Shown: one piece after another, positions 1 to 64,000 of the stretch
Layout: each line of letters starts with the position of its first letter
Position numbering within the stretch: the first letter of the stretch is position 1
DNA from: Myxococcota bacterium
GTDB lineage: Bacteria > Myxococcota_A > UBA796 > CAJQPC01
Assembly: GCA_036012755.1 (NCBI GenBank)
Contig: DASCPX010000189.1
Span: 1 to 64,000, forward strand
Length of the DNA: 64,000 nt
Reading direction: 5' to 3'
Notes under the pieces: model-generated
Seen by the model: the letters and a program-made list of their open reading frames with translations, nothing else
Told to the model about the DNA's origin: nothing
The model's database searches: none
Translations under genes and position numbers: made by a program

Positions 1-318
1 CGCGGCGTCTCGTACCGAAGGCTCCCGTCCGGTTGCAGCGGGTTCCCCAACTCCTTCCACGTCCTCGGCCGCTCGTCGCGGTCGGAACTCGATTTCGGCG
101 TCGAACCAGTCTCGGTAGGTGGCTTGCGTGGCTTGCTCATACTCTTCCTTTAACAGGCGCCCCTGTGTCGTCGCAATCCACTCGTCCGGCAACTCGTACG
201 GATCGGTCACGCCCGTGCGCTCCAACTCCGCACCGAAGGCCGCCTGAAGCCGTTCCTCCGCATTCATCCGCGCCCTGTCGAACGCCGGTTGCAAGTGCCG
301 CTCCCACCACGCCTGCAT
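1..318 (-). CDS. Partial hypothetical protein running off the window start
   Basis: Stop-free frame from ATG 318 to the window edge (MQAWWERHLQPAFDRARMNAEERLQAAFG...). No recognisable motif; codon usage looks less GC3-biased than neighbours. Confidence 0.35.
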   Translation of the reverse strand, partial: MQAWWERHLQPAFDRARMNAEERLQAAFGAELERTGVTDPYELPDEWIATTQGRLLKEEYEQATQATYRDWFDAEIEFRPRRAAEDVEGVGEPAATGREPSVRDAA

Positions 319-394
319 GATGTCGACATCGCTGGCGTCGTCCACGAGGCGGCCCGATAGCCCAAGGCGCTCGCCCAAGGCTGCCCGGCTCCAC

Positions 395-630
395 CCCGTG
401 CTCCTGCTCCAGCAGCGGGATGATGACGTGGGTGTCGCTCACCAGGCTGCCGTCAGGGCGGGAGATGTAGGGGACCTTGCCACTCTTCGTCTTCGGGGGA
501 CCGCTGAGCTGGTGTTCCTCGTAGGGGATCTCGACCATGCGCAGCCAGGCCTGCAGCTTCATGCAGAAGGGCGAGGCGTTGGGCAGCCCCAGCAGGGCGG
601 CATCAGGTGGAGTTGGACGGGATCGGGCAT
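395..630 (-). pseudogene. Frameshifted, truncated glutathione S-transferase (FAX/metaxin-like N-terminal domain)
   Basis: ATG 630 gives MPDPVQLHLMPPCWG. A frame change at the GGGG run (~587-590) continues LPNASPFCMKLQAWLRM...GKVPYI...DGSLVSDT, a typical GST_N. No C-terminal helical domain follows. Confidence 0.65.
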
Positions 631-706
631 TGTTCCGGCCTCTTGTCCGCCTGGATCTACCCCCATTTGCTCGACCACGAGGGCCGCGCCGCTATAGAAT
701 CCGCCC

Positions 707-985
707 ATGGCCAACGAGTTCCTCCCGGCTTCCGTCCTCATGACCCTCGGACTGACCGGGTGTGGTCTCTTCGGGCCCTGTCTCAGCATCAACAACCCCA
801 ACGCCTGCTTGAGCATCGCCATCGACACCGACTGCGACACCTCCGATCCAGAGGACACCTCCTGCCCCCAGGACACCGCCTCGGGAGAGGCCGCGGAGCA
901 GGCTGAGACGCGCTCCGAGATCACGCGCAAGGTGATCGAGCACGGCGTGTTGCCCGCGGACGTAGCGGACCGGCTCCAGCCCTGA
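707..985 (+). CDS. Small Cys-rich lipoprotein-like protein with xCLS motifs; candidate RiPP precursor A
   Basis: LGLTGC lipobox, PCLSI and ACLSI motifs, C-terminal GVLPADV. Paralogous to the next ORF and in an operon with radical SAM genes. Confidence 0.8.
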   Translation: MANEFLPASVLMTLGLTGCGLFGPCLSINNPNACLSIAIDTDCDTSDPEDTSCPQDTASGEAAEQAETRSEITRKVIEHGVLPADVADRLQP

Positions 986-1011
986 AGAAGGGTCTCCCGC
1001 CCTCGGTCATC

Positions 1012-1368
1012 ATGGCTCTGGGCCTCTCTGGCTGTGGCCTCTTCGGCCCCTGCCTGGAGCCCACGCCCTGCCTCTCCGTCGTCGATCCCTGCTCCCAGGA
1101 CCCGAGACCGCCGGACTGCGGCGAGCCCGTGCCGATCGGACCCTGTCTCGAGCACCACATGCCGCCGGCGGTGTGCCTGAGCGTCGTGCCTCCGACCGTG
1201 TGCCTGAAGATCGACTACCCGGAGCCCTGCCTGAGCATCGCTCCGGAGCCAGACCCTCCAAAGGACGACTGCGACCCCGCCACGGACGACGACTGCCCGA
1301 GCAGGGACGAGGCCAGACAGAAGGCCAAGGAGGCACTCCCAGAGGACGTCAAGGAGAAGGTCGAGTAG
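1012..1368 (+). CDS. Cys/Pro-rich lipoprotein-like protein with six xCLx motifs; candidate RiPP precursor B (true start possibly CTG 982)
   Basis: LGLSGC lipobox; PCLE, PCLS, PCLE, VCLS, VCLK, PCLS; tail LPEDV. Stop is directly followed by the radical SAM start at 1369. Confidence 0.8.
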   Translation: MALGLSGCGLFGPCLEPTPCLSVVDPCSQDPRPPDCGEPVPIGPCLEHHMPPAVCLSVVPPTVCLKIDYPEPCLSIAPEPDPPKDDCDPATDDDCPSRDEARQKAKEALPEDVKEKVE

Positions 1369-2397
1369 GTGGCCGTCGCCACGGAGAGCGCCCGCCTGGA
1401 CTTCGAGCTCAGCACCGGCTGCGACCACCGCTGCGCCCACTGCTACAACATCTGGAACGCCGAAGAGGGTGATCCCCAGCACGGCTACCGTCGCCGTGGC
1501 CCGCCGAGCACATCCGCGCTGAAAGAGACGATGAGCCGCGCCGTGGAGCAGAGCGGAGCGGTGCACCTCACCCTGACCGGCGGCGAGCCACTCCTGCGCA
1601 AGGACGCCCTCGACATCATCGACCACGCCCGGCAGCTCGTACCCAGCGTCTCGCTCATCTCCAACGGCAGTCACATCGACGAAGCCACGGCCAGGGCGCT
1701 GCGCGGGGTTCGCAGCGTCCAGCTGACCCTGCTCGCTGGAGACCGGGACCTTCACGACCGGCTCAAGGGCGCCGTCTGCTTCGACGACACGACGCGGGCT
1801 GCGATCGCGCTGCGTGACGCTGGTGTTCCCTCCCAGTGCTGCTTCGTGGCGCTGTCCGACAACCGCGGCGAGCTGCGGTCCGTGCTGGAGCTCTGCGTCG
1901 CCCTCGACATGGGAAGCCTGAGCTACAACCGCATGAGCCCCGCAGGGGGTGCCATCCACCACTCGCAGCGCCTGATGCCGGATCCTCGGCAGCTCGAAGA
2001 GGACCTCGAGGTGGCGGATCGACTGGGCCGGGCATGGAACATCGCGGTCGGGACGGCGATGCCCATCCCCCCGTGTCTCGTCCGCATCGAGCGGTACAGC
2101 TGGATCCGCTTTGGCTTCTGCAGCGTCGGATCGAGCTCCCCCAGCCTGGTCGTCGACCCCTGGGGAGATGTCCGCAGCTGCAACCTGTCGGGCCACGTGC
2201 TGGGCAACGTGCTCGAGGACGACTGGTCCGAGATCGTGGCTAATCCCTACCTCGCTGAGTTCCGGATGGCCCTGCCGAAAGTCTGTAGTGGATGTGCCTA
2301 CGAGAAGAGCTGCCAGGGAGGGTGCAAGGAGAGCGGCTTCGCCAGCTTCGGCGCCCTGTCGGAGCTGGAGCCCCTGGTGCGTATGGTCCTGGAATGA
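1369..2397 (+). CDS. Radical SAM protein with SPASM domain (PqqE/peptide-maturase-like)
   Basis: CDHRCAHC (CxxxCxxC), LTGGEPLLR, and SPASM cysteines FCSVG...GDVRSC...CSGCAYEKSCQGGC. Confidence 0.92.
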   Translation: MAVATESARLDFELSTGCDHRCAHCYNIWNAEEGDPQHGYRRRGPPSTSALKETMSRAVEQSGAVHLTLTGGEPLLRKDALDIIDHARQLVPSVSLISNGSHIDEATARALRGVRSVQLTLLAGDRDLHDRLKGAVCFDDTTRAAIALRDAGVPSQCCFVALSDNRGELRSVLELCVALDMGSLSYNRMSPAGGAIHHSQRLMPDPRQLEEDLEVADRLGRAWNIAVGTAMPIPPCLVRIERYSWIRFGFCSVGSSSPSLVVDPWGDVRSCNLSGHVLGNVLEDDWSEIVANPYLAEFRMALPKVCSGCAYEKSCQGGCKESGFASFGALSELEPLVRMVLE

Positions 2398-5195
2398 AGG
2401 CGCCGGCGGTCCTGCTCATCAGCCCGGGCATCCTGCGCTGGGTGGACGGCGACTTCGGCCTGCCACACCTCGTCGCGCTGGGCGGCTACCTTCGCGAGCA
2501 CACGGGCGTCAGGGTGGAGATCATCGACCTCAACTACGAGGGCGGTGATCACCAGAGCCTGCTGAAGACACTGAACGATCTCAGCCCCTTGCTGTGTATC
2601 GGTGTGAGCGTCTACTCCAGCTTCGACTTCACGCGGGTCAAGGCGCTCGCGCGCTTCTTGAAGAAGGCCATGCCAGGCGTTCCGCTGATCGCAGGTGGGT
2701 ACCACGCCTCGGCCCTTCCAGGGGACCTCGAGCCCTTCGACAGCGTGGTGCAGGGCGAGGGTGAGCGCCCGATGACGCGCGTCGTCGAGACCCTGCTCGG
2801 TGGCGGCGTCGTCGAGCCTCTGTATCCACACGATCTCGTAGAGGATCTCGACACGCTCCCGCCCTATGCCTGGGACCTGCTCGATCGCTACTGGCCGAAG
2901 GCCCTGCAGCTGGGACGCAAGCTGCAGATCTACTTCTCCCGTGGCTGTCCCTACCACTGCACCTTCTGCATGGAGCGGGCCAAGTCCGGCTACTCCTGGC
3001 GGGCCTACAGCGTCGAGCGTGCGCTGGATGAGCTGCGTCGATTGGGCACCTTCACGCCGCTGGAGCGCTGGGTCGTCAACGTGGCGGATCCGCTCTTCGG
3101 CTTCCAGCGCTCCTGGCGGCGGGAGCTGCTCGATGGCATCGCCACAGAGGGCCTGCTTCCACGGCAGTTCTGGACGCTCACCCGCAGCGACGACCTCGAA
3201 GCAGAGGACGTGAAGCTCCTGGCAGAGGCGCGCTTCAGCATCGGCATCGGGCTCGAGACCGGCAGCCCGCGCATGCACGGGGTGATGCAGAAGGGCAACA
3301 CGCCGGAGCGCTACCTCTCTGCCATCCGCCGGCTCGCTCGACTTAGCCAGGACAATGGGCTGACCTGGGCCACCAACATCATCGTCGGTCACCCCGGTGA
3401 GACCCCCGAGTCCCTGCGAGAGACCCGGGACTTCGTCGAGGAGCTCTTCCTCGGCCAGCCGACCACGCGGGGCTGGCTCAGCGTGGACCCTTTCCGCCTC
3501 TACCCGGGGTCACAGGTCCACGAGCAGATGCAGCTCTGGGAGGAAGAGCACGGCAGCCGCTTCCACCAGCCCCGGTGGTGGCGGAGCTGGTACGACGGTC
3601 CCTTCCGAGCCGAGCACCTCGACCCAAGCCGGGAGCTGGACTTCGAGGCGCGCGTTCGCTGGATGGGCGAGGCCTACCCGCCGCTGTTGGAGTCCATCCG
3701 CCAGCGCTTCGTGAGTAGCGGACGAGAGGTCGACCGGATCTACCGGATGGCCATGGACGAGCAGGTGGCGAACCTCTCGCCCGAGCGCCTACAGAGCGTG
3801 CTCCAAAAGGCCCGGAGCGTGCCGAGGGACGCCGGGGTGCGCATCGAGGTCCCAATCGGACTGGCTCTGAAGGACCCCTGGGTGCGCCGCAGGGAGGCCG
3901 CGGTTCGCCGGCTCCTGGACCGAGGCGTGCTGCGGACCGCCGAGCTCGTCGAGGCCCTGTTGCAGGAGAAGCCGGAGCACTGGATGCCCCCCGAGCAGGC
4001 CCTGCGTGTCCTCGCCGGCGAGGCGACGGAGCCCCACGCCGAGGGTGCCCTGCCCGAGTCCCTCGGGATCGACGCCATCGCCCTGGGGCTGGAGGCCCTG
4101 GGTCCGCTGCGCGGCCAGCGGGTGGCGGATCTGGGTGCGGCGAGCGGCTACCTCGCAGCGCTGCTGTGCCGGCTGGTCGGCGAGGGCGAGGTGCTGGCTC
4201 TCTCCGGGCTCGGCGACCTCCAGGCCATGCTCCCCCGGGCCAGGGTCGTCGAGCCCCATGCCCTTCCGCTGCCGGAAGAGGAGCTCGACGCCGCCTGGCT
4301 CGGAGCGGCCATGCCGCGGTTGCCGGCGGAGCTGAGAGAGCGGGTCGATGGAGGGATGCGCCTGGTCACCTTGCTGGGCCCGCGCTTTCGTGCCCAGGAC
4401 CTCGTCCTGCTCACGGCCCATGGCGAGCAGCGCCTCGGTCGCGTCAAGGCGCCCGTGATGGGCGGGCGCTGGGGCTGGGTGCCGCTCCCGGCGGCCGGTG
4501 TGCCCGCGGACCTGCGCTTCGTGCGCTGGCCGGGGCCCGCGCAGGCCTACCACGTGCTGGCCCACCTCGATCTGGGGGCGGACGCCGCGGGGCTCTACGA
4601 CCCCGAGCTGCCCTCGAGGCCCTGGGTCGAGCCCCTGCGTCGCGCATACGCAGAGGCCGACAGACCCCTCGTGCTGCAAGGCAAGGCACTGAGGCACCGG
4701 ACCGTGCCTGCACTGCTGGCGGACCTGCGGAGCTCCGGAGACGGGCTCCAGGTGCTCTTCGCCGATGCCATCGAGTCCGAGGGGCAGGGCACCTGGCCAG
4801 AGCTGGAAGAGCACGCCGCGTTGTCCCTCGAGCTCCGACACCTGGCCGGGCTCCTGTGGCAGCACCGCCCCCCGCCCCTGCGCCTGCTGGACTGCCCCTC
4901 CCTGGGTCGCCACGGCCGCGCTGGCTGGCTGGATGGGGAGCGCATCGTCGCCGTCAACGCCGCAGAGGATCCGGAACACGTGCTGCAGCAGGTCCTGCAC
5001 GAGTGGGTCCACACGCTCACCGACTCGCTGGTCGAGGTGGACCACGCCAGGCGAGACACCCGCCTCGGCAGCGAGGGCTTCCAGGTCCACGCGGAGCTGG
5101 AGAGGGTCGCCCTGTTGGCGACCGAGGCCATGCTGAGCGAGCGGGCGCCGGAGCACCTGCCAGGCTTCCGGCGGTGGCTGGAGCGAGTCCTGTGA
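2394..5195 (+). CDS. Cobalamin-dependent radical SAM protein fused to a PIMT-like methyltransferase domain and a C-terminal HExxH domain
   Basis: ATGA overlap at 2394. N-terminal B12-binding fold, SRGCPYHCTFC, DLGAASGYLAALLCRLVG (Pcm-like motif I), VLHEWVH near 4998-5012. Confidence 0.88.
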   Translation: MKAPAVLLISPGILRWVDGDFGLPHLVALGGYLREHTGVRVEIIDLNYEGGDHQSLLKTLNDLSPLLCIGVSVYSSFDFTRVKALARFLKKAMPGVPLIAGGYHASALPGDLEPFDSVVQGEGERPMTRVVETLLGGGVVEPLYPHDLVEDLDTLPPYAWDLLDRYWPKALQLGRKLQIYFSRGCPYHCTFCMERAKSGYSWRAYSVERALDELRRLGTFTPLERWVVNVADPLFGFQRSWRRELLDGIATEGLLPRQFWTLTRSDDLEAEDVKLLAEARFSIGIGLETGSPRMHGVMQKGNTPERYLSAIRRLARLSQDNGLTWATNIIVGHPGETPESLRETRDFVEELFLGQPTTRGWLSVDPFRLYPGSQVHEQMQLWEEEHGSRFHQPRWWRSWYDGPFRAEHLDPSRELDFEARVRWMGEAYPPLLESIRQRFVSSGREVDRIYRMAMDEQVANLSPERLQSVLQKARSVPRDAGVRIEVPIGLALKDPWVRRREAAVRRLLDRGVLRTAELVEALLQEKPEHWMPPEQALRVLAGEATEPHAEGALPESLGIDAIALGLEALGPLRGQRVADLGAASGYLAALLCRLVGEGEVLALSGLGDLQAMLPRARVVEPHALPLPEEELDAAWLGAAMPRLPAELRERVDGGMRLVTLLGPRFRAQDLVLLTAHGEQRLGRVKAPVMGGRWGWVPLPAAGVPADLRFVRWPGPAQAYHVLAHLDLGADAAGLYDPELPSRPWVEPLRRAYAEADRPLVLQGKALRHRTVPALLADLRSSGDGLQVLFADAIESEGQGTWPELEEHAALSLELRHLAGLLWQHRPPPLRLLDCPSLGRHGRAGWLDGERIVAVNAAEDPEHVLQQVLHEWVHTLTDSLVEVDHARRDTRLGSEGFQVHAELERVALLATEAMLSERAPEHLPGFRRWLERVL

Positions 5196-5329
5196 GTCGC
5201 ACCTTGGTCGGGTCGTCGCCGGGGTCCTCCAACCGATCGGTCTTCTCTGAGGGAGCGGGGCCTTGACGCGTTCTTCACAAGACGAACGCTCGGCTGGATG
5301 CCGCATGCTGGATTCGTGGAATACAAGAG

Positions 5330-5480
5330 TTGATGGTCGGGCTGCTGCTGGTCTTGGCTTGTGATGGTCCCGTGGAGACGACCTCTCCCTCCGTGTCGCC
5401 GGGCCCGGAGGACGAGCTGCACGACTCCGCAGACGACTGTTCGGATCCGTCCAGTCCGTGTGTCGAGGCGACACCAGGCC
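5330..5480 (+). pseudogene. N-terminal fragment of a lipoprotein
   Basis: MVGLLLVLAC lipobox followed by a Ser/Pro/Asp linker. The frame then runs into the antisense strand of the convergent truncated oxidoreductase. Confidence 0.5.
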
Positions 5481-6029
5481 GAAGATGCCGACGTTGTCGA
5501 CCCAGTCGATGTCGTCCATGCCGGGGATCGGGAAGACCCGGGCACGGGCCCCCGTCGCGATCAGGCTGCGCTTGAAGCGCAGAGTGGTCTCTCCGACGCG
5601 GACTGTGTCGGATCCTGTGAAGCGCGCCTCGCCCTGGAACACGTCCACGCCGGCGTCCCTGAGCCGGGCGGCGCTGTCGTGGTGTGCGATGTCCGCCCGG
5701 ATGCGACGCATGCGCTCCATCGCCGTGCCGAAGTCCACCTCGACCCCATCCACGCTGACACCCATGACTCCACCATGCTGCAGCGCGTGCACGGCGTGGG
5801 CAGCGGCCAACACGCCCTTGCTCGGGATGCACCCGAAGTTCAGGCAGTCGCCGCCGAGCATGTGCTTCTCGACCAGCGCCACTGTCGCGCCCAGGCCAGC
5901 GCTGCCCATCGCGGCCACCAGCCCTGCGGTTCCGCCTCCGAGCACCACCAGGTCGTAGCGCTCGGCGGGAGTCGGGATCGGCCAGTCCCTTGGTTGGACG
6001 TGGGACAGGAGCCGATCCTGGTGGCTCAA
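5474..6029 (-). pseudogene. Truncated class I pyridine nucleotide-disulfide oxidoreductase (mercuric reductase/dihydrolipoamide dehydrogenase-like)
   Basis: TTG 6029 overlaps the arsM stop. YDLVVLGGGTAG, GGDCLNFGCIPSK and IATGA are present; similarity stops at NVGIFGL before the NAD(P)H-binding GxGxxG. Confidence 0.8.
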
Positions 6030-7003
6030 CAGCAACCCCCTCCCGCATAGTGCCAGGTGCTCCCTGTCACCCTCAGCAGCGGGTTGTCGAGCGCCTCGAA
6101 GGCGGCCGCGGTCTTGTCGCAGATCGCGAGCGGGACCTCCGGGATCAGCACGTGGCCGTCGCCGTCGTCGAAGCTGCCCTGGCCGAGCCAGAAGGCCACG
6201 CGACCAGTGAAGACGCAGGCGCCGTCGGCGGGCACGGGGCCCTTGATCGCGACGACCTCGATGGACTCGAGCAGGATGTCCTCGTCGATCCCGTAGGTCT
6301 CGGCGTCCAGCAGCCGGTAGGGCATCCGGCGGCGGATCTCGATGGTGCCGAAGCCGGCCTCGACGAGGTCCTCGATGTAGCGCTCGTAGCTCGGCGCCCC
6401 GGACAGGCAGCGGGCGCGGAGCTCCTCGTCGTCGGCGAGCTTGTCCGGCATCTCGATCGGGGTGATCGGATCGGACAGCACCAGCCGACCGCCGGGCCTC
6501 AACACCCTGTGCATCTCGGAGAGCGCTCGCAGCCGATGCTCGTCGGTGAAGATGTTGAACAGGCAGTTCTGTGCTGCGAGGTCGACGCTGTCGTCGGCGA
6601 CGGGGAGCTCCAGCGCGTCGCCGTCGCGGACGTCCACGAAGTCTGTGGCGAACCAGTCGTTCGTCTCGGCGGCGATCCGGAAGTTCGCCCCTGCCTTGTC
6701 TCGCATCTGGGCGACGGGATCTATGGCGATGACGCCCCCTTCTCGCCGCGCGAACCAGGCGAACTGTAGGGCTTCGAGGCCTCCTCCGACTCCCACGTAG
6801 AGGATGGTCATGTCCCCGTGCAGGTCCTGCAAGTGCACGGTCGTGCCGCAGCCGTAGTTCATCTCCAGCATCTCGACTGGGACCTCGAGGCCGGGGAGGG
6901 CCCACACCGGGCTGGTGGTGCAGCAGAGCTGCGCGTCGGGGCTCGCGGCCGCCTCGGCGTAGACGTCGTGGGTGGTGCGAAGGTAGCTCTCTCGTTGTTC
7001 CAT
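6026..7003 (-). CDS. arsM: Arsenite methyltransferase, arsenosugar-cluster type
   Basis: LCCTTSP, MNYGCGTTVH, YVGVGGG, AQNCLFNI, CLSGA, C-terminal YAGGGCC; adjacent to arsS. Confidence 0.85.
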   Translation of the reverse strand: MEQRESYLRTTHDVYAEAAASPDAQLCCTTSPVWALPGLEVPVEMLEMNYGCGTTVHLQDLHGDMTILYVGVGGGLEALQFAWFARREGGVIAIDPVAQMRDKAGANFRIAAETNDWFATDFVDVRDGDALELPVADDSVDLAAQNCLFNIFTDEHRLRALSEMHRVLRPGGRLVLSDPITPIEMPDKLADDEELRARCLSGAPSYERYIEDLVEAGFGTIEIRRRMPYRLLDAETYGIDEDILLESIEVVAIKGPVPADGACVFTGRVAFWLGQGSFDDGDGHVLIPEVPLAICDKTAAAFEALDNPLLRVTGSTWHYAGGGCC

Positions 7004-7011
7004 GGGTCCCT

Positions 7012-7968
7012 TCAGGTCAGCGCACCACCGCAGGACGAGCCGGCGCCGGCGGTGCAGCCGAAGCAGTGTGTTCCGACTACGACGGGGCGTCCCTGCCAGT
7101 CGTCGATGTCGTCGATGTCGAAGATGGTCGCCTGCGGTCCAGGGACCGGCAGATCGAGCATCTGGTTGAAGTCGCAGTCATAGAGGGCGCCGTCCCAGCC
7201 GACGCTCAACAGGTGACGACACATCAGCCCGTCCACCGTGCCCGGGTTGAACGCGCCGGCGAGGAGCTCCATGTACTCATCGTGTCGACCCTGTCGGGCC
7301 AGGTCGGAGCCAAAGCGGGCGATCGGCATGTTCGCAATAGCCAGCAGGTTGCTGAACTCGACGCCGAAGTCTGTGCGTAGTCGCTGCTTGTAGTCCCTCT
7401 CGAGCCCCTCCTGAGCCGGAGGGAGGAAGGCGCCGCCGGGGTTGTAGACCAGGGTCAGGCTGCGGCTCGTGCCGTAGCCGAGTCGATTCAGGAGCCTCAG
7501 CGCCTCGACGCTCTTGTCGAAGACCCCGCGTCCGCGCTGCTTGTCGACGTTGTCGGCCGTGTAGCAGGGCAGGCTGGCGACGACCTCGACGTCGTGCTCG
7601 GCGAGGAACTCGGCGGTTCCTTCCTGCCTGGGCTCCCACAGCACCGTGAGGTTGCAGCGGTCGATGACGCGCCGGCCCAGGGCGCGAGCGCCCGCGACGA
7701 GGCGGCGGAACCCGGGGTTGAGCTCCGGTGCGCCGCCGGTGATGTCGAGGAGCTCCAGCTCGGGGCTCTTGCCCAGGAGCTGCAGCACGGCCTCGATCGT
7801 CGCTCCCTCCATCATCTCGGTGCGGGTCGGACCGGCGTCGACGTGGCAGTGACGACAGGCCTGGTTGCACCGCTTGCCCATGTTCACCTGCAGCCAGCTC
7901 GGGCGAGCGCGCCGCAGGGGGCCGACACCATGGACTCTCAGGGTTCGGCCGAAGTCGTGGGTCGTCAT
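7012..7968 (-). CDS. arsS: Arsenosugar-biosynthesis-type radical SAM protein (rSAM/Cys-rich)
   Basis: LQVNMGKRCNQACRHCHVDAGP, DITGGAPELNP, ASLPCY, YDCDFNQ, HCFGCTAGAGSSCGG. Start taken as ATG 7968. Confidence 0.88.
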   Translation of the reverse strand: MTTHDFGRTLRVHGVGPLRRARPSWLQVNMGKRCNQACRHCHVDAGPTRTEMMEGATIEAVLQLLGKSPELELLDITGGAPELNPGFRRLVAGARALGRRVIDRCNLTVLWEPRQEGTAEFLAEHDVEVVASLPCYTADNVDKQRGRGVFDKSVEALRLLNRLGYGTSRSLTLVYNPGGAFLPPAQEGLERDYKQRLRTDFGVEFSNLLAIANMPIARFGSDLARQGRHDEYMELLAGAFNPGTVDGLMCRHLLSVGWDGALYDCDFNQMLDLPVPGPQATIFDIDDIDDWQGRPVVVGTHCFGCTAGAGSSCGGALT

Positions 7969-8014
7969 GACCACCCAGATGCTCTGTGGGCCCCGGCGAT
8001 GCAAAGAGAAGACC

Positions 8015-8116
8015 CTGGACGTGGTCGTCGACCAGGAGGGCGTCGTCCGCTTCGTCGACACCCGCTACGACCCGGACACCATCGAGGCGCTGATCGACGA
8101 GCTGCTCTCCGAGTGA
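8015..8116 (+). pseudogene. Orphan C-terminal fragment resembling a thioredoxin/peroxiredoxin-fold protein
   Basis: LDVVVDQEGVVRFVDTRYDPDTIEALIDELLSE* with coding-like codon usage and no plausible N-terminus. Confidence 0.45.
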
Positions 8117-8117
8117 T

Positions 8118-8735
8118 CTACAGGCCCGCGCAGTCGGTGGCTTCGATCAGTGGGAGCAGCGCCTCGAGGTGGTTGTCGTAGGCGTCCTCGTCGAGGATCG
8201 GCTCCACCTCGAGCTCTCCGGCGAGCTCACCGACGAGGAAGACGCGGTCGTTTGGGATGCCGGCGGCCAAGAAGGCGGTGATGTCGGACTCGGCGTTGCC
8301 ATAGGCCCAGGCGTGTGACCAGCCCTCTGCGGCCTGATCCGAGAGGACCTCTGTCTTGTACTCGGCCGCGTCGTCGCCGAGCACGCCGTAGCCATCCGAG
8401 AGGTAGATGCGCTCTTCGTCGACGGGGAAGTCGTGGGCAACCAGCCAGTCCCGGGTGCCCTCCCACGCCGAGCGGCCGTCGGAGAGCTGGAAGTCGTCGC
8501 CCCGGGCCGTGACGTAGAAGACGCCGTAGCCCTGGGCGGCGTAGGCGCTCATCAAGGTGTTGGCCTCCGACCGCATCTCCGGGTCGTAGGTGGCGTCGGC
8601 CATCTGGGAGACCCACTCCCCATCGCTGGTCGTCAGGGTCTCGTCGATGTCGGTGACGACCGCCTGGTAGGAGACGCAGGGGCCGCTGTCGGGGTTGGTG
8701 CCTGTGCAGGCCGCGAGCAGGAAGAGCATTGGCAC
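8118..8735 (-). CDS. HAD-family LNS2/PITP-like phosphatase lipoprotein
   Basis: LLAAC lipobox; VVTDIDETLT (DxD), YVTARG, AYGNAESD. Confidence 0.8.
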   Translation of the reverse strand: MPMLFLLAACTGTNPDSGPCVSYQAVVTDIDETLTTSDGEWVSQMADATYDPEMRSEANTLMSAYAAQGYGVFYVTARGDDFQLSDGRSAWEGTRDWLVAHDFPVDEERIYLSDGYGVLGDDAAEYKTEVLSDQAAEGWSHAWAYGNAESDITAFLAAGIPNDRVFLVGELAGELEVEPILDEDAYDNHLEALLPLIEATDCAGL

Positions 8736-8747
8736 CTCTACCTCGCT

Positions 8748-10130
8748 TCACAGGCTCCTGGCGAGCTGGCCCAGCCGCACGACGGCCTCCTCGGTGCGTG
8801 GACCCCAGGGCACGCTGGCGTTGAGTCGGAGGCAGCGCCGGAGCCCGCCAGTGGCCGAGAACATCGGCCCCGGAGCCACGCTGATGCCCTCGTCCCAGGC
8901 CCGCTCGAAGAGATCGAGGGCGTCGCCGTCCGGGATCTCCACCCAGAGGAACTGTCCGCCTCGAGGCCGGCTGATCCCCGTGTCGCTCGGGAAGCTCTCT
9001 GCGACCGCGGTCGAGATTCGCCGCACATGGTCCCTGTAGGCCCGGCGCAGTCGGCGAAGGTGACGGTCGTAGCCCCCGCTGTCGAGGAACTCGGCCGCCG
9101 TGAGCTGTGGAACCGTCGCGCAGGCGAGGCTCGAGACCATCTTGCGCCGGGAGAGCTCGGCGGTGAACCGGCCCCCAGCGACCCAGCCGACGCGCAGCCC
9201 CGGGCTCAGCGTCTTGCTCAGGGTGCCGCAGGAGAGCACGATGCCGCCCCTGTCCCAGGCCTTCAGCGAGCGCGGCCGCCGACCGTCGAAGCCAAGGTCC
9301 CCATAGGCGTCGTCCTCGACGATCGGTACTCCGGCCCGGCTGCACATCTCGACGAGGCGCCCCTTGCCCTCGTCGTTGACGAGGGAGCCCAGCGGGTTGC
9401 TGTAGTTCGGCGCCACCGCCACGGCGTAGACCTCGGGCAGGACCGCCTCCAGGGCGTCGAGGTCGATGCCTCGGCCTGGGTGGCAGGGCACCTCTACGGG
9501 CTCGATGCCCTGGGAGCGCAGGATCTCGAGCAGTCCGAAGTAGGTGGGTGACTCCACCGCGACCCGGTCACCAGGGGAGCAGATCGTGCGGAAGCAGAGG
9601 TCGAGCGCCTCCTGGCAGCCGGCGGTGATGACGAGGTCATCTGGCGACAGCGTGCAGCCCGTCGCGATCAGTCGCTTCGCCAGAGCCCGTCGGAGCCGCA
9701 GGTGACCGGGGGCCATGACGTAGTCGTGGCTCTCTCGTCGCTCCCTGGCCACCCGACCCATCAGCCTGTCGAGCTGCTTCAGTGGGAGCTGGCCAGGATC
9801 GGGGAGCCCGCAGCCGAGGCCGACGAGGCCTTCCTGCCCTGCCCTCATCGTGATGCGCACCATGAGGTCGTGGCTGTCGAGGCCCGGTCCGGGCTCGGAG
9901 GTCCGAGGCTCAGGAGGCCGCGCGCTCGCCTTGACGTAGTGCCCGGACTGCGGGCGCACCTCGATCGTGCCTCGGTCCTCGAGCAGCCGGTAGGCCTGGA
10001 GCACCGTCGAGACGCTCACCCCCCAGTCCTGGCGCAGGCCGCGCACCGACGGGGTCTTCTGTCCCGGGAGCAGGGTCCCCGCGTCCACGAGGTCCTGGAG
10101 ACGATCGGCGATGTCTTCGTAGAGCGGCAT
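8748..10130 (-). CDS. MocR/GntR-family transcriptional regulator with PLP aminotransferase domain
   Basis: PSVRGL...VSVSTVLQAYRLLE...PQSGHYV winged HTH; IVEDDAY; SKTLSPGLRVGW. Confidence 0.92.
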   Translation of the reverse strand: MPLYEDIADRLQDLVDAGTLLPGQKTPSVRGLRQDWGVSVSTVLQAYRLLEDRGTIEVRPQSGHYVKASARPPEPRTSEPGPGLDSHDLMVRITMRAGQEGLVGLGCGLPDPGQLPLKQLDRLMGRVARERRESHDYVMAPGHLRLRRALAKRLIATGCTLSPDDLVITAGCQEALDLCFRTICSPGDRVAVESPTYFGLLEILRSQGIEPVEVPCHPGRGIDLDALEAVLPEVYAVAVAPNYSNPLGSLVNDEGKGRLVEMCSRAGVPIVEDDAYGDLGFDGRRPRSLKAWDRGGIVLSCGTLSKTLSPGLRVGWVAGGRFTAELSRRKMVSSLACATVPQLTAAEFLDSGGYDRHLRRLRRAYRDHVRRISTAVAESFPSDTGISRPRGGQFLWVEIPDGDALDLFERAWDEGISVAPGPMFSATGGLRRCLRLNASVPWGPRTEEAVVRLGQLARSL

Positions 10131-10141
10131 TGGGGCCGAAT

Positions 10142-10204
10142 TGTACCTGGAATGGTGCCAGTAGGGAAGTGTACCCGACACACCTGGAAGAACCCAACTG
10201 TACC
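10142..10204. promoter_or_regulatory. Three TGTACC direct repeats, candidate MocR operator
   Basis: TGTACC at 10142, 10170 and 10199 (28 and 29 bp spacing) in the divergent intergenic region. Confidence 0.55.
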
Positions 10205-10313
10205 CCTAACACGTGTAGAGTGCTGTCTCCACCCACAACAGATGCTCGCGCCCAGGCTCTCTCCACGAAGGTCTGGTGTTGCTGCTGGCACCCACCGGCA
10301 TACTGCGCCTCCC

Positions 10314-12413
10314 ATGGACCCGCTCGTCTACCAGTACGTCGTCGGTGGAGCCGTCTTCGCCGTCGGGATCGGCTTCGCCTGGAAGCAGGGCTACGTCGGC
10401 CTCGAGGGCAAGGGGCTGCGGAACCTGATCCTCCTGTTCCTGGGGCTCTTCGCGGTCGCCGGGGTCCAGGCCTGGCTGCAGTACGCCCCGATGGAGGAGG
10501 CCGCGGCCGTCCCCTACACCGGCGAGCCCTACGAGCGCACCAGTCTCGGCACGAACCTCGACTACGGGATCATGGTCGGGTACTTCGTCGCGATGCTGGC
10601 CATCGGGACGTGGTTCGGCCGGGGGAACACCTCGACGAAGGACTTCTTCTTCGGCGGTCAGCGCTTCTCCTGGTGGCTCATCGCGTTCTCGATGATCGCC
10701 ACGACGATCGGCAGCTACAGCTTCGTCAAGTACTCGAAGATCGCCTTCGGCTACGGCATCGCCTCGAGCCAGACCTACCTCAACGACTGGCTGTGGGCGC
10801 CGCTGTTGATGTTCGGGTGGCTGCCGCTTCTGTACTTCTCGCGGGTCGTCAGCATCCCGGAGTACTTCGCGCGTCGCTTCGGCCCGATGGCCCGCATGGT
10901 CTCGACCGCGCTGTTGCTCGTCTACCTCGTCGGCTACGTCGGCATCAACCTCTACACGATGGGCCAGGCGCTCAGCATCCTGCTGGGTTGGCCGGTCTTC
11001 TGGTCCGCCGCCGGCGTCGCGGCCGTCTCCGCGATCTACGTCACCTTCGGCGGCCAGACCAGCGTCATCATGACCGACCTGTTCCAGGGCGTGATGCTGC
11101 TGGCGACCGGGCTCGTGCTGCTCTTTCTCGGCATCCACTACCTGGGTGGCTTCGAGGACTTCTGGGCCCACCTCCCCCGCGGCCACCGCCAGGCCTACGT
11201 CGACTTCAACGCCGACGCCAACTACCCGGCTGTCGGCATCTTCTGGCAGGACGCCATGGCCAACACGGCCATGTTCTATTTCCTGAACCAGGGCATGGTC
11301 ATGCGCCTGCTCGCGGCCCGCTCGGTCAAGGACAGCCGTCGCGCGGTCGTGACCGTGATGCTCGTGCTGATGCCCATCGCGGCCCTGGTCGTGGCCTCTG
11401 GCGGGTGGGTCGCAAAGGCCCTCGTCCACGCCGGCGTGCTCGACCCGACCATCGAGGGCAAGGAGGCCTTCTTCGTCGCCGCCGACTTCCTCGCCGTGCC
11501 GGGTGTCTTCGGTCTGATCATGGCCGCCCTCACCGCTGCGCTCATGTCCACCGTCGACACCCTCGTGACCGCTGTCGCTGCGATCGCCGTGAACGACGTC
11601 TACGCGCCGCTGAAGCCGAAGTCCACGGACAAACAGCGCCTGGGTATCGCCCGCATCTCCTCCGTCGGCATCAGCGTCATCGGAGTGTTGCTCGTGCCGG
11701 TCTTCATGCAGTTCGGCTCGATCTACTCCGCCCACGGCGCCTTCACCGCGGCCGTCACCCCCCCGCTGGTGATCGCCTTGTTGTTCGGCGTCTTCTGGCG
11801 CCGCTACACGCCCACCGCAGCGCTCTGGACCATGGTGGGGGGCTCCATCGCGATCTTCGCCTCCGTCGTCTGGCCAGAGCTCATCGCGCCCTTCGCCCAC
11901 GGCGTGCCGATGAAGGAGGTCGAAGACGGCTTCCTCGCGGGCAAGGACGTCTGGAAGTTCATGCGCGCCTTCTACGGGCTCATCGTCTGCGCCTTCATCG
12001 GCGTCGTGGTGACAATGTTCACGAAGGCCCGGCCCATCGAGGACGTCAAGGGCCTGGTCTGGGGCACCGTCAACGACGCCATCGCCTGGTACAAGGGCAG
12101 CCCGGGCGAGGAGACCGAGAGCGCCTGGGCTGCAGCGAGGGCCCAGGCTGGCGAGGACGACCGGCGGATCGGGCGCGGGCTGCTGCCGGTGGTCACCCTC
12201 GCCAGCGGACTGGCCTCCACGCTCGACGCAAAAGAGGGCGACCTCGTCTACCTCAGCGACGCTCGGGCCTGGCTCGGGGGGCTCAAGGCCTCCCACGCGG
12301 TGATCGACGCGATCGACGAGGCGCTGCCTGACGGAACCATCGTCGTCGGTCCCACCCTCCAAGCGGTGCTCGGCGGGGTGGAGCGACCCCTGCGGGTCAA
12401 GCGCCTGTACTGA
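10314..12413 (+). CDS. Sodium:solute symporter (SSS) family protein with N- and C-terminal extensions
   Basis: DFFFGGQRFSWW, SIPEYFARRFG, YVTFGGQTSVIMTDLFQG, AALMSTVDT; many TM helices. Confidence 0.9.
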   Translation: MDPLVYQYVVGGAVFAVGIGFAWKQGYVGLEGKGLRNLILLFLGLFAVAGVQAWLQYAPMEEAAAVPYTGEPYERTSLGTNLDYGIMVGYFVAMLAIGTWFGRGNTSTKDFFFGGQRFSWWLIAFSMIATTIGSYSFVKYSKIAFGYGIASSQTYLNDWLWAPLLMFGWLPLLYFSRVVSIPEYFARRFGPMARMVSTALLLVYLVGYVGINLYTMGQALSILLGWPVFWSAAGVAAVSAIYVTFGGQTSVIMTDLFQGVMLLATGLVLLFLGIHYLGGFEDFWAHLPRGHRQAYVDFNADANYPAVGIFWQDAMANTAMFYFLNQGMVMRLLAARSVKDSRRAVVTVMLVLMPIAALVVASGGWVAKALVHAGVLDPTIEGKEAFFVAADFLAVPGVFGLIMAALTAALMSTVDTLVTAVAAIAVNDVYAPLKPKSTDKQRLGIARISSVGISVIGVLLVPVFMQFGSIYSAHGAFTAAVTPPLVIALLFGVFWRRYTPTAALWTMVGGSIAIFASVVWPELIAPFAHGVPMKEVEDGFLAGKDVWKFMRAFYGLIVCAFIGVVVTMFTKARPIEDVKGLVWGTVNDAIAWYKGSPGEETESAWAAARAQAGEDDRRIGRGLLPVVTLASGLASTLDAKEGDLVYLSDARAWLGGLKASHAVIDAIDEALPDGTIVVGPTLQAVLGGVERPLRVKRLY

Positions 12414-12448
12414 TCGGGCGGGCTACGTGTGGGTGCAAGGAGTACCCC

Positions 12449-12784
12449 ATGGACGAACGTGATGAGCCGGCTCGCCCGGTCGACATGATCGCGGACGAGC
12501 TTCGTCTGCAGGCCTGGCTTGCCAAGGCAGAGGTCGAGAACCCCAGCGTGCGCAAGCCAGAGAACTTCGAGCGCCTGTCGCTGTTGGCCCTGACCCGAGA
12601 CGAGCTGCGGCTGCAGATGCACCTCGGCAAGCTCGAGCTACGAGACGGATGGGAGGAGCACGAGGAGCGCTGGCGTCACCTCATGAAGTGGGCCGGTGAC
12701 ACCCGAGAGGACGTCGAGGACAAGGTCGAGGAGACCCTCGAGGCCCTGGAGAGAGGCTACCGCCTCATCCGCCACGGGGGCTGA
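12449..12784 (+). CDS. Small helical hypothetical protein
   Basis: AAGGAG ribosome-binding site; internal duplication DELRLQAWL / DELRLQMHL. Confidence 0.7.
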   Translation: MDERDEPARPVDMIADELRLQAWLAKAEVENPSVRKPENFERLSLLALTRDELRLQMHLGKLELRDGWEEHEERWRHLMKWAGDTREDVEDKVEETLEALERGYRLIRHGG

Positions 12785-13652
12785 GGTGCTCGCGGACGCC
12801 GCCTGTGTACGCGGCTTCGAGCGTGGCGCAGGTGTCGTCGTCCAGCTCCGGCGGCGCGTGCACGACGAGGTGTACGAAGAGATCCCCGGTGGGTTTGCCC
12901 TTGCGGGCGACGCCCTTTTTCTTGAGACGGAGCCTCTGGCCTGACTGCGAGGACGGCGGCACGCGCAGCTTCACGCTGCCGTCCAGCAGGGGGACCTCGA
13001 CGCGGGCGCCCTTCACCGCCTCGACGACGGTGATGGGCAGCTCGAGGTGGAGGTCGAGGCCATCTCTCGAGAAGACCGGATCCGGCTCGACGCGGATGCC
13101 GATGACGAGGTCCCCCGGCGGACCGCCGCCCATGCCGGGGTGGCCCTTGCCGCGAAGGCGGATGTGGCCCCCGTCGGCCACTCCGGGGGGGATGCGGACC
13201 TCGAGGTCTCGTCCGTCCACGAAGCTGAGCCGTCGCTGGCCGCCCAGCGCCGCGCAGCGGAAGTCCAGGGAGAGCGTCGCCTGCATGTCGGTGCCGCGGC
13301 GTGGCCCCCGTCGGCGGCCGAACAGCTGCTCGAACATGGCCGGATCACCTCCCATTCCACCGGGGCCCTGCCAGCGCGCCTGCTGCTGCCACCGCTGGCG
13401 CGCTCGAGCCTGCTCGGCGTCGAAGCCCAGGCGGGTGGAGGCATCTCCGAACTCGTCGTAGAGCTTGCGCCTGGCCGGATCTCCTAGGGTCTCGTGGGCG
13501 GCGCTGACCTCCTTGAAGCGCTCCTCGGCCCGCTCGTCGCTCGGGTTCACGTCGGGATGCAGCTCCCGCGCGAGCCTGCGATAGGCCTTCTTGATGTCCT
13601 TGTCCGAGGCGTCCCTGGGGACACCCAGGACGGCGTACAGGGATTCCGGCAC
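12765..13652 (-). CDS. DnaJ-class co-chaperone without zinc finger (CbpA-like)
   Basis: J-domain with HPD motif, DnaJ C-terminal domains, AAGGAGG ribosome-binding site. Confidence 0.9.
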   Translation of the reverse strand: MPESLYAVLGVPRDASDKDIKKAYRRLARELHPDVNPSDERAEERFKEVSAAHETLGDPARRKLYDEFGDASTRLGFDAEQARARQRWQQQARWQGPGGMGGDPAMFEQLFGRRRGPRRGTDMQATLSLDFRCAALGGQRRLSFVDGRDLEVRIPPGVADGGHIRLRGKGHPGMGGGPPGDLVIGIRVEPDPVFSRDGLDLHLELPITVVEAVKGARVEVPLLDGSVKLRVPPSSQSGQRLRLKKKGVARKGKPTGDLFVHLVVHAPPELDDDTCATLEAAYTGGVREHLSPRGG

Positions 13653-13746
13653 GCGTCCTCCTTGGCTCTCTACCTAGGCAAGGGCCCGGCCACGACAAGC
13701 TGGGCGCTCCCGAAGATCGCCTGTAGCGGCTATACTGCGCGCCTCC

Positions 13747-14253
13747 ATGGAGTTCCTCATGTTTCTCAGCCTCCTGTTGTCCGCCTGCACGCCTGGCAGC
13801 ATCGTCCTCGGTGGAGGTGGTGGAGACTCGGGCTCCCCCGACGACACCGGCGGCGAGGACCCGCACCCCCACGCTGGCACCTACAGCGGCTCGATCGCCT
13901 GGTGGATGGACGACTGGGACTGGGTCATCTGCGACGGCGAGGACATCGACGTCGAGATCAACGCCGTCGGCGAGTTCTCCAGCTCCGGTCTCTGCGTCTA
14001 CTACGGCCAGTACGATGACTACGACATGGCCATCGAGCTCGACGGCTCGGTGACCGAGGAAGGAGAGGTCACCGGTGAGATCTCCTGGGAGACCTGGGCC
14101 ATCTACAGCGGCTACGAGCTGGAGACGATCACCGCCGACCTCGAAGGCACCGTCGACGACGGCGAGCTCGACGCCGAGTTCGAGGCCGACGCCTACATGG
14201 GCGACTACGGCGACTACCCGGTCAACGGCGCGATCCAGGCCGACCTGGAGTAG
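13747..14253 (+). CDS. Acidic hypothetical lipoprotein
   Basis: LLLSAC lipobox; beta-rich acidic body. Confidence 0.75.
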   Translation: MEFLMFLSLLLSACTPGSIVLGGGGGDSGSPDDTGGEDPHPHAGTYSGSIAWWMDDWDWVICDGEDIDVEINAVGEFSSSGLCVYYGQYDDYDMAIELDGSVTEEGEVTGEISWETWAIYSGYELETITADLEGTVDDGELDAEFEADAYMGDYGDYPVNGAIQADLE

Positions 14254-14272
14254 GTCGACCCGGCTCGCGAGA

Positions 14273-15793
<1,521 letters not shown>

Positions 15794-15816
15794 CTCTGGC
15801 TCCGGAGTCGATAGGC

Positions 15817-15838
15817 TCAATCCGTTTAGCCGGATGGA
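15817..15838. promoter_or_regulatory. Palindrome ATCCG-N6-CGGAT, candidate SahR-type operator
   Basis: TCAATCCGTTTAGCCGGATGGA between divergent ahcY and the ArsR-methyltransferase regulator. Confidence 0.65.
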
Positions 15839-15868
15839 CAAATGGATTGCAAGCGCTTAGGAAAAAAC

Positions 15869-16774
15869 ATGACGGTCTTCGAGCTCATGAGCGCCCTCTC
15901 CGAGCCCGTGCGTGTGCGCATCCTGGCCCTCGTGGAGGCAGAGGAGCTCGGCGTGAAGGAGCTCCAGGAGACGCTTCAGCTGCCGCAGTCGACGATCTCG
16001 CGCCACCTCAAGGTGCTGGTGGATCGGGGCCTCGTGCAGCGCCGATCCTCTGGCACCCAGAGCCTGGTGCGCCTCGCCACGCTGGACGCTTCGACCGACG
16101 CGATCTGGCAGTCGGTGCGGGCTCAGGTCGGCGAGACCCGGGAGGCGGACCTGGCGCGGATGAAGACCGTTCTGTCCTTGTCTCGGGCGGACGGCGAGGA
16201 CTTCTTCGGCCGCCACGCTTCCCGCTGGGATGCCCTGCGCGAGGACCTCTTCGGCCACGACTTCGTGCTCCCGACGCTCCTGTCGCTCCTTCCCCGCGAG
16301 CTCGTCGTGGCCGACCTCGGCTGCGGCACGGGTGCGATGCTCGCTTGTCTCGGCTCGCTGCGGGTCATCGGCGTGGACCGCGAACCGGCGATGCTGGATG
16401 AGGCCCGCAAGCGGGTCCCCGAGGCGGATCTGCGCTGCGGACGCCTGGATGATCTGCCGATCGAGGAGGACGAGCTCGACGCGGCGCTGTTGGTGCTGGT
16501 CCTCCACCACGTCGAGGACCTCTCGGGGGTCTTCTCAGAGCTCGCTCGGGTGCTCCGAGGGGGTGGTCGTGCCATCGTCCTGGACATGGTCGAGCACGAC
16601 CGGGCCGAGTTCCGCCGCACGATGGGCCACAAGCACCTGGGTTTGTCCGCGTCCGGGCTCGGCGCGCTCGCGGCGGGCCATGGCTTGGAGATGGTGGGCC
16701 AGTGCGAGCTCGCGCGCGCCGAGGGCGCCCTGGGCCCCGCTCTCCAGCTGCTCGTCTTCGAGAAGAAGGGATAG
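15869..16774 (+). CDS. ArsR-family regulator fused to a SAM-binding methyltransferase domain (SahR-like)
   Basis: ALSEPVRVRIL...QSTISRHLKVL HTH; VADLGCGTG; divergent from ahcY. Confidence 0.88.
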   Translation: MTVFELMSALSEPVRVRILALVEAEELGVKELQETLQLPQSTISRHLKVLVDRGLVQRRSSGTQSLVRLATLDASTDAIWQSVRAQVGETREADLARMKTVLSLSRADGEDFFGRHASRWDALREDLFGHDFVLPTLLSLLPRELVVADLGCGTGAMLACLGSLRVIGVDREPAMLDEARKRVPEADLRCGRLDDLPIEEDELDAALLVLVLHHVEDLSGVFSELARVLRGGGRAIVLDMVEHDRAEFRRTMGHKHLGLSASGLGALAAGHGLEMVGQCELARAEGALGPALQLLVFEKKG

Positions 16775-16780
16775 ACGGGC

Positions 16781-17518
16781 GTGGACTGGGTCACGACCTT
16801 CTACGCCCGGCAAGGCGAGCTGACAGGCTGCTACTCCGGTGGCGTGCTCGCCCACCATCGCGCGAAGGCTGCCCGCGTGCCCGCCCTCGCTGGTCGCGAC
16901 GGCGGGCGCGTGCTGGAGCTGGGCGCCGGTGGCGGGCAGATGGCTGTCGCCGTCGCCGAAGGAGGCTTCGAGGTCGTCGCGGTCGAGCTCGTTCCGGCCT
17001 CTGCCCAGAGCGCGCGGGAGCTGGTCTCCTCCACCGGGGCGGCGGTCGAGGTCGTCGAGGGCAGCTTCTACGAGGTCGAGCTCTCCGGAGGCTTCGACCT
17101 CGTCGTCTACTGGGACGGCTTTGGTGTCGGCAGTGACGAGGACCAGCGGCGCCTGCTGAAGCGTGTGCGGGCCTGGCTCGCCACCGGCGGCGTGGCGCTC
17201 GTCGAGGTCTACACGCCCTGGTATGCGGCCCGCTCTGCGGGGCACGGCTGGCCCATGGGCGAGGCAGAGCGCGAGTACGGCTTCGACGCGGAGGGGAGCC
17301 GCTGGCTGGACAGCTGGTGGCCGCGCGGGCGACCGGAGGAGGCTGTGACGCAGTCGCTCCGTGCCTACTCGCCGGCGGATCTCGAGCTCCTGCTGGAGAC
17401 AACGGGTCTCGCGTTGGAGTCGATCCACCCTGGCGGCGGACTCGACTTCGAGACGATGACCTGGAAGGACCCGCGGCCACTGTCCGAGGCGATGGCCTAC
17501 ACCGCCGTGCTTCGCTGA
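16781..17518 (+). CDS. Class I SAM-dependent methyltransferase
   Basis: VLELGAGGG motif I; FDLVVYWDGFG. Confidence 0.85.
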   Translation: MDWVTTFYARQGELTGCYSGGVLAHHRAKAARVPALAGRDGGRVLELGAGGGQMAVAVAEGGFEVVAVELVPASAQSARELVSSTGAAVEVVEGSFYEVELSGGFDLVVYWDGFGVGSDEDQRRLLKRVRAWLATGGVALVEVYTPWYAARSAGHGWPMGEAEREYGFDAEGSRWLDSWWPRGRPEEAVTQSLRAYSPADLELLLETTGLALESIHPGGGLDFETMTWKDPRPLSEAMAYTAVLR

Positions 17519-17551
17519 TCCCTGGGCAGAAGCCGCGTATCATGTGCCGCT

Positions 17552-18301
17552 ATGCTGTACCTGCTGCTCGGATCCGTCCTCGCCACCGACCTCCGGGTCG
17601 ACTCCACGGGTAGCTTCGTCGTCGTCAGCATCGACGGCAGGCTCGTCGGAGCCACGCCGATGGAGCTCACCGACATCCCCGCCGGCCGCCACGAGGTCGG
17701 CTTCTGGCAGTCGGCGACGGACTCCCAGCCGGTCTTCGTGGAGTACGTGGAGATGGCCGAGGCGGACGCCCTGCGGCTCGTCGTGGATCTCCAGCTGAAG
17801 TCGGTCGAGGTAGAGGTTCTCGCCGCCGCCCAGGCTCCGGCCGAGCCGGCCAAGGCCACCGAGGTGGTCGAGGCCCCGACAGAGGCTGTGCCGGAGACGG
17901 TTGTCGAGACGGTGGAGACGGCGCCCGAGACGGTTCCGGAAGCCCCGCCGGAGACTGTGGCGGAGACCGCCGCGGAGACCCCGACGCCTGCGGCGCCCGC
18001 GAGGAACATCGGTCGCCTGGCGCTGAACTCGGCGGTGACGGCGGTGGGCGTTGGCGCCGCCGGGTTCGCTGGCTACGAATACGTCCAGGCCAGGACCTCC
18101 TATGCGGCCTTCCTCGCTGTTCCCAGCGACGATGTCGCTCGGAAGATCTACGAAGAGGAGGTCCAGCCGGCCCGGACCCTCGCCCTCGCAGCGGGGGTCG
18201 GCGCCGGATTGGCCCTCGGGACCGCCGCGGGCCTGTGGGTCACCAGCGATCTCACCGTGACGCCCACCCCGGGCGGCCTCCTCGTTCAAGGGAGCTTCTG
18301 A
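17552..18301 (+). CDS. PEGA-domain secreted/membrane protein
   Basis: Short signal peptide, IDGRLVGATPMELTDIPAGRHEV, Glu/Thr/Pro linker, C-terminal hydrophobic segments. Confidence 0.8.
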   Translation: MLYLLLGSVLATDLRVDSTGSFVVVSIDGRLVGATPMELTDIPAGRHEVGFWQSATDSQPVFVEYVEMAEADALRLVVDLQLKSVEVEVLAAAQAPAEPAKATEVVEAPTEAVPETVVETVETAPETVPEAPPETVAETAAETPTPAAPARNIGRLALNSAVTAVGVGAAGFAGYEYVQARTSYAAFLAVPSDDVARKIYEEEVQPARTLALAAGVGAGLALGTAAGLWVTSDLTVTPTPGGLLVQGSF

Positions 18302-19005
18302 TGCTTCTCCTCATACTGGCTTGCCTCCCCACCAGCGGTCGCGACTGGGACAGCGGCTTTCCCGAGGCGGACGCCGACGCGGACACCGACGCGGACACCG
18401 ACTCCGACTCGGACGGTGACTCGGACGCGGACTCGGACTCGGACTCGGACGCCGATGGCGACGGTGACGTCGACCGGGACGGCGATGGCTACGACGAGGA
18501 CGAGGACTGCGACGACAACGACGAGGACGTGAACCCCGGGGTTCGCTCGGATGAGTGCGACGGTGTCGACAACGACTGCGACAGCGGCATCGACGAGGAC
18601 TTCGACGACGACGAGTACGAGCCCAACGACGAGGAGAGCACGGACCTGGGGGACCTGACGCCATCTGGGGGCGCGGTCATCGAGGCCTACCAGTTCCCCG
18701 AGAGCGACGTCGACATCTTCATCTTCTACCTCGAAGACGGCTGGTGGGACTCCTTCGACTTCAACGTCACCCTCTCCCCGGCCATCAGCGTCGACGGGAT
18801 CCTGGAGCTCTACTGGTACCCGGACGACGAGACCGGCTGGGAGTTCATCGAACTGGCCGACGCCACCGGAAAGGGCGGCGCCGAGAGCATCTACCGCGAC
18901 GGGGACGCGTGGTCCTCGGACACGGCCTGGTATGGGGTCATCGTGTCCTCGGGCGACGGCGAGAGCTGCGACGACCCCTACTACTGGGAGCTCGATCTAC
19001 CCTGA
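18301..19005 (+). CDS. Lipoprotein with Asp-rich tract, MopE-type Cys/Asp metal-binding motif and PPC-like domain
   Basis: MLLLILAC; DADADTDADTDSDSD; DRDGDGY...DCDDNDEDVNPG...ECDGVDNDCDS; YEPND. Confidence 0.8.
   Translation: MLLLILACLPTSGRDWDSGFPEADADADTDADTDSDSDGDSDADSDSDSDADGDGDVDRDGDGYDEDEDCDDNDEDVNPGVRSDECDGVDNDCDSGIDEDFDDDEYEPNDEESTDLGDLTPSGGAVIEAYQFPESDVDIFIFYLEDGWWDSFDFNVTLSPAISVDGILELYWYPDDETGWEFIELADATGKGGAESIYRDGDAWSSDTAWYGVIVSSGDGESCDDPYYWELDLP
18367..18460 (+). repeat. Hexamer tandem repeat (gac-nnn)n encoding (Asp-Ala/Thr/Ser/Gly)n
   Basis: gcggacgccgacgcggacaccgac...gactcggactcggactcggac seen directly. Confidence 0.8.
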
Positions 19006-19014
19006 GGTCGGCCC

Positions 19015-19248
19015 TCAGCGCTCGGCGGTGGCCGTCGACGCCATGTCGGTCTCGACCTTGTCCAGTCGGAACGCCAGCGCGTCGTAGTCCGCGTTGGTGC
19101 GAGCCAGGTCGATCTGCATCTGGAGTGCACCGACCTGGCGCAGCTCTTCTTCTGTGTCGGCGCGCTGCTCGAGCTCCCCGAGACGAAGGGAGAGTTCAGC
19201 GGCTTGCTCGTTCGGCCCACAGCCGAGCGTGATAAGGAGAGCGAACAT
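19015..19248 (-). CDS. Small coiled-coil lipoprotein
   Basis: GGAGG ribosome-binding site; LITLGC lipobox. Confidence 0.65.
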   Translation of the reverse strand: MFALLITLGCGPNEQAAELSLRLGELEQRADTEEELRQVGALQMQIDLARTNADYDALAFRLDKVETDMASTATAER

Positions 19249-19320
19249 CTTATCCTCCTAGGAAGAGGCCAGATTAACACGGTCCAACGCCCTGATTTAC
19301 ACTCGCCTGACATTTTCCTG

Positions 19321-19872
19321 ATGACAGTCCGGCAGCAGAGGAGGGGTGTCTTCCGGCTCATGTTCCTGGCGCTCGTGGTCTTCGCGCTGACCCTGGCCAC
19401 CCGCAGCACGGACGAGCGGGAGCCGGGCCCGGAGGTGCCCCAGGTGCCGCCCGAGACGGTAGACGTGAGACCCATCGAGCCCATCGAAGCCCGCGCTCCG
19501 AGGACCTTCACCGCCGGCGGCAAGACCCACCTCCACCGGCCGGTAGGCTACCTGGACGAGGGCAGCCCCGAGGTCCTGGGGCCGCTGTCGCTCGAAGCGG
19601 CGGTGCGCGCAGTCGAGCCCGCCGTCCAGACCTGCATGCAGCGCTGGTGGATGCTCGATCCGGCGCTCTCCGGCAAGCTGATCGTGGGCTTCGCCATCAC
19701 CACCGAGGGGCTACAGCAGGTCTGGATCGAGGATCACGAGGGCCTGGAAGAGCCCGTGCTCACCTGCTTTTCCGATGCGATTTGGGGATTGCGCGCCTGG
19801 CCTCGGCCAGCGATGGGGGAGACGGTGGTGACCTGGCCGTTTTCCTTCGGCGAGGAGCCGGATGAGGAGTGA
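19321..19872 (+). CDS. AgmX/PglI C-terminal (TonB_C-like) domain membrane protein
   Basis: N-terminal TM; VQTCMQR...DPALSGKLIVGFAI...C...WPRP...VTWPFSF. Confidence 0.75.
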   Translation: MTVRQQRRGVFRLMFLALVVFALTLATRSTDEREPGPEVPQVPPETVDVRPIEPIEARAPRTFTAGGKTHLHRPVGYLDEGSPEVLGPLSLEAAVRAVEPAVQTCMQRWWMLDPALSGKLIVGFAITTEGLQQVWIEDHEGLEEPVLTCFSDAIWGLRAWPRPAMGETVVTWPFSFGEEPDEE

Positions 19873-20539
19873 CTGGGAGGATCTCGACTCGCGGATCCCC
19901 GAGGAGCTTCGCGAGCTCGCGCGGAAGTCCAAGCCTCGTCGGGTGCGTCTCTGCCTCGATCTGCTCGACCGGCGCCTGAAGGGAATCACCGTCATCGGCG
20001 AGGCCATCCACCGCCGCCACAACGTCTCCGCAATCCTCCGCAGCGCAGAGGCCTTCGGGATCCACGAGGCCCACCTCGTCACCAATGACTTCAAGCCCAG
20101 CGTGGGCGCGGCCAAGGGGGCCGAGCGCTGGCTCGAGCTGGTCTTCCACGACACCACGGCCGACTGCTTCGCTGCTCTGCGGGAGCGGGGTCACAGGATC
20201 TGGATCGGTGACCTCGGGGAAGGGGCGGTGCCCCCCTCGGAGGTCCCGGTGGACAGGCCCATCGCGCTGTTGTTCGGCTCGGAGCTCTCCGGGGTCAGCC
20301 CCGAGGCGCGAGAGGCCGCGGACGGCATCGTGCAAGTGCCGATGCGTGGGGTCACCCAGTCGCTGAACGTGAGCGTCGCGGCTGCTCTGACCCTCCACAC
20401 CGTCTGCGAGCGCCGCCGCGCCCAGCCTGGCGCCGTCGGCATCGAGGGCGAGGCGCGCACCCGGTTCCTGCGGCGCTTCCTCGAGCGTGAGAGGAGTCGA
20501 AGGCGCGCAACCACCGCGCTGTGGGGGGGCTCGGAGTAG
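19862..20539 (+). CDS. SpoU/TrmH-family RNA methyltransferase
   Basis: HNVSAILRSAEAFG, FGSELSG, VPMRGVTQSLNVSVAA. Confidence 0.9.
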   Translation: MRSDWEDLDSRIPEELRELARKSKPRRVRLCLDLLDRRLKGITVIGEAIHRRHNVSAILRSAEAFGIHEAHLVTNDFKPSVGAAKGAERWLELVFHDTTADCFAALRERGHRIWIGDLGEGAVPPSEVPVDRPIALLFGSELSGVSPEAREAADGIVQVPMRGVTQSLNVSVAAALTLHTVCERRRAQPGAVGIEGEARTRFLRRFLERERSRRRATTALWGGSE

Positions 20540-20549
20540 CCTCCCAGGC

Positions 20550-22595
20550 ATGTTGCTGTTTTTACTGGCTTGCACGGGCGATGGACCGGGAAGCAGCGAG
20601 GCCGACACCGACTCGGACGGGACCGTCGACTCAGAAGACTGCGCTCCCGAGGACTCGGCGGTCCATCCAGGGGCGGATGAGCTCTGCGACGGCATCGACA
20701 ACGACTGCGACGGGGAGACCGACGGCGCCGACGCGGTCGACATCGTCACCTGGTACGCCGACAACGACGGCGACGGCTACGGCGACGACGAGGGGGCGGT
20801 GCAGATCGCCTGCGAGCAACCCAGCGGCTACAGCTCGGAGGCGGGCGACTGCGACGACTCCGACGCGGACGTGACCCCGGCGACGAACTGGTACCCGGAC
20901 ATCGACGGAGACGGCTATGGCGACGAGGCCAGCCCGATCCAGGCCTGCGAGCAGCCAGCCGCTGTCTACATCCTCGTCGGTGGAGACTGCTTCGACGGCA
21001 GCGTCGATGTCCACCCGGGCGCCGACGAGTACTGCGACGGCGTGGACTCCGACTGCGACGGGGAGCTCGACGAGGGGGACGCGCTGGACGCCGTCTTGTA
21101 CTACGTCGACTCCGACGGTGACGGCTACGGCGGTGATGATGGAGCGATCGCTTCTTGCACGCCCTTGTCCGGCTACGGCACCGAGGGCGGCGACTGTGAC
21201 GACGAGAACGCGGAGGCCTATCCGGGCTCCACGCATCGCGAGGTACCCTTCGACGGCTCCGACACCGACTGCGACGGCAACGACTTCTGTACGGACCTCG
21301 ACTGCGACGGGCTCCCGGACGTGGTCATTCCCATCCAGTACAGCGGCTCCAGCTACGCAGCGGACTCCTGGGTCTACTTCGGCAAGGGCGACTACCTCAC
21401 CGACACCGCCAGGCGAGCCCTCCCGACCAACTACGGACGGAACGCCATCGCAGAGGACATCGACGGTGACGGCTACGTCGATGTCGTCTTCGCCCAGTAC
21501 TACGACGGCTCGACCTACGAGGTCCCGAGCCGCATCTACTGGGGCACCGACGGCGGGCCGCGGGACTCCATCTACACCGATCTCGCCGTCTACGGCGCCT
21601 ACGACGTGATCGCAGAGGACCTCGACTCCGACGGCGACGTAGACCTCGCCTTCGCGTCCCACTACGACGGGGACTACGAGACCGTCTCCGCGATCTACTG
21701 GGGACCGGACTTCGCCGAGGAGAGTCGCACGGAGATCGCCACCACAGGCGCCGTCCGGCTCGGGACCGGGGACCTGGATGGGGACGGGAACACGGATCTC
21801 GCCATCTGTCAGTACAAGAGCGACTCCAGCTACAGCATCGACAGCCAGGTCCTGCTCGGACCCGAGTTCGTCGAGTCCGTCGGCCTCGCCACGATCGGCT
21901 GTCGGGATGTCCTCATCGATGACCTCAACGGGGACGGGTGGGCCGACGTCGTCTTCGCCAGCCACTACGGCGGCAGCTCCTATTCGACCTCTTCCTACGT
22001 CTACTGGGGCTACGAAGGGGGCCCCTCCACCGCATACCGGGCGAGCCTCCCGACCCACGGTTCGGCCGACGTCGAGGTCGGCGATGTCGACGGTGATGGC
22101 TGGGACGACCTCGTCTTCAGCGCGTGGATAGCGGGCACCTCGTCCTCGTCGACGGCCTACATCTACACCTACTACGGCAGCTCACTGGGCTTCTCCAGCG
22201 AGGTGGTGGACACCCTCGCGCTCAAGTACGTCTGGGACCTCGAGCTCGCGGACCTCGACGGCGACGGCTGGCTCGACCTGTTGACGCCCGTGTACCACAC
22301 GGGCTCGAGCTACAGCACGACCAGCTACCTCTGGTGGGGTGGCGAGGAGGGCTGGTCCAGCGAGGATCGGACCGACTTCGAGACCTTCGGCTCCGCGGGC
22401 TGCGGGGTCGGCGACATGGACTCCGACGGCATGGTCGACCTCGTGTTCGGCTCCTACTACGGCGGGACCTGGTCGAGCCCGAGCGACAGCTACGTCTACT
22501 GGTCGAGCGACGACTACTCCGACCCCGACGTGCTCGAGACCTACGGAAACTGGGGCAAGCCGCTCATCGTCGGTTCCAAGACGCCCGAGCTGTAG
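20550..22595 (+). CDS. Lipoprotein with MopE-type repeats and an FG-GAP beta-propeller
   Basis: MLLFLLAC; repeated WYxDxDGDGYG and ExCDGxDNDCDG; about seven DxDGDGxxDLVF repeats. Confidence 0.88.
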   Translation: MLLFLLACTGDGPGSSEADTDSDGTVDSEDCAPEDSAVHPGADELCDGIDNDCDGETDGADAVDIVTWYADNDGDGYGDDEGAVQIACEQPSGYSSEAGDCDDSDADVTPATNWYPDIDGDGYGDEASPIQACEQPAAVYILVGGDCFDGSVDVHPGADEYCDGVDSDCDGELDEGDALDAVLYYVDSDGDGYGGDDGAIASCTPLSGYGTEGGDCDDENAEAYPGSTHREVPFDGSDTDCDGNDFCTDLDCDGLPDVVIPIQYSGSSYAADSWVYFGKGDYLTDTARRALPTNYGRNAIAEDIDGDGYVDVVFAQYYDGSTYEVPSRIYWGTDGGPRDSIYTDLAVYGAYDVIAEDLDSDGDVDLAFASHYDGDYETVSAIYWGPDFAEESRTEIATTGAVRLGTGDLDGDGNTDLAICQYKSDSSYSIDSQVLLGPEFVESVGLATIGCRDVLIDDLNGDGWADVVFASHYGGSSYSTSSYVYWGYEGGPSTAYRASLPTHGSADVEVGDVDGDGWDDLVFSAWIAGTSSSSTAYIYTYYGSSLGFSSEVVDTLALKYVWDLELADLDGDGWLDLLTPVYHTGSSYSTTSYLWWGGEEGWSSEDRTDFETFGSAGCGVGDMDSDGMVDLVFGSYYGGTWSSPSDSYVYWSSDDYSDPDVLETYGNWGKPLIVGSKTPEL

Positions 22596-22598
22596 GCC

Positions 22599-23936
22599 CT
22601 AGGCGACGACGCCCGGGAAGGCCTCGCGCAGCAGCCCGATCCGGGGGTCTCCGCGCTGCAGGCCGGCGCCGAGGTTCTTGACCATGTCCACCATGCGGCC
22701 GTCCTCTACGTTGCGGGCGGACAGGGCCTCCAGGTAGCCGTCGAACCAGCCGGGGCTCTTGTTGTTCCGCTTGATTCGGGCGAGGAGTTCACTGGCTCGC
22801 TGGGGGTCCTGGCGGTCTTCGAGGTAGAGCTGCGCGAGCATGCGCCCTGCCTCGACGTCGAAGGGGAGGCTGCCACACCGGCCGGTCGTGCAGTTGCTGG
22901 TCAGCCCGGCTTCGAGGACCTGCATCGCCTCGAGACGCTTGCCCGCCTTGAGGCGGCAGCGGGCCATCAGCTTGTAGAGCACCATCACCTTCGGGTGGTG
23001 GCGGATGGTCAGGCGGGCCACCTCGTCGGCCTCGGCGTGCTGGCCCAGGGACTCCATGAGCATGGCCTTGTTGACCAGCAGCGAGACGTCTGCGCCGTCG
23101 CGACGCAGGCTGTCGTCCAGGACCGCCAGGGCCTCTTGCCGTCGGGCCTGTGCAGCCAGCGCGCTGGCCAGCAGGACAGCGGTGTGGGTGTCGCCGATGC
23201 GCCTGTGGCCTCCTTCCTCCTTTGCGAAGGCGACGAGGTCGCTCTCTGCCATGTCGGGCATGCCGGCCATCGACGCTGCTCGGGCCCTCTCGAAGCGGGC
23301 GACGCTGTCGACAGTGACGAAGCGGCCCAGGACCTCGACGGCGTGCTCGGGAGTGCCGTCCTCGATGGCCAGGACCGCCGTGGCGAAGTCAGGGCCGAGG
23401 CCGGCCATGCGCTTGCCGAAGTCCTCTGGGTAGCGCTCTAGCAACAGCGCGAAGCGCAGCCGGGGATCGTCGGGGGGCAGGCTGTAGAGGGGGTCTTCGA
23501 TCTCCGGCGCGGGTCCGCCCTCGCCAGCCGTCGGTGTCGGGGCGCCCCCGCCGAGAGCACCCCCGAAGACGCCCCCGGGGGACTCGATGGGCCGGCTCTC
23601 TGGCGCCTGGTCGCGCTTGGCGGCCTGGCGGACCTCTCGCACCGCGCGCCGAGCCCCGCGCACCTCCGGGTCGCCAGACTCGGCGAAGCTCGCCGCGAGC
23701 TCGAGGTGCTCCTTGGCGGCCTCAAGGTTCCCGGCGTTGGCGCAGGCGACGGCCTCCTCGATGTTGCGCTGCTTGAGGCCCTCGTTCGCGGCGCCTCGGA
23801 GGCGCAGGGCGCGACTGCCGTCGATGCCGTCGATCTCGTCGCGAGCCATGCGGTACTCGCCGTCCGCGAGCAGGCGCTCGGCCTTCGCGAGGCGATCCTC
23901 GGTCGAGGGGAACAGCCAGGACAGCAGACCCATCAC
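22599..23936 (-). CDS. TPR-repeat protein
   Basis: Repeated Ala/Leu helical TPR-like patterns; coupled to def. Confidence 0.75.
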   Translation of the reverse strand: MMGLLSWLFPSTEDRLAKAERLLADGEYRMARDEIDGIDGSRALRLRGAANEGLKQRNIEEAVACANAGNLEAAKEHLELAASFAESGDPEVRGARRAVREVRQAAKRDQAPESRPIESPGGVFGGALGGGAPTPTAGEGGPAPEIEDPLYSLPPDDPRLRFALLLERYPEDFGKRMAGLGPDFATAVLAIEDGTPEHAVEVLGRFVTVDSVARFERARAASMAGMPDMAESDLVAFAKEEGGHRRIGDTHTAVLLASALAAQARRQEALAVLDDSLRRDGADVSLLVNKAMLMESLGQHAEADEVARLTIRHHPKVMVLYKLMARCRLKAGKRLEAMQVLEAGLTSNCTTGRCGSLPFDVEAGRMLAQLYLEDRQDPQRASELLARIKRNNKSPGWFDGYLEALSARNVEDGRMVDMVKNLGAGLQRGDPRIGLLREAFPGVVA

Positions 23937-24463
23937 TCCTCTCCTTCGGCGAAGAGCTCGTCGAGCGGGCCCCAGCGCCGGTACTCGGTCAAGAAGGCCA
24001 ATGTACGCGGATCGGCGTGGTCCACGTAGAGGATCCCATCGAGGTGGTCACACTCGTGCTGGATCACGGTGGCGTCGTAGCCCTCGAGCACGATGTCGAC
24101 CTCTGCTCCGGATCCATCCCAGGCCTGGAGCCTGACCTTGTTCGGGCGCTCTACTGCGCCCCGCATGCCCTCGACCGAGAGGCAGCCTTCGTAGCTTCGA
24201 CGGAGCTCGTCTGTGAGCGGCGTGACCACGGGGTTGATGAAGCAGTGCAGCACCTCGTCGTCACCGAGCTCGACGAGCAGCAGTCGAACCGGCGTGTGGA
24301 CCTGGGGTGCGGCGAGCCCCGCGCCGTCGTACTCCTCGAGGGTCTGCTTCATGTCGGAGATGAGCTGCTGGACCGGCGCGGCGCGGATCGCCTCCACCGG
24401 GATCGGGTCGGCCAGCACCCGCAGGATCGGGTGGCCCATCTGCGCAACCTTCAGGATCGCCAT
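23933..24463 (-). CDS. def: Peptide deformylase
   Basis: GAGLAAPQ, EGCLS, QHECDHLDG. Confidence 0.96.
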   Translation of the reverse strand: MAILKVAQMGHPILRVLADPIPVEAIRAAPVQQLISDMKQTLEEYDGAGLAAPQVHTPVRLLLVELGDDEVLHCFINPVVTPLTDELRRSYEGCLSVEGMRGAVERPNKVRLQAWDGSGAEVDIVLEGYDATVIQHECDHLDGILYVDHADPRTLAFLTEYRRWGPLDELFAEGEE

Positions 24464-24540
24464 CGCCTACGCCTAACCGGCTTGCGCGGGTGCGCGGCCG
24501 TGCTAACTTCCGCGCCCAATTCGTCTTCGAGGAGAGCAAC

Positions 24541-24798
24541 GTGGCAGACCCGACCGAAAAGTGGGAAGACAACCTCCCGGGAAAAGTCACCATCGACGGG
24601 AACACCGTCTCCTTCTACGTCGACAAGGAGTGCATCCTCTGCTCGGTCTGCTCGGACGCCGCGCCGAACAACTTCCGCATGAGCGACGACGAGGACCACG
24701 ACATCTGCTACAAGCAGCCGGATGGCGAGGACGAGCTGGAGCAGTGCAACGAGGCGATGGAGAACTGCCCGGTCGAGGCCATCGGCGACGACGGCTAG
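24541..24798 (+). CDS. Single-cluster [4Fe-4S] ferredoxin
   Basis: GAGGAG before GTG 24541; CILCSVC...CPVEAI. Confidence 0.88.
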   Translation: MADPTEKWEDNLPGKVTIDGNTVSFYVDKECILCSVCSDAAPNNFRMSDDEDHDICYKQPDGEDELEQCNEAMENCPVEAIGDDG

Positions 24799-25676
24799 TG
24801 CCCCTCGGCTTGCTCCCGTAGAGCCCTGATCTGCGGGTCTTCTGGGATGCCGTCGTCGAGGTTGATCTGACGATCGACGAGCACCCCGCGATCCCAGTCG
24901 ATGCGCAGCTCACCGAGCCGCGTGGTCTCGTACTGCGCTCGGACCAGGACGGCCTCGTCGATGTCGACGGGCGCGAAGAAGCCCTGGTGCCTCGCGGCGT
25001 CGATCACGATGTCCACGTCGCCTCGCCAGACGATGCCGCTGACGGCCTCTGGCATTCCCCAGGTCATCAGGACCACGACATCGGCGTCGAGCTCCTCGAT
25101 CGCCGCGAGGGCGCCCTCGACCGGGTCGTAGAGGCGCCGTCCGGCCACGAAAGCGATGGATCCTGGAGCGCCGACGGCCACGACGCCGAGGGTGTGGCCG
25201 TCGAGCTCGAAGAGGCGGGAGGGCGTGACGCCCTCGACGTTCGCGGAGATTGCCCAGGGGGGGATCTCGTCTCCGAGAGCGGGCAGGTCGTGCACCGTCA
25301 GGTTCGCGGCGTCGACCCCCAGGGCCTCGAAGGCCTCGAGCAGGATCCGGTTGTTCTCCGTGGCCTCTTCCCGGTCGTCGAGCCAGTAGCCGTCGAAGAA
25401 CAGCAGGTGGTGGGCGTCGGTCCGGCGCTCCGATGCGCGCACGTAGGAGGCGACCCTCCCGAGACCGCCCCGCGGGCGCTGGCCGCAACCGCATGGGCCG
25501 AGGTTGCCCTCGAGCTCACCCCCGTAGAAGAGCACCAGGTCGGCGTCGACGTTCGAGACGCGCTGCTCCAGCGTGCCCCCGAGGACGAGCTCGCTGCGCT
25601 CCCGCTCCACGACGTGTGCTTCCGTCGGTGGAGACTTCGTCAGGGAGTTGGGTGTGCAGGCCAGCCACCAGAGCAT
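24795..25676 (-). CDS. 5'-nucleotidase/UshA-like metallophosphoesterase-fold lipoprotein with degenerate motifs
   Basis: GNLGPCGC...RGGLGR, DAANLTVHD, ISANV, LGELRI. Confidence 0.7.
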   Translation of the reverse strand: MLWWLACTPNSLTKSPPTEAHVVERERSELVLGGTLEQRVSNVDADLVLFYGGELEGNLGPCGCGQRPRGGLGRVASYVRASERRTDAHHLLFFDGYWLDDREEATENNRILLEAFEALGVDAANLTVHDLPALGDEIPPWAISANVEGVTPSRLFELDGHTLGVVAVGAPGSIAFVAGRRLYDPVEGALAAIEELDADVVVLMTWGMPEAVSGIVWRGDVDIVIDAARHQGFFAPVDIDEAVLVRAQYETTRLGELRIDWDRGVLVDRQINLDDGIPEDPQIRALREQAEGH

Positions 25677-25699
25677 GAGGGGATGATAGGTCGGTGGCG

Positions 25700-26911
25700 A
25701 TGAAACGGGCGGTCCTCGGCGTTGTGGTGGCAGTCGGCCTGCTGCTCCACGTCGTGCAGCTGGTCGATGGCTGGGACAGGGTGCGCGATGCCGGCCACGG
25801 GCGCGACTTCGCCAGCTACCACTACGCGGTGAAGGCCGCGGCAGAGGGCCAGGACCCCTACGACAAGACCGCCCTGTCAGCCCTCGCCAAAGCCGAGGGC
25901 ACGAGAAACGCGGTGCATCCCTACTTCTACCCGCCGCCGTTTCTGCTCACGATGGCGTGGGTGCTGCCGCTGTCCCTGGAGGCCGCCTACGAGACGTGGT
26001 TCTGGCTCGACTCCCTCTTCCTCCTGGCTGCCCTGCTGGCCCTCGTGAAGTGGCGGCCGGGTGTACCAGCCATCGCCATGGGCGCGGTGCTCCTCGCGAG
26101 CTTCACACCGCTGATCAACAACCACGTCATGGGTCAGGCGAACCTCCCGGTCGTGGCCCTGGTGGCCTGCGGGATGCTGGCGGAGCGAAGAGGCCGGGGG
26201 GTGCTCGGTGGCGTGCTCGTCGGTGTCGCCTGCATGCTCAAGATGAGCCCTGGACTGTTGGTCCTGTGGTGGCTCGTCCGCCGCCAGTTCAGACCGGCGG
26301 CTGCTGCCTGTGTGACCGCGGTCGTGCTCACCCTCGCGTCGCTTCCGTTGGTCGGGCTCGATGGCCAGCTGCACTTCTACACCGACGTGCTCCCTGGCCT
26401 CGGCGAGGGCGACTACAACGGCCTCACCGTCGAGATCGCCATGTTCGGGAACCACTCGATCCCGAACTTCTTCGCCCAGCTGTGGCCGGGTGGGCGGACC
26501 ACCCTGTCGATGGCCGCCCGCGTCGGGAGCGGCATCACCTCCCTGGGGCTCGTCGCCGGGGCATTCTGGTGGCTGCGTGAGCCGGCGGACGACCTCGACC
26601 ACCTCTCGGCGCTGGGCGCGCTGGTGGTGCTGATGCTCGTCGTGCCGGTCTACACCTACGAGCACCACGTCGTCTTCGCCGTGATCCCCTGGGTAGCGGT
26701 GGCCTGCGCGGTCTGGGAGGGGCGGCTCCATAGAGGCTGGATCGCGGCCCTGGCCCCTGCCTACGTGGTCGCGGCCTGGCAGCTCAGCCACTGGAAGGTG
26801 GTGGCGCTGGCCCAGGGGCCGCTGTCGGAGTGGGCGATGCAGGAAGCGAAGTCCCTCTCGCTGCTGTTGCTGGGCGTCGCCTGCCTGCTATCTGTCAGGC
26901 GCTCTCGGTGA
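25700..26911 (+). CDS. GT87/DUF2029 membrane glycosyltransferase
   Basis: DFASYH, DPYD, YFYPPPFL, GQAN, KMSPG, YEHH; multiple TM helices. Confidence 0.85.
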   Translation: MKRAVLGVVVAVGLLLHVVQLVDGWDRVRDAGHGRDFASYHYAVKAAAEGQDPYDKTALSALAKAEGTRNAVHPYFYPPPFLLTMAWVLPLSLEAAYETWFWLDSLFLLAALLALVKWRPGVPAIAMGAVLLASFTPLINNHVMGQANLPVVALVACGMLAERRGRGVLGGVLVGVACMLKMSPGLLVLWWLVRRQFRPAAAACVTAVVLTLASLPLVGLDGQLHFYTDVLPGLGEGDYNGLTVEIAMFGNHSIPNFFAQLWPGGRTTLSMAARVGSGITSLGLVAGAFWWLREPADDLDHLSALGALVVLMLVVPVYTYEHHVVFAVIPWVAVACAVWEGRLHRGWIAALAPAYVVAAWQLSHWKVVALAQGPLSEWAMQEAKSLSLLLLGVACLLSVRRSR

Positions 26912-27370
26912 TCATCACGATGGCGCGGCGCCACTGGACCAACAGGCCTTCGTGCTGTGGCACCTTGGAGAAGAGCTCCTTTCGTGCGCTCAGGATGACG
27001 TCGCTGTCACGCTCCTCCGGCTCCTGGCAAGCCCACTGGTACAACATCCAGCGGGCCTCGAGGACTGCCTTGGCGGCCTCGGGCTCGACCTCGAAGGCCT
27101 CGACCGGGATCTGGCTCTTGAGCAGCGATCGTGCCGGATCTTCCTCGCACACGGGCCGCTCGGCGACGCGGCTCCTGATCGACGCGACGGCTGGCAGGTG
27201 CATGAGATGGAGATCGTCCAGATCCTCCTCCTCATCCGACTTCACGAGCTTCAGCGGTTCGATCATCTCGATGTCCTCGTCCTCGAGGTCGAGAAAACCG
27301 ACGTCCTGGCTGTCTTCTTCGCTGTCTTCAGTCAGTTCTTCTTCGAACTTCCGGGCGGCATTGGAGCTCA
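26895..27370 (-). CDS. Acidic hypothetical protein
   Basis: Coding-like ORF with a Glu/Asp-rich N-terminus; start uncertain. Confidence 0.6.
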
Positions 27371-27472
27371 TGGGCACCTCGTTCACGCCGGGGATCGGAA
27401 CGGGGGCTTGACACCCTTAGCCCTCGTCGACACCAGACTGTCGGATGCAGGGCGATCACAGAGGACACCGAC

Positions 27473-28204
27473 ATGGTCTGGCTTCTCGCGTGTACGGGCT
27501 CCGATCCCGACGACACACCCGACTCCACGGCGGACACTCACGACAGCGTCGCGGAGTTCACGCCTCCGGACTGGTGCCCCGCTCCCGAGTCCGGGAGGCA
27601 GGACGTCACCACCACCGACGGCAGCCCCTACTACGTGCAGCATCCCGAGGGTGACGGGCTCGACGCCCCCATCGTCGTCTTCCTGCCGGGCGGCAACGGC
27701 AAGGGCGGCGCCAACGGGCACGCGACCGCCTCCTGGGGTGCCTTCTTCGACGGCGACCCCCGGGGCTACCGGCTGGTGATGCCCTATGTCGAGGGCAATG
27801 ACTACCCCCAGACCGACGTGCCGGATGTCGAGGCGGTGCTCGACGAGGTCCTCGCCTGCTTCGGCGGTGACGGCTCGCGGGTCCACCTCGCAGGGCACAG
27901 CAACGGTGGCTACCTCGCCTACAACGTCGTCGGCCCCGATCTCGCCGAGCGCTTCCTCAGCATCACCGGGGCCCCCGCCTACTTCGTGCAGTTCAAGTCC
28001 AACAAGCTCGAGGGCCTGGCCTTCCACAACTCCGCGGGCGAGACCGACACCGCCTGGCTCGGCTACATGGAGGACGCTCACGCGCAGCTGGAAGACGCTG
28101 GCTTCGAGAGCGAGCTCACGGTCTGGCCGGGCGAGGGGCACACACCGTCAGCCAGCTGGGATGGCCGCGACGGCATGTTCGCGTTCTGGGACGAGCACCA
28201 GTAG
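27473..28204 (+). CDS. Alpha/beta-hydrolase lipoprotein
   Basis: MVWLLAC; GHSNGG nucleophile elbow; GETD; GEGH. Confidence 0.85.
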   Translation: MVWLLACTGSDPDDTPDSTADTHDSVAEFTPPDWCPAPESGRQDVTTTDGSPYYVQHPEGDGLDAPIVVFLPGGNGKGGANGHATASWGAFFDGDPRGYRLVMPYVEGNDYPQTDVPDVEAVLDEVLACFGGDGSRVHLAGHSNGGYLAYNVVGPDLAERFLSITGAPAYFVQFKSNKLEGLAFHNSAGETDTAWLGYMEDAHAQLEDAGFESELTVWPGEGHTPSASWDGRDGMFAFWDEHQ

Positions 28205-28212
28205 CGGCGCGC

Positions 28213-29304
28213 TCAGGTCAGGGCGCTGCTCAACCTGATGAAGTCATGGTCGGCTCCAGCGAGGCGCTCCCTGGCCAGCTCGATGTGCTCGGCTTCTTCG
28301 ATGCCGATCCAGCGGCGGCCGGTCTGCTCGGCGACCGCAGCGGTCGTGCCCGAGCCGAGGAAGCAGTCCACGACGAGGTCGCCCGGGTCGCTCGCCAGCT
28401 CCAGGCAGCGCCGCAGGAGTCGCTCGGGCTTCTTGCCGTACTTGAAGCGCACGCCGCCCTCTCGCGCGATGCCTTCCCAGGAGATGTCGGTCCAGACATT
28501 GGTCAGCGGCCGTGAGGCGGTCCGCTTGCCGTCGATGACCCGGACCTGCTTCGCGTAGAAGAGCAGCTGCTGGCCGCGCAGCACGTGCTGGGGCTCGCGT
28601 CCCTGGCGCTCCAGGACGTGGACGCGGTCAGGATCGGCCTTGCTCCTCGCCTTGAGAGCCCTGATGGCCTTGCCCGACTTCGTATCGGAGATCGAGGCCA
28701 GCCTGCAGACCTGCTCGCAGTGTTCGACGCGGAGCTCGTCGGGGTCCACGCCGCGCTCGCGGGCGACCTCGCCCAGAGGTCGAAAGCGCCAGGCAGTGAC
28801 GTCGTCGGCGGGGTTTTCGAGCCACATCGAGTAGGCGCGGTCAGGGGGCCTCGGCACGCGCTGGGTGTTCCAGCGGAAGCGCTCACGGTCCTTTGCGTAC
28901 CAGAGCAGGTACTCGCTGGCCTTGAACAGCCCCCGGTTGACCGTTGAGAACTGAGAGGGCGGTCGCGCATCGATCGTGATGCGGTTGACGAAGTTGGCCT
29001 CGCCGAAGACCGAATCGAGCAACAGCCGCAGGCGGTCCATCTCGTTGTCGTCGATCTGGACGAAGAGCGAGCCCTCTGGCGAGAGCAGCTCACGCAACCC
29101 ACGGGTCGTGCTGCGCATCAACTCCAGCCAGTCCTCTCGGCTCCTGGCGTCGTCGTAGCGCTGGCCGCGACCCGCCTTGTTGCCCGTGTTGTAGGGGGGG
29201 TCGATCCATGCGCATCGGGCCCTGCCGCGGAAGGTGGGCAGCAGGGCCTCGAGGGCTTCGCGCGAGTCGCCGTGGACGAGGTGGTTCTTCGCGGGATCGA
29301 ACAT
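28213..29304 (-). CDS. N6-adenine/N4-cytosine DNA methyltransferase, beta class (type III Mod-like)
   Basis: IDPPYNTG, FVQIDDNE, KKPERLLRR, DCFLGSGTTAAVA. Confidence 0.9.
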   Translation of the reverse strand: MFDPAKNHLVHGDSREALEALLPTFRGRARCAWIDPPYNTGNKAGRGQRYDDARSREDWLELMRSTTRGLRELLSPEGSLFVQIDDNEMDRLRLLLDSVFGEANFVNRITIDARPPSQFSTVNRGLFKASEYLLWYAKDRERFRWNTQRVPRPPDRAYSMWLENPADDVTAWRFRPLGEVARERGVDPDELRVEHCEQVCRLASISDTKSGKAIRALKARSKADPDRVHVLERQGREPQHVLRGQQLLFYAKQVRVIDGKRTASRPLTNVWTDISWEGIAREGGVRFKYGKKPERLLRRCLELASDPGDLVVDCFLGSGTTAAVAEQTGRRWIGIEEAEHIELARERLAGADHDFIRLSSALT

Positions 29305-29351
29305 GCGCAACCGGTAACGCCTCGCTCGTGCCCTGGTGTCCAAGGGGGCAG

Positions 29352-30929
29352 ATGTTGAAGCCCCAAGAGGCGCGCTGGCTGTCGGTGGTGGTCGCGGATG
29401 ACATGGTCCGCGGCGACCGCAGCTCGGCGAACCGGCGGGTCTCCCACTTGCTGCTCGACGACGGCGTCGCGGCGGGGCTGCGGTGCTGGACGCCAGCGGC
29501 AACATCTTCGCGGTGGCGCTCTCCGAGGCTGACCCGGAGCTCCAGCCCAGCGCGGCCTGGGGCGTCTTCTCGGGCACCCTGGACAGCGGCGACGCTGCTC
29601 GCGCTGATCGACGAGCTCCTCGACTTCGCCCGCATCGACGCTGGCAAGCTGTCACTGGAGGAGGAGAGCTTCGATCTGTTGGAGCTGGTCGAGGACCTCG
29701 CGTGGCTGCACGCAGCCAGCGCCCAGCGACGGGGCATCGACCTCATCTGCCGGGTCAGCACAGAGCTCCCGGCGAGGGTCGTCGGAGACGCCCTCCGTGT
29801 CCGGCAGGTGCTCACCAACCTCGTCGGAAACGCGCTGAAGTTCACGGCGGTCGGCGAGGTCTCGATTCGCGTTGACGTCGTCACTGAGGGCGAGGAGGAC
29901 TGGGAGGTCCTCTTCGAGGTCGACGACACCGGCGTCGGCGTGCCAGAGGACAGCCTCGTGGACATCTTCGAGTCCTTCCACCAGGGCGACGGCTCGACGA
30001 CGCGGCGCTTCGGAGGCACCGGGCTGGGGTTGGCGATCTGCAAGCGCCTGGTCGACGCCATGGGGGGCAAGATCGGCGTCAGCAGCGCCCTTGGCAAGGG
30101 GAGCCGGTTCTGGTTCACCGTGCCCTTGAGGCGGGATCCGGCTGCGGTGCGCGCCTCGGCCCGCGCGGTGCCGAGTGGACGTGTGTTGCTCGTGGACGAC
30201 TGCGGCAGGTCCCGCGCGGCGCTCCGGGAGTACCTGGACGCGTGGGGACTGGATGTCCGAGAGGCGAGCGACTCGTTGGCGGCGCTCTCCGCCCTGGACC
30301 GAGCGGACTTCGACCTCATCATCCTCGATGGCCAGCTTCCGGGCGGTGGCACCTTGCTCCGGGCGGGGCAGTCGTCGCTCACCATCCTGCCGATCGACGA
30401 GGCGGATCCGAGCCGATCCGACACGCTCGCGCGTCCTGTGCGACGGCGGCAGCTGCGGGATCGAATCGCGGTTCTGCTCTCCGGCGAGCAGGATGAAGAG
30501 GTCATCGTCCCGGTCTACGACCACCATCTCCTGGCCCCCCGCATCCTCGTCGCGGAGGACAACCCCACCAACCAGCTCGTGGTGGGACGCATGCTCGAGT
30601 CCCTCGGCTGCGAGCCGGTCCTGGTGGACGATGGGGAGGCAGCGGTGGAGGCGCTGCGCGAGGAGCAGTTCGATCTCGTGCTCCTGGACTGCTTCATGCC
30701 TGGCCACGACGGCTTCGAGGTCGCCCGGATCGCCCGCACCCAGCTCGGCCTGGACCTTCCGATCGTCGCCCTGACGGCCCACGCCGTGGATGGGAACAAG
30801 GAAGCCTGCTTGGAGGCGGGCATGAACGACTTCCTCGCCAAGCCCGTCACGATGGACGCCCTCGCCACCACGGTCGACCGCTGGGTCGGACTCCCGCTGG
30901 TCGTGCTGCCGATCGCCTCGTCGAGCTAG
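29352..30929 (+). pseudogene. Hybrid sensor histidine kinase lacking the H-box (HATPase plus two receiver domains)
   Basis: Similarity begins at LLALIDELLDFARIDAGKL. QVLTNLVGNALKFT, DTGVG, GGTGLGLAI and two REC domains are present; no SHExRTP upstream. Confidence 0.75.
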
Positions 30930-31333
30930 GTCTGGCCCATCGAGGCCAAGGCGAGGCGAAGGTCCTCGTCGTCTCGGATCTCCAGCACGTCGATGTTGCC
31001 GCCGCAGGCATCGCAGAACTGCTGGTCCGGCAGGCTCCGGCAGCGGGTGCACACGAAGTAGGGGCGCTCCATGTTTCGCAGCCGGTCCTGGAAGTCCGGG
31101 TCGAGGGGGACCGCCTGTGCCTGTCGGAACTCGCCGGACTGGGGGTTGCCGTGCACGAGCAGGAGACCCCCGATGATCACGAAGACCAGCCCGATGGCGG
31201 GCACCACGATGAAGAAGCCGTTGTTCGCCACGTAGTCGAACGCGGTGAAGCCGAAGAGCCCCGCCGCGATGAGCAGGGAGATCACACCGCCAGTTCGTCC
31301 ACTCGAGAGCAGGGCGTCCACGAGCGCACTCAT
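30926..31333 (-). CDS. Small two-TM protein with C-terminal zinc ribbon
   Basis: Two hydrophobic helices; CTRC...CDAC. Confidence 0.75.
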   Translation of the reverse strand: MSALVDALLSSGRTGGVISLLIAAGLFGFTAFDYVANNGFFIVVPAIGLVFVIIGGLLLVHGNPQSGEFRQAQAVPLDPDFQDRLRNMERPYFVCTRCRSLPDQQFCDACGGNIDVLEIRDDEDLRLALASMGQT

Positions 31334-31337
31334 GTGC

Positions 31338-32168
31338 TCACACTACCCCGAGGATCCCGACCTCCACGAGCCGGCGGCAGGAGCTGTCGAGGTCCTCGTC
31401 GGCGACGAGGCGAAGGTGTACGCCGCCTCTTCGGCGCGCTTCTTCGGCGAGAGTCGCGCCGAGTCGCTCCAGGCGCTCGAGGTAGCGCTCCACCGTCGGC
31501 CGGTCGAGCACCACGTCGACCTCGCCGCCGGTCTCCGCGTCGCGGAGGCGCACGGCACCACCCTCGGGGGGGCGGTCGTCGAAGGTCGACAGGACCTGGA
31601 CGAGGGCTACACGACCCGCGCGAACCCCGCGCAGCCAGCGCTCGGGACCGTCCGGGACGAGGAAGTCCGAGACCAGCACGAAGAGGCCACCTGAAGAGGT
31701 CTCGAGGGCGCCGACGGCTTCGCCCAGAGGACGAACGCCCTTGAAGTCCACGCCCTCGCGGAGCAGGCGCTCCACGCTGATGCGCTCCTCCCTGTCGCCG
31801 AGCGCGCGGATCCGCACGTGGAAGCCCTCGGCTGCGGCGCTGCGGGCGAAGAGCGCCGCGAGATCGACGGCGCGCTGGGCCTTGTCCGGGTCGGTCGCCA
31901 TCGACGCGCTGGCGTCGATGAGGAGGTCGAGGCTCGGGCGGATCTCCTCGCGATAGCGCTTCAACAGCAGCTGGTCGGAGCGGGCGTAGGCCCGCCAGTC
32001 CAGGTGCCGCACGTCGTCGCCGGGCTGGTAGTTCCGGTGGTCCTGGAACTCCGTCGAGGAGCCCGTGCCTCGGCCCTTGTGCATTCCCGCGGGGCCGTGG
32101 GCCGGCGGCAGGCGCAGGCTCAGGACGTAGCGCTCCGCCAGCGCGGCGGCTTCAGCGCGTGGCCGCAC
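31338..32168 (-). CDS. DUF58 family protein
   Basis: GSSTEFQDHRNYQPGDDVRHLDWRAYAR, DASASM, VSDFL. Confidence 0.92.
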   Translation of the reverse strand: MRPRAEAAALAERYVLSLRLPPAHGPAGMHKGRGTGSSTEFQDHRNYQPGDDVRHLDWRAYARSDQLLLKRYREEIRPSLDLLIDASASMATDPDKAQRAVDLAALFARSAAAEGFHVRIRALGDREERISVERLLREGVDFKGVRPLGEAVGALETSSGGLFVLVSDFLVPDGPERWLRGVRAGRVALVQVLSTFDDRPPEGGAVRLRDAETGGEVDVVLDRPTVERYLERLERLGATLAEEARRRGGVHLRLVADEDLDSSCRRLVEVGILGVV

Positions 32169-33627
32169 GGTCTCGGGCCTCCTTGCTGGCCAGCCCCAGG
32201 CGGCGCAGCCCGCGCACGACGCGCGGCAGGTTCACGAGCGCGGTGACCGCGACGCCGATGGCCAGGATCTCCGGGAGGGACTCGTGGCCATCGATGGCGC
32301 GCTCCAGGGTGTGGAAGGGGTTCCCGACGTGCTCGAACTCCTGGAGGTCCCAGTCGCCGATGACCGCGCCGATGACGCTCGGGACGAAGAGGCAGGCCAG
32401 ACAGAAGACGGGCACGCTGAACACCGCGGCGATGCGGCCCTTCGTCATGTGGGTCCAGCGGTTGAAGAAGGCGGTCGGGAAGCCGACCCCGATGAAGAGG
32501 TACGAGGTCGAGATCAGCACCGCCGCCTGGACCTCGTAGTAGTCCCAGTCCAGGACCGCGACCGAGCTCAGCGGTGGCGCGGACAGCAGGAGCACCACGA
32601 TGCCGGTGAGCAGCGCGCCCAGGAGCAGCACGGCGTGGGAGCCGCCGGGCTGGAACGGAGCCGACAGCAGCGCCCCGCGGCGGGGGACGTCGATCCAGGC
32701 CCTCCGACCCATGCGCTCGGGCTCGGTCAGGAAGCCGGTGAAGGGGACGAGCAGGACCATGCAGAGGTAGGCCGTGACGATGGCGATTCCTTCCTCTTCG
32801 CTGTGCCCGGCCTGGTCGATGGCGTAGAGCCCGGCGATGGCCGTGAGGCTGACCAGCACCGTCAGGATTCGCAGCGGCCGCGTGCGGTTCTCCTCCGGGT
32901 GGGCGATGCGGGCGACAGCCGCGGCGAAGCCGAAGGCCCCCGCGGCGCCTCCGTGGAAGGTGAGGGCCCCCCAGACCCACCAGAACTCGTCGTGGGTGAT
33001 GGTGTCCGGGCTCGAGATCAGCTCGCTCGCCAGCGCCACTGCGATGCCCACGCACCACAGGAGTCCGCCGCCGAGCACGGTCATCAACAGCACGCGCAGC
33101 AGGCGGTTCGTGCCCAGCCACGAGGCCGCTATGGTCACGCAGGACAAGAAGCCGCCGAAGAGCACCACCGTCAGGACGCTCACGCCGAAGGCGGCGATGT
33201 CGACCCCCGGGAGCAGGAAGGCCAGCCCGAGGAAGGGCAACAGCGCCAGGAACATCAAGCCGATCTGGACGAGGGACGCCAGGAGCCGGCCGAGCACCAC
33301 CTGGCGTGGACTCAGCGCCGTGAGCAAGAGGACCTGCGTGCGTTCGGTGTCCCAGTTGCCGCCTGCCGCGAGGAAGGCCTGGAAGGGGACGAGCCCCATG
33401 ACGCAAGCGGCGAGGCAGAAGAAGACGACGCCGAAGAAGATCTTGCCGAGCTCGTCGGGGTCATCGACGACGCTCAGGAGGAAGCTCCCGGCGAGGCAGG
33501 CGATGACCAGCGCCAGGGCGTAGGTCCCCCAGAAGTACTTGCTCCGGACCGCTTGCCGAACCTCCTTGACGAGGATCGGGTTGATCCGGTCGTCGACCCA
33601 GGTCAGGACTCCCGAGACCAGGATCAC
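32152..33627 (-). CDS. ABC-2-type permease-like membrane protein
   Basis: NPILVKEVRQAVR, LLLTALSPRQVVLGRL; many TM helices. Confidence 0.8.
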   Translation of the reverse strand: MILVSGVLTWVDDRINPILVKEVRQAVRSKYFWGTYALALVIACLAGSFLLSVVDDPDELGKIFFGVVFFCLAACVMGLVPFQAFLAAGGNWDTERTQVLLLTALSPRQVVLGRLLASLVQIGLMFLALLPFLGLAFLLPGVDIAAFGVSVLTVVLFGGFLSCVTIAASWLGTNRLLRVLLMTVLGGGLLWCVGIAVALASELISSPDTITHDEFWWVWGALTFHGGAAGAFGFAAAVARIAHPEENRTRPLRILTVLVSLTAIAGLYAIDQAGHSEEEGIAIVTAYLCMVLLVPFTGFLTEPERMGRRAWIDVPRRGALLSAPFQPGGSHAVLLLGALLTGIVVLLLSAPPLSSVAVLDWDYYEVQAAVLISTSYLFIGVGFPTAFFNRWTHMTKGRIAAVFSVPVFCLACLFVPSVIGAVIGDWDLQEFEHVGNPFHTLERAIDGHESLPEILAIGVAVTALVNLPRVVRGLRRLGLASKEARDRAATR

Positions 33628-34559
33628 TGGACGTTCCCCTCGGTCAGGGAGAGGAAGACCTCCTCGAGATCGGCCTGCAGAGACCGGAACTCGATGACCT
33701 CCAGGCCCCGGGTGATGGCAGCCGCCAGGACCCTCGCGGCTCCCCCCTCGTCCTTCACCGAGAAGACGACCGCGTCCCCGTCGCAGCGCACGTCGTGGAC
33801 CTCGGGCTGCTCGGCGAGGAAGCGCTCGAGCTCTACGGCATCACCGAGGTGGCGAATCGAGAAGACCGGGTCGGGCTGCAGGCGCTTCTGGATGTCGGTG
33901 ACCTTTCCGGAGGCCCTGACGCGCCCTTGCTCGATGACCGCGACGACGTCGCAGATCTCGGAGAGCTCCGTGAGGATGTGGGAGCTGATGAGCACTGCCT
34001 TTCCGAGCTCGTTGGCAAGCACGGCCAGCAGCTCGCGCAGCTCCACCCGGGCGCGGGGGTCGAGGCCCGCGGCCGGTTCGTCGAGGATGAGCAGGGCCGG
34101 ATCGTGGAGCAGGGTCACGGCCAGGCCGGCGCGCTGCCGCATGCCCTTCGACAGGGCCGTGCAGTCCTTGCCCACCAGCGGACCCAGGCCAGTGAACTCC
34201 ACCACGTCGGCGATGGCTTTTCGGCGACCCTTGCCGCGCAGGCCCTGCGCCCTGGCGTGGAAGTCGAGGTAGTCCCCCACCGGCATGTTCGGCTCGGAGG
34301 CGTAGGCATCAGGCATGAAACCCAGCTGACGCCTGGCCTCGCGGGGGTGTGTCAGGACGGAGAGACCACCGATGAGCACGTCGCCGGCGTCCGGGAGGTC
34401 CAAGGTCGCGGCGATGCGCATCGTCGTGGTCTTGCCTGCCCCGTTCGGCCCGATGAAACCGCAGATCTGCCCGGCTTCGACGTGGAAGGAGACATCATCG
34501 ACCGCCTTGACGTCACCGAAGGCGCGGTGCAGCTCGCGGATCGTCAGGGCGCGGCTCAC
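33624..34559 (-). CDS. ABC transporter ATP-binding protein
   Basis: GPNGAGKTT, LSKGMRQR, LILDEPAAGLDP, ISSH. Confidence 0.95.
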   Translation of the reverse strand: MSRALTIRELHRAFGDVKAVDDVSFHVEAGQICGFIGPNGAGKTTTMRIAATLDLPDAGDVLIGGLSVLTHPREARRQLGFMPDAYASEPNMPVGDYLDFHARAQGLRGKGRRKAIADVVEFTGLGPLVGKDCTALSKGMRQRAGLAVTLLHDPALLILDEPAAGLDPRARVELRELLAVLANELGKAVLISSHILTELSEICDVVAVIEQGRVRASGKVTDIQKRLQPDPVFSIRHLGDAVELERFLAEQPEVHDVRCDGDAVVFSVKDEGGAARVLAAAITRGLEVIEFRSLQADLEEVFLSLTEGNVQ

Positions 34560-36247
34560 GAGTCCTCCATCACGCCGACCACCCAGTGCTCGCCGGCCTC
34601 TTCCTTCACCTCGACGCCTTCCGTGTCGAGGAAGGGAGAGGTCTCGATGCGGGCGACGTAGGTCCCCACCGGCCAGTCCATCGCGCGGTCGGGCCAGGGC
34701 GAAGGGGTCTTCGTGGCCATCTCGCTTTCCCAGAGCATGGCCAGCTCTGGCTCGAGATCCTCGATTGGTTCGAGGACGGCGCTGTCCCCCTCCTCGAGGT
34801 CCTCGATGAGGAACCAGCCCTCGTCCGTCCTCACGATGGCGGTGAGGATGTCGGCTCCGAGCGCGTTGGCGGCCTCGTCACCGACCAGGTCGAGGCGCTG
34901 GCGTGCGCTGCCCTCGGACAGCACCACCTGTCGCGTCCCGGTCCTGACGGGGGCGAGATCTCCGCCGAGGACACGTCCCTGCTCCCAGGTGATCTGGGGG
35001 TTGAAGTCCCAGTCCGGGGAGACCGGGAAGTGGAGGGTCTCGGCGGCTGGTCGCAGGCCTCCTCGCGGGGAGAAGCCGATGTAGAGCTGGCGCACGTTGT
35101 GGGTGGCCGCCGTGTGTGTGCGCTGGTCGAGCATCGTCATGCTGTGGCTCGCGGTGCGCACGCCGAGGCCGTTGTGTGCGATCCCGTAGCCGACCATCAC
35201 GGCGGTGGAGCTCAGGGCGATGATCGGGGTCGTCGCGAGCAGGCTCGCGGGACGCTTCAGCAGGCGCACGACGAAGGCGTTGACGGGGCCGAGCAGGATC
35301 GCGATGCCGAAGATGAGGAGCGCGAAGGCGCCGCGCGGGAGGTGGCCGACCCCTGGGATCACGGGCAGGGCTCCGGGGTCGTTCCCGGTGGGCCCTCGCG
35401 GGAGGCGGCGGGACAGCGGGCTGCTCCAGGCGGGCTGGACGACAGAGCGGACGATCAGCGGCTGGTCGAGCTCCTCCTCGCTCAGGAATGCGAGCTGTCC
35501 GAGCCCCATCGACCGGCTGTTCAAGCCGGGCAGCAGTCCGGACTCCAGCCAGGGCGTCCAGGCGAAGCGCTCCTCCATCCAGGGCGAGAGCAGATCGTCC
35601 GCCGCGGCGAACCCGGGGCCTTCGTCACCCACGACCACGAGGCTGCCGCCGAGGCGGACCCAGCTCGTGATCGGCTCGAGCTCCTCGCGCGCTGGCGTGC
35701 CGTCGCGGACATCGAGGATGACGAGCCCGAGGCTGCTGTAGGCCCCCTGGTTCTTGGGGAGGTCCTCGAAGCCCACGGCGCCGATCGCGTTGATGTCCGA
35801 CAGCACCAGGCGGTCGACCCAGGCGTAGGTCGAGTCGTAGTCGGGCTCGCTCGCCGAGACGAGGAGCACGCTGCCACGCCCGTCCGTGGAGCGCTCGTAG
35901 GGTCCGATGGACGACAAGGAGGTGATCCAGTCGTTGCCTTCGAAGACGGTGAGCGAGTGCTGGGCGGAGTGGTCCAGGTAGCCGGGCAGCAGGAACTCGA
36001 GGGTGCGACGCTCCCCGGGCTCCAGCACGACGGTGCGGGAGGTGTTCGCCGAGTAGCCATAGGACTCGATCAGCTCGATGCGGATCTCGCGGGTCGCCTT
36101 GGAGCTGTTGTCGACGCGAATCTCGACGGGCACGTAGCCCCGCTCGACCTTCAGCGGCCAGGCGTAGCGACTCTCGATGGCGATGCCGTTGTCGCCGCCG
36201 GAGTAGACCTGCGCCGCCATGGCGCCCGCGAAAAAGGCGAAGAGCAC
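34556..36247 (-). CDS. Secreted/membrane protein of the MoxR operon
   Basis: Signal peptide, large soluble domain, two TM helices around LLGPVN. Confidence 0.75.
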   Translation of the reverse strand: MLFAFFAGAMAAQVYSGGDNGIAIESRYAWPLKVERGYVPVEIRVDNSSKATREIRIELIESYGYSANTSRTVVLEPGERRTLEFLLPGYLDHSAQHSLTVFEGNDWITSLSSIGPYERSTDGRGSVLLVSASEPDYDSTYAWVDRLVLSDINAIGAVGFEDLPKNQGAYSSLGLVILDVRDGTPAREELEPITSWVRLGGSLVVVGDEGPGFAAADDLLSPWMEERFAWTPWLESGLLPGLNSRSMGLGQLAFLSEEELDQPLIVRSVVQPAWSSPLSRRLPRGPTGNDPGALPVIPGVGHLPRGAFALLIFGIAILLGPVNAFVVRLLKRPASLLATTPIIALSSTAVMVGYGIAHNGLGVRTASHSMTMLDQRTHTAATHNVRQLYIGFSPRGGLRPAAETLHFPVSPDWDFNPQITWEQGRVLGGDLAPVRTGTRQVVLSEGSARQRLDLVGDEAANALGADILTAIVRTDEGWFLIEDLEEGDSAVLEPIEDLEPELAMLWESEMATKTPSPWPDRAMDWPVGTYVARIETSPFLDTEGVEVKEEAGEHWVVGVMEDS

Positions 36248-36250
36248 TTC

Positions 36251-37267
36251 TCAGGCGACCTCGCCCGGGAGGGCCTCTGGGAGCTCGTCGACGTGGGCCA
36301 GCACCGCCTCGGAGAGGCTCCTGCCGTCGTGCCCGTCGAGCTTGCCGCGGTAGTCGACCACGACGCGGTGGCCCAGGGCGTGCGGGGCGACGGTGCGGAC
36401 ATCGTCGAAGCCGACGTTGGGTCTGCCAGCGAGCAGGGCGTGAGCGCGGGCGGCCTCTGCTATGCCGATGGCTGCGCGCGGGCTGGCGCCGTAGCGCACG
36501 TTTCGCTTCACCACGTCCGGGGCACCGGGAGAGCCCGGGTGCGTCGCGTCGACGAGGCGGGCCGCGTAGCGGGCGACGGCCTCTGGCAGGAAGATCGCGT
36601 CCACCAGGGCGAAGAGCTCGTCGAGGTGCTCGGAGTCCGTGACCGGTGTGGCCTCCGGGGGACGTCCGCCGCGGCGCTCGCGGATGATGGTGGTGAGCGT
36701 GTCGGGACCGACGCGGTCGACGGTGAGCTTGAACAGGAAGCGGTCGAGCTGGGCCTCTGGGAGGGGGAAGGTGCCCTCCAGCTCGATGGGGTTCTGGGTC
36801 GCGAGGACCCAGAAGGGAGCTGGCAGGACGTGGGTCTCTCCGAGCACCGTGACGCGGCGCTCCTGCATCGCCTCCAGGAGCGCGGACTGGGTGCGCGGCG
36901 AGGCCCGGTTGATCTCGTCGGCGAGCACGACGTTTCCGAAGATGGGGCCCTTGTGGAAGACGAAGCGTCGCTGCCCGTCCTTCTCCTCCAGCACCTGTCC
37001 GCCCGTGATGTCGCCGGGCAAGAGGTCCGGTGTGAACTGGATGCGGCGGAAGTCGAGGCCGAGCAGGCCGGCGAGGCCCTTGACGAGCTCTGTCTTTCCG
37101 AGGCCGGGCAGGCCCTCGAGCAGCACGTGACCACGGGCCAGCGCGGCGACGACCGTGAGGTGGACCAGCGCCCCCTGGCCGAGCAGGCGCGTGTTGAGAC
37201 CGTCGAGCAGGCCCTTGGCGAGGTGCTGGCCCCGCTGGACGTCTTCGGGGGAGAGCAGGTCGGACAT
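36251..37267 (-). CDS. MoxR-family AAA+ ATPase
   Basis: GHVLLEGLPGLGKT, RIQFTPDLLPGDITG, DEINRASPRTQSALLEAM, ATQNPIE, LPEAQLDRF. Confidence 0.95.
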   Translation of the reverse strand: MSDLLSPEDVQRGQHLAKGLLDGLNTRLLGQGALVHLTVVAALARGHVLLEGLPGLGKTELVKGLAGLLGLDFRRIQFTPDLLPGDITGGQVLEEKDGQRRFVFHKGPIFGNVVLADEINRASPRTQSALLEAMQERRVTVLGETHVLPAPFWVLATQNPIELEGTFPLPEAQLDRFLFKLTVDRVGPDTLTTIIRERRGGRPPEATPVTDSEHLDELFALVDAIFLPEAVARYAARLVDATHPGSPGAPDVVKRNVRYGASPRAAIGIAEAARAHALLAGRPNVGFDDVRTVAPHALGHRVVVDYRGKLDGHDGRSLSEAVLAHVDELPEALPGEVA

Positions 37268-38536
37268 CTAGTCGTCTTCCGAGTCTGAGCTGAAGAAGGT
37301 GGCGACGGCGTCGCGGTGTTGAGGAGCCAGGTCCCGGCGCCAGGTGTTGGCGCCGTGGCTCTGGGCGGTGGCGCGGGCGGCGTCGCCCTCTGCGTGGACG
37401 TCGACCTCTGCGTCGGCGAAGGCCTCGCCGAGCAGCATCGTGTGCTCGAGGTCGATGTTGGTGCCAGGTGGCAGGACCGTCGGGGCGAACTGCTCGGAGT
37501 GATCCGCGCGCTCGTCCCCGAACTCCAGCGGAGCGGTGCCCGGGCCGCGGGTGATGCCGCCCTCGCCGGGCTCGCCGTTGGCCAGCGCGAGCGCCATCGC
37601 GTCACCCTCGCACTCCCCGCCGGGCTGATCGCACTGGCCCTCGCCCTCGATGAGCTGGGCGGACTCGAGGCGCACGCGGCCCTCGTCGATGGCTTTCTGG
37701 AGAGCATCGGCCATCGCCTGGGCCTGCTCGGGGCTCATCTGCGGCAGCCCGTCGAGGCCGTCGAGCTTCGAGGCCATCTCTGCGAGCTCCGGCGGCAGCT
37801 TGCGGGTCAGACCGGCCGCTGCGAGCTCCGAGAGGGCCTTCTCGATGGACTCCTGGAGCGGGTCGGTGCCGCTGCGTCCGTTGGCCAGGGCGTCCTCGGC
37901 GCGCTCGGCGGCCTGGTCCAGCTCCTGCGCCAGCTGCTCGAGGCGCTCTTCGGTCGCGTCGACCGCCTCGAGGTTGGCCTCGCTGGCCTCTGTGGCGTCC
38001 GCGAGGTCCTCGATCGTCTCCTCGATCGCCTCGACCTCGTCCTCCTCGATCTCTGCGACCTCTTCGATGGCGTCGAGCTGATCCTCCAGCTGCTCGATGG
38101 TCGCGTCGGGGAGTCCCGCTCCGGGACCCCTCGGCAGGTCGCTCACCGGGATGAGGAAGGCCAGGGCGGAAAAGGCGAGACCGGGGATGGGCCATCTCCA
38201 GGGGAGGCGCATCGTCGGAGTCCCGCTGGCGCTGGCGATCCAGCGCAGGTCGGGCTTCTCCAGCGCGGTGAGGACGCGCCCGTCACCGCCGTCGAGCCAG
38301 GCAGCTGCGGTGCCCTCTGAGACGAAGCGGGTGCGGGCGACGAGCCACGCAGAGGCCGGGACGATCGCCAGCGGCAGGAAGCCGGGCCACCAGGCCTCGC
38401 GCAGCCAGAGCCGGAACATCAGGACGACGGCGCCGACGATGAACAGCGCCACCCCCGTGTGGCGAAGGAGCTCGCCGGTGTAGGCCGCCACGGCGATGCG
38501 GCGCTGAACGAAGCGGACGTGGTCGCGGAGGCTCAC
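37268..38536 (-). CDS. Membrane-anchored coiled-coil protein of the MoxR operon
   Basis: N-terminal TM helices, Glu/Ala-rich coiled coil, GGITRGPG, C-terminal VATFF. Confidence 0.75.
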   Translation of the reverse strand: MSLRDHVRFVQRRIAVAAYTGELLRHTGVALFIVGAVVLMFRLWLREAWWPGFLPLAIVPASAWLVARTRFVSEGTAAAWLDGGDGRVLTALEKPDLRWIASASGTPTMRLPWRWPIPGLAFSALAFLIPVSDLPRGPGAGLPDATIEQLEDQLDAIEEVAEIEEDEVEAIEETIEDLADATEASEANLEAVDATEERLEQLAQELDQAAERAEDALANGRSGTDPLQESIEKALSELAAAGLTRKLPPELAEMASKLDGLDGLPQMSPEQAQAMADALQKAIDEGRVRLESAQLIEGEGQCDQPGGECEGDAMALALANGEPGEGGITRGPGTAPLEFGDERADHSEQFAPTVLPPGTNIDLEHTMLLGEAFADAEVDVHAEGDAARATAQSHGANTWRRDLAPQHRDAVATFFSSDSEDD

Positions 38537-38654
38537 GGGCGAATCCTAATCGCGGGTCGCAGAGAAGACGTGCAAGCTCTGCGGACTCTTTCAGCGCGGG
38601 CTGGTTCCATGCCTGACCGACTGGGCTCTCCGGGCTCCTGAAACACCCCCGTCA

Positions 38655-38674
38655 CCTGTGGCGTTTCGCACAGG
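38655..38674. promoter_or_regulatory. CRP/FNR-like palindrome CCTGTG-N8-CACAGG
   Basis: CCTGTGGCGTTTCGCACAGG in a divergent intergenic region; resembles TGTGA-N6-TCACA. Confidence 0.5.
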
Positions 38675-38825
38675 CCGCTGGGCGTGTCGACTCGATCCCT
38701 GGATGCGTGCTCCCAGAGGACCCGCGTCATGGCGTCGTTTCCGCGAAACGGACGGGCTGGCACGCTCCGTGCGGCCCCTGAGCGTGCAGGAGCCGGCTCC
38801 TCGGTCCCCGCGTCAAGGAGGCAAC

Positions 38826-39275
38826 ATGCCCGCTCTCGATCCCCGCATCCTCGCCGTGCTCGGTGTCACCGCACCGCTGGTGCTCCTCGGGTGCAACAAC
38901 GGCGACGACTCCGGCGACAGCAACGCCGCCTGCGCGGACGGAATCTCCGCCGACACCCTGAGCTCCAAGGCGGTGAGCGCCGGCCCCACCCTGGACGGGG
39001 TGGCCGACGAGGCAGCCTGGGACTGCCTGGACACCTTGGAGATCGACCTCGCCGCCAACATCGTCTACACCCCAGAGGGCGCCCCGGTCCAGGAGGACGG
39101 CGGGGTCTGGACGCTGGAGATGTCCCGCAGCCTGACCACCAGCGCCGGCGCGGAAGAGGACGTGCAGTTCGACGACCTTGGCGCCGAGTACCTCTTCGGC
39201 GTGGCGGTCTTCGACAACACGCAGATCAACCACGCGGTCCACGACGGCGTGTTGAAGCTGGTCTTCCTCGAGTAG
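38826..39275 (+). pseudogene. DOMON/ethylbenzene-dehydrogenase-related lipoprotein, apparently with an in-frame internal deletion
   Basis: AAGGAGG ribosome-binding site; LLGC lipobox; PTLDGVADEAAW close to GVWTLEMSRSLTT...DVQF...FGVAVFDN...H with the central part missing. Confidence 0.55.
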
Positions 39276-39290
39276 TCGGACGATTAGACC

Positions 39291-39318
39291 CGCTGGGAGC
39301 CGGGGGGGGCTCCCGGCG
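39291..39318. terminator. GC hairpin between convergent genes
   Basis: CGCTGGGAGCC-loop-GGCTCCCGGCG inverted repeat; no U-tract. Confidence 0.5.
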
Positions 39319-39332
39319 CCTGCTCTGGGCCC

Positions 39333-39836
39333 TCAGCCTTCCGGCGTCCACCCGTCGAGGCTGACCGTTGCCTCCAGTAGATCCATGTCTCCGGTGACCT
39401 GCTGCAGCTTCTGGTTGCCGAGCTCGAGCTGGCGGTTCATGCCGACGATGAGCAGGCGGCGGAAGACGTGGGCCTCTCCGGTCTGCTCGGCGAGCAGCGC
39501 GTAGAAGCGGGTCGCCGGCATGCGAAGGAGTTCGCATCTCCCCTTGGCCTGGCAGGAGGCGCTGCGCTGGGTCCCGTTGACCAGGCCCATGTGGCCGAGC
39601 AGCGCCGGGGCGCGGACGATCGCCAGGGGTCCGTCGCCGGGGATGCCGCGCTTGCGGACCTCGATGAGACCCTCCAGCAGGACCCACATCTCCTGGGCGA
39701 TGCCGCCCTCTGCGCAGAGGTGCTCGCCGTCCTCGAGCACGAAGGCCTCGCAGTCATCCAGGGCGAGCGTCAGCATGCGCGGGTTCATGCCGATCCCGTG
39801 GCGGTCCAGGAGGAGGCGCGCGGCGGTGTCGATCAT
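39333..39836 (-). CDS. Stand-alone cyclic-nucleotide-binding domain protein
   Basis: GEHLCAEG, MWVLLEGLIEV, LGHMGLVNGTQRSASC. Confidence 0.85.
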   Translation of the reverse strand: MIDTAARLLLDRHGIGMNPRMLTLALDDCEAFVLEDGEHLCAEGGIAQEMWVLLEGLIEVRKRGIPGDGPLAIVRAPALLGHMGLVNGTQRSASCQAKGRCELLRMPATRFYALLAEQTGEAHVFRRLLIVGMNRQLELGNQKLQQVTGDMDLLEATVSLDGWTPEG

Positions 39837-40339
39837 CGGCCCACCTCTCGCAGGAACCTCTTGAGGCGCTGGGCCAGGGTCTCCTGGGGCGCGTCTTCCT
39901 CCGGAGGCTTCGCGGCGCGCTGGATGGCGTGGTTGCTGGCGTGGATGCGCCGGGAGAGCATGGCGACGAGGTGGACCTGCATCGAGACCACCGCAGGGTC
40001 GGTTCGCCAGTCGTCCAGGAGTGCCGGCGTTATGACCACCGCGGTGCTCTCCACCACCGACAGGACGAGCGCTTCACCGCGGTGACCGTCGCGCATGAGC
40101 GCGGTCTCTCCGACCAGCTCGCCGGGCCACACGTCGGCGACGATGCTCTCCACCCCTGGCAGCTTGATGGCCAGGCGGCCGCTGGTCAGCAACAGCGCGT
40201 GGTCAGCCTCGGCTCCCGGCTCGAAGAGCAGCTCACCGGGCGCGAAGCTCCTCTCTTCTCCCGAGAGACGACACAGCGCCTGCATGTCGCCCTCGGGGAG
40301 GCGTGACAGTCCGCGAATGGCGCCTCGACCCAAGCTCAT
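39833..40339 (-). CDS. Stand-alone cyclic-nucleotide-binding domain protein
   Basis: FAPGELLFEPG, SGRLAI, PGELVGETAL. Confidence 0.85.
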   Translation of the reverse strand: MSLGRGAIRGLSRLPEGDMQALCRLSGEERSFAPGELLFEPGAEADHALLLTSGRLAIKLPGVESIVADVWPGELVGETALMRDGHRGEALVLSVVESTAVVITPALLDDWRTDPAVVSMQVHLVAMLSRRIHASNHAIQRAAKPPEEDAPQETLAQRLKRFLREVGR

Positions 40340-41484
40340 GGTGCGGGTGTACCACGAGCGAAGACCTCGTCGGCGAGCTCGACCATCGCGCCTCGGAACG
40401 CGGGCGCGTGTTTCGGATCGACGAGGCGGGCCCTCACGATCCAGACGTCGCGCTCGCCCGCATCGCGGTGGACCTCTGGGGCGCGATCGGGGGCGAGGTA
40501 GGGGGAGAGCAGGGCGAGCTCCTCCAGGGCGTGCCGGACCCGACTCGCGTCATGACAGAGGGGGACGTGGATGCGTACGCGCACGGGGACGAAGCGATCC
40601 GGGTCCGTGTGGAGGGTGGCCTCGAGGAAGACCCGGTTCGGGACCGTGAGGAGCTGCCCGCCGTCCTCCAGCAGATCGACGTGGCGCAGCCCGATGGCTC
40701 GGATGACGCCCTTGTGCTCGGCCAGCTCCACGCGCTGGTCCACCACGAGGCGGTGCTCGACGACCAGGACCACGCCGGCGACGAAGTCGCGGAGGACATC
40801 GCGCGAGGTCCATCCGACAGCAAGGGCCACTCCGATGAAGACATACGCGGGGGCGGGGTTCAGGCCCTGGGGCAGGAGCATCAGGGCGGTGATCAAGACG
40901 GCGGACAGCGTGCCGATCCGGAGGCACACGACGGTGCCGCGAAGCAGCAGTGGAAGCAGGCCGCGACTGGGAAGTCGGACCAGGAGCCCTCGCTCGATGC
41001 CGCGGGTGGCCAGCAGCATCAGGACTGCGAGCAGGGCGGCGACCAGGGCCTTCCTCAGGCTCGGCTCGGGGGTCACCGGGAGCTGGCGGGCGACCTCCCG
41101 CTCGGGCTCCGGAGCGTCCACGGTGGGGGCCGTGGGCGCGACCGCCTCCGGCGCCACCGGCTCCTCGGGTTCGACGGGCTCGGTGAGCTCGGGGAGGGGC
41201 TCCTCGGGGACCTCTGGCTGGCCGAAGTCCGGGGGGAGCTCCGGCCCGAAGACCTCGCCGGAGATGTAGGGATCGCCTGCCTCGACGACCCTGCCGGAGA
41301 GGGGGTCGATGACGTCGAGTCCGCGCTGGAAGCCCTCGCTTGGGGTGTAGCCGTCGGGCCAGGGGCCCAGGACCCCGCTGCGGCCCGCGTCGTCCTCTGG
41401 CGTCACCCACGGGCGCGGCTCGGCGACCTCGACGGGCTCGGTGAGACCGGTGTCCTGGGCAAGGGCCAGAGCGAGCAGGATCAT
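40336..41484 (-). CDS. MscS-family mechanosensitive channel with signal peptide and Pro/Glu-rich N-terminal region
   Basis: ATG 41484 (MILLALALAQD); VGWTSRDVLRDFVAG, GVIRAIGLR, TVPNRVF. Confidence 0.85.
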   Translation of the reverse strand: MILLALALAQDTGLTEPVEVAEPRPWVTPEDDAGRSGVLGPWPDGYTPSEGFQRGLDVIDPLSGRVVEAGDPYISGEVFGPELPPDFGQPEVPEEPLPELTEPVEPEEPVAPEAVAPTAPTVDAPEPEREVARQLPVTPEPSLRKALVAALLAVLMLLATRGIERGLLVRLPSRGLLPLLLRGTVVCLRIGTLSAVLITALMLLPQGLNPAPAYVFIGVALAVGWTSRDVLRDFVAGVVLVVEHRLVVDQRVELAEHKGVIRAIGLRHVDLLEDGGQLLTVPNRVFLEATLHTDPDRFVPVRVRIHVPLCHDASRVRHALEELALLSPYLAPDRAPEVHRDAGERDVWIVRARLVDPKHAPAFRGAMVELADEVFARGTPAP

Positions 41485-44400
41485 CCCTGGAACCCTCGCT
41501 CGACGAGGACCCGGTGCAGCGCCGCGACGAGGTGGTCGGCGAGCACGTAGCGTCCCTTTCGGGTGCGCTCCACGAGGCCCAGGTGGCCCAGCATCGCGAG
41601 CTCGGCCCGGGAGCGGTCTTCGTCCTTGCGGAACTGCCGCGCGTGGAGGTGAACGTCGATGCGCCCCTGGCGAGCCAGCTGGCGGAGGGTGAGCAGGGTC
41701 TCGTCGCTGAGGCTGCGCAGGGCCGACAGGGGGGTGTCGGGGACGTCCCCGATGACGATGAGGTCGTTGCGCGAGTCGACCTCCGTCGCCGACGCCATCC
41801 ACAAGGCGAGCGCGTCGGAGAGCACGCCGCCGGTAGCTTCGTGGAGGTGCTCGAAGTAGGCCTCCTCGTAGAGCTCGTCGCGACCGCGACCGCGACCGCG
41901 GGCGAAGGCCTCCTTCAGCGACCAGCCCAGGCTGCTCTCTGGGGCCGCGAAGCGCAGGCCGTAGCCGCTCATTCCGTGGCGCTGGAGGATGCTGGAGCGC
42001 AGGGCGTGGGGGCTCAGCGGGCGCAGCCGGAGGGTGTGCGGGAAGACCTCTGAGAGCGAGACGACGCGGTCGGCGTAGGCCCACACGGTCTTCTCTATCG
42101 ACAGCAGGAAGGCGTTGAGACCCTGGTCCTCGACGACCAGCCTGGCGAAGGCCCGCAGGGGCGCGAAGCCGCCGGGCTCGATGGTGAAGAGCCAGTGGGC
42201 CCCCTCGACGACGACCACCACGCCGCCGGTCGCCTTGGCTGCGATCTGCTCGATCTCGTCTGGGTCCTCGACGTAGCCGGTGAGCGTGTGGCGCACGACC
42301 TTCACGTCCAGCCCGCGCAGCACGAAGTTGACGGCGGCTCCCCTGGTGTCCTGGCCGGCGCCGAGGATCGAGACGCTGCGTGAGGCCCCGGTCTCGTGCC
42401 CGGAGAGCACCCGGCGGATCCGGCCCAGCTCCTGCTCGCGGCCCTCGAGCAGGTCGGCGGCCTCCAGGGTGGCGTCGCTGAAGAGCCTGCGGAACACGAC
42501 CGGCAGCTCGACGGGGCTGACCGGGGCGGTGAAGTCGTCCGGACCGATGGTCTCTGGCGGCGCCTCCGGCAGACCCAGGCGGCGGCGGGCATCCTCGTAG
42601 GCCTCTGTACCCATCGTCCGTCTCAGGGCGTCGTCGAGGTAGCTGCCGAGCTCGCCGAAGCTCTCTGCACCTCCGGTGATGATGCGCCGCCGCCGCTCGA
42701 TCTGCCCGCGCGCCAGGCGACGGCGGACCTCGTCCCAGCGCCCACCGACGAGGAGGTCGTGGAAGCCCTCGATCTGGTCGAAGACGGCGGCCCGGATGCG
42801 CTCGTGTGAGAGCCGGCCGAGATTCTCGTGCTGGGTGTGGAGCTGGCCGAGGCGCGCGGCGAAGCGCTCCATCGTCGCCAGCAGCGTCTCCCGGAGGACC
42901 TCCCTGGCGCCCGCGGGGACTCGATCCCCCTGGGCGGCCACGACGCCCAGCTCGGTGTGGGCGAGCTCGACGTTGAAGCTGAGGCTGCGCTGGAGCTCCT
43001 CGGTGGCCCGCACGATGACCTCGACCTCCTTCAGGAGCTGCTCGAGGATCAGCGACAGGTCCCGCCCGACCTCGGCGTCGAGGTAGCCGGTCGCGAGCTC
43101 GCGGAAGGGGATGTCCTCCAGCCGGGGCGGGGCGGGCAGGCGGCGTCCGGTGAGCCCCGGGGGGTTCAGGGCGACCTGGAAGTGGTCGGTGAGGTGGTCC
43201 ACGCCGTCGGCGAGCGCATCTCGCAGGGGCTCCACAACGGACTCGCTGCGGAGGCTGTCCCGCATCGCCTCGGCGATCGACAGGGCGTCCTCGATCACGT
43301 GCAGCGTGGGCTCGCAGCAGGCCTCGATCCTCGAGAGCATCGGGTCCGGACCGAGCTCCTCTTCGAGCACACCCACCAGCGTCTCGATCCCGGAGTCCAG
43401 TCCGGTGACGATGCGCCCGAGCTGGACCACGACGCGCCCGTGGAGCTCCCGCTCCAGCTGGTGCCCGTGCTGGTCGACGGCGTCCTCGGCCAGGTCTCGC
43501 AGGCAGAGCAGCTGGAGCTCCATGGCCATTCCGTTGGCGATGGCCCGGGTCAGGTCCCGGCTGTGGGCGAGGCCCGTCCCCAGCTCTTCGAGGGCTTCCT
43601 TGCGCGCCGAGTAGACCTTGCTGAAGCGGTAGTCCCGCGTGGTCAGACTTGGCGTCCCGGCGGTGCCGAGGAAGCGATTGAACTGCTTGTAGGGGCGTCC
43701 GACGGCGGCAGCTGCGACTCGCACGGTCTCGTCGGCCAGCCGGTCGACCTCGCGCTGGGCGATCTGGAACTCCTCCTCGATCTCCTCGAGCAACAGAGCG
43801 AGCAGGGACTCCCACTTCTCGGCCACGAAGTCCTCGTGCTCGAGGAGGTTGTCCTCGCTGCGGCGGAGGAGCTCGAAGACGTTTCGGGTCCGGGCCAGCA
43901 GGTGGCGCTCGGACAGCGCCATGAGCCCGGCTAGCTCGCCGAGGTGCTGGGGGGCGTGACCAGACAGCGTGTACCGCGCGAGCGGTCGGATCTCGACGAC
44001 GCGCAGGTCGTGGCCGAGTCCCAGACCGCGCACCCCTCGGGCCAGGAGCTTCGAGGCCCGCACCAGCCGCGAGTCGCCCTCCAGCGGCCGCAGGAATCCA
44101 TCTTCGTAGGGCACCTCCGTCGCCTGCGGCAGCGCGTCGACGGCCTTGTCGATCGCTCGCACGAGCTCCAGGAGCACCTCGTGTTCGTGGCGGAAGTCCA
44201 CCGTGGCGGCCCGGTCGAGGATGTGGTTCTCCCAGCTGGTGGCGAGCCGCCGGCGGCTCTCGCGGACCGCCTGGGCCATGTCCTCCGGGGTCGTGTTGGG
44301 ATCGGACGCCTTGGCCGTCAGCCGTCGGTGGTAGCGCAACATCTCGCGCCGCAGCTGGCTGAGGAAGTCCTGGGCCGAGCGGCGGCGACGCGCCGTGGTC

Positions 44401-45962
44401 GAGCTCCGCAGCTCCCTCGTGAGGTGCTGGAGCTCGGCCTTCAGCTCCCTGGAGAGCTCCAGCAGCCTCCGCCAGCTGACCAGCGGCGGCTCGCCCCAGG
44501 GGTCGAAGTGCGTGTGGCCCGGCTCGGGCAGCCACTCGGGCAAGGGCCTGTCGATCTCGGCGGTGGCGTCCTCTGCGAGGCTGTAGTCCTCGGACAGCGT
44601 GGGGTCGTCCTCCCGCTGCGTCTCCCCCGCGAGGCCGAGGGTGACCTTGAGCAGCACGGGCCCGAACATCTCGTTGATCGCGATGCCGGCGACCGCCATG
44701 GTGGCGAGGCTGGCTCCGGTGTCGCCGAGCTGGGAGATCGCGGTGGCCATGGCCAGGGCGATGCCGGCCTGGGCGCCGAAGCCGAGGAAGCCCCAGCGGC
44801 TGAAGATGCGTGGCCCCCGAGCCAGGATCGAGCCCGCGGCGGTGCCGGCGTAGAGGCTGGCCAGGCGCGCCGCGAACAACAGCGCGGCGAAGGCTGCGCT
44901 CTCACCGAGGCCGCGCAGGTCCAGGTGGGCCCCGGCGAGGAAGAAGAAGACGACGTAGATCGGCAGCGACAAGCGGTCGACGGCAGCCTTCAGGGTCCCG
45001 TGGGCGCGGGTGAAGTTGCGCACGACGAAGCCGGCGAAGAGGAAGGACAGCAGCGGATCGACGCCGATGAGCCCGGCGAGCCAGGTGACCCCGAAGCAGA
45101 GCCCCGCGAGGATCAGCAGGAACTCCTGGCCGACCCAGCGGATGCAGGCGGTGACGCCCACGCCGAGGGCCCCTCCCAACAGCACGCTCCCGCCGATCTT
45201 CAGCAGCAGCTCGACCGCCAGGCCCTGCTCGGAGGGCTCCGCTCCCAGCGAGGTGCCGACCACGCTCATCGCCACCGCGAAGAGGACGACGACCACGACG
45301 TTGTTGAGGACCGAGACGCCGAGCACCGTGTCGGTGACCGGCCCCTTGGCGTTGGTCTCGTGCACGATGGCGATGCTGGCGGCGGGGCTCATCGCCGAGC
45401 CGATGACGGCCAGCAGGACCGCTGCCGCGACCTTCACCTCTGTGGGCTGCTCCACGAGGAAGGGCACCGCGAAGCCGTCGATGGGGCCAGAGAGCAGCCA
45501 GACGAGTCCGCCGAGCACCGACAGCAGCAGCAGGAACTGGAAGCCGAGGATCCCGCTGAGCAGCTTGGCGCCTCGCTTCAGCGCCGGCAGCCCGAGGGCC
45601 CCCCCGGCGCTCAGGGCGATGAGGGCGACAGCCAGGTTGTCGAAGAGACTCAGGTCCCGGATCGTGTGCTCGTCGAGAACGACCATCCAGTCGGGCGTGT
45701 GGAGCACCTCGTGGGCGTGGTGCCCGCAGAGGATGCCGGTCACGAGGTAGGCCGTGATGTGCGGCAGCTTGACGGTCTCGAGGATCTCGCCGAGGGTGAA
45801 GGCCGCCAGGATGATGAACCCGAAGGTCGCCATCGAGACCGGGTTCAGCAAGCCCTCGTGGGGCTGGTGCACCGCCTGGAGGAAGAGCATCAGGACGAAG
45901 AGCAAGACGACGATGAGGCCCTTCGTGAGGCCCTCTCCGAGGCTGAGCCTGTCGCCGACCAT
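41481..45962 (-). CDS. CPA2 cation:proton antiporter fused to a ~1000-aa soluble region ending in a degenerate NTPase and winged helix (1493 aa)
   Basis: ATG 45962; LPHITAYLVTGILCG, FFFLAGAHL, AQAGIAL, NEMFGP; later LEGREQEL, SVSILGAGQDTR, VVVVEGAHWLF. Confidence 0.85.
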   Translation of the reverse strand: MVGDRLSLGEGLTKGLIVVLLFVLMLFLQAVHQPHEGLLNPVSMATFGFIILAAFTLGEILETVKLPHITAYLVTGILCGHHAHEVLHTPDWMVVLDEHTIRDLSLFDNLAVALIALSAGGALGLPALKRGAKLLSGILGFQFLLLLSVLGGLVWLLSGPIDGFAVPFLVEQPTEVKVAAAVLLAVIGSAMSPAASIAIVHETNAKGPVTDTVLGVSVLNNVVVVVLFAVAMSVVGTSLGAEPSEQGLAVELLLKIGGSVLLGGALGVGVTACIRWVGQEFLLILAGLCFGVTWLAGLIGVDPLLSFLFAGFVVRNFTRAHGTLKAAVDRLSLPIYVVFFFLAGAHLDLRGLGESAAFAALLFAARLASLYAGTAAGSILARGPRIFSRWGFLGFGAQAGIALAMATAISQLGDTGASLATMAVAGIAINEMFGPVLLKVTLGLAGETQREDDPTLSEDYSLAEDATAEIDRPLPEWLPEPGHTHFDPWGEPPLVSWRRLLELSRELKAELQHLTRELRSSTTARRRRSAQDFLSQLRREMLRYHRRLTAKASDPNTTPEDMAQAVRESRRRLATSWENHILDRAATVDFRHEHEVLLELVRAIDKAVDALPQATEVPYEDGFLRPLEGDSRLVRASKLLARGVRGLGLGHDLRVVEIRPLARYTLSGHAPQHLGELAGLMALSERHLLARTRNVFELLRRSEDNLLEHEDFVAEKWESLLALLLEEIEEEFQIAQREVDRLADETVRVAAAAVGRPYKQFNRFLGTAGTPSLTTRDYRFSKVYSARKEALEELGTGLAHSRDLTRAIANGMAMELQLLCLRDLAEDAVDQHGHQLERELHGRVVVQLGRIVTGLDSGIETLVGVLEEELGPDPMLSRIEACCEPTLHVIEDALSIAEAMRDSLRSESVVEPLRDALADGVDHLTDHFQVALNPPGLTGRRLPAPPRLEDIPFRELATGYLDAEVGRDLSLILEQLLKEVEVIVRATEELQRSLSFNVELAHTELGVVAAQGDRVPAGAREVLRETLLATMERFAARLGQLHTQHENLGRLSHERIRAAVFDQIEGFHDLLVGGRWDEVRRRLARGQIERRRRIITGGAESFGELGSYLDDALRRTMGTEAYEDARRRLGLPEAPPETIGPDDFTAPVSPVELPVVFRRLFSDATLEAADLLEGREQELGRIRRVLSGHETGASRSVSILGAGQDTRGAAVNFVLRGLDVKVVRHTLTGYVEDPDEIEQIAAKATGGVVVVVEGAHWLFTIEPGGFAPLRAFARLVVEDQGLNAFLLSIEKTVWAYADRVVSLSEVFPHTLRLRPLSPHALRSSILQRHGMSGYGLRFAAPESSLGWSLKEAFARGRGRGRDELYEEAYFEHLHEATGGVLSDALALWMASATEVDSRNDLIVIGDVPDTPLSALRSLSDETLLTLRQLARQGRIDVHLHARQFRKDEDRSRAELAMLGHLGLVERTRKGRYVLADHLVAALHRVLVERGFQG

Positions 45963-47449
45963 CAGCGCCTCCAGAACCCTGGCGTCAACAGCGCCAGGAC
46001 TGTGAGGAACTCGAGGCGACCCAGGAGCATGAGCGCCGAGAGCACCAGCTTGGTCGGGCCCGAGAAGAAGCCGAAGTTGTCCGTCGGGCCCACCATCCCG
46101 AAGCCCGGACCGACGTTCGCCACGCAGGCCAACGAGGCCATGATCGAGGTCGTCCCGTCCACGTCCTCGACCAGCGCAACCCAGATGGCGCCGAGGCCGA
46201 CGGTCATCACGTAGACGCCCATGAAGGCGAGGATTCCCGTGAGCGACTGGTTGGACACCACCGCCCGCCCGACGCGGACCGGGTCGATGAGGTGGGGTCT
46301 GAAGCTCCGCTTGAGCTCCGAGACCGCCGCCTTCACCAGGATGATCACGCGGATCAGCTTCATGCCGCCGGCGGTGCTGCCGGAGCAGCCGCCGGTGAAG
46401 AAGAGGATGAGCAGCAGCATGCGCGTCGCGCTGGGCCAGAGCTCGAAGTCCGCGGTGCCGAAGCCCGTCGTCGACATGATCGAGGCGGTCTGGAAGCTGG
46501 AGAAGCGGAAGGCGTCCCCGACGCTGCCCGCCTCTGGGAGGATCACCACCGCACAGAGCACCGTGACCGCCGCGAGGATGCCGAAGTAGGCCCTGGTCTG
46601 GATGTCCTTCCAGATGACGGAGGGGCCCTTTCGGAGCGCCTCGTGGAAGAGGCCGAAGTTCATCCCGGCGACGACCATGAAGACGAGGACGATCATCTCC
46701 ACCAGGACCTTGTCGAAGCCCCCGACAGACGCGTTCTGTGTCGAGAAGCCCCCGGTTCCCATCGTCGAGAAGGCGTGGACGACGGCCTCGAAGATGGGCA
46801 GTCCGGCCAGCCACAACAACACGATCTCCACCGTGGTGAAGAGCACGTAGACCTTCCACAACACGCTCGCCGACTCGCGGATGCGGGGAGACAGGCCCTT
46901 GCTCCTGGGGCCGGGGACCTCGCTGCGGAAGAGGTGCTTGCCCCCCACGCCGAGGGCCGGGAAGACAGCGACGAAGAGCACGACGATGCCCATTCCGCCC
47001 AGCCAGTGACTGAGCATTCGCCAGAAGTGGAGGGCCGGGTTCAGGCGCCCCTCGATCTCTGGGAGGATGGTGGCTCCGGTCGTCGTGAAGCCGCTGGTGG
47101 ACTCGAAGATCGCCTCGCTCGGTCGGAAGTCGGCCCCGATGAGGAAGGGGAGGCCGCCGACGACGCAGAGCGTTGCCCAGGACACGGTCACTACGAGCAG
47201 GGCGTTTCTTCGCGAGAGGTCGTCGAGTCGCGCGTTTCGGCCGAGCCAGAGCGCGATCCCCGCGAGGACCCCCACGATGAGGGCGGAGACACCCATGTGA
47301 ACCGCCCCCTCGCGGCTGCCCATCGCGACGCCCACCAGCCCGCTCGCCGCCATGGCGATGGCCACGCCGATCATCAGGAGCCCGACCGGGCGGGCGACCT
47401 GGGGCAGGTCTCCCTTCAGCTCGCCGAAGCGCCAGCCGGTTCGACTCAA
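45962..47449 (-). CDS. trkH: Trk potassium uptake membrane protein
   Basis: FESTSGFTTTGA, WLGGMGI, TMGTGGFS, STTGF, GGCSGSTAGG, NVGPG, GRLE. Confidence 0.95.
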   Translation of the reverse strand: MSRTGWRFGELKGDLPQVARPVGLLMIGVAIAMAASGLVGVAMGSREGAVHMGVSALIVGVLAGIALWLGRNARLDDLSRRNALLVVTVSWATLCVVGGLPFLIGADFRPSEAIFESTSGFTTTGATILPEIEGRLNPALHFWRMLSHWLGGMGIVVLFVAVFPALGVGGKHLFRSEVPGPRSKGLSPRIRESASVLWKVYVLFTTVEIVLLWLAGLPIFEAVVHAFSTMGTGGFSTQNASVGGFDKVLVEMIVLVFMVVAGMNFGLFHEALRKGPSVIWKDIQTRAYFGILAAVTVLCAVVILPEAGSVGDAFRFSSFQTASIMSTTGFGTADFELWPSATRMLLLILFFTGGCSGSTAGGMKLIRVIILVKAAVSELKRSFRPHLIDPVRVGRAVVSNQSLTGILAFMGVYVMTVGLGAIWVALVEDVDGTTSIMASLACVANVGPGFGMVGPTDNFGFFSGPTKLVLSALMLLGRLEFLTVLALLTPGFWRR

Positions 47450-48789
47450 AGGACCTTCTTGCGGAAGAGGCGCTCGAGGGCCGGGCGGGCCGCGGCCCTC
47501 GCCACGACGACGACGATGTCTCCCGGCTCGATCTGGTCTGTGCCGGACGGAACGCGCACCTCGCTGCCGGAGACGATGCAGCCGAGCAGCGCTCCCCTGG
47601 GCAGGTTCAGCCGCCTCAGCGGCGTGCCGACGATGCGGCTCCCGGTGCGGGCGAGGAGCTCGATGACCTCTGCCTGGCCGTGCTCGAGCAGCGTCAGCGA
47701 CTGGACCTCGGCCTGTCGCACGTAGCGGAGCACGTTCTCGCTGGCGACGGTGCGTGGGGACAGGACGGTGTCGATGCCGAGCTGCCGGTAGATCTCTGCG
47801 TAGTCGGGCCGCTTCGCTGTCGAGATGGTGCGGCCGACGCCCACGCGCTTGGCCAGGAGGCCAGCCATGAGGTTGACCTCGTCGTCGCCGGTCACCGCGG
47901 CGAAGATGTCGAAGCTGCCGGCGGCCTCCTCCTCCAACAGTCGGAGATCAGTGCCGTCGCCGTGGATGACCGTGACGTCGGCGAGCTCTTCTGCGAGGTG
48001 CTCGGCCTTCTTCCGGTCTCGCTCCATGAGCATGACCTCGACGTCCGACTTCGCGAGGATGCGGGCCAGCGCTCCGCCGATCACGCCGCCACCGACGACG
48101 CAGACCCGCGATGCCTGGCGCCCGCCGCCGAAGAGGTCCTCGACCGCCTCCATCCGCCCGGCGTGACCCAGCAGGTAGACCCGGTCACCGGCGAGCAGCA
48201 CGTCAGCGCCGCCGGGCACGAAGAGCTCGCCTTCGCGCACCACCGCGGCGACCAGGGTCTGGTCGGGGAGGGAGAGGTTCGCCAGGGTCTTGTGGAGCAT
48301 CTTGGAGCTGGCTGGCAGCTCGACCTGGATCATCTCGACCCTGTTGCCCGCGAGCCCGAGGACCTCGATCGCTCCTCGGCTCCTGGCGATCTTGGCGATC
48401 TCCTGGGCGATGAGGATGCGGGGGTTCAGCACCACATCGATGCCGAGCAGTCCGTAGTGGATGCCCTGCTTCGAGGAGGAGTACTGCTCCCCCTGGACCC
48501 GGGCGATGGCTCGGCGAGCCCCCAGGTCCTTCGCCGCCCGCGCGGCCACCAGGTTGACCTCGTCGTTGTCGGTGACAGCGACCAGCAGGTCCGCCTTGTT
48601 GGTCTCCGCCTCTCGCAGGACCCGCGGGCTGGAGCCGAAGCCCAGCAGCGTGCCGACGTCTTCGGCCTCTTCGACGGCCTCGAGGTTCAGCGGGTCGTTG
48701 TCGATGGCGACCACGTCGTGGCCGTCATGCTCCAGCTCGCGGACGACGTGACGCCCGACCTGTCCCATTCCGACGACGACTACGTACAT
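47446..48789 (-). CDS. trkA: Trk potassium uptake NAD-binding subunit
   Basis: Two RCK_N/RCK_C pairs: GMGQVG and GGGVIG, AVTDNDEVN and AVTGDDEVN. Confidence 0.95.
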   Translation of the reverse strand: MYVVVVGMGQVGRHVVRELEHDGHDVVAIDNDPLNLEAVEEAEDVGTLLGFGSSPRVLREAETNKADLLVAVTDNDEVNLVAARAAKDLGARRAIARVQGEQYSSSKQGIHYGLLGIDVVLNPRILIAQEIAKIARSRGAIEVLGLAGNRVEMIQVELPASSKMLHKTLANLSLPDQTLVAAVVREGELFVPGGADVLLAGDRVYLLGHAGRMEAVEDLFGGGRQASRVCVVGGGVIGGALARILAKSDVEVMLMERDRKKAEHLAEELADVTVIHGDGTDLRLLEEEAAGSFDIFAAVTGDDEVNLMAGLLAKRVGVGRTISTAKRPDYAEIYRQLGIDTVLSPRTVASENVLRYVRQAEVQSLTLLEHGQAEVIELLARTGSRIVGTPLRRLNLPRGALLGCIVSGSEVRVPSGTDQIEPGDIVVVVARAAARPALERLFRKKVL

Positions 48790-50021
48790 CAGCTGGCCTC
48801 CGTTGTGGGCGTCTCGGCGCGGATGTCACCCGAGTCGATGAGCAGGCCCTTCATGAGTCGCGCGGACCAGAGCTCGTTGAGCAGGACGCTGGCCAACACG
48901 CAGGTGACCACGAGTCCGGCCAGGGGCTCGTGGGGGTAGACGATGCCGAAGTTGAGCGCCATCGCGACGGCGACCTCGCCCTGACCGAGCAGCCCTCGAC
49001 CGACATCTCTGCGGATGTCGCCGCTGGCGAGGGCCGAGAACCAGCCGCTGGTGATGCGGGAGCCTCCGCGCACGATGGCGTAGCCGACCGCGAAGAGCAG
49101 GATCGGCCAGGCCACACCTGTCCAGGTCGCGCCCGCGAAGATGAGCAGGAGGATGTACATCGGGCCGCGGGTGCGCTGGAGGACCTCGAGGATCGCCTTG
49201 CTCGAGGCGTCCTTGGCGTTGAACAGCATCACGAAGCCGAGCACGAGGTTGACCAACAGCGGCGAGAGCTCGAGGTAGTGGGCGGCTCCGGAGGCGAAGA
49301 CGATGATGCCGACGAGCGCCAGGAACTGCTTGTCGACGTCGTCCTCGTCCTTCATGAAGAAGCGGAACAGACCGCCGAGCACGACTCCGAGGCCGACGCT
49401 GACGCCGTACCACTCGGGGTGGGTGACGGGCGTGTCGCGCCAGGGGATGGGGTAGTCCTCGCGGAAGATGCAGAAGAGTCCGCCGAAGACGGCGATGGCG
49501 AGGAACTCGTCGAGACGGATGGACTGGGCGAGCGTCTTCGTCGTCTTGCCCTCTGCTCCGAAGCGGCGCTTGACGAGGTCGAGGATGCCCGGCGAGGTGG
49601 CCATCGCTGCGCTCGCGAGGACCAGGGAGGCCAGCAGGCGGCCGCCTCCTTCGACCTCTGGCACCCCAGGCAGCAAGAGGGCGAACCAGACCACCACGAA
49701 GGTCAGGGCGAAGGTGACGAGGCTGCCGAAGAAGGCCAGCATCACGGCGCCGCCGCTGCCTTCGGCGAGCAGCTTGCGAGGGCTCAACAGCGCCCCGTAG
49801 AGCAGGCCGACCCAGCCGATCGCCAGGCTCATGAGCGGGCTCAGCTGACGGATGGTGGGCTCGTCGATCAGGTGGAGAACCACCGGTCCGACCAGCACCC
49901 CCAGCAGCATGTATTCGCTGCCGGTGGTGAAGAGGTAGCGGTCCTGCAGCCACTTGACGACGAAGTGGAACAGCAGGTAGGCGATCGCAGCGATCGCCAA
50001 GAACGGGAGCACGGTCGTCAT
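48789..50021 (-). CDS. CPA2/Kef-type cation:proton antiporter membrane subunit
   Basis: EYMLLGVLVGP, AIGWVGL, LSPLL, GQGEVAVAMA, NEL; about 12 TM helices. Confidence 0.8.
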   Translation of the reverse strand: MTTVLPFLAIAAIAYLLFHFVVKWLQDRYLFTTGSEYMLLGVLVGPVVLHLIDEPTIRQLSPLMSLAIGWVGLLYGALLSPRKLLAEGSGGAVMLAFFGSLVTFALTFVVVWFALLLPGVPEVEGGGRLLASLVLASAAMATSPGILDLVKRRFGAEGKTTKTLAQSIRLDEFLAIAVFGGLFCIFREDYPIPWRDTPVTHPEWYGVSVGLGVVLGGLFRFFMKDEDDVDKQFLALVGIIVFASGAAHYLELSPLLVNLVLGFVMLFNAKDASSKAILEVLQRTRGPMYILLLIFAGATWTGVAWPILLFAVGYAIVRGGSRITSGWFSALASGDIRRDVGRGLLGQGEVAVAMALNFGIVYPHEPLAGLVVTCVLASVLLNELWSARLMKGLLIDSGDIRAETPTTEAS

Positions 50022-50049
50022 CAGCTTCTACGGGGGTTGCAGATCCTCC

Positions 50050-50730
50050 TCAGCCATCGAAACACATACTGGTCTCATAGACATAGTTGGCCGGCGGGCC
50101 ATGCTCGGACTCGTCCTCTGGGGTGATCGTGCCTCGGCCATAGTCAGACGCGCCCCAGGTGAAGCTGGGGCTCTTCCCGAAGTACATGTACACCAGCATG
50201 GCGTTCTCCAAGTTCGGGTTCCCGGAGGGCGTGAGCGTGTCGTAGAAGGTGACGAAGTCCATCTTCATGGTGTCGCCGTACTCGAAGTCGTCCTCGTCCG
50301 GGTGCTTGAAGGTCGCCAGGTAGTTCATGTGGGGACACTGGTCGTCGGTCTTCTCGACCTCGCCGGCGTAGCCCTCCTCCGACTCGGTGGCCTCGAAGGT
50401 CTGGTGGTAGCTCTGGCTGACCCGCTCGCCCGCGTACTCGAGGGTGTCGATGCAGTCCAGGTCCCAGCTGGTGTCGTCGAAGAACCAGTACCACTTCTCT
50501 TCGAGCAGCAGGTTGCCGTCGGCGTCGGTGTTCCCCTCCGCGACGATGTAGACGATGGTGTCCGCGCCGTCGTTGCAGCCTTCGTGTTGCCAGATTCCCC
50601 ACTTGTCGTCCGGCACGTTGGGGTGCCTCAGCTCACCGCTGTCCGCGCTGTCGCTGCTGCTGTCGTCGCCCGGGTCGCGGTCCAGGAGCTTGGTACAGGC
50701 CAGGGCCAACAGCAGCATCGACGCCTCCAC
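50050..50730 (-). CDS. Hypothetical lipoprotein
   Basis: MLLLALAC lipobox; acidic body. Confidence 0.75.
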   Translation of the reverse strand: MEASMLLLALACTKLLDRDPGDDSSSDSADSGELRHPNVPDDKWGIWQHEGCNDGADTIVYIVAEGNTDADGNLLLEEKWYWFFDDTSWDLDCIDTLEYAGERVSQSYHQTFEATESEEGYAGEVEKTDDQCPHMNYLATFKHPDEDDFEYGDTMKMDFVTFYDTLTPSGNPNLENAMLVYMYFGKSPSFTWGASDYGRGTITPEDESEHGPPANYVYETSMCFDG

Positions 50731-50751
50731 GGCGATGCAGTCTACCTCGGC

Positions 50752-52935
50752 TCAGGCTCGGGCGGACTCCCGACCAGAGTCGAGGACGTAGAGGCAGCTG
50801 CCACGAGCCTTGAGGGGGACCTCCGCGCACCACGCCAGGTTCGGGGTGTCCCGCTGCAAGCCGAGGATCGACAGATCCGCCACGGGCGCTCGGTCGAGGG
50901 CCTCGTCGAAGGAGCCCACCATCACCCGACGGCTCACGCTGGTCGGAAGCCGCGCGAGATCACACAGCTCCTCGAGGAATGCCTGGGCGGCAGCACGATC
51001 CCCTTCATCGGCGATCACCGTCGCGAGGTTCAGCTCACCGCCCCAGAGCCGCTGCAGGCGGAAGCCCATGAGCAGGATGAGGTTGAGGTTCCCGCTCTCG
51101 AAGGCGTGCTCCGCAGTCCAGCCGTCCCGTCCTGGCCTCACCCAGAGGTTCACGTTGCGGCGCTGTCCGAGACCGGCCGTGGGGTGGTTGGCGTAGAGCA
51201 GGACGCCGACCTCGCAGTCCTGGGCGAGGGGGATGAGCTCGAGGTGCTCGTCGAAGCGCTGCTGGGAGAGCTGCACCAGGAGCAGGTTGGGCCGGAAGAA
51301 CGCCCCTTGCAGGGCCATCAGTCCGACACCGATCGCGTGGACGTAGCCGGGCAGCGCGATGGCGCTCCAGCTGCAGTCGATGCCCTGGCGCCTGAACGCG
51401 CCGGCGAGCTTGCGAAGGCGTGGTCGCAGGACAGCCCCCTCGAAGCGGGTCGCCAGTCCGAGGAGCTTCACGCTGCCCTCCGGCCGCGTGAGGTCGGTGA
51501 GCAGGTCGAACTCGCCGCGCAGCTCCTCGACGTCCTCGACGGGCACCAGCAGCGAGGGCTTCCAGGCCCGCTGGTTGTCCTGATCCTCTTCCGTGACCTT
51601 GCTGGCGGCCCACTCGGCGAAGGCCACGAACATGCTGCTGCGCACGTCTTCGTGGGAGTCCTCGAGCCGCCTCGCCCGGAAGCTGAAGTACAGCGCGATG
51701 ACGACGCCGATGGCGACCAGGCCGAAGGTGGGGTTCACGATGAACATCGAGAACAGGCAGCCCAAGAGGCCCAACAGCGGCACGATCAGTGGCACGCGCA
51801 GAGATGGCCGGAAGCTGACCAGGCCAAGGCTCCCCTCGATCAGCACGACCACGTTGATCATGCAGTAGGTGATCAGGAAGAACATCGTGACCATCGGCGC
51901 GATGGCGTTGAGATCGCGGAACATCACGCAGGCCAGGGTCAACACCCCGGTCAGGATCAGGGCCTTGCGCGGCTCGCCGTCGGTGGTCTCCGCCAGGTGC
52001 TCCGACATGGGCACGATACGGTTCTGGCCCATCGCCATGAGGATGCGCGGTCCGCCGACGAGACCGGCAAGGGCCGAGCTCGCTGTCGCACCGAGCAGGC
52101 CCGCCAGCACCAGGGGGGGGAACAGGGAGGTGTCGATGACGTGGTTGTAGTTCTCTACCAGCGTGTCGAGAGAGGCCGAGCGCTCGCACCAGATCGCCAC
52201 GGCCACGTAGATGACGCTGGAGATGGCGATCGCGGCCAGGGTCCCGCGGGGGATCGCGTGCCTCGGGTCCTTCAGGTCCCCCGACATGTTCGCCCCGGCC
52301 AGGATCCCGGTCGTGGCAGGGAAGAAGACGGCGAAGACACCCCAGAAGCCGGTTCCCGAGAACCCGGTGTCCACGTCCCCCGGGAAGTGGCCGAGCCACT
52401 GGATGTCGTGGGTGGCCTGCCAGGGCGCCGGGCTCGCGAAGATGGAGACCAGGGACAGGGCGATGACGCCCATGATCAGGTACTGCGCCTTGAAGGCCAG
52501 CTCCGCGCTCTTGAAGGCGATGGCGAAGAGCACCGCCAGCACCACCAGGTCGATCAACAGGGCGTCGTGGCTCGGGAAGATCCAGTTCCAGCCCTCGCGG
52601 AAGCCGAAGACGTACATCGCGACGCCGAGCGGCCGCGTGAGGTAGAGCGGGATGCCGATGGAGCCGCCCACCTCCAACCCCAGGGACTTGTTGAGGATCG
52701 CGTAGGGGCCGCCGTGGCCGATGCGGGTGTTGGTCGCGATCGACGACAGCGACAGGCCGGTGCACAGGGTGATCCCGATGGCCAGCCCGAAGATCGCGAA
52801 GGTCCAGGCCAGGCCGCCGTTGCCCACCACCCAGCCCGTCCGCACGTAGAGGATGACGCCGAGGATGGTCAGCAGCGTGGGCGTGAAGACACCCGTGAAG
52901 GTCCCGAACCTGGTGGGTGCCTCCGAGCTGTTCAT
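50752..52935 (-). CDS. SLC12/CCC-like cation-chloride cotransporter (APC superfamily)
   Basis: FGTFTGVFTPTLLTILGVILYVR, FAVFFPATTGILAGANMSGDLKDP, C-terminal cytoplasmic domain with WKP and RPN. Confidence 0.88.
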   Translation of the reverse strand: MNSSEAPTRFGTFTGVFTPTLLTILGVILYVRTGWVVGNGGLAWTFAIFGLAIGITLCTGLSLSSIATNTRIGHGGPYAILNKSLGLEVGGSIGIPLYLTRPLGVAMYVFGFREGWNWIFPSHDALLIDLVVLAVLFAIAFKSAELAFKAQYLIMGVIALSLVSIFASPAPWQATHDIQWLGHFPGDVDTGFSGTGFWGVFAVFFPATTGILAGANMSGDLKDPRHAIPRGTLAAIAISSVIYVAVAIWCERSASLDTLVENYNHVIDTSLFPPLVLAGLLGATASSALAGLVGGPRILMAMGQNRIVPMSEHLAETTDGEPRKALILTGVLTLACVMFRDLNAIAPMVTMFFLITYCMINVVVLIEGSLGLVSFRPSLRVPLIVPLLGLLGCLFSMFIVNPTFGLVAIGVVIALYFSFRARRLEDSHEDVRSSMFVAFAEWAASKVTEEDQDNQRAWKPSLLVPVEDVEELRGEFDLLTDLTRPEGSVKLLGLATRFEGAVLRPRLRKLAGAFRRQGIDCSWSAIALPGYVHAIGVGLMALQGAFFRPNLLLVQLSQQRFDEHLELIPLAQDCEVGVLLYANHPTAGLGQRRNVNLWVRPGRDGWTAEHAFESGNLNLILLMGFRLQRLWGGELNLATVIADEGDRAAAQAFLEELCDLARLPTSVSRRVMVGSFDEALDRAPVADLSILGLQRDTPNLAWCAEVPLKARGSCLYVLDSGRESARA

Positions 52936-53900
52936 CCGGCTGGGTCGGCCTCGGCGGGCCAGTCGACCGACGTGGCCGGGGAGTAGCCGAGCACCTGGCG
53001 TGCCCGGGTCCCGTCCAGCACCGAGCAGTAGTGGAAGCGGCGGCTGTTCATGCCGAAGCTGAAGTCGTGCCCGCGGAGGCGGCGCCGGGCCTTGTACCAG
53101 TAGGACGCCACGGCGCCGGGCATGGGCACGCCGACCCGACCCCAGCGCCGCACGGCGGCCGTGAGCGGCAGCGTGTCCACCCCGGGGATGTTGAAGACCC
53201 CCTGCACGCCGAAGGCCTTCGTCGCCAGCTCCAGGGCGACCACGCAGTCATCGATCGACAACAGGTTCATCATCGGATCGAAGCCCAACGGCCGCAGGCA
53301 GACCGCCGAGTCGAGCCAGTCGAAGATCTGAGAGCCGGTCCCCGGGGCGAGTACCTCGGCGCAGCGCAAGACAGCGATCTCCAGGCTGGAGAGCCCCATG
53401 CGGGTGCAGGCCGTCAGGTCCGCTTCGACCCGATCCCGGATCCACTGGGGAGCGTGCCCCTGCATGTTCAGCGGGTGGTTCTCCTGGATGAGGATCGGGA
53501 GGTCAGCTTGGACCTGGTATACCTCGGCGTGGCTCCTGAAGACTAGGCGCCGGATGGTCGGGTGGCGCTCGCCGAGGTCGAGCAGGGTGCGCAGGGCGTC
53601 GACGTTCTGGGCGTGTACGCGGCCGCCGGTGTGACGGGCGTCCCGGTGCATCGAGGTGTGGACGACGACCTCGACCTCGAGGTCCTTTGCGATGCCGAAG
53701 AGCAGCTCGTGGGCCCTGCGGGTGCGCCCCAGGTCGACCTTCTTGTAGACGAGCTTGGGGTGCTCCAGGGGGAGCTCGTCCTCGTTGGCGACCGCGAGCA
53801 CGTTGTCGATGCCGCTGTCAGCGCAGAGGCTGCGGACCAGGCGCTCGCCGATTGGGGTCGTCGCGCCGGTGACGAGCACGCCTTGGATGTGCACCCTCAT
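52932..53900 (-). CDS. NAD-dependent epimerase/dehydratase family protein
   Basis: VLVTGATTPIG, GFDPMMNLL, GVFNIPG. Confidence 0.82.
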   Translation of the reverse strand: MRVHIQGVLVTGATTPIGERLVRSLCADSGIDNVLAVANEDELPLEHPKLVYKKVDLGRTRRAHELLFGIAKDLEVEVVVHTSMHRDARHTGGRVHAQNVDALRTLLDLGERHPTIRRLVFRSHAEVYQVQADLPILIQENHPLNMQGHAPQWIRDRVEADLTACTRMGLSSLEIAVLRCAEVLAPGTGSQIFDWLDSAVCLRPLGFDPMMNLLSIDDCVVALELATKAFGVQGVFNIPGVDTLPLTAAVRRWGRVGVPMPGAVASYWYKARRRLRGHDFSFGMNSRRFHYCSVLDGTRARQVLGYSPATSVDWPAEADPAG

Positions 53901-54754
53901 GTGAACAGGCGTCCTCCGCGCTGGGCGAGTCCATCGTCGATCAGGGCCTGCACGGCGTCGCCCACCTTCGCAGCGGCCTCGGCCACCGCCTCGGGATCGT
54001 CGGCGTCCTGGGGCCGGTAGTCCTTGTCGAGCGGGATCGGCTCACCGTAGAAGATGCGGTAGCGCACCGGCAGCGGAAGCGGCGTCGCGGGGATCGGCAT
54101 GTACGGGAGGCCCAGGACCTTGCCGAGACCGTCGAGGCGGGCGATCTGGGGCATCTGCTCCTCGGGACCGACAAAGGCCACAGGGATCACCGGCGCACCG
54201 TGCCGCATCGCGAGCTCCGCGTGACCGACCCGCCACCTGGCGAGCTTGTAGCGATCCCGGAAGTGCTTGCCGATTCCCGGGGTTCCCTCTGGGAAGATCA
54301 TCAACAGCTCACCGGCGCCCAACAGCGCCCGGGCGTTTCCGCGGGAGCCCCCGACCATGCCTCCGCGTGAGAAGAAGGTGCCGATGACGGGCAAGGTGGG
54401 GACGAAGTGATCGGCGATGGGGCGCGGGATGCGGCCAGCGCTGAGGATGACGTCGCACCACAGCATCATCCCGTCGGTCGGCACCGTGCCGGAGTGGTTC
54501 GCGGCGAGGACCCCCGGCCCATCCTTCGGGATGTTCTCCGAGCCGTAGCTCAGGACCCGCCAGTAGCGGTCGTAGAGCGGCTTCGCGATGCACATGCCGA
54601 GCTTCACGAAGTCGCGGTGCAGTCCGAAGGGGTCGTAGCCATGGCCCGCGTCCCCGGGCAGGGGGAGTGAGTCGATGTGCTTCAGGGTGTCCTCGTCGAG
54701 GCGGGCCTGCGCGATCGCCCGGGCCATCAAAGGAGGAATCGGCATCATCGCCAT
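53897..54754 (-). CDS. Lysophospholipid acyltransferase family protein
   Basis: ANHSGTVPTD, IFPEG, PVIPV, PLPV. Confidence 0.9.
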   Translation of the reverse strand: MAMMPIPPLMARAIAQARLDEDTLKHIDSLPLPGDAGHGYDPFGLHRDFVKLGMCIAKPLYDRYWRVLSYGSENIPKDGPGVLAANHSGTVPTDGMMLWCDVILSAGRIPRPIADHFVPTLPVIGTFFSRGGMVGGSRGNARALLGAGELLMIFPEGTPGIGKHFRDRYKLARWRVGHAELAMRHGAPVIPVAFVGPEEQMPQIARLDGLGKVLGLPYMPIPATPLPLPVRYRIFYGEPIPLDKDYRPQDADDPEAVAEAAAKVGDAVQALIDDGLAQRGGRLFT

Positions 54755-54775
54755 CTATCACGTAGGCTTCACCGC

Positions 54776-57067
<2,292 letters not shown>

Positions 57068-57082
57068 AGCCCACGGTCCGGC

Positions 57083-57307
57083 TCAACCGTCGGGACCGCC
57101 CACGATTCCCTGGCAGGACGGGTCGAAGACCACCTCGGCGACCTCTGCGTTGCGCTCCTCGCAGACCATGTCGGCTTCGAGGTCGCAGGCGTTCTCAGGC
57201 TGGGCGCCCATCTCGACGACGTGCCCGTCCGCGCATCGGTAGCTGCAGCACCCACCGGGCTCGGGGACCTCGGCGGGGGTCGAGCAGGCGAGCGTCCAGA
57301 GCAGCAT
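57083..57307 (-). CDS. Small Cys-rich lipoprotein
   Basis: MLLWTLAC plus six further Cys; abuts the upstream gene stop. Confidence 0.7.
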   Translation of the reverse strand: MLLWTLACSTPAEVPEPGGCCSYRCADGHVVEMGAQPENACDLEADMVCEERNAEVAEVVFDPSCQGIVGGPDG

Positions 57308-58627
57308 CTACCTGGCTCGGTTGAGATTCGCCGCCGTCGTGTAGGCCCGCTTCGCGCCTTCGGTGTCGCCCCGCTGTTCCAGGGCGAGCCCCTCGATGTA
57401 GTAGAGGTTCGCGCGGAAGGCCGTGTTGGCCGAGGATCTGCCCTGTCCTCGCCTGGCGTAGCCGAGGGCCGCTCCGGCGTCCCCGCTCGCGAGCGCCGCT
57501 TGGGCTGCGCGGAAGGCCATGTCCTGGCCGATGAAGGCGTTGGAGTCGTCAATGAGCGAGGCGTGGTCCCCGCTGGTGACGGCGGCGTCGAAGCGATCGA
57601 GCTCGTTGTCGTCCAGTCCCCGCAGGTACCAGCTCGGGCTGTAGTCCGAGGGGACCGCGGAGGCGCGGAGGCCGTCGAGGTCGGTCGGGATCGGCTCCGG
57701 CTCGCTTGCCGGCTCGTCGAAGTCGTCGATCGAGGAGGTCTTGCTGGAGCTCGAGGTCGCACCGCGTGTCGAGCGCTCGTCCTTGGTCTTGCGGTCGAAG
57801 AAACCGCCGCTGGCGGACTGTTGGGTCAGCTCGTCGACGGAGTCGGCGTCCTCGAAATCGGTGTTCGCCACGACCGCTTGTGGCGCAGCGTTGTGCTCTT
57901 GCACTGGCTCGGGACCGTAGCTGGCGCCGCCCTCGGGGGCTGCCTTGAGCTCGGCCTGGGTCTGCTCCTCCGCCTCGAGGTCGACGACGTCGTAGCGGCC
58001 GCTGCTCAGGGCGCCTTCGTCCCACTCCGAAGAGGACGAGGTGCGCTGGCGTGCAGCGTTTGGTGCGGCGGGAGGCTCGGCCATCGGGGCGAACTCCTCC
58101 AGGACGGCCTCTGCATCTGCGAGGTCCATGTTCGGGTCGGCGCCCTCCTGAGGCCTCTCTGTCGTCATCTCGGCTGGCATCTCCTCGACGGCCAGGTTCT
58201 CGAGCTCGTCGCTCTGGGGGAAGACCGTGAACAGCGCCAGGGCTGCCGCCGCGACCACTCCGACTCCACCCCAGATGCGCTGGCGGCGCCGGCGTGCCGT
58301 CGCGAGGTCCACGACCTCACCGCGACCGGTCTCCGGGTCCGCTTCCTGGAGGATCTCCCCCTGGTCTTCCGAGATCGGGACCTCCGCGATTCGCGCAGCG
58401 GGCCCAGAGTCCGTCTCGGAGATCGGCACCTCTGCGATGCGGGCGAAGGGACCCTCCGACACACCCGCGAGGATGTCGTCGATGCTCACCCTGGGGGCAG
58501 GCGCCAGCTCCGGACGCAGGGCGTAGACCGCCTCGATCGCGTCGGCGTCGACTCCGACTGGCGGAGGCGTCCCCGGCGGCTTCTCGAGCCACTCGGCAAG
58601 CAACGATGCTTGTTTCTCGGGAGTCAT
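57308..58627 (-). CDS. Putative single-TM anti-sigma factor with TPR-like C-terminus
   Basis: ATGA overlap with the sigma gene; VVDLATARRRR followed by a TM helix; C-terminal TPR-like helix pair. Confidence 0.7.
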   Translation of the reverse strand: MTPEKQASLLAEWLEKPPGTPPPVGVDADAIEAVYALRPELAPAPRVSIDDILAGVSEGPFARIAEVPISETDSGPAARIAEVPISEDQGEILQEADPETGRGEVVDLATARRRRQRIWGGVGVVAAAALALFTVFPQSDELENLAVEEMPAEMTTERPQEGADPNMDLADAEAVLEEFAPMAEPPAAPNAARQRTSSSSEWDEGALSSGRYDVVDLEAEEQTQAELKAAPEGGASYGPEPVQEHNAAPQAVVANTDFEDADSVDELTQQSASGGFFDRKTKDERSTRGATSSSSKTSSIDDFDEPASEPEPIPTDLDGLRASAVPSDYSPSWYLRGLDDNELDRFDAAVTSGDHASLIDDSNAFIGQDMAFRAAQAALASGDAGAALGYARRGQGRSSANTAFRANLYYIEGLALEQRGDTEGAKRAYTTAANLNRAR

Positions 58628-59217
58628 CTTGGGGGGTACTTGGTGCGAAAGGCCTTTGTGGCGCGGTGAAGGATGACGTCGAAGTTGCCGACGGTCACAC
58701 CCAGGATGGCGGCGCACTCCTCGCGGTCCTTGTCCTCGAGGAGCCGCAGGCGCAGGGCCTGGGCATAGCGTGGGTTGATCAGCTCGAGAGCCTCCTCGAC
58801 GAGTTCACGGGTCTCTTCGACTTCCTGGCCGCGGTCCGGCGAGGGAGGGGGGACCCCCATGGTGCGGTCGACGTTCTGCTCGACCTGCTCCTGGAGTCGC
58901 TCCCGTCGCTTGTGGGCGCGGTGGACGTCGATGGCCCGGTTGATTGCGATGCGACGCATCCAGAAGAAGATGCTGCGGTCCTTTGGGTCGTACTGGTGGA
59001 TGCGCTCCACGGTGAGGCGGAAGGTGTCCCTCAGGACGTCCTCCGCGAGCTCCGTGATGGGCAAGCGAGGCAGGATCACCTGGCGGAACAGGCGGTCCCC
59101 GTACCAGTCGTAGAGCGTCGCCAAGGCCATGCGATCGCCGTCCTTCATGCGGAGGACCACTGCACGCTCGACATCGAGCGGGGCGAGTCCTCGATCCGCA
59201 TGGGCGGAAGGCTGCAA
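58624..59217 (-). CDS. ECF RNA polymerase sigma factor
   Basis: GDRMALATLY, AEDVLRDTF, WMRRIAINRAID, EECAAILGVT...LHRA. Confidence 0.92.
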   Translation of the reverse strand: MQPSAHADRGLAPLDVERAVVLRMKDGDRMALATLYDWYGDRLFRQVILPRLPITELAEDVLRDTFRLTVERIHQYDPKDRSIFFWMRRIAINRAIDVHRAHKRRERLQEQVEQNVDRTMGVPPPSPDRGQEVEETRELVEEALELINPRYAQALRLRLLEDKDREECAAILGVTVGNFDVILHRATKAFRTKYPPR

Positions 59218-59272
59218 GTCTCAGCGTCCTCATCGGACCTCCACCACGACAACGGCGGAGGATGGGGGATCC

Positions 59273-60652
59273 TTACACGTCTCGATCGATCAGGGTGCCC
59301 CTGCCCAGGATCCACGCTGGATCGACGTGTCGTTTCAAGGTCTTGAAGGCGGCGTAGGCGTCGGGGCCCACCATCTCGGCGAGGTACTCTCGTTTCAGCT
59401 TGCCGACCCCGTGCTCGGCGGAGAGAGTGCCTCCGAGCGACAGCGCCAGTCGGTACAGCGCACGCCAGGTCTCCCAGGCCTGCTCCAACTCCGACACCGA
59501 GCGCGGGAGGAGGTTCAGGTGGAGGTGGCTGTCGCCGACGTGGCCGAAGAGAACGTGCGGCAGCTCGACCGCTCCATAGGCGGCCATCATGTCTCGCAGC
59601 GCTGCGTCCGGCACCGCGAAGTCGGTGCCCACCTTCGGCATGCCGTTGGCGACGACGACCTCTGCGACTCCGGCGGGCACGGCGTGGCGAAGAGCGCGCA
59701 GCCGCTTTCGACCCCTGTCGTCATCGGCGAAGAGCGTGTCGTCGACCAGCGCCCCGGTCTCCTCCAGCAGGGAGAACCAGGCCTCCATCTCCTGGTCGGG
59801 GTCATTCGCCTCCTGCTCGCACCAGACGGCGGCGACCGCAGGCGAGGGGATGGCCCCGATACGCCGTCGGATGAGCTCCAGGCTGTTGTCGTCGTACCAC
59901 TCGATGCAGCGTGGCCTGACCCGGGTCCGCGGCCTGGCCTTCTCGACGAGGTCCAGAGCCCCATCGGCGGAGTCGAAGAAGGCCAGGACGGAGAAGACCC
60001 GCTCCGGTCGATCGCACAGGCGTAGCCTCGCCGAAGTCACGACGCAGAGAGTGCCTTCGCTGCCGATGAGGAGATCGAGCAGGTTGTCCGCCGGCGCGTA
60101 GCCCACCGCTGTCTTCACCGAGGGTTCGGTCCAGCGCGGCACCGGCCAGTCCGGTGGGATCGGGGTCCGGCGCGAGGCCTTCACGACCTCGCCCGAGGCG
60201 AGCACGGCCTCGACCTCCTCGACCCACCGCCGTGTCGGCCCGTAGAGGAAGGAGCGCGCCCCCGAGGCGTTGCACGCGATCGAGCCGCCGAGGGTGCACT
60301 CGTGCCGCGAGGTGGGATCAGGAGGGTAGAGCCGGCCCCGTGCCTCGAGGTCGTCCTGGAGCGCGCCGAGCATCACGCCGCCTTCGGCCAGGACGTGCTC
60401 CTCGCCGATCTCGATGACGCGGTCCATCCCCTCCATCGACAGCAACCAGCCGCCCTCGGGCACCGGCCCTCCGGTCGTCGAGGTGCGCTGGGCGGTCACC
60501 GTGATCGGGATGCACTCTGCCTGGCAGTGCGACAGCACTTCTCGGACCTCGTCCATGCTGCCAGGCCGAACGAGGGCCTCTGCGTGACCCCTGGTGTTGC
60601 TGGCGTCGCTGAGGTACCCGGCGATTATCGCCGGATCCCGGATGACGTCCAT
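59273..60652 (-). CDS. FAD-linked oxidoreductase (GlcD/D-lactate dehydrogenase family)
   Basis: YPPDPTS, TLGGSIACNASG, GSEGTL, GHVGDSHLHLN, SAEHGVG. Confidence 0.92.
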   Translation of the reverse strand: MDVIRDPAIIAGYLSDASNTRGHAEALVRPGSMDEVREVLSHCQAECIPITVTAQRTSTTGGPVPEGGWLLSMEGMDRVIEIGEEHVLAEGGVMLGALQDDLEARGRLYPPDPTSRHECTLGGSIACNASGARSFLYGPTRRWVEEVEAVLASGEVVKASRRTPIPPDWPVPRWTEPSVKTAVGYAPADNLLDLLIGSEGTLCVVTSARLRLCDRPERVFSVLAFFDSADGALDLVEKARPRTRVRPRCIEWYDDNSLELIRRRIGAIPSPAVAAVWCEQEANDPDQEMEAWFSLLEETGALVDDTLFADDDRGRKRLRALRHAVPAGVAEVVVANGMPKVGTDFAVPDAALRDMMAAYGAVELPHVLFGHVGDSHLHLNLLPRSVSELEQAWETWRALYRLALSLGGTLSAEHGVGKLKREYLAEMVGPDAYAAFKTLKRHVDPAWILGRGTLIDRDV

Positions 60653-60656
60653 GGGA

Positions 60657-61730
60657 CTAGAAGCGGCCCGTGACGCCCAGCATGGCGCCGTCGTCTTCGA
60701 GGATGATGAACACGCCGGCGCCGCCGGCGATGGCCAGTCCGCCGACACCGAAGAGCGCCGCTGACTGGACCTTCCGAGGTCGGATCTCCTGTTCCCAGAG
60801 GCGCTTCGCCTCGGCCTCGTTCTCGGGGTCGATGAAGCCGTCTCCGTCGCCGTCGAGCGCTGAGTAGTGATCGTGGAACTCGAGGCCCTGGAGGCGGATG
60901 GCGGTCCCGGCACCCAGCGCGGCCACACCCACGCCGATGAGCGCGCTGCCGCCGGCGATCTTGCCGAGGTTCACGTCCCTGGGCTCTCTCTCGGGCTTGG
61001 GCGCGTCGGTGATGGGATCGGTGACGACCAGCTCGGTGGGCGCGTCGGAGGCGCCGGTCAGGTCCAACTCGACGCGAGCGGTCTTTCCCTCTTCGACGAC
61101 GACGTCGGCCTCGCGCGGGGGGAGGTCGTCCGCCGTGGCGCCGACGAGGTGCTTGCCCTTGGGGACCTCTGGGATGGTCGTCGGCCCGGTGGCGACCTCG
61201 CTGCCGTCGAGGAAGACCTTTGCGTCGATCGGCGTCACGATGACGCTGAGGCTGCCAAAGCCCTCGAGGCCGAGCTCGACGTTGACGCTGTAGGCGCCAC
61301 CCATCTCGACCACGAACTCGCGCTCGTCCGTGAGGTAGCGGTCGGCCTTGGTGACCAGTGTGTGGCGGCCGCAGGACAGCTCGATAGCCGCCGGTGTCTC
61401 GATGAGGCTCCCGTCGAGACGGACGGCGGCCTCCGCCGGCGTCGCCGTGATCTGGGCGAAGCCGCCGAGGGGCTTGAGCTCCATGTCCAGCCGGGTCACG
61501 CCGTTGGCGCCGACGTCGGCGGAGCGCGTGTCGGAGAGACAGTCACCCTTGACCTGGATCATGTGAGTGCCTGCTGAGACCTGCACGGTCCCCGGGGCGG
61601 TCGCGCCGGAGGGCTGGCCGTCCACGAAGATCTCGCCGACCTGGTCCTTTGGCAGGGACACGAAGACGTCGCCGGTGTCCTGGGCGCGCGATTCAGGGCT
61701 CGTCAGCAGCAGGAGCGCAAGCGGTGTCAT
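60657..61730 (-). CDS. PEGA-domain protein (three repeats)
   Basis: IFVDG...GTHMIQV; TPAEAAVRLDG...GRHTL; TPIDAKVFLDG...GKHLV. Confidence 0.85.
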   Translation of the reverse strand: MTPLALLLLTSPESRAQDTGDVFVSLPKDQVGEIFVDGQPSGATAPGTVQVSAGTHMIQVKGDCLSDTRSADVGANGVTRLDMELKPLGGFAQITATPAEAAVRLDGSLIETPAAIELSCGRHTLVTKADRYLTDEREFVVEMGGAYSVNVELGLEGFGSLSVIVTPIDAKVFLDGSEVATGPTTIPEVPKGKHLVGATADDLPPREADVVVEEGKTARVELDLTGASDAPTELVVTDPITDAPKPEREPRDVNLGKIAGGSALIGVGVAALGAGTAIRLQGLEFHDHYSALDGDGDGFIDPENEAEAKRLWEQEIRPRKVQSAALFGVGGLAIAGGAGVFIILEDDGAMLGVTGRF

Positions 61731-61827
61731 CGCGCATTACTGGCACGCCACGGCGAGATTGACAAGTGCCCCGGCGGCTACACTCCGCGTTTCGCGGCGT
61801 TTCGGCTCAGGCCGCGAAGGAGACCGC

Positions 61828-62229
61828 ATGACCCCGTTCAAGATCCGCGACCGGCTCAAGCGCTTGCTCGGGCTGGAGTCCACCGGGAGGTCACCCGACG
61901 CCGGGCCTCCCTCGCCCCGCGAGAAGGTGACCCTGATCCTGGTCGATGGAGACGGAAACGAGCAGACCGCGGAGGGTGGCGCGGGGGACACCCTCCTGTT
62001 CATCAGCGGCAAGATGAAGAAGCCCATCGGCACCGGCTGCAACGACAGCGGCTGCTCCACCTGTCGCGTCGACGTCCTCGAAGGTGCGGAGAGCCTCGCT
62101 CGTCAGGACAGGCGGGAGCGGGGCACCCTCGCGAGGCACGGCCACCCCAAGACGATGCGGCTGGCCTGCCGAGCGGAGCTCCAGAAGGGCACGGTCAAGG
62201 TGCGAGCCCACGAGTTCCTCGAGCTCTAG
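61828..62229 (+). CDS. [2Fe-2S] ferredoxin
   Basis: AAGGAG ribosome-binding site; GCNDSGCSTCRV...RLAC. Confidence 0.85.
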   Translation: MTPFKIRDRLKRLLGLESTGRSPDAGPPSPREKVTLILVDGDGNEQTAEGGAGDTLLFISGKMKKPIGTGCNDSGCSTCRVDVLEGAESLARQDRRERGTLARHGHPKTMRLACRAELQKGTVKVRAHEFLEL

Positions 62230-62630
62230 TCCTCGACGAGGTCGATCTGGCCGGCGCAGGGGGAGTCGAAGCTCTCCCAGCGGCCGCTGAGGCTGTCTCC
62301 GCGCTGCACCAGCTCGAAGTCCCCGTGGCGCCAGGTCGTGGTGTCGGTCTCGTGGACCACCTCGATGCCGACCTGGCGAAGGCTCAGGACGTCCTCGTCC
62401 CAGCGGCCCTCGACCACGTAGTTCGCCCTGTAGACACCCCGACGATCGCCGGTGGAGACGTAGAAGTAGTTTCCTCGTACCGCGCCGTCCTCGTCGGGGG
62501 CCTCGAGCACCAGCGTGACGTCACCCGAGATGCAGGTGCTCTCGTCGATCGTGACGGTGCCCTCCCATGTGCGCTCCGGGACGAAGGTCTCGGGAATGGA
62601 GTAGGCGGCGAGGAGCGTGGCGAGGAGCAT
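62226..62630 (-). CDS. Small secreted beta-rich hypothetical protein
   Basis: GGAGG ribosome-binding site; MLLATLLAA; WEG...LSGRW. Confidence 0.7.
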   Translation of the reverse strand: MLLATLLAAYSIPETFVPERTWEGTVTIDESTCISGDVTLVLEAPDEDGAVRGNYFYVSTGDRRGVYRANYVVEGRWDEDVLSLRQVGIEVVHETDTTTWRHGDFELVQRGDSLSGRWESFDSPCAGQIDLVED

Positions 62631-62680
62631 GGACGGACCCTCCGTTGAACTCTCCGACAACGCCTCGACGTCGCGGTTCG

Positions 62681-63166
62681 TTACAGCGGCAGGTCCGTGT
62701 CCGGGAAGAACAGGATCTGGATGCCCTTGATGAGGGCGTAGGCGCCGACGACACCGGTGGCGCTTCCGGCGATGCCCCCGAGGAGCGCGGCTCGGGTCGT
62801 GCGTCGCTTGCCGGTCTCCTGGTAGCCGTAGAGGTAGCCGGCCCGGTACTGCTCCTCTCGCTGTTCCCAGGGCCCTGGTTCCGGGATCGGGGGGTTGGAC
62901 GAGGCCGCGACCGGTGGGACGATGCACCCCGCGACCGCCAGCGGCGATCCGCAGATCCCACAGCTGAAGGTGGCGGTGCCGGCGATGACCAGCCCCGCCG
63001 CGCCGCCCAGCACGGCCGGCCTGAGCACGCTGCGCCCCTCCGCGTCCTGGCGCCCATCGACGTAGCCCTGCTCGTACTCTGTGATCGCCCTGGCCGAGCA
63101 CGTCAGCGTGTAGGGATTGGTCTCCGGGAGTCCCGCGAGGGCTCCGCCGACGAGGAGCAGAAGCAT
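62681..63166 (-). CDS. Hypothetical membrane protein
   Basis: Signal peptide, [12 protein letters not shown], hydrophobic Gly-rich helices. Confidence 0.7.
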
Positions 63167-63216
63167 GCAGGGAAGGCTACTCGGTAATCTCGGCCCATCC
63201 CAAGTCTGGAGCCCCC

Positions 63217-64000
63217 GTGGCCTACGAGAAGTTCACCGTCAAGGCCGTAGAGGCCATCGCAGAGGCTCAGCGCATCGCTGGGCGCCTCGGCAATCCGGAG
63301 ATCAGACCCGCTCACCTCCTCCTGGCTCTTCTGGAGCAGGACAAGGGCGTCGTCCCGAACATCATCTCCCGCGTCGGCGCCGACCCGCGGACAGTGGAAC
63401 AGGGCGCGGCCCAGATCGTGGACGCCCTGTCGAAGGTCAGCGGCGGCGCGAAGGCCGACATGTCTCGCGAGCTGCAGAAGGCGCTCGAGATCGCCGAGAA
63501 GACCTCGCGCCGGTACAAGGACACCCACGTCGCCAGCGAGATGCTCCTGCTGGGCCTCGAGAAGGCCAAGAGCAAGACCAGGCAGCTGCTGCACGATCAT
63601 GGTCTCAGCGAGGATCGGCTCGTCAGCGCGATCGAGGCGCTTCGCGGCGGCCAGAACGTCGACGGCCGAGAGGCCGAGGGCAACTACGAGGCCCTCGAGA
63701 AGTACACGCGCGACCTCACCCAGGACGCTGCCGACGGCAAGATCGATCCCATCATCGGGCGCGACGAGGAGATCCGTCGCACTCTGCAGGTGCTCTCTCG
63801 ACGGACGAAGAACAACCCGATCCTCATCGGCGAGCCCGGTGTCGGAAAGACGGCGATCGTCGAGGGCATCGCCCAGCGCATCGCCAAGGACGACGTGCCC
63901 GAGTCCCTCAAGGACAAGATGGTCCTGTCCCTGGACCTCGCCGCGCTGGTCGCCGGGGCCAAGTTCCAGGGGGAGTTCGAAGAGCGACTCAAGACCGTCC
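63217..64000 (+). CDS. clpB: ATP-dependent chaperone ClpB, 5' part (runs off the window)
   Basis: GTG 63217 [65 protein letters not shown]. Confidence 0.92.

Follow-up and report, generated by a model that had tools for sequence, protein, structure and literature searches.

What might a bacterium make with two small Cys-containing repeat proteins encoded directly ahead of two radical SAM (rSAM) enzymes? The question is raised by a set of four co-directional genes at positions 707-5195 of a 64,000-nucleotide stretch of Myxococcota DNA (the whole of which is termed 'the window' below), which an earlier note had read as a candidate undescribed RiPP or modified-lipoprotein system. The gene set is conserved in Myxococcota and apparently undescribed, and its enzymes most likely modify the Gly-Pro-Cys-Leu-repeat proteins ahead of export. 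The features are as follows.

671..700, + strand: promoter-like site TCGACC-18 nt-TAGAAT (consensus match), ending 7 bases before ATG 707
707..985, + strand: precursor A, 92 aa, with a signal-like N-terminus ending in lipobox LTGC and two xCLS motifs
982..1368, + strand: precursor B, about 128 aa from CTG 982 or 118 aa from ATG 1012, with lipobox LSGC
1369..2397, + strand: radical SAM/SPASM enzyme, 342 aa (PF04055 and SPASM profile matches; invariants of 26 sequences)
2394..3848, + strand: B12-binding radical SAM module, N-terminal part of gene 4 (PF02310, PF04055)
3849..4493, + strand: PCMT-fold domain of gene 4, residues about 486-700
4491..5195, + strand: zincin-like C-terminal domain of gene 4, about 235 aa, with invariant Q..HExxH..TD and H..LE

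The ORF translations place the genes at 707-985 (92 aa), 1012-1368 (118 aa), 1369-2397 (342 aa, GTG start) and 2292/2394-5195, with neighbours abutting or overlapping, and these coordinates bear out the tight, co-directional coupling that had been described. Both junctions singled out at that time can be seen in the letters: the TAG of precursor B (1366-1368) is followed directly by the GTG at 1369 of the rSAM/SPASM gene, and ggaATGAagg provides an ATGA overlap at 2394-2397 between that gene and gene 4. GC3 lies between 0.86 and 0.89 across all four genes (0.88 for precursor A), and a check of sequence accuracy over 600-1154 gave 0 differences to the contigs of X6, a run without a flag as a potential source of this DNA. 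Because the window begins at the contig's end, only 706 bases of upstream sequence in the source genome can be judged; the promoter-like site at 671..700 (one match, versus 0.3 expected in shuffles) is a weak candidate promoter by its consensus match, with no function implied.

The two small proteins share a common layout. Precursor A carries two motif copies (GPCLS and ACLS) and precursor B six (PCLE, PCLS, PCLE, VCLS, VCLK and PCLS, or xCL[SEK]), the same numbers of xCLx units as were first reported for them; in each, an acidic Cys-containing linker then leads into a C-terminal tail (VIEHGVLPADVADRLQP in A, EALPEDVKEKVE in B). Precursor A is disordered as modelled (Atlas pLDDT 0.38), and an in-frame TAG at 695-697 leaves ATG 707 as its sole possible start; no basic residue precedes its hydrophobic segment (MANEF...). 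The frame of precursor B stays open 5' of ATG 1012, and the KKGLPPSVI encoded there has homologues in the signal segments of precursor A and of relatives, so that translation probably starts at CTG 982 (which overlaps the TGA of precursor A as cCTGA) rather than at ATG 1012. No ATG, GTG or TTG lies in this frame between the preceding in-frame stop and 1012, and the signal segment of precursor B is one without a canonical start codon. When the window's own genome was translated in six frames and open segments of 60 aa or more were surveyed for at least three copies of [PVA]CL[SEKD], precursor B was the only one of 57,900 to carry them.

Related loci number 27, all of them in Myxococcota-type MAGs, and the core module common to them consists of small precursors, an RRE-less rSAM/SPASM enzyme and a B12-rSAM protein. 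Tallied over 28 sources (the 27 loci plus the window), precursors with GPCL repeats and an LPxDV tail adjoin the rSAM/SPASM orthologue in 25, as the earlier note had proposed to check, with the gene order taking two forms; in each of the 3 exceptions the flanks are cut. Of the 27 loci, 25 have the B12-rSAM gene alongside (60-68% identity), 24 the PCMT part and 22 the HExxH domain, which is present in the window too and is encoded either as a fusion or by the ORF that follows; locus L004 is entirely without a B12-rSAM part. The 27 loci have no further neighbour in common (the gene cluster next in frequency occurs in only 7), and no conserved transporter or carrier gene is found nearby. In a 401-genome sample of the phylum, the rSAM orthologue occurs in 28 genomes, 27 of which also encode the HExxH domain, versus 3 of the 373 others. 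Neither a family of Pfam or NCBIfam nor any paper in the literature covered by the searches was found to describe the system, in keeping with the original remark that its architecture was not recognised as a characterised class. As a whole the original reading captured a conserved and specific module, but it overlooked the peptidase-like and PCMT domains, and neither the B12-rSAM part nor the lipobox proves to be universal.

Across the family, the precursors come as one to three small proteins per locus; they have an N-terminal signal or lipobox-like segment, a core in which [VIT]-G-P-C-L-[SD] recurs 2-10 times, and, at the C-terminus, a tail of the form ...GVLPxDVAxRL. In 34 precursors, 142 of 206 Cys residues are followed by Leu; these motifs have Pro at -1 in 110 cases and Gly at -2 in 101, and position +2 is occupied by Ser (54) or Asp (45). 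Asp makes up 10.7% of core residues, and Asp or Glu stands at -6 in 86 of the 142 motifs. A fixed crosslink acceptor was not found in this set, in which no single residue is conserved beyond the Cys-Leu dyad, and a Cys-Asp link in every repeat is excluded by precursor B, where some neighbouring repeats are separated by spacers free of acidic residues. A strict lipobox is present in only 12 of the 34 proteins; the lipoprotein reading fits the window's own pair (LTGC, LSGC).

How would an enzyme find such substrates? In the rSAM/SPASM protein, PF04055 spans residues 13-168 (CX3CX2C = C18/C22/C25) and the SPASM profile scores 36.1 versus a cutoff of 27; across 26 sequences the SPASM cysteines C236, C251, C271, C306, C309, C315 and C319 are invariant, as are C137 and C158, and orthologues are 54-70% identical. 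With the rSAM domain beginning at residue 13, there is no N-terminal RRE. Five further loci encode a paralogue (36-40% identical) without the B12, PCMT and HExxH parts and without GPCL precursors, and in three of these a Cys-containing, secreted-type ORF just upstream ends in the same kind of tail (...ARGVLPAEVAAFARMA in L028, RLPPDVV in L029 and ...QGVLPPTMSA in L030), whereas no tailed neighbour was found in L031 or L032. Because the tail recurs beside a distant rSAM/SPASM paralogue in the absence of the other enzymes, we assign it to the rSAM/SPASM protein, for which it is a candidate docking element, a thin case drawn from three of five paralogue loci.

Gene 4 had been described as a 'B12-rSAM fusion', which is correct for its N-terminal part but misses the PCMT-like and HExxH domains behind it. 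The B12-binding domain occupies residues 26-130 (nt 2469-2783; PF02310 47.2 versus 32.1) and the radical SAM core residues 179-348 (nt 2928-3437; PF04055 73.2). All NCBIfam equivalogs score far under cutoff, and the AprD4 dehydratase and a family of uncharacterised proteins match best; methylation is not the activity of many rSAM enzymes with a B12 domain. The PCMT-fold domain (PF01135 21.1 versus 20.3; AF2 pLDDT 88.7; PCMTs found by Foldseek at E 8.7e-11, TM 0.78) retains the whole fold and its C-terminal motifs despite a degenerate GxGxG loop (GAASGY in the window, xxAxxGY in most relatives of the family alignment), and alignment to PDB 1r18 and 2yxe shows the loss of the acidic residue that follows beta-2. 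It is probably non-catalytic, to judge from these residues, and may be a substrate-binding module.

The remaining domain (about 250 aa across the family) is either fused to gene 4 or encoded by the next gene, a point overlooked in the former statement that no classical leader peptidase is adjacent. Its HEWVH motif lies at nt 4998-5012, and it has no sequence match in Pfam, NCBIfam or PDB; its family comprises 230 representative clusters, the majority of them stand-alone proteins with a length near 250 aa. The AF2 model (pLDDT 88.3) gives VIA structure matches to YbeY (Z 6.7), BlaR1 (6.4), ERAP1 (6.3) and the ChlB HExxH domain (4.2), with the best Z below the tool's caution line of 8 and a best Foldseek E of 0.2, so the fold is weakly predicted to be zincin-like, and the candidate functions of the domain are those of a tail peptidase or an aKG/Fe oxygenase. 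We know of no described fusion of B12-rSAM, PCMT-like and HExxH domains, and none was found in the literature and databases searched.

The explanation that we favour, and judge somewhat better than even, sees the locus as a maturation system devoted to the export-bound small repeat proteins. Its substrates would consist of a Sec-type signal (in the window, a lipoprotein signal ending in LTGC or LSGC), a disordered core of [VIT]-G-P-C-L-[SD] repeats spaced by acidic or Pro-rich stretches, and an amphipathic tail (..GVLPxDVAxRL). Before export, the rSAM/SPASM enzyme, lacking an RRE, would dock on this tail in the cytoplasm and carry out a radical modification of each repeat around the invariant Cys-Leu dyad; by analogy with sactipeptides, ranthipeptides, QhpC and CrpA, we would guess at a thioether that joins the sulfur of Cys to a carbon in a residue close by. 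The B12-rSAM part would follow with a further modification, confined to substrates of the GPCL type and most probably a C-methylation, while the fused PCMT-fold domain, its SAM loop degenerate, might grip the substrate instead of methylating it, and the HExxH domain might cut off the tail or, alternatively, hydroxylate Asp. The product would exit via Sec and, in the window's organism, be lipid-anchored at the envelope, where (as a guess) its modified Cys sites may bind metal. Gene order, co-occurrence, domain identities and the conservation of the loci, the motif and the tail are observations, whereas the pairing of enzymes with these substrates, docking on the tail, every chemical step (the Cys crosslinks and methylations of the earlier note among them), export and final function are inferred. 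Counting against the model are the imperfect signal peptides described above, the want of a fixed crosslink acceptor and the missing B12-rSAM part of L004; in six loci, moreover, the precursors contain an additional hydrophobic segment, a topology that the model does not explain.

Several known systems resemble parts of this scheme. Ranthipeptides and sactipeptides with repeated cores include PapB/freyrasin (CX3D repeats), AlbA and CteB, and QhpD forms Cys-Asp/Glu thioethers in QhpC. As there, an rSAM/SPASM enzyme is paired with several Cys per chain in acidic surroundings, but the G-P-C-L-[SD] motif has no fixed acceptor spacing, an N-terminal leader with an RRE is absent, an export signal is predicted, and model scores are low (AlbA 42.5 versus 850, StsB 77.3 versus 625). 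PoyC and the TIGR03975 family represent the B12-dependent rSAM peptide C-methyltransferases. Gene 4 likewise sets a B12-binding domain and radical SAM core beside a peptide substrate, and shares a PCMT fold in a peptide-tailoring setting with the FxLD-system O-methyltransferases (TIGR04364), although it scores 39.2 versus a cutoff of 281.85 and 20.5 versus 320, respectively, and the SAM loop of its PCMT-like domain is degenerate.

At the protein level, a report on Methanococcus voltae describes CrpC, a SPASM rSAM enzyme that installs ranthionine thioethers on the Cys-rich CrpA (PMC13692751). There too an rSAM/SPASM enzyme with three [4Fe-4S] sites stands beside a Cys-rich substrate exceeding typical RiPP size, and the substrate, presumed in the window's case, is a protein rather than a short peptide; CrpC, however, contains an RRE and engages its substrate at N-terminal parts, whereas the window's enzyme has none and the C-terminal tail is its likely handle. 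The two enzymes have no sequence-family link (every NCBIfam equivalog is under cutoff), and the B12-rSAM, PCMT-like and HExxH parts, like the signal peptide, are additions of the window system. Bufferins, MNIO-modified RiPP metallophores, offer unusually long Cys-containing precursors with an N-terminal Sec signal and, as described, no dedicated exporter or protease gene (PMC11626156). Cytoplasmic modification and general-pathway export would be common to both, and an envelope metal-binding role is plausible, for the window system only as a guess; bufferins, as far as described there, use the unrelated MNIO/DUF692 and DUF2063 proteins instead of two rSAM enzymes and have neither the repeat architecture nor the tail. 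Finally, work on ChlB-type rSAM-aKG-HExxH fusions and PflC/PosC (PMC12636437; PDB 8s5f) describes an rSAM-HExxH fusion in a peptide-tailoring cluster, a relative removing a C-terminal tail; the window's domain differs in lacking a sequence-profile match (structure match only, Z 4.2), in being fused to B12-rSAM and PCMT-like parts, and in belonging to a family that stands alone.

An alternative within the same framework, unlikely though the likeliest of three rivals, has the chemistry centred on Asp: the HExxH domain would be an aKG/Fe(II) oxygenase that beta-hydroxylates Asp or oxidatively removes the tail, the PCMT-like domain an active O-methyltransferase yielding Asp methyl esters, succinimide or isoAsp, and the rSAM enzymes would carry out neither thioether formation nor methylation. 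The Asp-rich cores and the acidic -6 position would suit such enzymes, and in PMC12636437 rSAM-fused aKG-HExxH enzymes of zincin-like fold hydroxylate Asp and His, a relative removing a C-terminal tetrapeptide. The ChlB domain is among the structure matches (Z 4.2; Foldseek rank 2, E 0.26), but hydrolytic zincins score higher by Z (6.3-6.7), and no NCBIfam model matches the domain at E up to 10, an aKG-HExxH model included if NCBIfam has one. Similarly, the retained PCMT fold and a weak match to the FxLD-system methyltransferase model (E 2e-4) are set against an unconserved GxGxG loop and acidic residue, and what is invariant in the cores is Cys-Leu, not Asp.

Two other explanations appear improbable, and about equally so. 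The locus might be a cofactor or small-molecule 'factory' like those for PQQ or mycofactocin, in which each Cys-Leu unit is rSAM-modified and then excised by the HExxH peptidase, so that a single precursor is the source of multiple identical small molecules with a redox or metal-binding role. The nearest rSAM/SPASM profiles include those of PqqE (79 bits) and the mycofactocin maturase (61 bits), albeit far under cutoffs of 381 and 265, and the near-constant company of a peptidase-like domain, the single invariant dipeptide of the repeats and the strong conservation of enzymes (54-70% identity) while spacers drift freely would all be expected; yet the conserved signal or lipobox segments argue for export of the whole chain and against cytoplasmic excision, the conserved G-P before Cys and residue after Leu fit recognition within a polymer, and the loci have no conserved transporter or carrier gene. 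Alternatively, the small proteins might be ordinary, unmodified envelope lipoproteins linked to enzymes for a lipid, sugar or cofactor by a shared process. Enzymes of lipid and sugar metabolism do occur among B12-domain rSAM families (the profile matches include HpnJ, HpnR, the ladderane-lipid enzyme and AprD4), and the missing RRE would agree with this; against it stand the stop/start abutment and overlap in the window, the adjacency in 25 of 28 sources under two gene orders, the disordered, repeat-based precursor, a type usual for RiPP-like substrates, and a conserved tail that follows the rSAM/SPASM enzyme into a paralogous system with a quite different core.

The module under study consists of four genes on the forward strand of the window:

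707-985 (+), precursor A, an ORF of 92 aa
1012-1368 (+), precursor B, an ORF of 118 aa when counted from its ATG
1369-2397 (+), gene 3, an rSAM/SPASM enzyme of 342 aa with a GTG start
2394-5195 (+), gene 4, a long ORF of 933 aa from ATG 2394

The claim of the earlier note that these four genes are co-directional and tightly coupled is borne out by the ORF calls, by the TAG of precursor B (1366-1368), which directly abuts GTG 1369 of gene 3, and by ATG 2394 of gene 4, which overlaps the gene 3 stop codon (ggaATGAagg). GC3 lies at 0.86-0.89 across all four genes, which matches the expectation for real genes in surrounding DNA of 66-70% GC, and positions 600-1154 are identical (0 differences) in contigs of a sequencing run that bears no flag as a possible source of this DNA. 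The 2 and 6 motif copies attributed to the two small proteins were recovered exactly when x-C-L-[SEK] was counted in precursors A and B, respectively. At least three matches to [PVA]CL[SEKD] occur in just one of the 57,900 open segments of the window's 6.7-Mb assembly (six-frame translation, at least 60 aa), and that segment is precursor B. Counted from ATG 1012, precursor B would be without a signal segment. Its frame stays open 5' of that codon and encodes KKGLPPSVI, which can be aligned to FLPASVL in precursor A and to the corresponding segment of relatives; because of this upstream homology, and because the stretch contains no ATG, GTG or TTG, translation likely begins at CTG 982, which overlaps the precursor A stop codon (cCTGA).

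Comparison with 27 related loci carrying a gene 3 orthologue, all of them from MAGs, places the two small proteins in a family. Small ORFs bearing both the motif and the C-terminal tail adjoin the enzymes in 25 of 28 sources (the 27 loci and the window), where a first search pattern found them in 20 loci and the window and a second in L001, L003, L005 and L007; in L005 and L007 they are placed downstream of the enzyme genes. The three loci in which no precursor was found (L017, L022 and L023) all have cut flanks. The xCL repeats and the LPxDV tail, which the earlier note had proposed to seek beside gene 3 homologues, are thus shared by neighbouring small ORFs in 25 of the 28 sources, and the rSAM homologues do not generally lack xCL-repeat neighbours. 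For the lipobox, the third feature proposed as common, 12 of 34 precursors fit the strict pattern ([LVI][ASTVI][GAS]C, scored by pattern) and 21 of 34 a relaxed one. The strict form is present in both precursors of the window, as LTGC in A and LSGC in B, and precursor A has no basic n-region.

Across the 34 precursor sequences, Cys is followed by Leu at 142 of 206 positions, the count of Cys without a following Leu being inflated by some precursor starts that take in upstream read-through. These 142 Cys-Leu units share a context of Pro at -1 (110), Gly at -2 (101), Val, Thr or Ile at -3 (101) and Asp or Glu at -6 (86), with Ser (54) or Asp (45) at +2. Each precursor has 2-10 motif copies, most commonly spaced by 13 residues, between a conserved N-terminus ([KR]..LPxSxLxALGL, then Cys) and an amphipathic C-terminal tail (..[VIL]L.rG.LPxDVAxRL). 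The Protein Atlas model of precursor A is disordered (pLDDT 0.38), and Pfam and NCBIfam scans of the window precursors returned no family. Judged from sequence, the arrangement has two of the three marks by which a RiPP system would be recognised, namely precursor genes that adjoin genes of candidate tailoring enzymes and a putative recognition-tail pattern, the third mark being a demonstrated modification.

Some precursors depart from this plan at the N-terminus. In L012, L019, L021, L024, L025 and partly L018, two successive hydrophobic segments each end in Cys (for example, ...SVLTAC... and then ...VVAGGSQTAC, ahead of the GPCL repeats), a topology that could reflect either a cleaved signal followed by a re-entrant segment or two membrane spans; all of these loci have the split, stand-alone form of the HExxH protein. 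The window precursors, for their part, contain further cysteines in acidic surroundings, in addition to those of the CL motifs (in A, window 773-883, DCD and SCPQD; in B, window 1093-1305, PCS, DCG, DCD and DCPSRD). These are absent from most relatives' precursors and are similar to the DxxC(P/D) units in the thrombospondin-type-3 repeats of a protein of L028, a locus of a distant rSAM/SPASM paralogue.

Gene 3 is a radical SAM protein (PF04055, 72.5 against a cutoff of 29.5, residues 13-168) with a SPASM domain (TIGR04085, 36.1 against 27; PF13186, 27 against 21.5). Among 26 aligned orthologues the CX3CX2C triad (C18/C22/C25) is invariant, as are C137, C158 and the seven SPASM cysteines (C236, C251, C271, C306, C309, C315 and C319), the latter being predicted ligands of two auxiliary [4Fe-4S] clusters. 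Its scores fall far below the NCBIfam cutoffs for PqqE (79 against 381), GeoRSP (80.8 against 400), the mycofactocin enzyme MftC (61.4 against 265), anSME (39 against 349), AlbA (42.5 against 850), StsB (77.3 against 625) and ScmF (70 against 400). The rSAM domain begins at residue 13 of 342, so that the protein has no PqqD-like recognition element (RRE) at its N-terminus, and the 27 loci contain no further conserved small gene that might be a separate PqqD. At E<=1e-10 the relatives of gene 3 number 546 proteins; the best 120 of these are 58-70% identical, and those named among them are labelled Myxococcota, Nannocystaceae or generic radical SAM/PqqE.

Gene 4 had been described as a B12-rSAM fusion, which is correct for its N-terminal part and incomplete for the whole: a B12-binding domain (PF02310, 47.2 against 32.1, residues 26-130) precedes a radical SAM core (PF04055, 73.2 against 29.5, residues 179-348), and PCMT-like and HExxH domains follow, for four parts in all. 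The order of the first two domains places this part in class B (B12-binding) of the radical SAM enzymes; all NCBIfam equivalog models score below cutoff, and cobalamin binding and methyl transfer are putative activities.

The middle region has the PCMT fold. It is matched by the PCMT profile (PF01135, 21.1 against 20.3) and, at E of about 1e-5, by the sequences of PCMTs in the PDB, and it keeps the C-terminal PCMT motifs. Its AF2 model (pLDDT 88.7) has a top Foldseek hit at E 8.7e-11 (target TM 0.78, about 215 aligned columns), and the 14 best Foldseek rows listed (ranks 1-16, with gaps) are all PCMTs or a PCMT-like complex I subunit. Binding of SAM by class I methyltransferases requires a GxGxG loop and an acidic residue after beta-2. 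The window protein reads GAASGY where PCMTs have GsGsGY or GtGcGY (xxAxxGY replaces the loop in most of 22 aligned family members), and the acidic residue is lost (VLALS, as against VVSIE in 2yxe); on account of this degenerate loop and lost residue, the domain is probably non-catalytic. Its first helix, AVRRLLDRGVLRTAELVEALL (window 3889-3960; RLLDRGVLRT...), resembles the precursor tails (window 917-982 and relatives), for example VLDRGVLPDDVAALL of the related locus L014. A kinship between the two was tried by means of a tail HMM, which matches that helix in most fusion proteins at only 5-9 bits; the likeness could be chance, mimicry or common origin, and is treated here as a curiosity rather than as evidence.

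The C-terminal domain of gene 4, of about 250 aa, contains the motif HEWVH and has no match in Pfam, NCBIfam or PDB sequences. Fifteen aligned members share the invariant residues Q188, H191, E192, H195, T198, D199, H221 and E225, and when NCBIfam was searched at E up to 10, 14 of the 15 had no match and one had an unrelated hit; the family of aKG-dependent HExxH beta-hydroxylases (IPR026337) thus did not come up, though NCBIfam may contain no model of it. The best fold neighbours of the AF2 model (pLDDT 88.3) are all HExxH metallohydrolases, namely YbeY (Z 6.7), BlaR1 (Z 6.4) and ERAP1 (Z 6.3), along with Wss1, selecase and Ste24. The aKG-dependent HExxH domain of ChlB (PDB 8s5f) scores Z 4.2, with an rmsd of 4.9 over 144 residues. 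The best Foldseek hit has an E of 0.2, and the leads to Zn peptidases in the Protein Atlas all stay below threshold (scores 0.85-0.88). Because the fold scores fall below the caution line of the tool (8), the modelled domain is graded as likely, not proven, to be zincin-like. A profile of the domain, searched against 1.84 billion representatives, matched 230 clusters at E<=1e-3 and 194 at E<=1e-10; among the 150 clusters listed, free-standing proteins of about 250 aa form the majority, and five represent fused forms with a length of 700 aa or more.

These parts travel together. The B12-rSAM part follows the rSAM/SPASM gene in 25 of the 27 loci (all but L004 and L022, the latter a contig of 2.5 kb), and 24 of the loci have the PCMT-like part. 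The HExxH domain occurs in 22 and in the window, its misses being four loci that end early downstream (L010, L017, L020 and L026) and, again, L022. The HExxH domain is fused to gene 4 in 11 loci and the window, and is encoded by the next ORF in another 11 (L004 and ten loci whose gene 4 is short). L004 lacks a B12-rSAM part and reads, in order, rSAM/SPASM, a free-standing PCMT-like gene and an HExxH gene. Once enzyme genes and shadow frames are set aside, no other gene is common to the 27 loci: a metallo-beta-lactamase-fold gene, the next most frequent cluster, and a DUF389 gene were considered as core members and rejected because they occur in only 7 and 3 loci, and the genes that flank the module in the window (GST-like, ArsM, ArsS, LNS2-like and GntR-type) are matched in none of the 27.

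In an even set of 401 genomes of the phylum, gene 3 has a match at E<=1e-60 in 34, of which 28 are orthologue-grade (at least 52% identity); seven matches are distant (36-40% identity), one genome (G327) carrying both kinds. None of 11 other searched genomes of the window's own family has a gene 3 match. The HExxH profile matches 30 of the 401 genomes, comprising 27 of the 28 orthologue carriers and 3 of the 373 others; the carrier without a match (G071) has its rSAM at a contig start, and the six genomes with the distant paralogue only have no match. On these counts of the gene 3 orthologue and the HExxH domain, the module is patchy across families yet internally coherent.

The distant paralogue bears on the role of the tail. 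Five loci (L028-L032) encode an rSAM/SPASM protein 36-40% identical to gene 3 and are without B12-rSAM, PCMT-like and HExxH parts and without GPCL precursors; three of them have, immediately upstream of the enzyme gene, an ORF for a Cys-containing, signal-bearing protein with a tail of the same type. The L028 protein (382 aa, 4819-5967, + strand, beside a paralogue 38% identical) has a lipobox and a second hydrophobic segment, is full of thrombospondin-type-3-like Cys/Asp repeats (with NCBIfam hits of MtsC/Omp28 type) and ends in ...LIARGVLPAEVAAFARMA, a GVLPxEVA tail like those of the window precursors. The upstream protein of L029 has RLPPDVV near its end, and that of L030 ends in ...QRQGVLPPTMSA; no tailed, Cys-rich neighbour was found in L031 or L032. 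Since the rSAM/SPASM protein is the sole enzyme common to both types of system, the tail is assigned to it, and we infer from three of the five paralogue loci that the tail may be its docking element. The L028 protein suggests that rSAM substrates tagged with such a tail may form a wider family.

The most likely scheme for maturation is the following. The precursor would be made with an N-terminal export signal and a C-terminal recognition tail; the rSAM/SPASM enzyme would bind the tail in the cytoplasm and modify each Cys-Leu unit; the B12-rSAM module would add a second, GPCL-specific change; the degenerate PCMT fold would hold the peptide; the HExxH domain would trim the tail or hydroxylate Asp; and the product would be exported by Sec and then lipid-anchored. 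That the putative Cys modification is a thioether of some kind is a tentative assignment, held at somewhat below even chances, and methylation is a best guess for the putative second change. Precedents can be found for a SPASM enzyme that makes ranthionine links on a Cys-rich protein (PMC13692751), for RiPP metallophores with Sec signals that need no dedicated exporter (PMC11626156) and for rSAM-fused HExxH enzymes of zincin-like fold that hydroxylate Asp or remove a C-terminal peptide (PMC12636437).

How much of this is new can be weighed against such precedents. The system is of a kind already known, that of ribosomal peptides and proteins tailored by rSAM enzymes, and introduces no new principle: earlier examples exist of rSAM-tailored peptides, of Sec-exported RiPPs and of thioethers at the level of whole proteins. 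Four features look novel, namely the family of substrates, the pairing of an export signal with the logic of a C-terminal tail, the accessory protein with its three parts and the HExxH family. The earlier note had not recognised the architecture as a characterised class, and no match to an already described family emerged: curated models of described families score below cutoff, no model in Pfam or NCBIfam names parts of the system beyond generic domains, and the literature searched yielded analogues only and no description, although the rSAM-RiPP atlas of Clark and Seyedsayamdost could list the family.

The most far-reaching reading is, taken as a whole, rather doubtful. On this reading the precursors would stand for a novel class of envelope proteins made on the ribosome, and their maturation would be inverted with respect to classical RiPPs, with the N-terminus given over to Sec/lipoprotein targeting and a C-terminal 'follower' helix (GVLPxDVA) recruiting an RRE-less rSAM/SPASM enzyme. 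The tail code would be common to at least two rSAM/SPASM subfamilies that act on different Cys-rich cores, with GPCL repeats in one and thrombospondin-type-3-like repeats in the other. In the GPCL branch, a new Cys-Leu-centred change on every repeat would be completed by the three-part accessory protein (a B12-rSAM module, a methyltransferase fold that now serves to clamp the peptide, and a novel family of HExxH domains), and the product would be a polyvalent, lipid-anchored surface polymer, metal- or redox-active. More generally, if the proposed reading of the system holds, radical SAM peptide and protein chemistry would gain a new substrate family with a countable G-P-C-L motif in up to ten repeats, which would offer a handle on the activity of two uncharacterised rSAM enzymes. 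The C-terminal tail would explain cytoplasmic tailoring beside an N-terminal export signal and could be used for mining further systems. Two domain novelties would follow (a PCMT fold that has apparently lost SAM binding, and an HExxH family that comprises about 230 clusters and lacks a Pfam model), as would a possible envelope role, for example in metal handling, in widespread uncultured Myxococcota of marine, freshwater and sludge habitats.

Downstream of the module, the window contains several further genes:

5460-5999 (-), fragment of a pyridine nucleotide-disulfide oxidoreductase (PF07992, E 1.8e-23, profile positions 1-120 of 291)
6026-7003 (-), ArsM (488 bits against a cutoff of 400)
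7012-8061 (-), ArsS, a radical SAM protein (429 bits against a cutoff of 300)
14273-15841 (-), adenosylhomocysteinase, adjoining the next gene
15842-16774 (+), ArsR/SmtB-type regulator fused to a methyltransferase domain

ArsM and ArsS are an arsenosugar biosynthesis pair that converges on the end of gene 4 and lies beside the module in none of the 27 related loci. The oxidoreductase fragment separates ArsM from the 3' end of gene 4 and may stem from truncation or a frameshift; its frame continues without family similarity within a 1038-aa shadow ORF. With ArsM, ArsS, the ArsR/SmtB fusion and the adenosylhomocysteinase, this region of the window contains many genes that are SAM-dependent or related to arsenic.

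Follow-up and report, generated by a model that had tools for sequence, protein, structure and literature searches.

Tandem Cys-Leu precursor genes with lipoprotein-like N-termini and a conserved C-terminal tail beside radical SAM genes of a Myxococcota bacterium

The stretch of DNA studied here, called the window in the following, comprises 64,000 nt of a Myxococcota genome and has a G+C content of 68% with many spurious ORFs. Close to its beginning two small ORFs precede two radical SAM genes, all of them on the forward (+) strand. ORF A (707..985) extends from ATG 707 to TGA 985 and encodes a precursor of 92 aa which begins with MANEFLPASVLMTLGLTGCGLFGPCLS and finishes with RSEITRKVIEHGVLPADVADRLQP. 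Its signal-like N-terminal segment (707..763; MANEFLPASVLMTLGLTG-C19) contains the lipobox LTGC and an n-region without Lys or Arg, the core (764..910) comprises the motifs GPC25LS and AC34LS as well as an acidic DCDTSDPEDTSCP stretch, and the C-terminal tail (911..982) contains the invariant D85 and the nearly invariant L82 and P83. A sigma-70-like promoter, which is a consensus match only, can be found at 671..700 (+ strand; TCGACC, a spacer of 18 nt, TAGAAT; one match against 0.2 expected from shuffles). Because its end is 7 nt away from the ATG of ORF A, the transcript would carry no leader or almost none.

The listed start of ORF B (982..1368) is ATG 1012, from which a protein of 118 aa beginning with MALGLSGCGLFGPCL is encoded, with merely 7 residues ahead of the Cys. 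The string LPPSVIM lies in frame 5' of this ATG, and CTG 982 is the sole ATG, GTG, TTG or CTG codon in this part of the open frame. If CTG 982 is used the protein has 128 aa and the N-terminus (M)KKGLPPSVIMALGLSGC. This codon overlaps the stop of ORF A as cCTGA, in the same arrangement by which tandem precursors in a related locus (L002) overlap as ATGA, and an independent DNA run (X9, a record of 261 nt covering 948-1208) showed 0 differences and confirmed it. Counted from the CTG, the signal-like segment (982..1035) reads (M)KKGLPPSVIMALGLSG-C18 with the lipobox LSGC. Ten more Cys, most of them within P/V-C-L-[SEK] motifs, are located in the core (1036..1299), and the tail (1300..1365) is SRDEARQKAKEALPEDVKEKVE. 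Both ORFs and all four terminal strings quoted in an earlier sequence-only reading of this DNA are present in the sequence, and the middles are indeed variable, as the cores differ in length and sequence. The likeness of ORF A and ORF B is not a chance likeness. A metagenome scan with ORF B for close relatives matched only the window's own contig.

A word-indexed homologue search with ORF A found only 3 proteins, and a HMMER profile search was needed to reveal the family, which belongs to uncultured myxobacteria and comprises 476 representative proteins at E<=0.001 (clusters at 50% identity). Two homologues of ORF A share 83% and 56% identity with it. For comparison we compiled by hand 45 precursors from about 35 myxobacterial loci, 29 with a single segment (type 1) and 16 of a second architecture (type 2), and used as a database set the best 149 of the 476 representatives, 141 of which look complete. 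The N-terminal motif and the tail are seen again in the 45 compiled precursors and in 141 of the 149 best representatives. In an alignment of 150 sequences the tail Asp (D85 of ORF A) is the only invariant column, while M1, the N-terminal LG (L14, G15), the Cys-Leu pairs of the core (C25, L26, C34, L35) and L82 and P83 of the tail are conserved to at least 90%. The precursor matches no family of Pfam or NCBIfam. Searching the 150 members against Pfam at E<=10 did not retrieve the lipoprotein attachment-site family, the models of which are weak; what appeared was low-complexity noise, and Cu-binding_MopE in one member. The ESM Atlas neighbours of ORF A were uninformative (pLDDT of the Atlas model 0.38).

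A tail motif LPxD[VILT] occurs in 26 of the 29 type 1 and in all 16 type 2 precursors, and its Asp is invariant in 29 tails. The conserved C-terminal follower proposed by the sequence-only reading is thus borne out as far as conservation is concerned, since both in the 29 tails and in the 150-sequence alignment the tail is the best-conserved element of the precursor. This conservation is consistent with a follower that docks to an enzyme, and that the tail is shared by both N-terminal architectures is as expected for an enzyme-facing element. Designed armadillo repeats, obtained as relatives when the tail profile was searched against the PDB, were judged spurious; no stretch passed alone.

The N-terminus had been read as a signal peptidase II lipobox in place of a classical leader. 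To judge this we applied the PROSITE rule PS51257 (core pattern, Cys at position 15-35, Lys or Arg in the first seven residues) and the classic lipobox pattern [LVI][ASTVI][GAS]C; the choice of the start codon influences the Lys/Arg criterion. The lipoboxes of ORF A and ORF B both fit the classic pattern, and in both proteins 14 uncharged residues run ahead of the Cys (11-20 in most relatives), a length within the range of some 7-22 residues typical of a lipoprotein h-region. ORF A satisfies the core pattern and has its Cys at position 19, but fails the Lys/Arg criterion: its n-region (MANEF...) and that of the 83% homologue (MVNEL...) contain Glu and no basic residue, whereas K2 and K5 are present in the 56% homologue. 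ORF B passes the full rule from the CTG start only, and the same is true for the KK in its n-region.

Among the type 1 precursors the first Cys is located at position 17-32, a Gly, Ala or Ser precedes it in 28 of 29, and Lys or Arg occurs within the first seven residues in 26 of 29. The PROSITE core is found in 19/29, the full rule in 16/29 and the classic lipobox in 6/29. Thirteen of the 29 fail the rule, ten on the core pattern and three on the Lys/Arg criterion only. The core-pattern failures (LEAC, IEGC, ADGC, KTAC, DTGC, SEGC, QPGC, GATC, and the precursors of L005 and L007) are mostly due to a charged or odd residue at -2 or -3, or to a Glu in the hydrophobic stretch. A comparable picture emerges from the 141 complete-looking proteins among the best 149 representatives, of which 131 have the Cys at 15-35, 132 have a small residue at -1 and 84 (about 60%) pass the full rule; the genome background is 2.6% (299 of 11,573 ORFs of at least 200 aa). 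Overall the lipobox positions are charged or odd in about 40% of the relatives. The host genome contains two Peptidase_A8 (LspA) and five LGT (Lgt) matches above cut-off. The lipobox reading is plausible from the sequences, and it stands in part: the Cys and the small residue at -1 are conserved and both processing enzymes are encoded, while the n-region of ORF A, the dependence of ORF B on a CTG start and the 13 failing type 1 precursors speak against it. Since the Cys is conserved together with the residue preceding it, a lack of conservation of this Cys is no argument against a lipobox.

The type 2 precursors possess a canonical lipoprotein signal, followed by a second hydrophobic helix and then by core and tail. 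All 16 pass the full PROSITE rule, with a small residue at -1 and a Lys or Arg in every one of them, and 12 of the 16 show the classic lipobox. According to ordinary topology rules the second helix should keep the repeats cytoplasmic; in one of these proteins (L067a) QKRN follows this helix. If the type 2 repeats are placed in the cytoplasm, export would not be a family-wide requirement.

ORF B is followed by a radical SAM/SPASM enzyme (1369..2397, + strand) of 342 aa, in which the CxxxCxxC motif is already found at residues 18-25, so that an N-terminal extension is absent. Its similarity to NCBIfam models stays far below their cut-offs (GeoRSP 80.8 bits/400, PqqE 79/381, StsB 77.3/625; none above). 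The ATG of the next gene overlaps the SPASM stop as ATGA. This gene encodes a fusion protein of 933 aa consisting of a B12-binding radical SAM core (2394..3833), a PIMT-like domain with the fold of protein isoaspartyl methyltransferases (3834..4505) and an HExxH zincin-like domain (4506..5195), all on the + strand. In the cassette proteins Pfam and NCBIfam recognized Radical_SAM, SPASM, B12-binding and PCMT only, and MNIO (DUF692) is not among them. A scan of the SPASM and B12 enzymes for RRE families (PqqD-type) matched none, though a divergent RRE elsewhere could escape such a scan.

The PIMT-like domain matches 2yxe (Foldseek E 6.6e-11, TM 0.78 by target; profile search of the PDB, E 1.2e-22). 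The Gly-rich SAM motif is DLGAASGY in the window and DLTARSGY in the consensus, and in the alignment EIGTGCGY of 2yxe stands opposite dltarsgy and TISA opposite paal. The loss of the SAM-motif Gly residues and of the TIS segment argues against catalysis. The HExxH domain contains invariant Q, H, E, H, T and D residues and a downstream H..LE; across 15 sequences H165, E166 and H169 never vary, nor do H195 and E199 further downstream, where zincins carry their third ligand. Of 19 loci, 18 have the motif, and in about ten related loci the domain is encoded by a separate gene. No Pfam or NCBIfam family was found for it, and Foldseek gave no match at E<=0.001. Zincins lead the VIA rows (BlaR1 6.5, YbeY 6.1, Wss1 5.5, selecase 5.1; all Z<8), and the zincin assignment rests on the conservation of the motif together with these fold scores of medium height (best Z 6.5). 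Among the parts of the cassette, the PIMT-like and HExxH domains, which the sequence-only reading had missed, are the likeliest to handle the tail.

Relatives of the SPASM enzyme were found in 27 loci, and in 25 of these a B12-radical SAM gene adjoins. The precursor genes are located 5' of the enzyme genes in most loci and 3' in L005 and L007. No transporter is conserved beside the cassette and no outside gene cluster occurs in more than 6 of the 27 loci, which agrees with the lack of a dedicated transporter noted earlier. Neither are protease genes conserved as neighbours across the 27 loci. A metallo-beta-lactamase-fold gene is the sole partly recurrent neighbour (6 loci). The neighbours in the window, ArsM, ArsS, GST and HAD, are found in 0 of the 27 related loci, and a link to arsenic, suggested by ArsM and ArsS beside the cassette, was rejected on this ground.

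From the anatomy of the precursors, its conservation, the linkage of the genes and the folds of the fused domains we infer a pathway of modification, docking, trimming, export and lipidation. ORF A and ORF B are best explained as tandem RiPP-type substrates with signal-peptidase-II-type export and a lipid-anchored modified product, an explanation that we hold tentatively, at slightly below an even chance. Each precursor would consist of a Sec/signal-peptidase-II-type signal (a short, usually basic n-region, LPxSVLxALGL, a small residue and Cys), a variable Cys-Leu array ([G/x]-P-C-L-[D/S/E]) in acidic spacers, and a C-terminal follower formed by an amphipathic helix and G-x-LPxDVxxRL. The follower would be gripped by the cytoplasmic enzymes, most likely by the PIMT-like or the HExxH domain of the B12 fusion, while the SPASM and B12 radical SAM enzymes may modify the Cys-Leu motifs; trimming of the follower could possibly be the task of the HExxH domain. 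The N-terminal signal would then deliver the product to SecYEG, where Lgt may lipidate the conserved Cys and LspA cleave before it, and the predicted end product is a lipid-anchored modified peptide that needs no dedicated transporter. In type 2 precursors a lipoprotein signal would be combined with a stop-transfer helix, and the lipid anchor might keep the repeats at the cytoplasmic face. A bolder version is on the whole improbable, though worth stating: these would be the first radical-SAM/B12 lipoprotein-RiPP hybrids, in which the follower with its one invariant Asp docks to a catalytically degenerate PIMT-like domain, the signal doubles as a conserved hold-back or recognition motif and two topologies have evolved, one with an exported array on a lipid anchor and one with an array held by lipid plus helix at the cytoplasmic face, so that arrays of modified Cys would be found on both sides of the inner membrane.

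The strongest rival, to which we give a minority share of our confidence, regards the N-terminus as an unlipidated leader that targets the membrane and is recognized by the enzymes. The precursor would be modified on the cytoplasmic side of the inner membrane, the HExxH domain could then cut either at the tail or at the junction of small residue and Cys, and the product would stay intracellular or leave by an unlinked exit. The ALGL motif (23-24 of 25 identical) is much more strongly conserved than an ordinary signal peptide requires, and therefore a reader other than Sec, or besides Sec, may exist; moreover, the N-terminal LPxSVLxAL resembles the LPxDVAxRL of the tail. Non-canonical -2/-3 residues in 8 of the 29 type 1 precursors and the missing basic residues of ORF A point in the same direction, as do the probably cytoplasmic core of type 2, where the second Cys (TQxGC) has a small residue at -1 and yet no usable lipobox, and the membrane-proximal proteases BlaR1, ZMPSTE24 and BepA among the best fold rows of the HExxH domain. 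However, the hydrophobic stretch of type 1 comprises only 8-15 residues, which suits the h-region of a signal and is too short for a membrane span. Lys or Arg precedes the motif in 130 of 133 representatives, an orientation that would point the C-terminus outward. The modal spacing between ALGL and Cys is 2 residues, which brings the last Leu to -3 and yields a canonical L-x-[AGS]-C (LAAC, LSAC, LAGC, LTGC), and the textbook lipoprotein signal in 16 of 16 type 2 precursors argues that the family uses this pathway. In an HMM test of the type 1 N-terminus against the two type 2 segments the scores (0-13 bits) were too low to separate the two, with means of 5.0 for the signal peptide and 3.4 for the helix, only a slight lean to the signal peptide.

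It is unlikely, in our opinion, that the tail is a substrate or a part of the mature product instead of a docking follower. The invariant Asp of LPxD would then be the target of the PIMT-like domain (methylation leading to succinimide/isoAsp), or the helix would be retained for protein interaction. PIMT homologues that act on Asp are known from RiPP pathways, and both the Asp and a PIMT-fold domain are conserved with the cassette. Against this stands the degenerate SAM motif of the domain, without its Gly residues and the TIS segment, and besides, a docking and a substrate role of the tail would be mutually compatible.

We consider it quite unlikely that the N-terminus is a plain Sec signal, either uncut or processed by signal peptidase I, which would give a soluble periplasmic or secreted product with the Cys as the first modified core residue. 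The n- and h-regions are signal-like, a small residue at -1 would also suit signal peptidase I, and the Cys lies just 2-8 residues ahead of the first GPCL. On the other hand, almost every member has a Cys immediately behind the small residue, at any spacing, the Leu frequently found here at -3 is unfavourable for signal peptidase I, and type 2 precursors carry canonical lipoboxes. A precedent for such a signal are the bufferins, as the accessible sections of PMC12452194 describe. That the small ORFs are chance frames with locally duplicated DNA, as the GC-rich sequence with its many spurious ORFs and the missing canonical start codon of ORF B might suggest, is refuted beyond reasonable doubt, because both ends and the Cys-Leu motifs are conserved at the protein level among relatives whose DNA has diverged (45 compiled, 476 from the database), at a fixed position beside the same enzymes.

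A full-text literature search revealed no description of this cassette and none of a radical-SAM DAG-RiPP. Several known systems share some of its parts. The thioether RiPPs of SPASM radical SAM enzymes (sactipeptides, ranthipeptides/SCIFF, QhpC-type cross-links) likewise combine such an enzyme with an adjoining Cys-rich peptide, and in NCBIfam the SPASM enzyme of the window weakly resembles StsB, PqqE and GeoRSP. In contrast to them, the precursors described here have a signal-like N-terminus and not a soluble leader, no RRE was matched, and a B12 enzyme fused to PIMT-like and HExxH domains is present in addition. HExxH enzymes of RiPP pathways, namely zincin leader peptidases and alpha-ketoglutarate-dependent oxygenases (ChlB, PDB 8s5f), share the invariant HExxH with downstream His/Glu, the fusion with or adjacency to radical SAM enzymes, and the zincins as top structural rows. 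They differ in that the domain studied here belongs to no sequence family, and its scores (BlaR1 Z 6.5, ChlB HExxH Z 4.2) fit a hydrolase and a hydroxylase alike.

As far as the accessible sections of PMC12452194 go, Sec signals replace leaders in MNIO-modified RiPPs. The copper-binding bufferins (PMC12452194, PMC11626156), which belong to this group, resemble our precursors in having a Sec signal for a leader and Cys as modified sites; about 16% of Buf2 are predicted with lipoprotein signals, and there too the signal peptide is suspected to take part in enzyme recognition. The bufferins have folded cores with fixed Cys counts, whereas disordered acidic arrays with a variable number of Cys-Leu motifs are found here; they depend on another enzyme class (MNIO) and are not known to have a follower.

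The DAG-RiPPs, RiPP-lipoprotein hybrids made by MNIO enzymes (DybA/DybH and NedA/NedBC; PMC13056109), are the closest precedent for the precursor family. In the parts of that paper accessible to us, DybA and NedA are triacylated via the lipoprotein pathway, and its authors predict more cases among pathways "that use follower peptides". Going by these parts, both systems have small Cys-containing precursors with a lipoprotein-type signal for a leader and a conserved Cys right after the hydrophobic stretch, the modifying enzymes are cytoplasmic and signal-free, and the cluster includes neither transporter nor leader protease. The DAG-RiPPs use an MNIO and a partner protein, in contrast to the radical SAM/SPASM enzyme and B12-radical SAM fusion found here. 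Moreover, compared with what these parts report, our family has a strictly conserved follower, about 40% degenerate lipoboxes and a second architecture with a TM helix, and it is known from sequence alone. If our reading is true, types 1 and 2 would represent a natural experiment in topology. Such a system would allow one to ask how export is made to wait for complete modification, how SPASM and B12 enzymes act on Cys-Leu, and what purpose membrane-tethered arrays of modified Cys serve. Replacement of leader protease and transporter by the lipoprotein pathway was shown in 2025-26, in the accessible accounts for MNIO enzymes only. The authors of that work expected the same of follower-using pathways in other enzyme classes, and the precursor family described here would then be such a case, for radical SAM chemistry.

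Both small genes at the start of the window, ORF A (707-985, + strand, 92 aa) and, directly after it, ORF B (+ strand, listed start ATG 1012), contain the strings from which the sequence-only reading derived a lipobox and a C-terminal follower, and this observation holds for a large family as well. A search of 1.84 billion cluster representatives with a profile built from 18 precursors gives 476 proteins at E<=0.001, of which 219 reach E<=1e-10, and no Pfam or NCBIfam family was found for them. The two genes are followed by a radical SAM/SPASM enzyme (1369-2397, + strand, 342 aa) and a B12-radical SAM fusion protein (2394-5195, + strand, 933 aa) which carries its B12-binding radical SAM core at the N-terminal end; an ATGA overlap joins the two enzyme genes.

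A six-frame reading of related loci reveals small Cys-containing ORFs adjoining the enzymes there too, usually on the upstream side; in the loci L005 and L007 they lie downstream, past the last gene. There the precursor gene (8339-8854 in L005, about 8268-8810 in L007) follows the HExxH-domain gene and does not precede the SPASM gene, the upstream position is occupied by a DUF389 membrane protein, and a single open frame of 474 codons in L007 takes in both the HExxH-domain frame and the precursor. In total 45 precursors were compiled, including those of the window, with 20 regions added from more distant genomes; start codons were picked by hand (nearest upstream ATG, else GTG or TTG), and partial ORFs at contig ends in L020, L060 and L066 were left out. 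All members possess a hydrophobic N-terminus closing with a small residue and Cys, a variable count of [G/x]-P-C-L-[D/S/E] motifs separated by acidic, Thr/Asp/Pro-rich spacers, and a tail consisting of an amphipathic helix and then G-x-LPxDVxxRL. They split into two N-terminal architectures, type 1 with 29 members, among them the window's, and type 2 with 16. The clade of the window has an additional acidic two-Cys stretch before the tail (830-870 and 1265-1300), which reads DCDTSDPEDTSCP in ORF A and DDCDPATDDDCP in ORF B; comparable stretches occur in the database representatives P0003, P0096 and P0108, and one family member matches the Pfam profile Cu-binding_MopE (E 2e-08).

The type 1 consensus is M-x-x-K-K-L-P-x-S-V-L-x-A-L-G-L, then one to nine residues and [G/A/S]-C, with one short hydrophobic stretch. 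The residue at -1 is small in 28/29 sequences, and 26/29 have K/R within the first seven residues. Of the 29, 19 match the core pattern of PROSITE PS51257, 16 its full rule and six the classic lipobox. Most failures come from charged or unusual residues at position -2 or -3 (LEAC, IEGC, ADGC, KTAC, DTGC, SEGC, QPGC) or from a Glu within the hydrophobic stretch (L005, L007). In an independent set of gene-called representatives, of which 141/149 start with M, have the tail and were kept, the first Cys lies at position 15-35 in 131/141, the -1 residue is small in 132/141, K/R precedes the ALGL motif in 130/133, and the full rule is matched by 84/141. As background, the same rule is matched by 299 of 11,573 long ORFs of the window's genome (2.6%, any start codon counted). 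The commonest spacing between ALGL and Cys is two residues (35/137 representatives), so that the last Leu of the motif takes the -3 position of a canonical box (LAAC, LSAC, LAGC, LTGC). LspA and Lgt are both encoded in the genome, with 2 and 5 matches respectively; a tandem array of two LspA-like and two Lgt-like genes occupies its contig C59 at 100000-102591, and three more Lgt-like genes are found elsewhere.

For the type 1 members a lipoprotein signal is the best single explanation. For the window's own two precursors this reading stands less firmly. ORF A contains LTGC with Cys19, as the pattern requires, yet lacks basic residues and carries Glu as its fourth residue; its 83% homologue likewise lacks a basic residue and has the Glu, while a 56% homologue begins MKDPK. 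ORF B shows all features of the signal (KK, LSGC, Cys18) only when it is read from a CTG. Just 5' of ATG 1012 the same frame codes for the conserved KKGLPPSVI, and CTG 982 is the sole ATG/GTG/TTG/CTG codon in the open frame upstream. This CTG and the TGA of ORF A share letters in cCTGA (982-985), and the independent DNA run X9 has the same letters at this junction (261-nt contig over 948-1208, 0 differences). In L002, where three precursor genes lie in tandem, the overlaps are ATGA; the junction in the window looks like such a coupling site with C replacing A. Either the presumed CTG is a non-canonical start used by coupling, or the start codon was damaged recently.

Neither ORF A nor ORF B is preceded by a visible Shine-Dalgarno-like sequence. 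A sigma-70-like promoter match (671-700, + strand) has a -10 element whose end lies 7 nt upstream of the ORF A start codon, a position which suggests a leaderless transcript. One metatranscriptome-library contig is identical to window positions 817-982, a weak hint at expression of the ORF A region, because such libraries can contain DNA.

The type 2 precursors (L012, L019, L021, L024 and L025, where they precede the SPASM gene, and L058, L061-L063, L067-L069, L071 and L072) begin with a textbook lipoprotein signal, e.g. MDVRRTLRLLAVGLLAASVLTAC; all 16 match the full PROSITE rule and 12 the classic lipobox. Judged by these signals, the family clearly appears to use the lipoprotein pathway. The signal is followed by about eight residues (TVSVxGG), a hydrophobic helix of 19-25 residues and a second small-residue/Cys motif, typically TQxGC, after which come an acidic linker, the GPCL repeats and the same tail as in type 1. 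A hydrophobic helix after a signal stops transfer and leaves the downstream part in the cytoplasm. By this ordinary logic the type 2 repeats and tail are predicted to stay in the cytoplasm, and QKRN after the second helix of L067a fits such an orientation. Because of this predicted topology, export of the modified array is probably not universal in the family. Surface display of the product, as proposed from the sequence, is unsupported, and the predicted topology of the type 2 relatives contradicts it for them. The full pathway of cytoplasmic modification, lipoprotein-type export and lipid anchoring is predicted with slightly less than even confidence.

LPxD[VILT] lies near the C-terminus in 26/29 type 1 and 16/16 type 2 precursors and in 141/149 representatives. 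Its Asp is kept in every one of 29 aligned tails and represents the sole invariant column in an alignment of 150 sequences. Since it is common to both N-terminal architectures, the tail is the better candidate for the element facing the enzymes, as the sequence-only reading had proposed; the proposed role as a follower fits this conservation. The N-terminal LPxSVLxAL resembles LPxDVAxRL of the tail. The ALGL motif is 23-24 of 25 identical, though the enzymes are only about 60% identical; this exceeds the needs of export and counts against the lipobox reading, and the N-terminal segment may also be read by something else.

Neither radical SAM enzyme matches an RRE family in Pfam or NCBIfam. The 933-aa protein contains two further domains which the sequence-only reading did not include. 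Residues 481-704 adopt a protein isoaspartyl methyltransferase fold in the AlphaFold model (pLDDT 85.7; Foldseek match 2yxe, E 6.6e-11, TM 0.78 by target; profile versus PDB, E 1.2e-22). In the profile alignment the Gly-rich SAM motif of 2yxe, EIGTGCGY, is aligned with DLTARSGY of the family consensus and the TIS segment is lost, therefore this domain may serve in binding and not in methylation. The other domain, at residues 705-933, is compact (pLDDT 92.8) and has the invariant pattern Q..HE..H..TD, followed by H..LE; no Pfam or NCBIfam family matches it, and about 10 loci encode it as a gene of its own. The best structural matches are zincin hydrolases (BlaR1 Z 6.5, YbeY 6.1, Wss1 5.5, selecase 5.1, ZMPSTE24 4.9), and the HExxH oxygenase domain which ChlB reportedly carries gives Z 4.2, all of these scores being below the level at which the comparison tool advises trust. 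The domain could act as a peptidase on the follower or leader, or else as an oxygenase that resembles the alpha-ketoglutarate-dependent HExxH enzymes found in other RiPP pathways (PMC12636437).

The SPASM enzyme has relatives at 54-65% identity in 27 loci from metagenome-assembled genomes of myxobacteria, and in 25 of these the B12 enzyme follows. One exception is a contig end, the other L004, where a SPASM gene and an HExxH-domain match (4001-6623) have no B12-radical SAM core within 4 kb downstream. In an all-against-all comparison of every frame of at least 120 aa, no non-cassette gene is present in more than six of the 27 loci, the most recurrent being a metallo-beta-lactamase-fold gene (6/27). 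Hence neither a transporter, whose lack had been noted before, nor a separate protease is conserved beside the cassette in this comparison. The ArsM, ArsS, GST-like and HAD neighbours of the window are common to none of the 27 loci. The arsenosugar biosynthesis genes ArsM (NF038099, E 1e-146) and ArsS (TIGR04167, E 1e-128), which converge on the cassette (6026-8061, - strand), are ruled out as a part of it by this lack of linkage. Between them and the cassette (5466-5987, - strand) lies a pyridine nucleotide-disulfide oxidoreductase fragment (Pyr_redox_2 profile positions 1-120 of 291) with the redox motif GGDCLNFGC; similarity is lost after about 174 residues of the frame, and the gene may be truncated or frameshifted. 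When genomes sampled from the phylum were searched with a profile made from the final domain of the B12 protein, 30 of 401 had the cassette; of 11 other genomes of the window's own family none had it, and the window's genome contains this locus only.

RiPP precursors with Sec signals in place of leaders are established for the bufferins, where about 16% of the Buf2 members are predicted to carry lipoprotein signals and the signal peptides are proposed to be read by something besides the export machinery (PMC12452194). Full-text literature searches returned neither this cassette nor a DAG-RiPP made by radical SAM enzymes. The closest known case are the DAG-RiPPs of a 2026 PNAS paper, DybA and NedA, which are triacylated following cytoplasmic MNIO modification (PMC13056109). 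The term "Radical SAM" is absent from the main text of that paper; the authors state that RiPP-lipoproteins beyond MNIOs "may exist" and regard pathways "that use follower peptides" as the likeliest further cases (PMC13056109).
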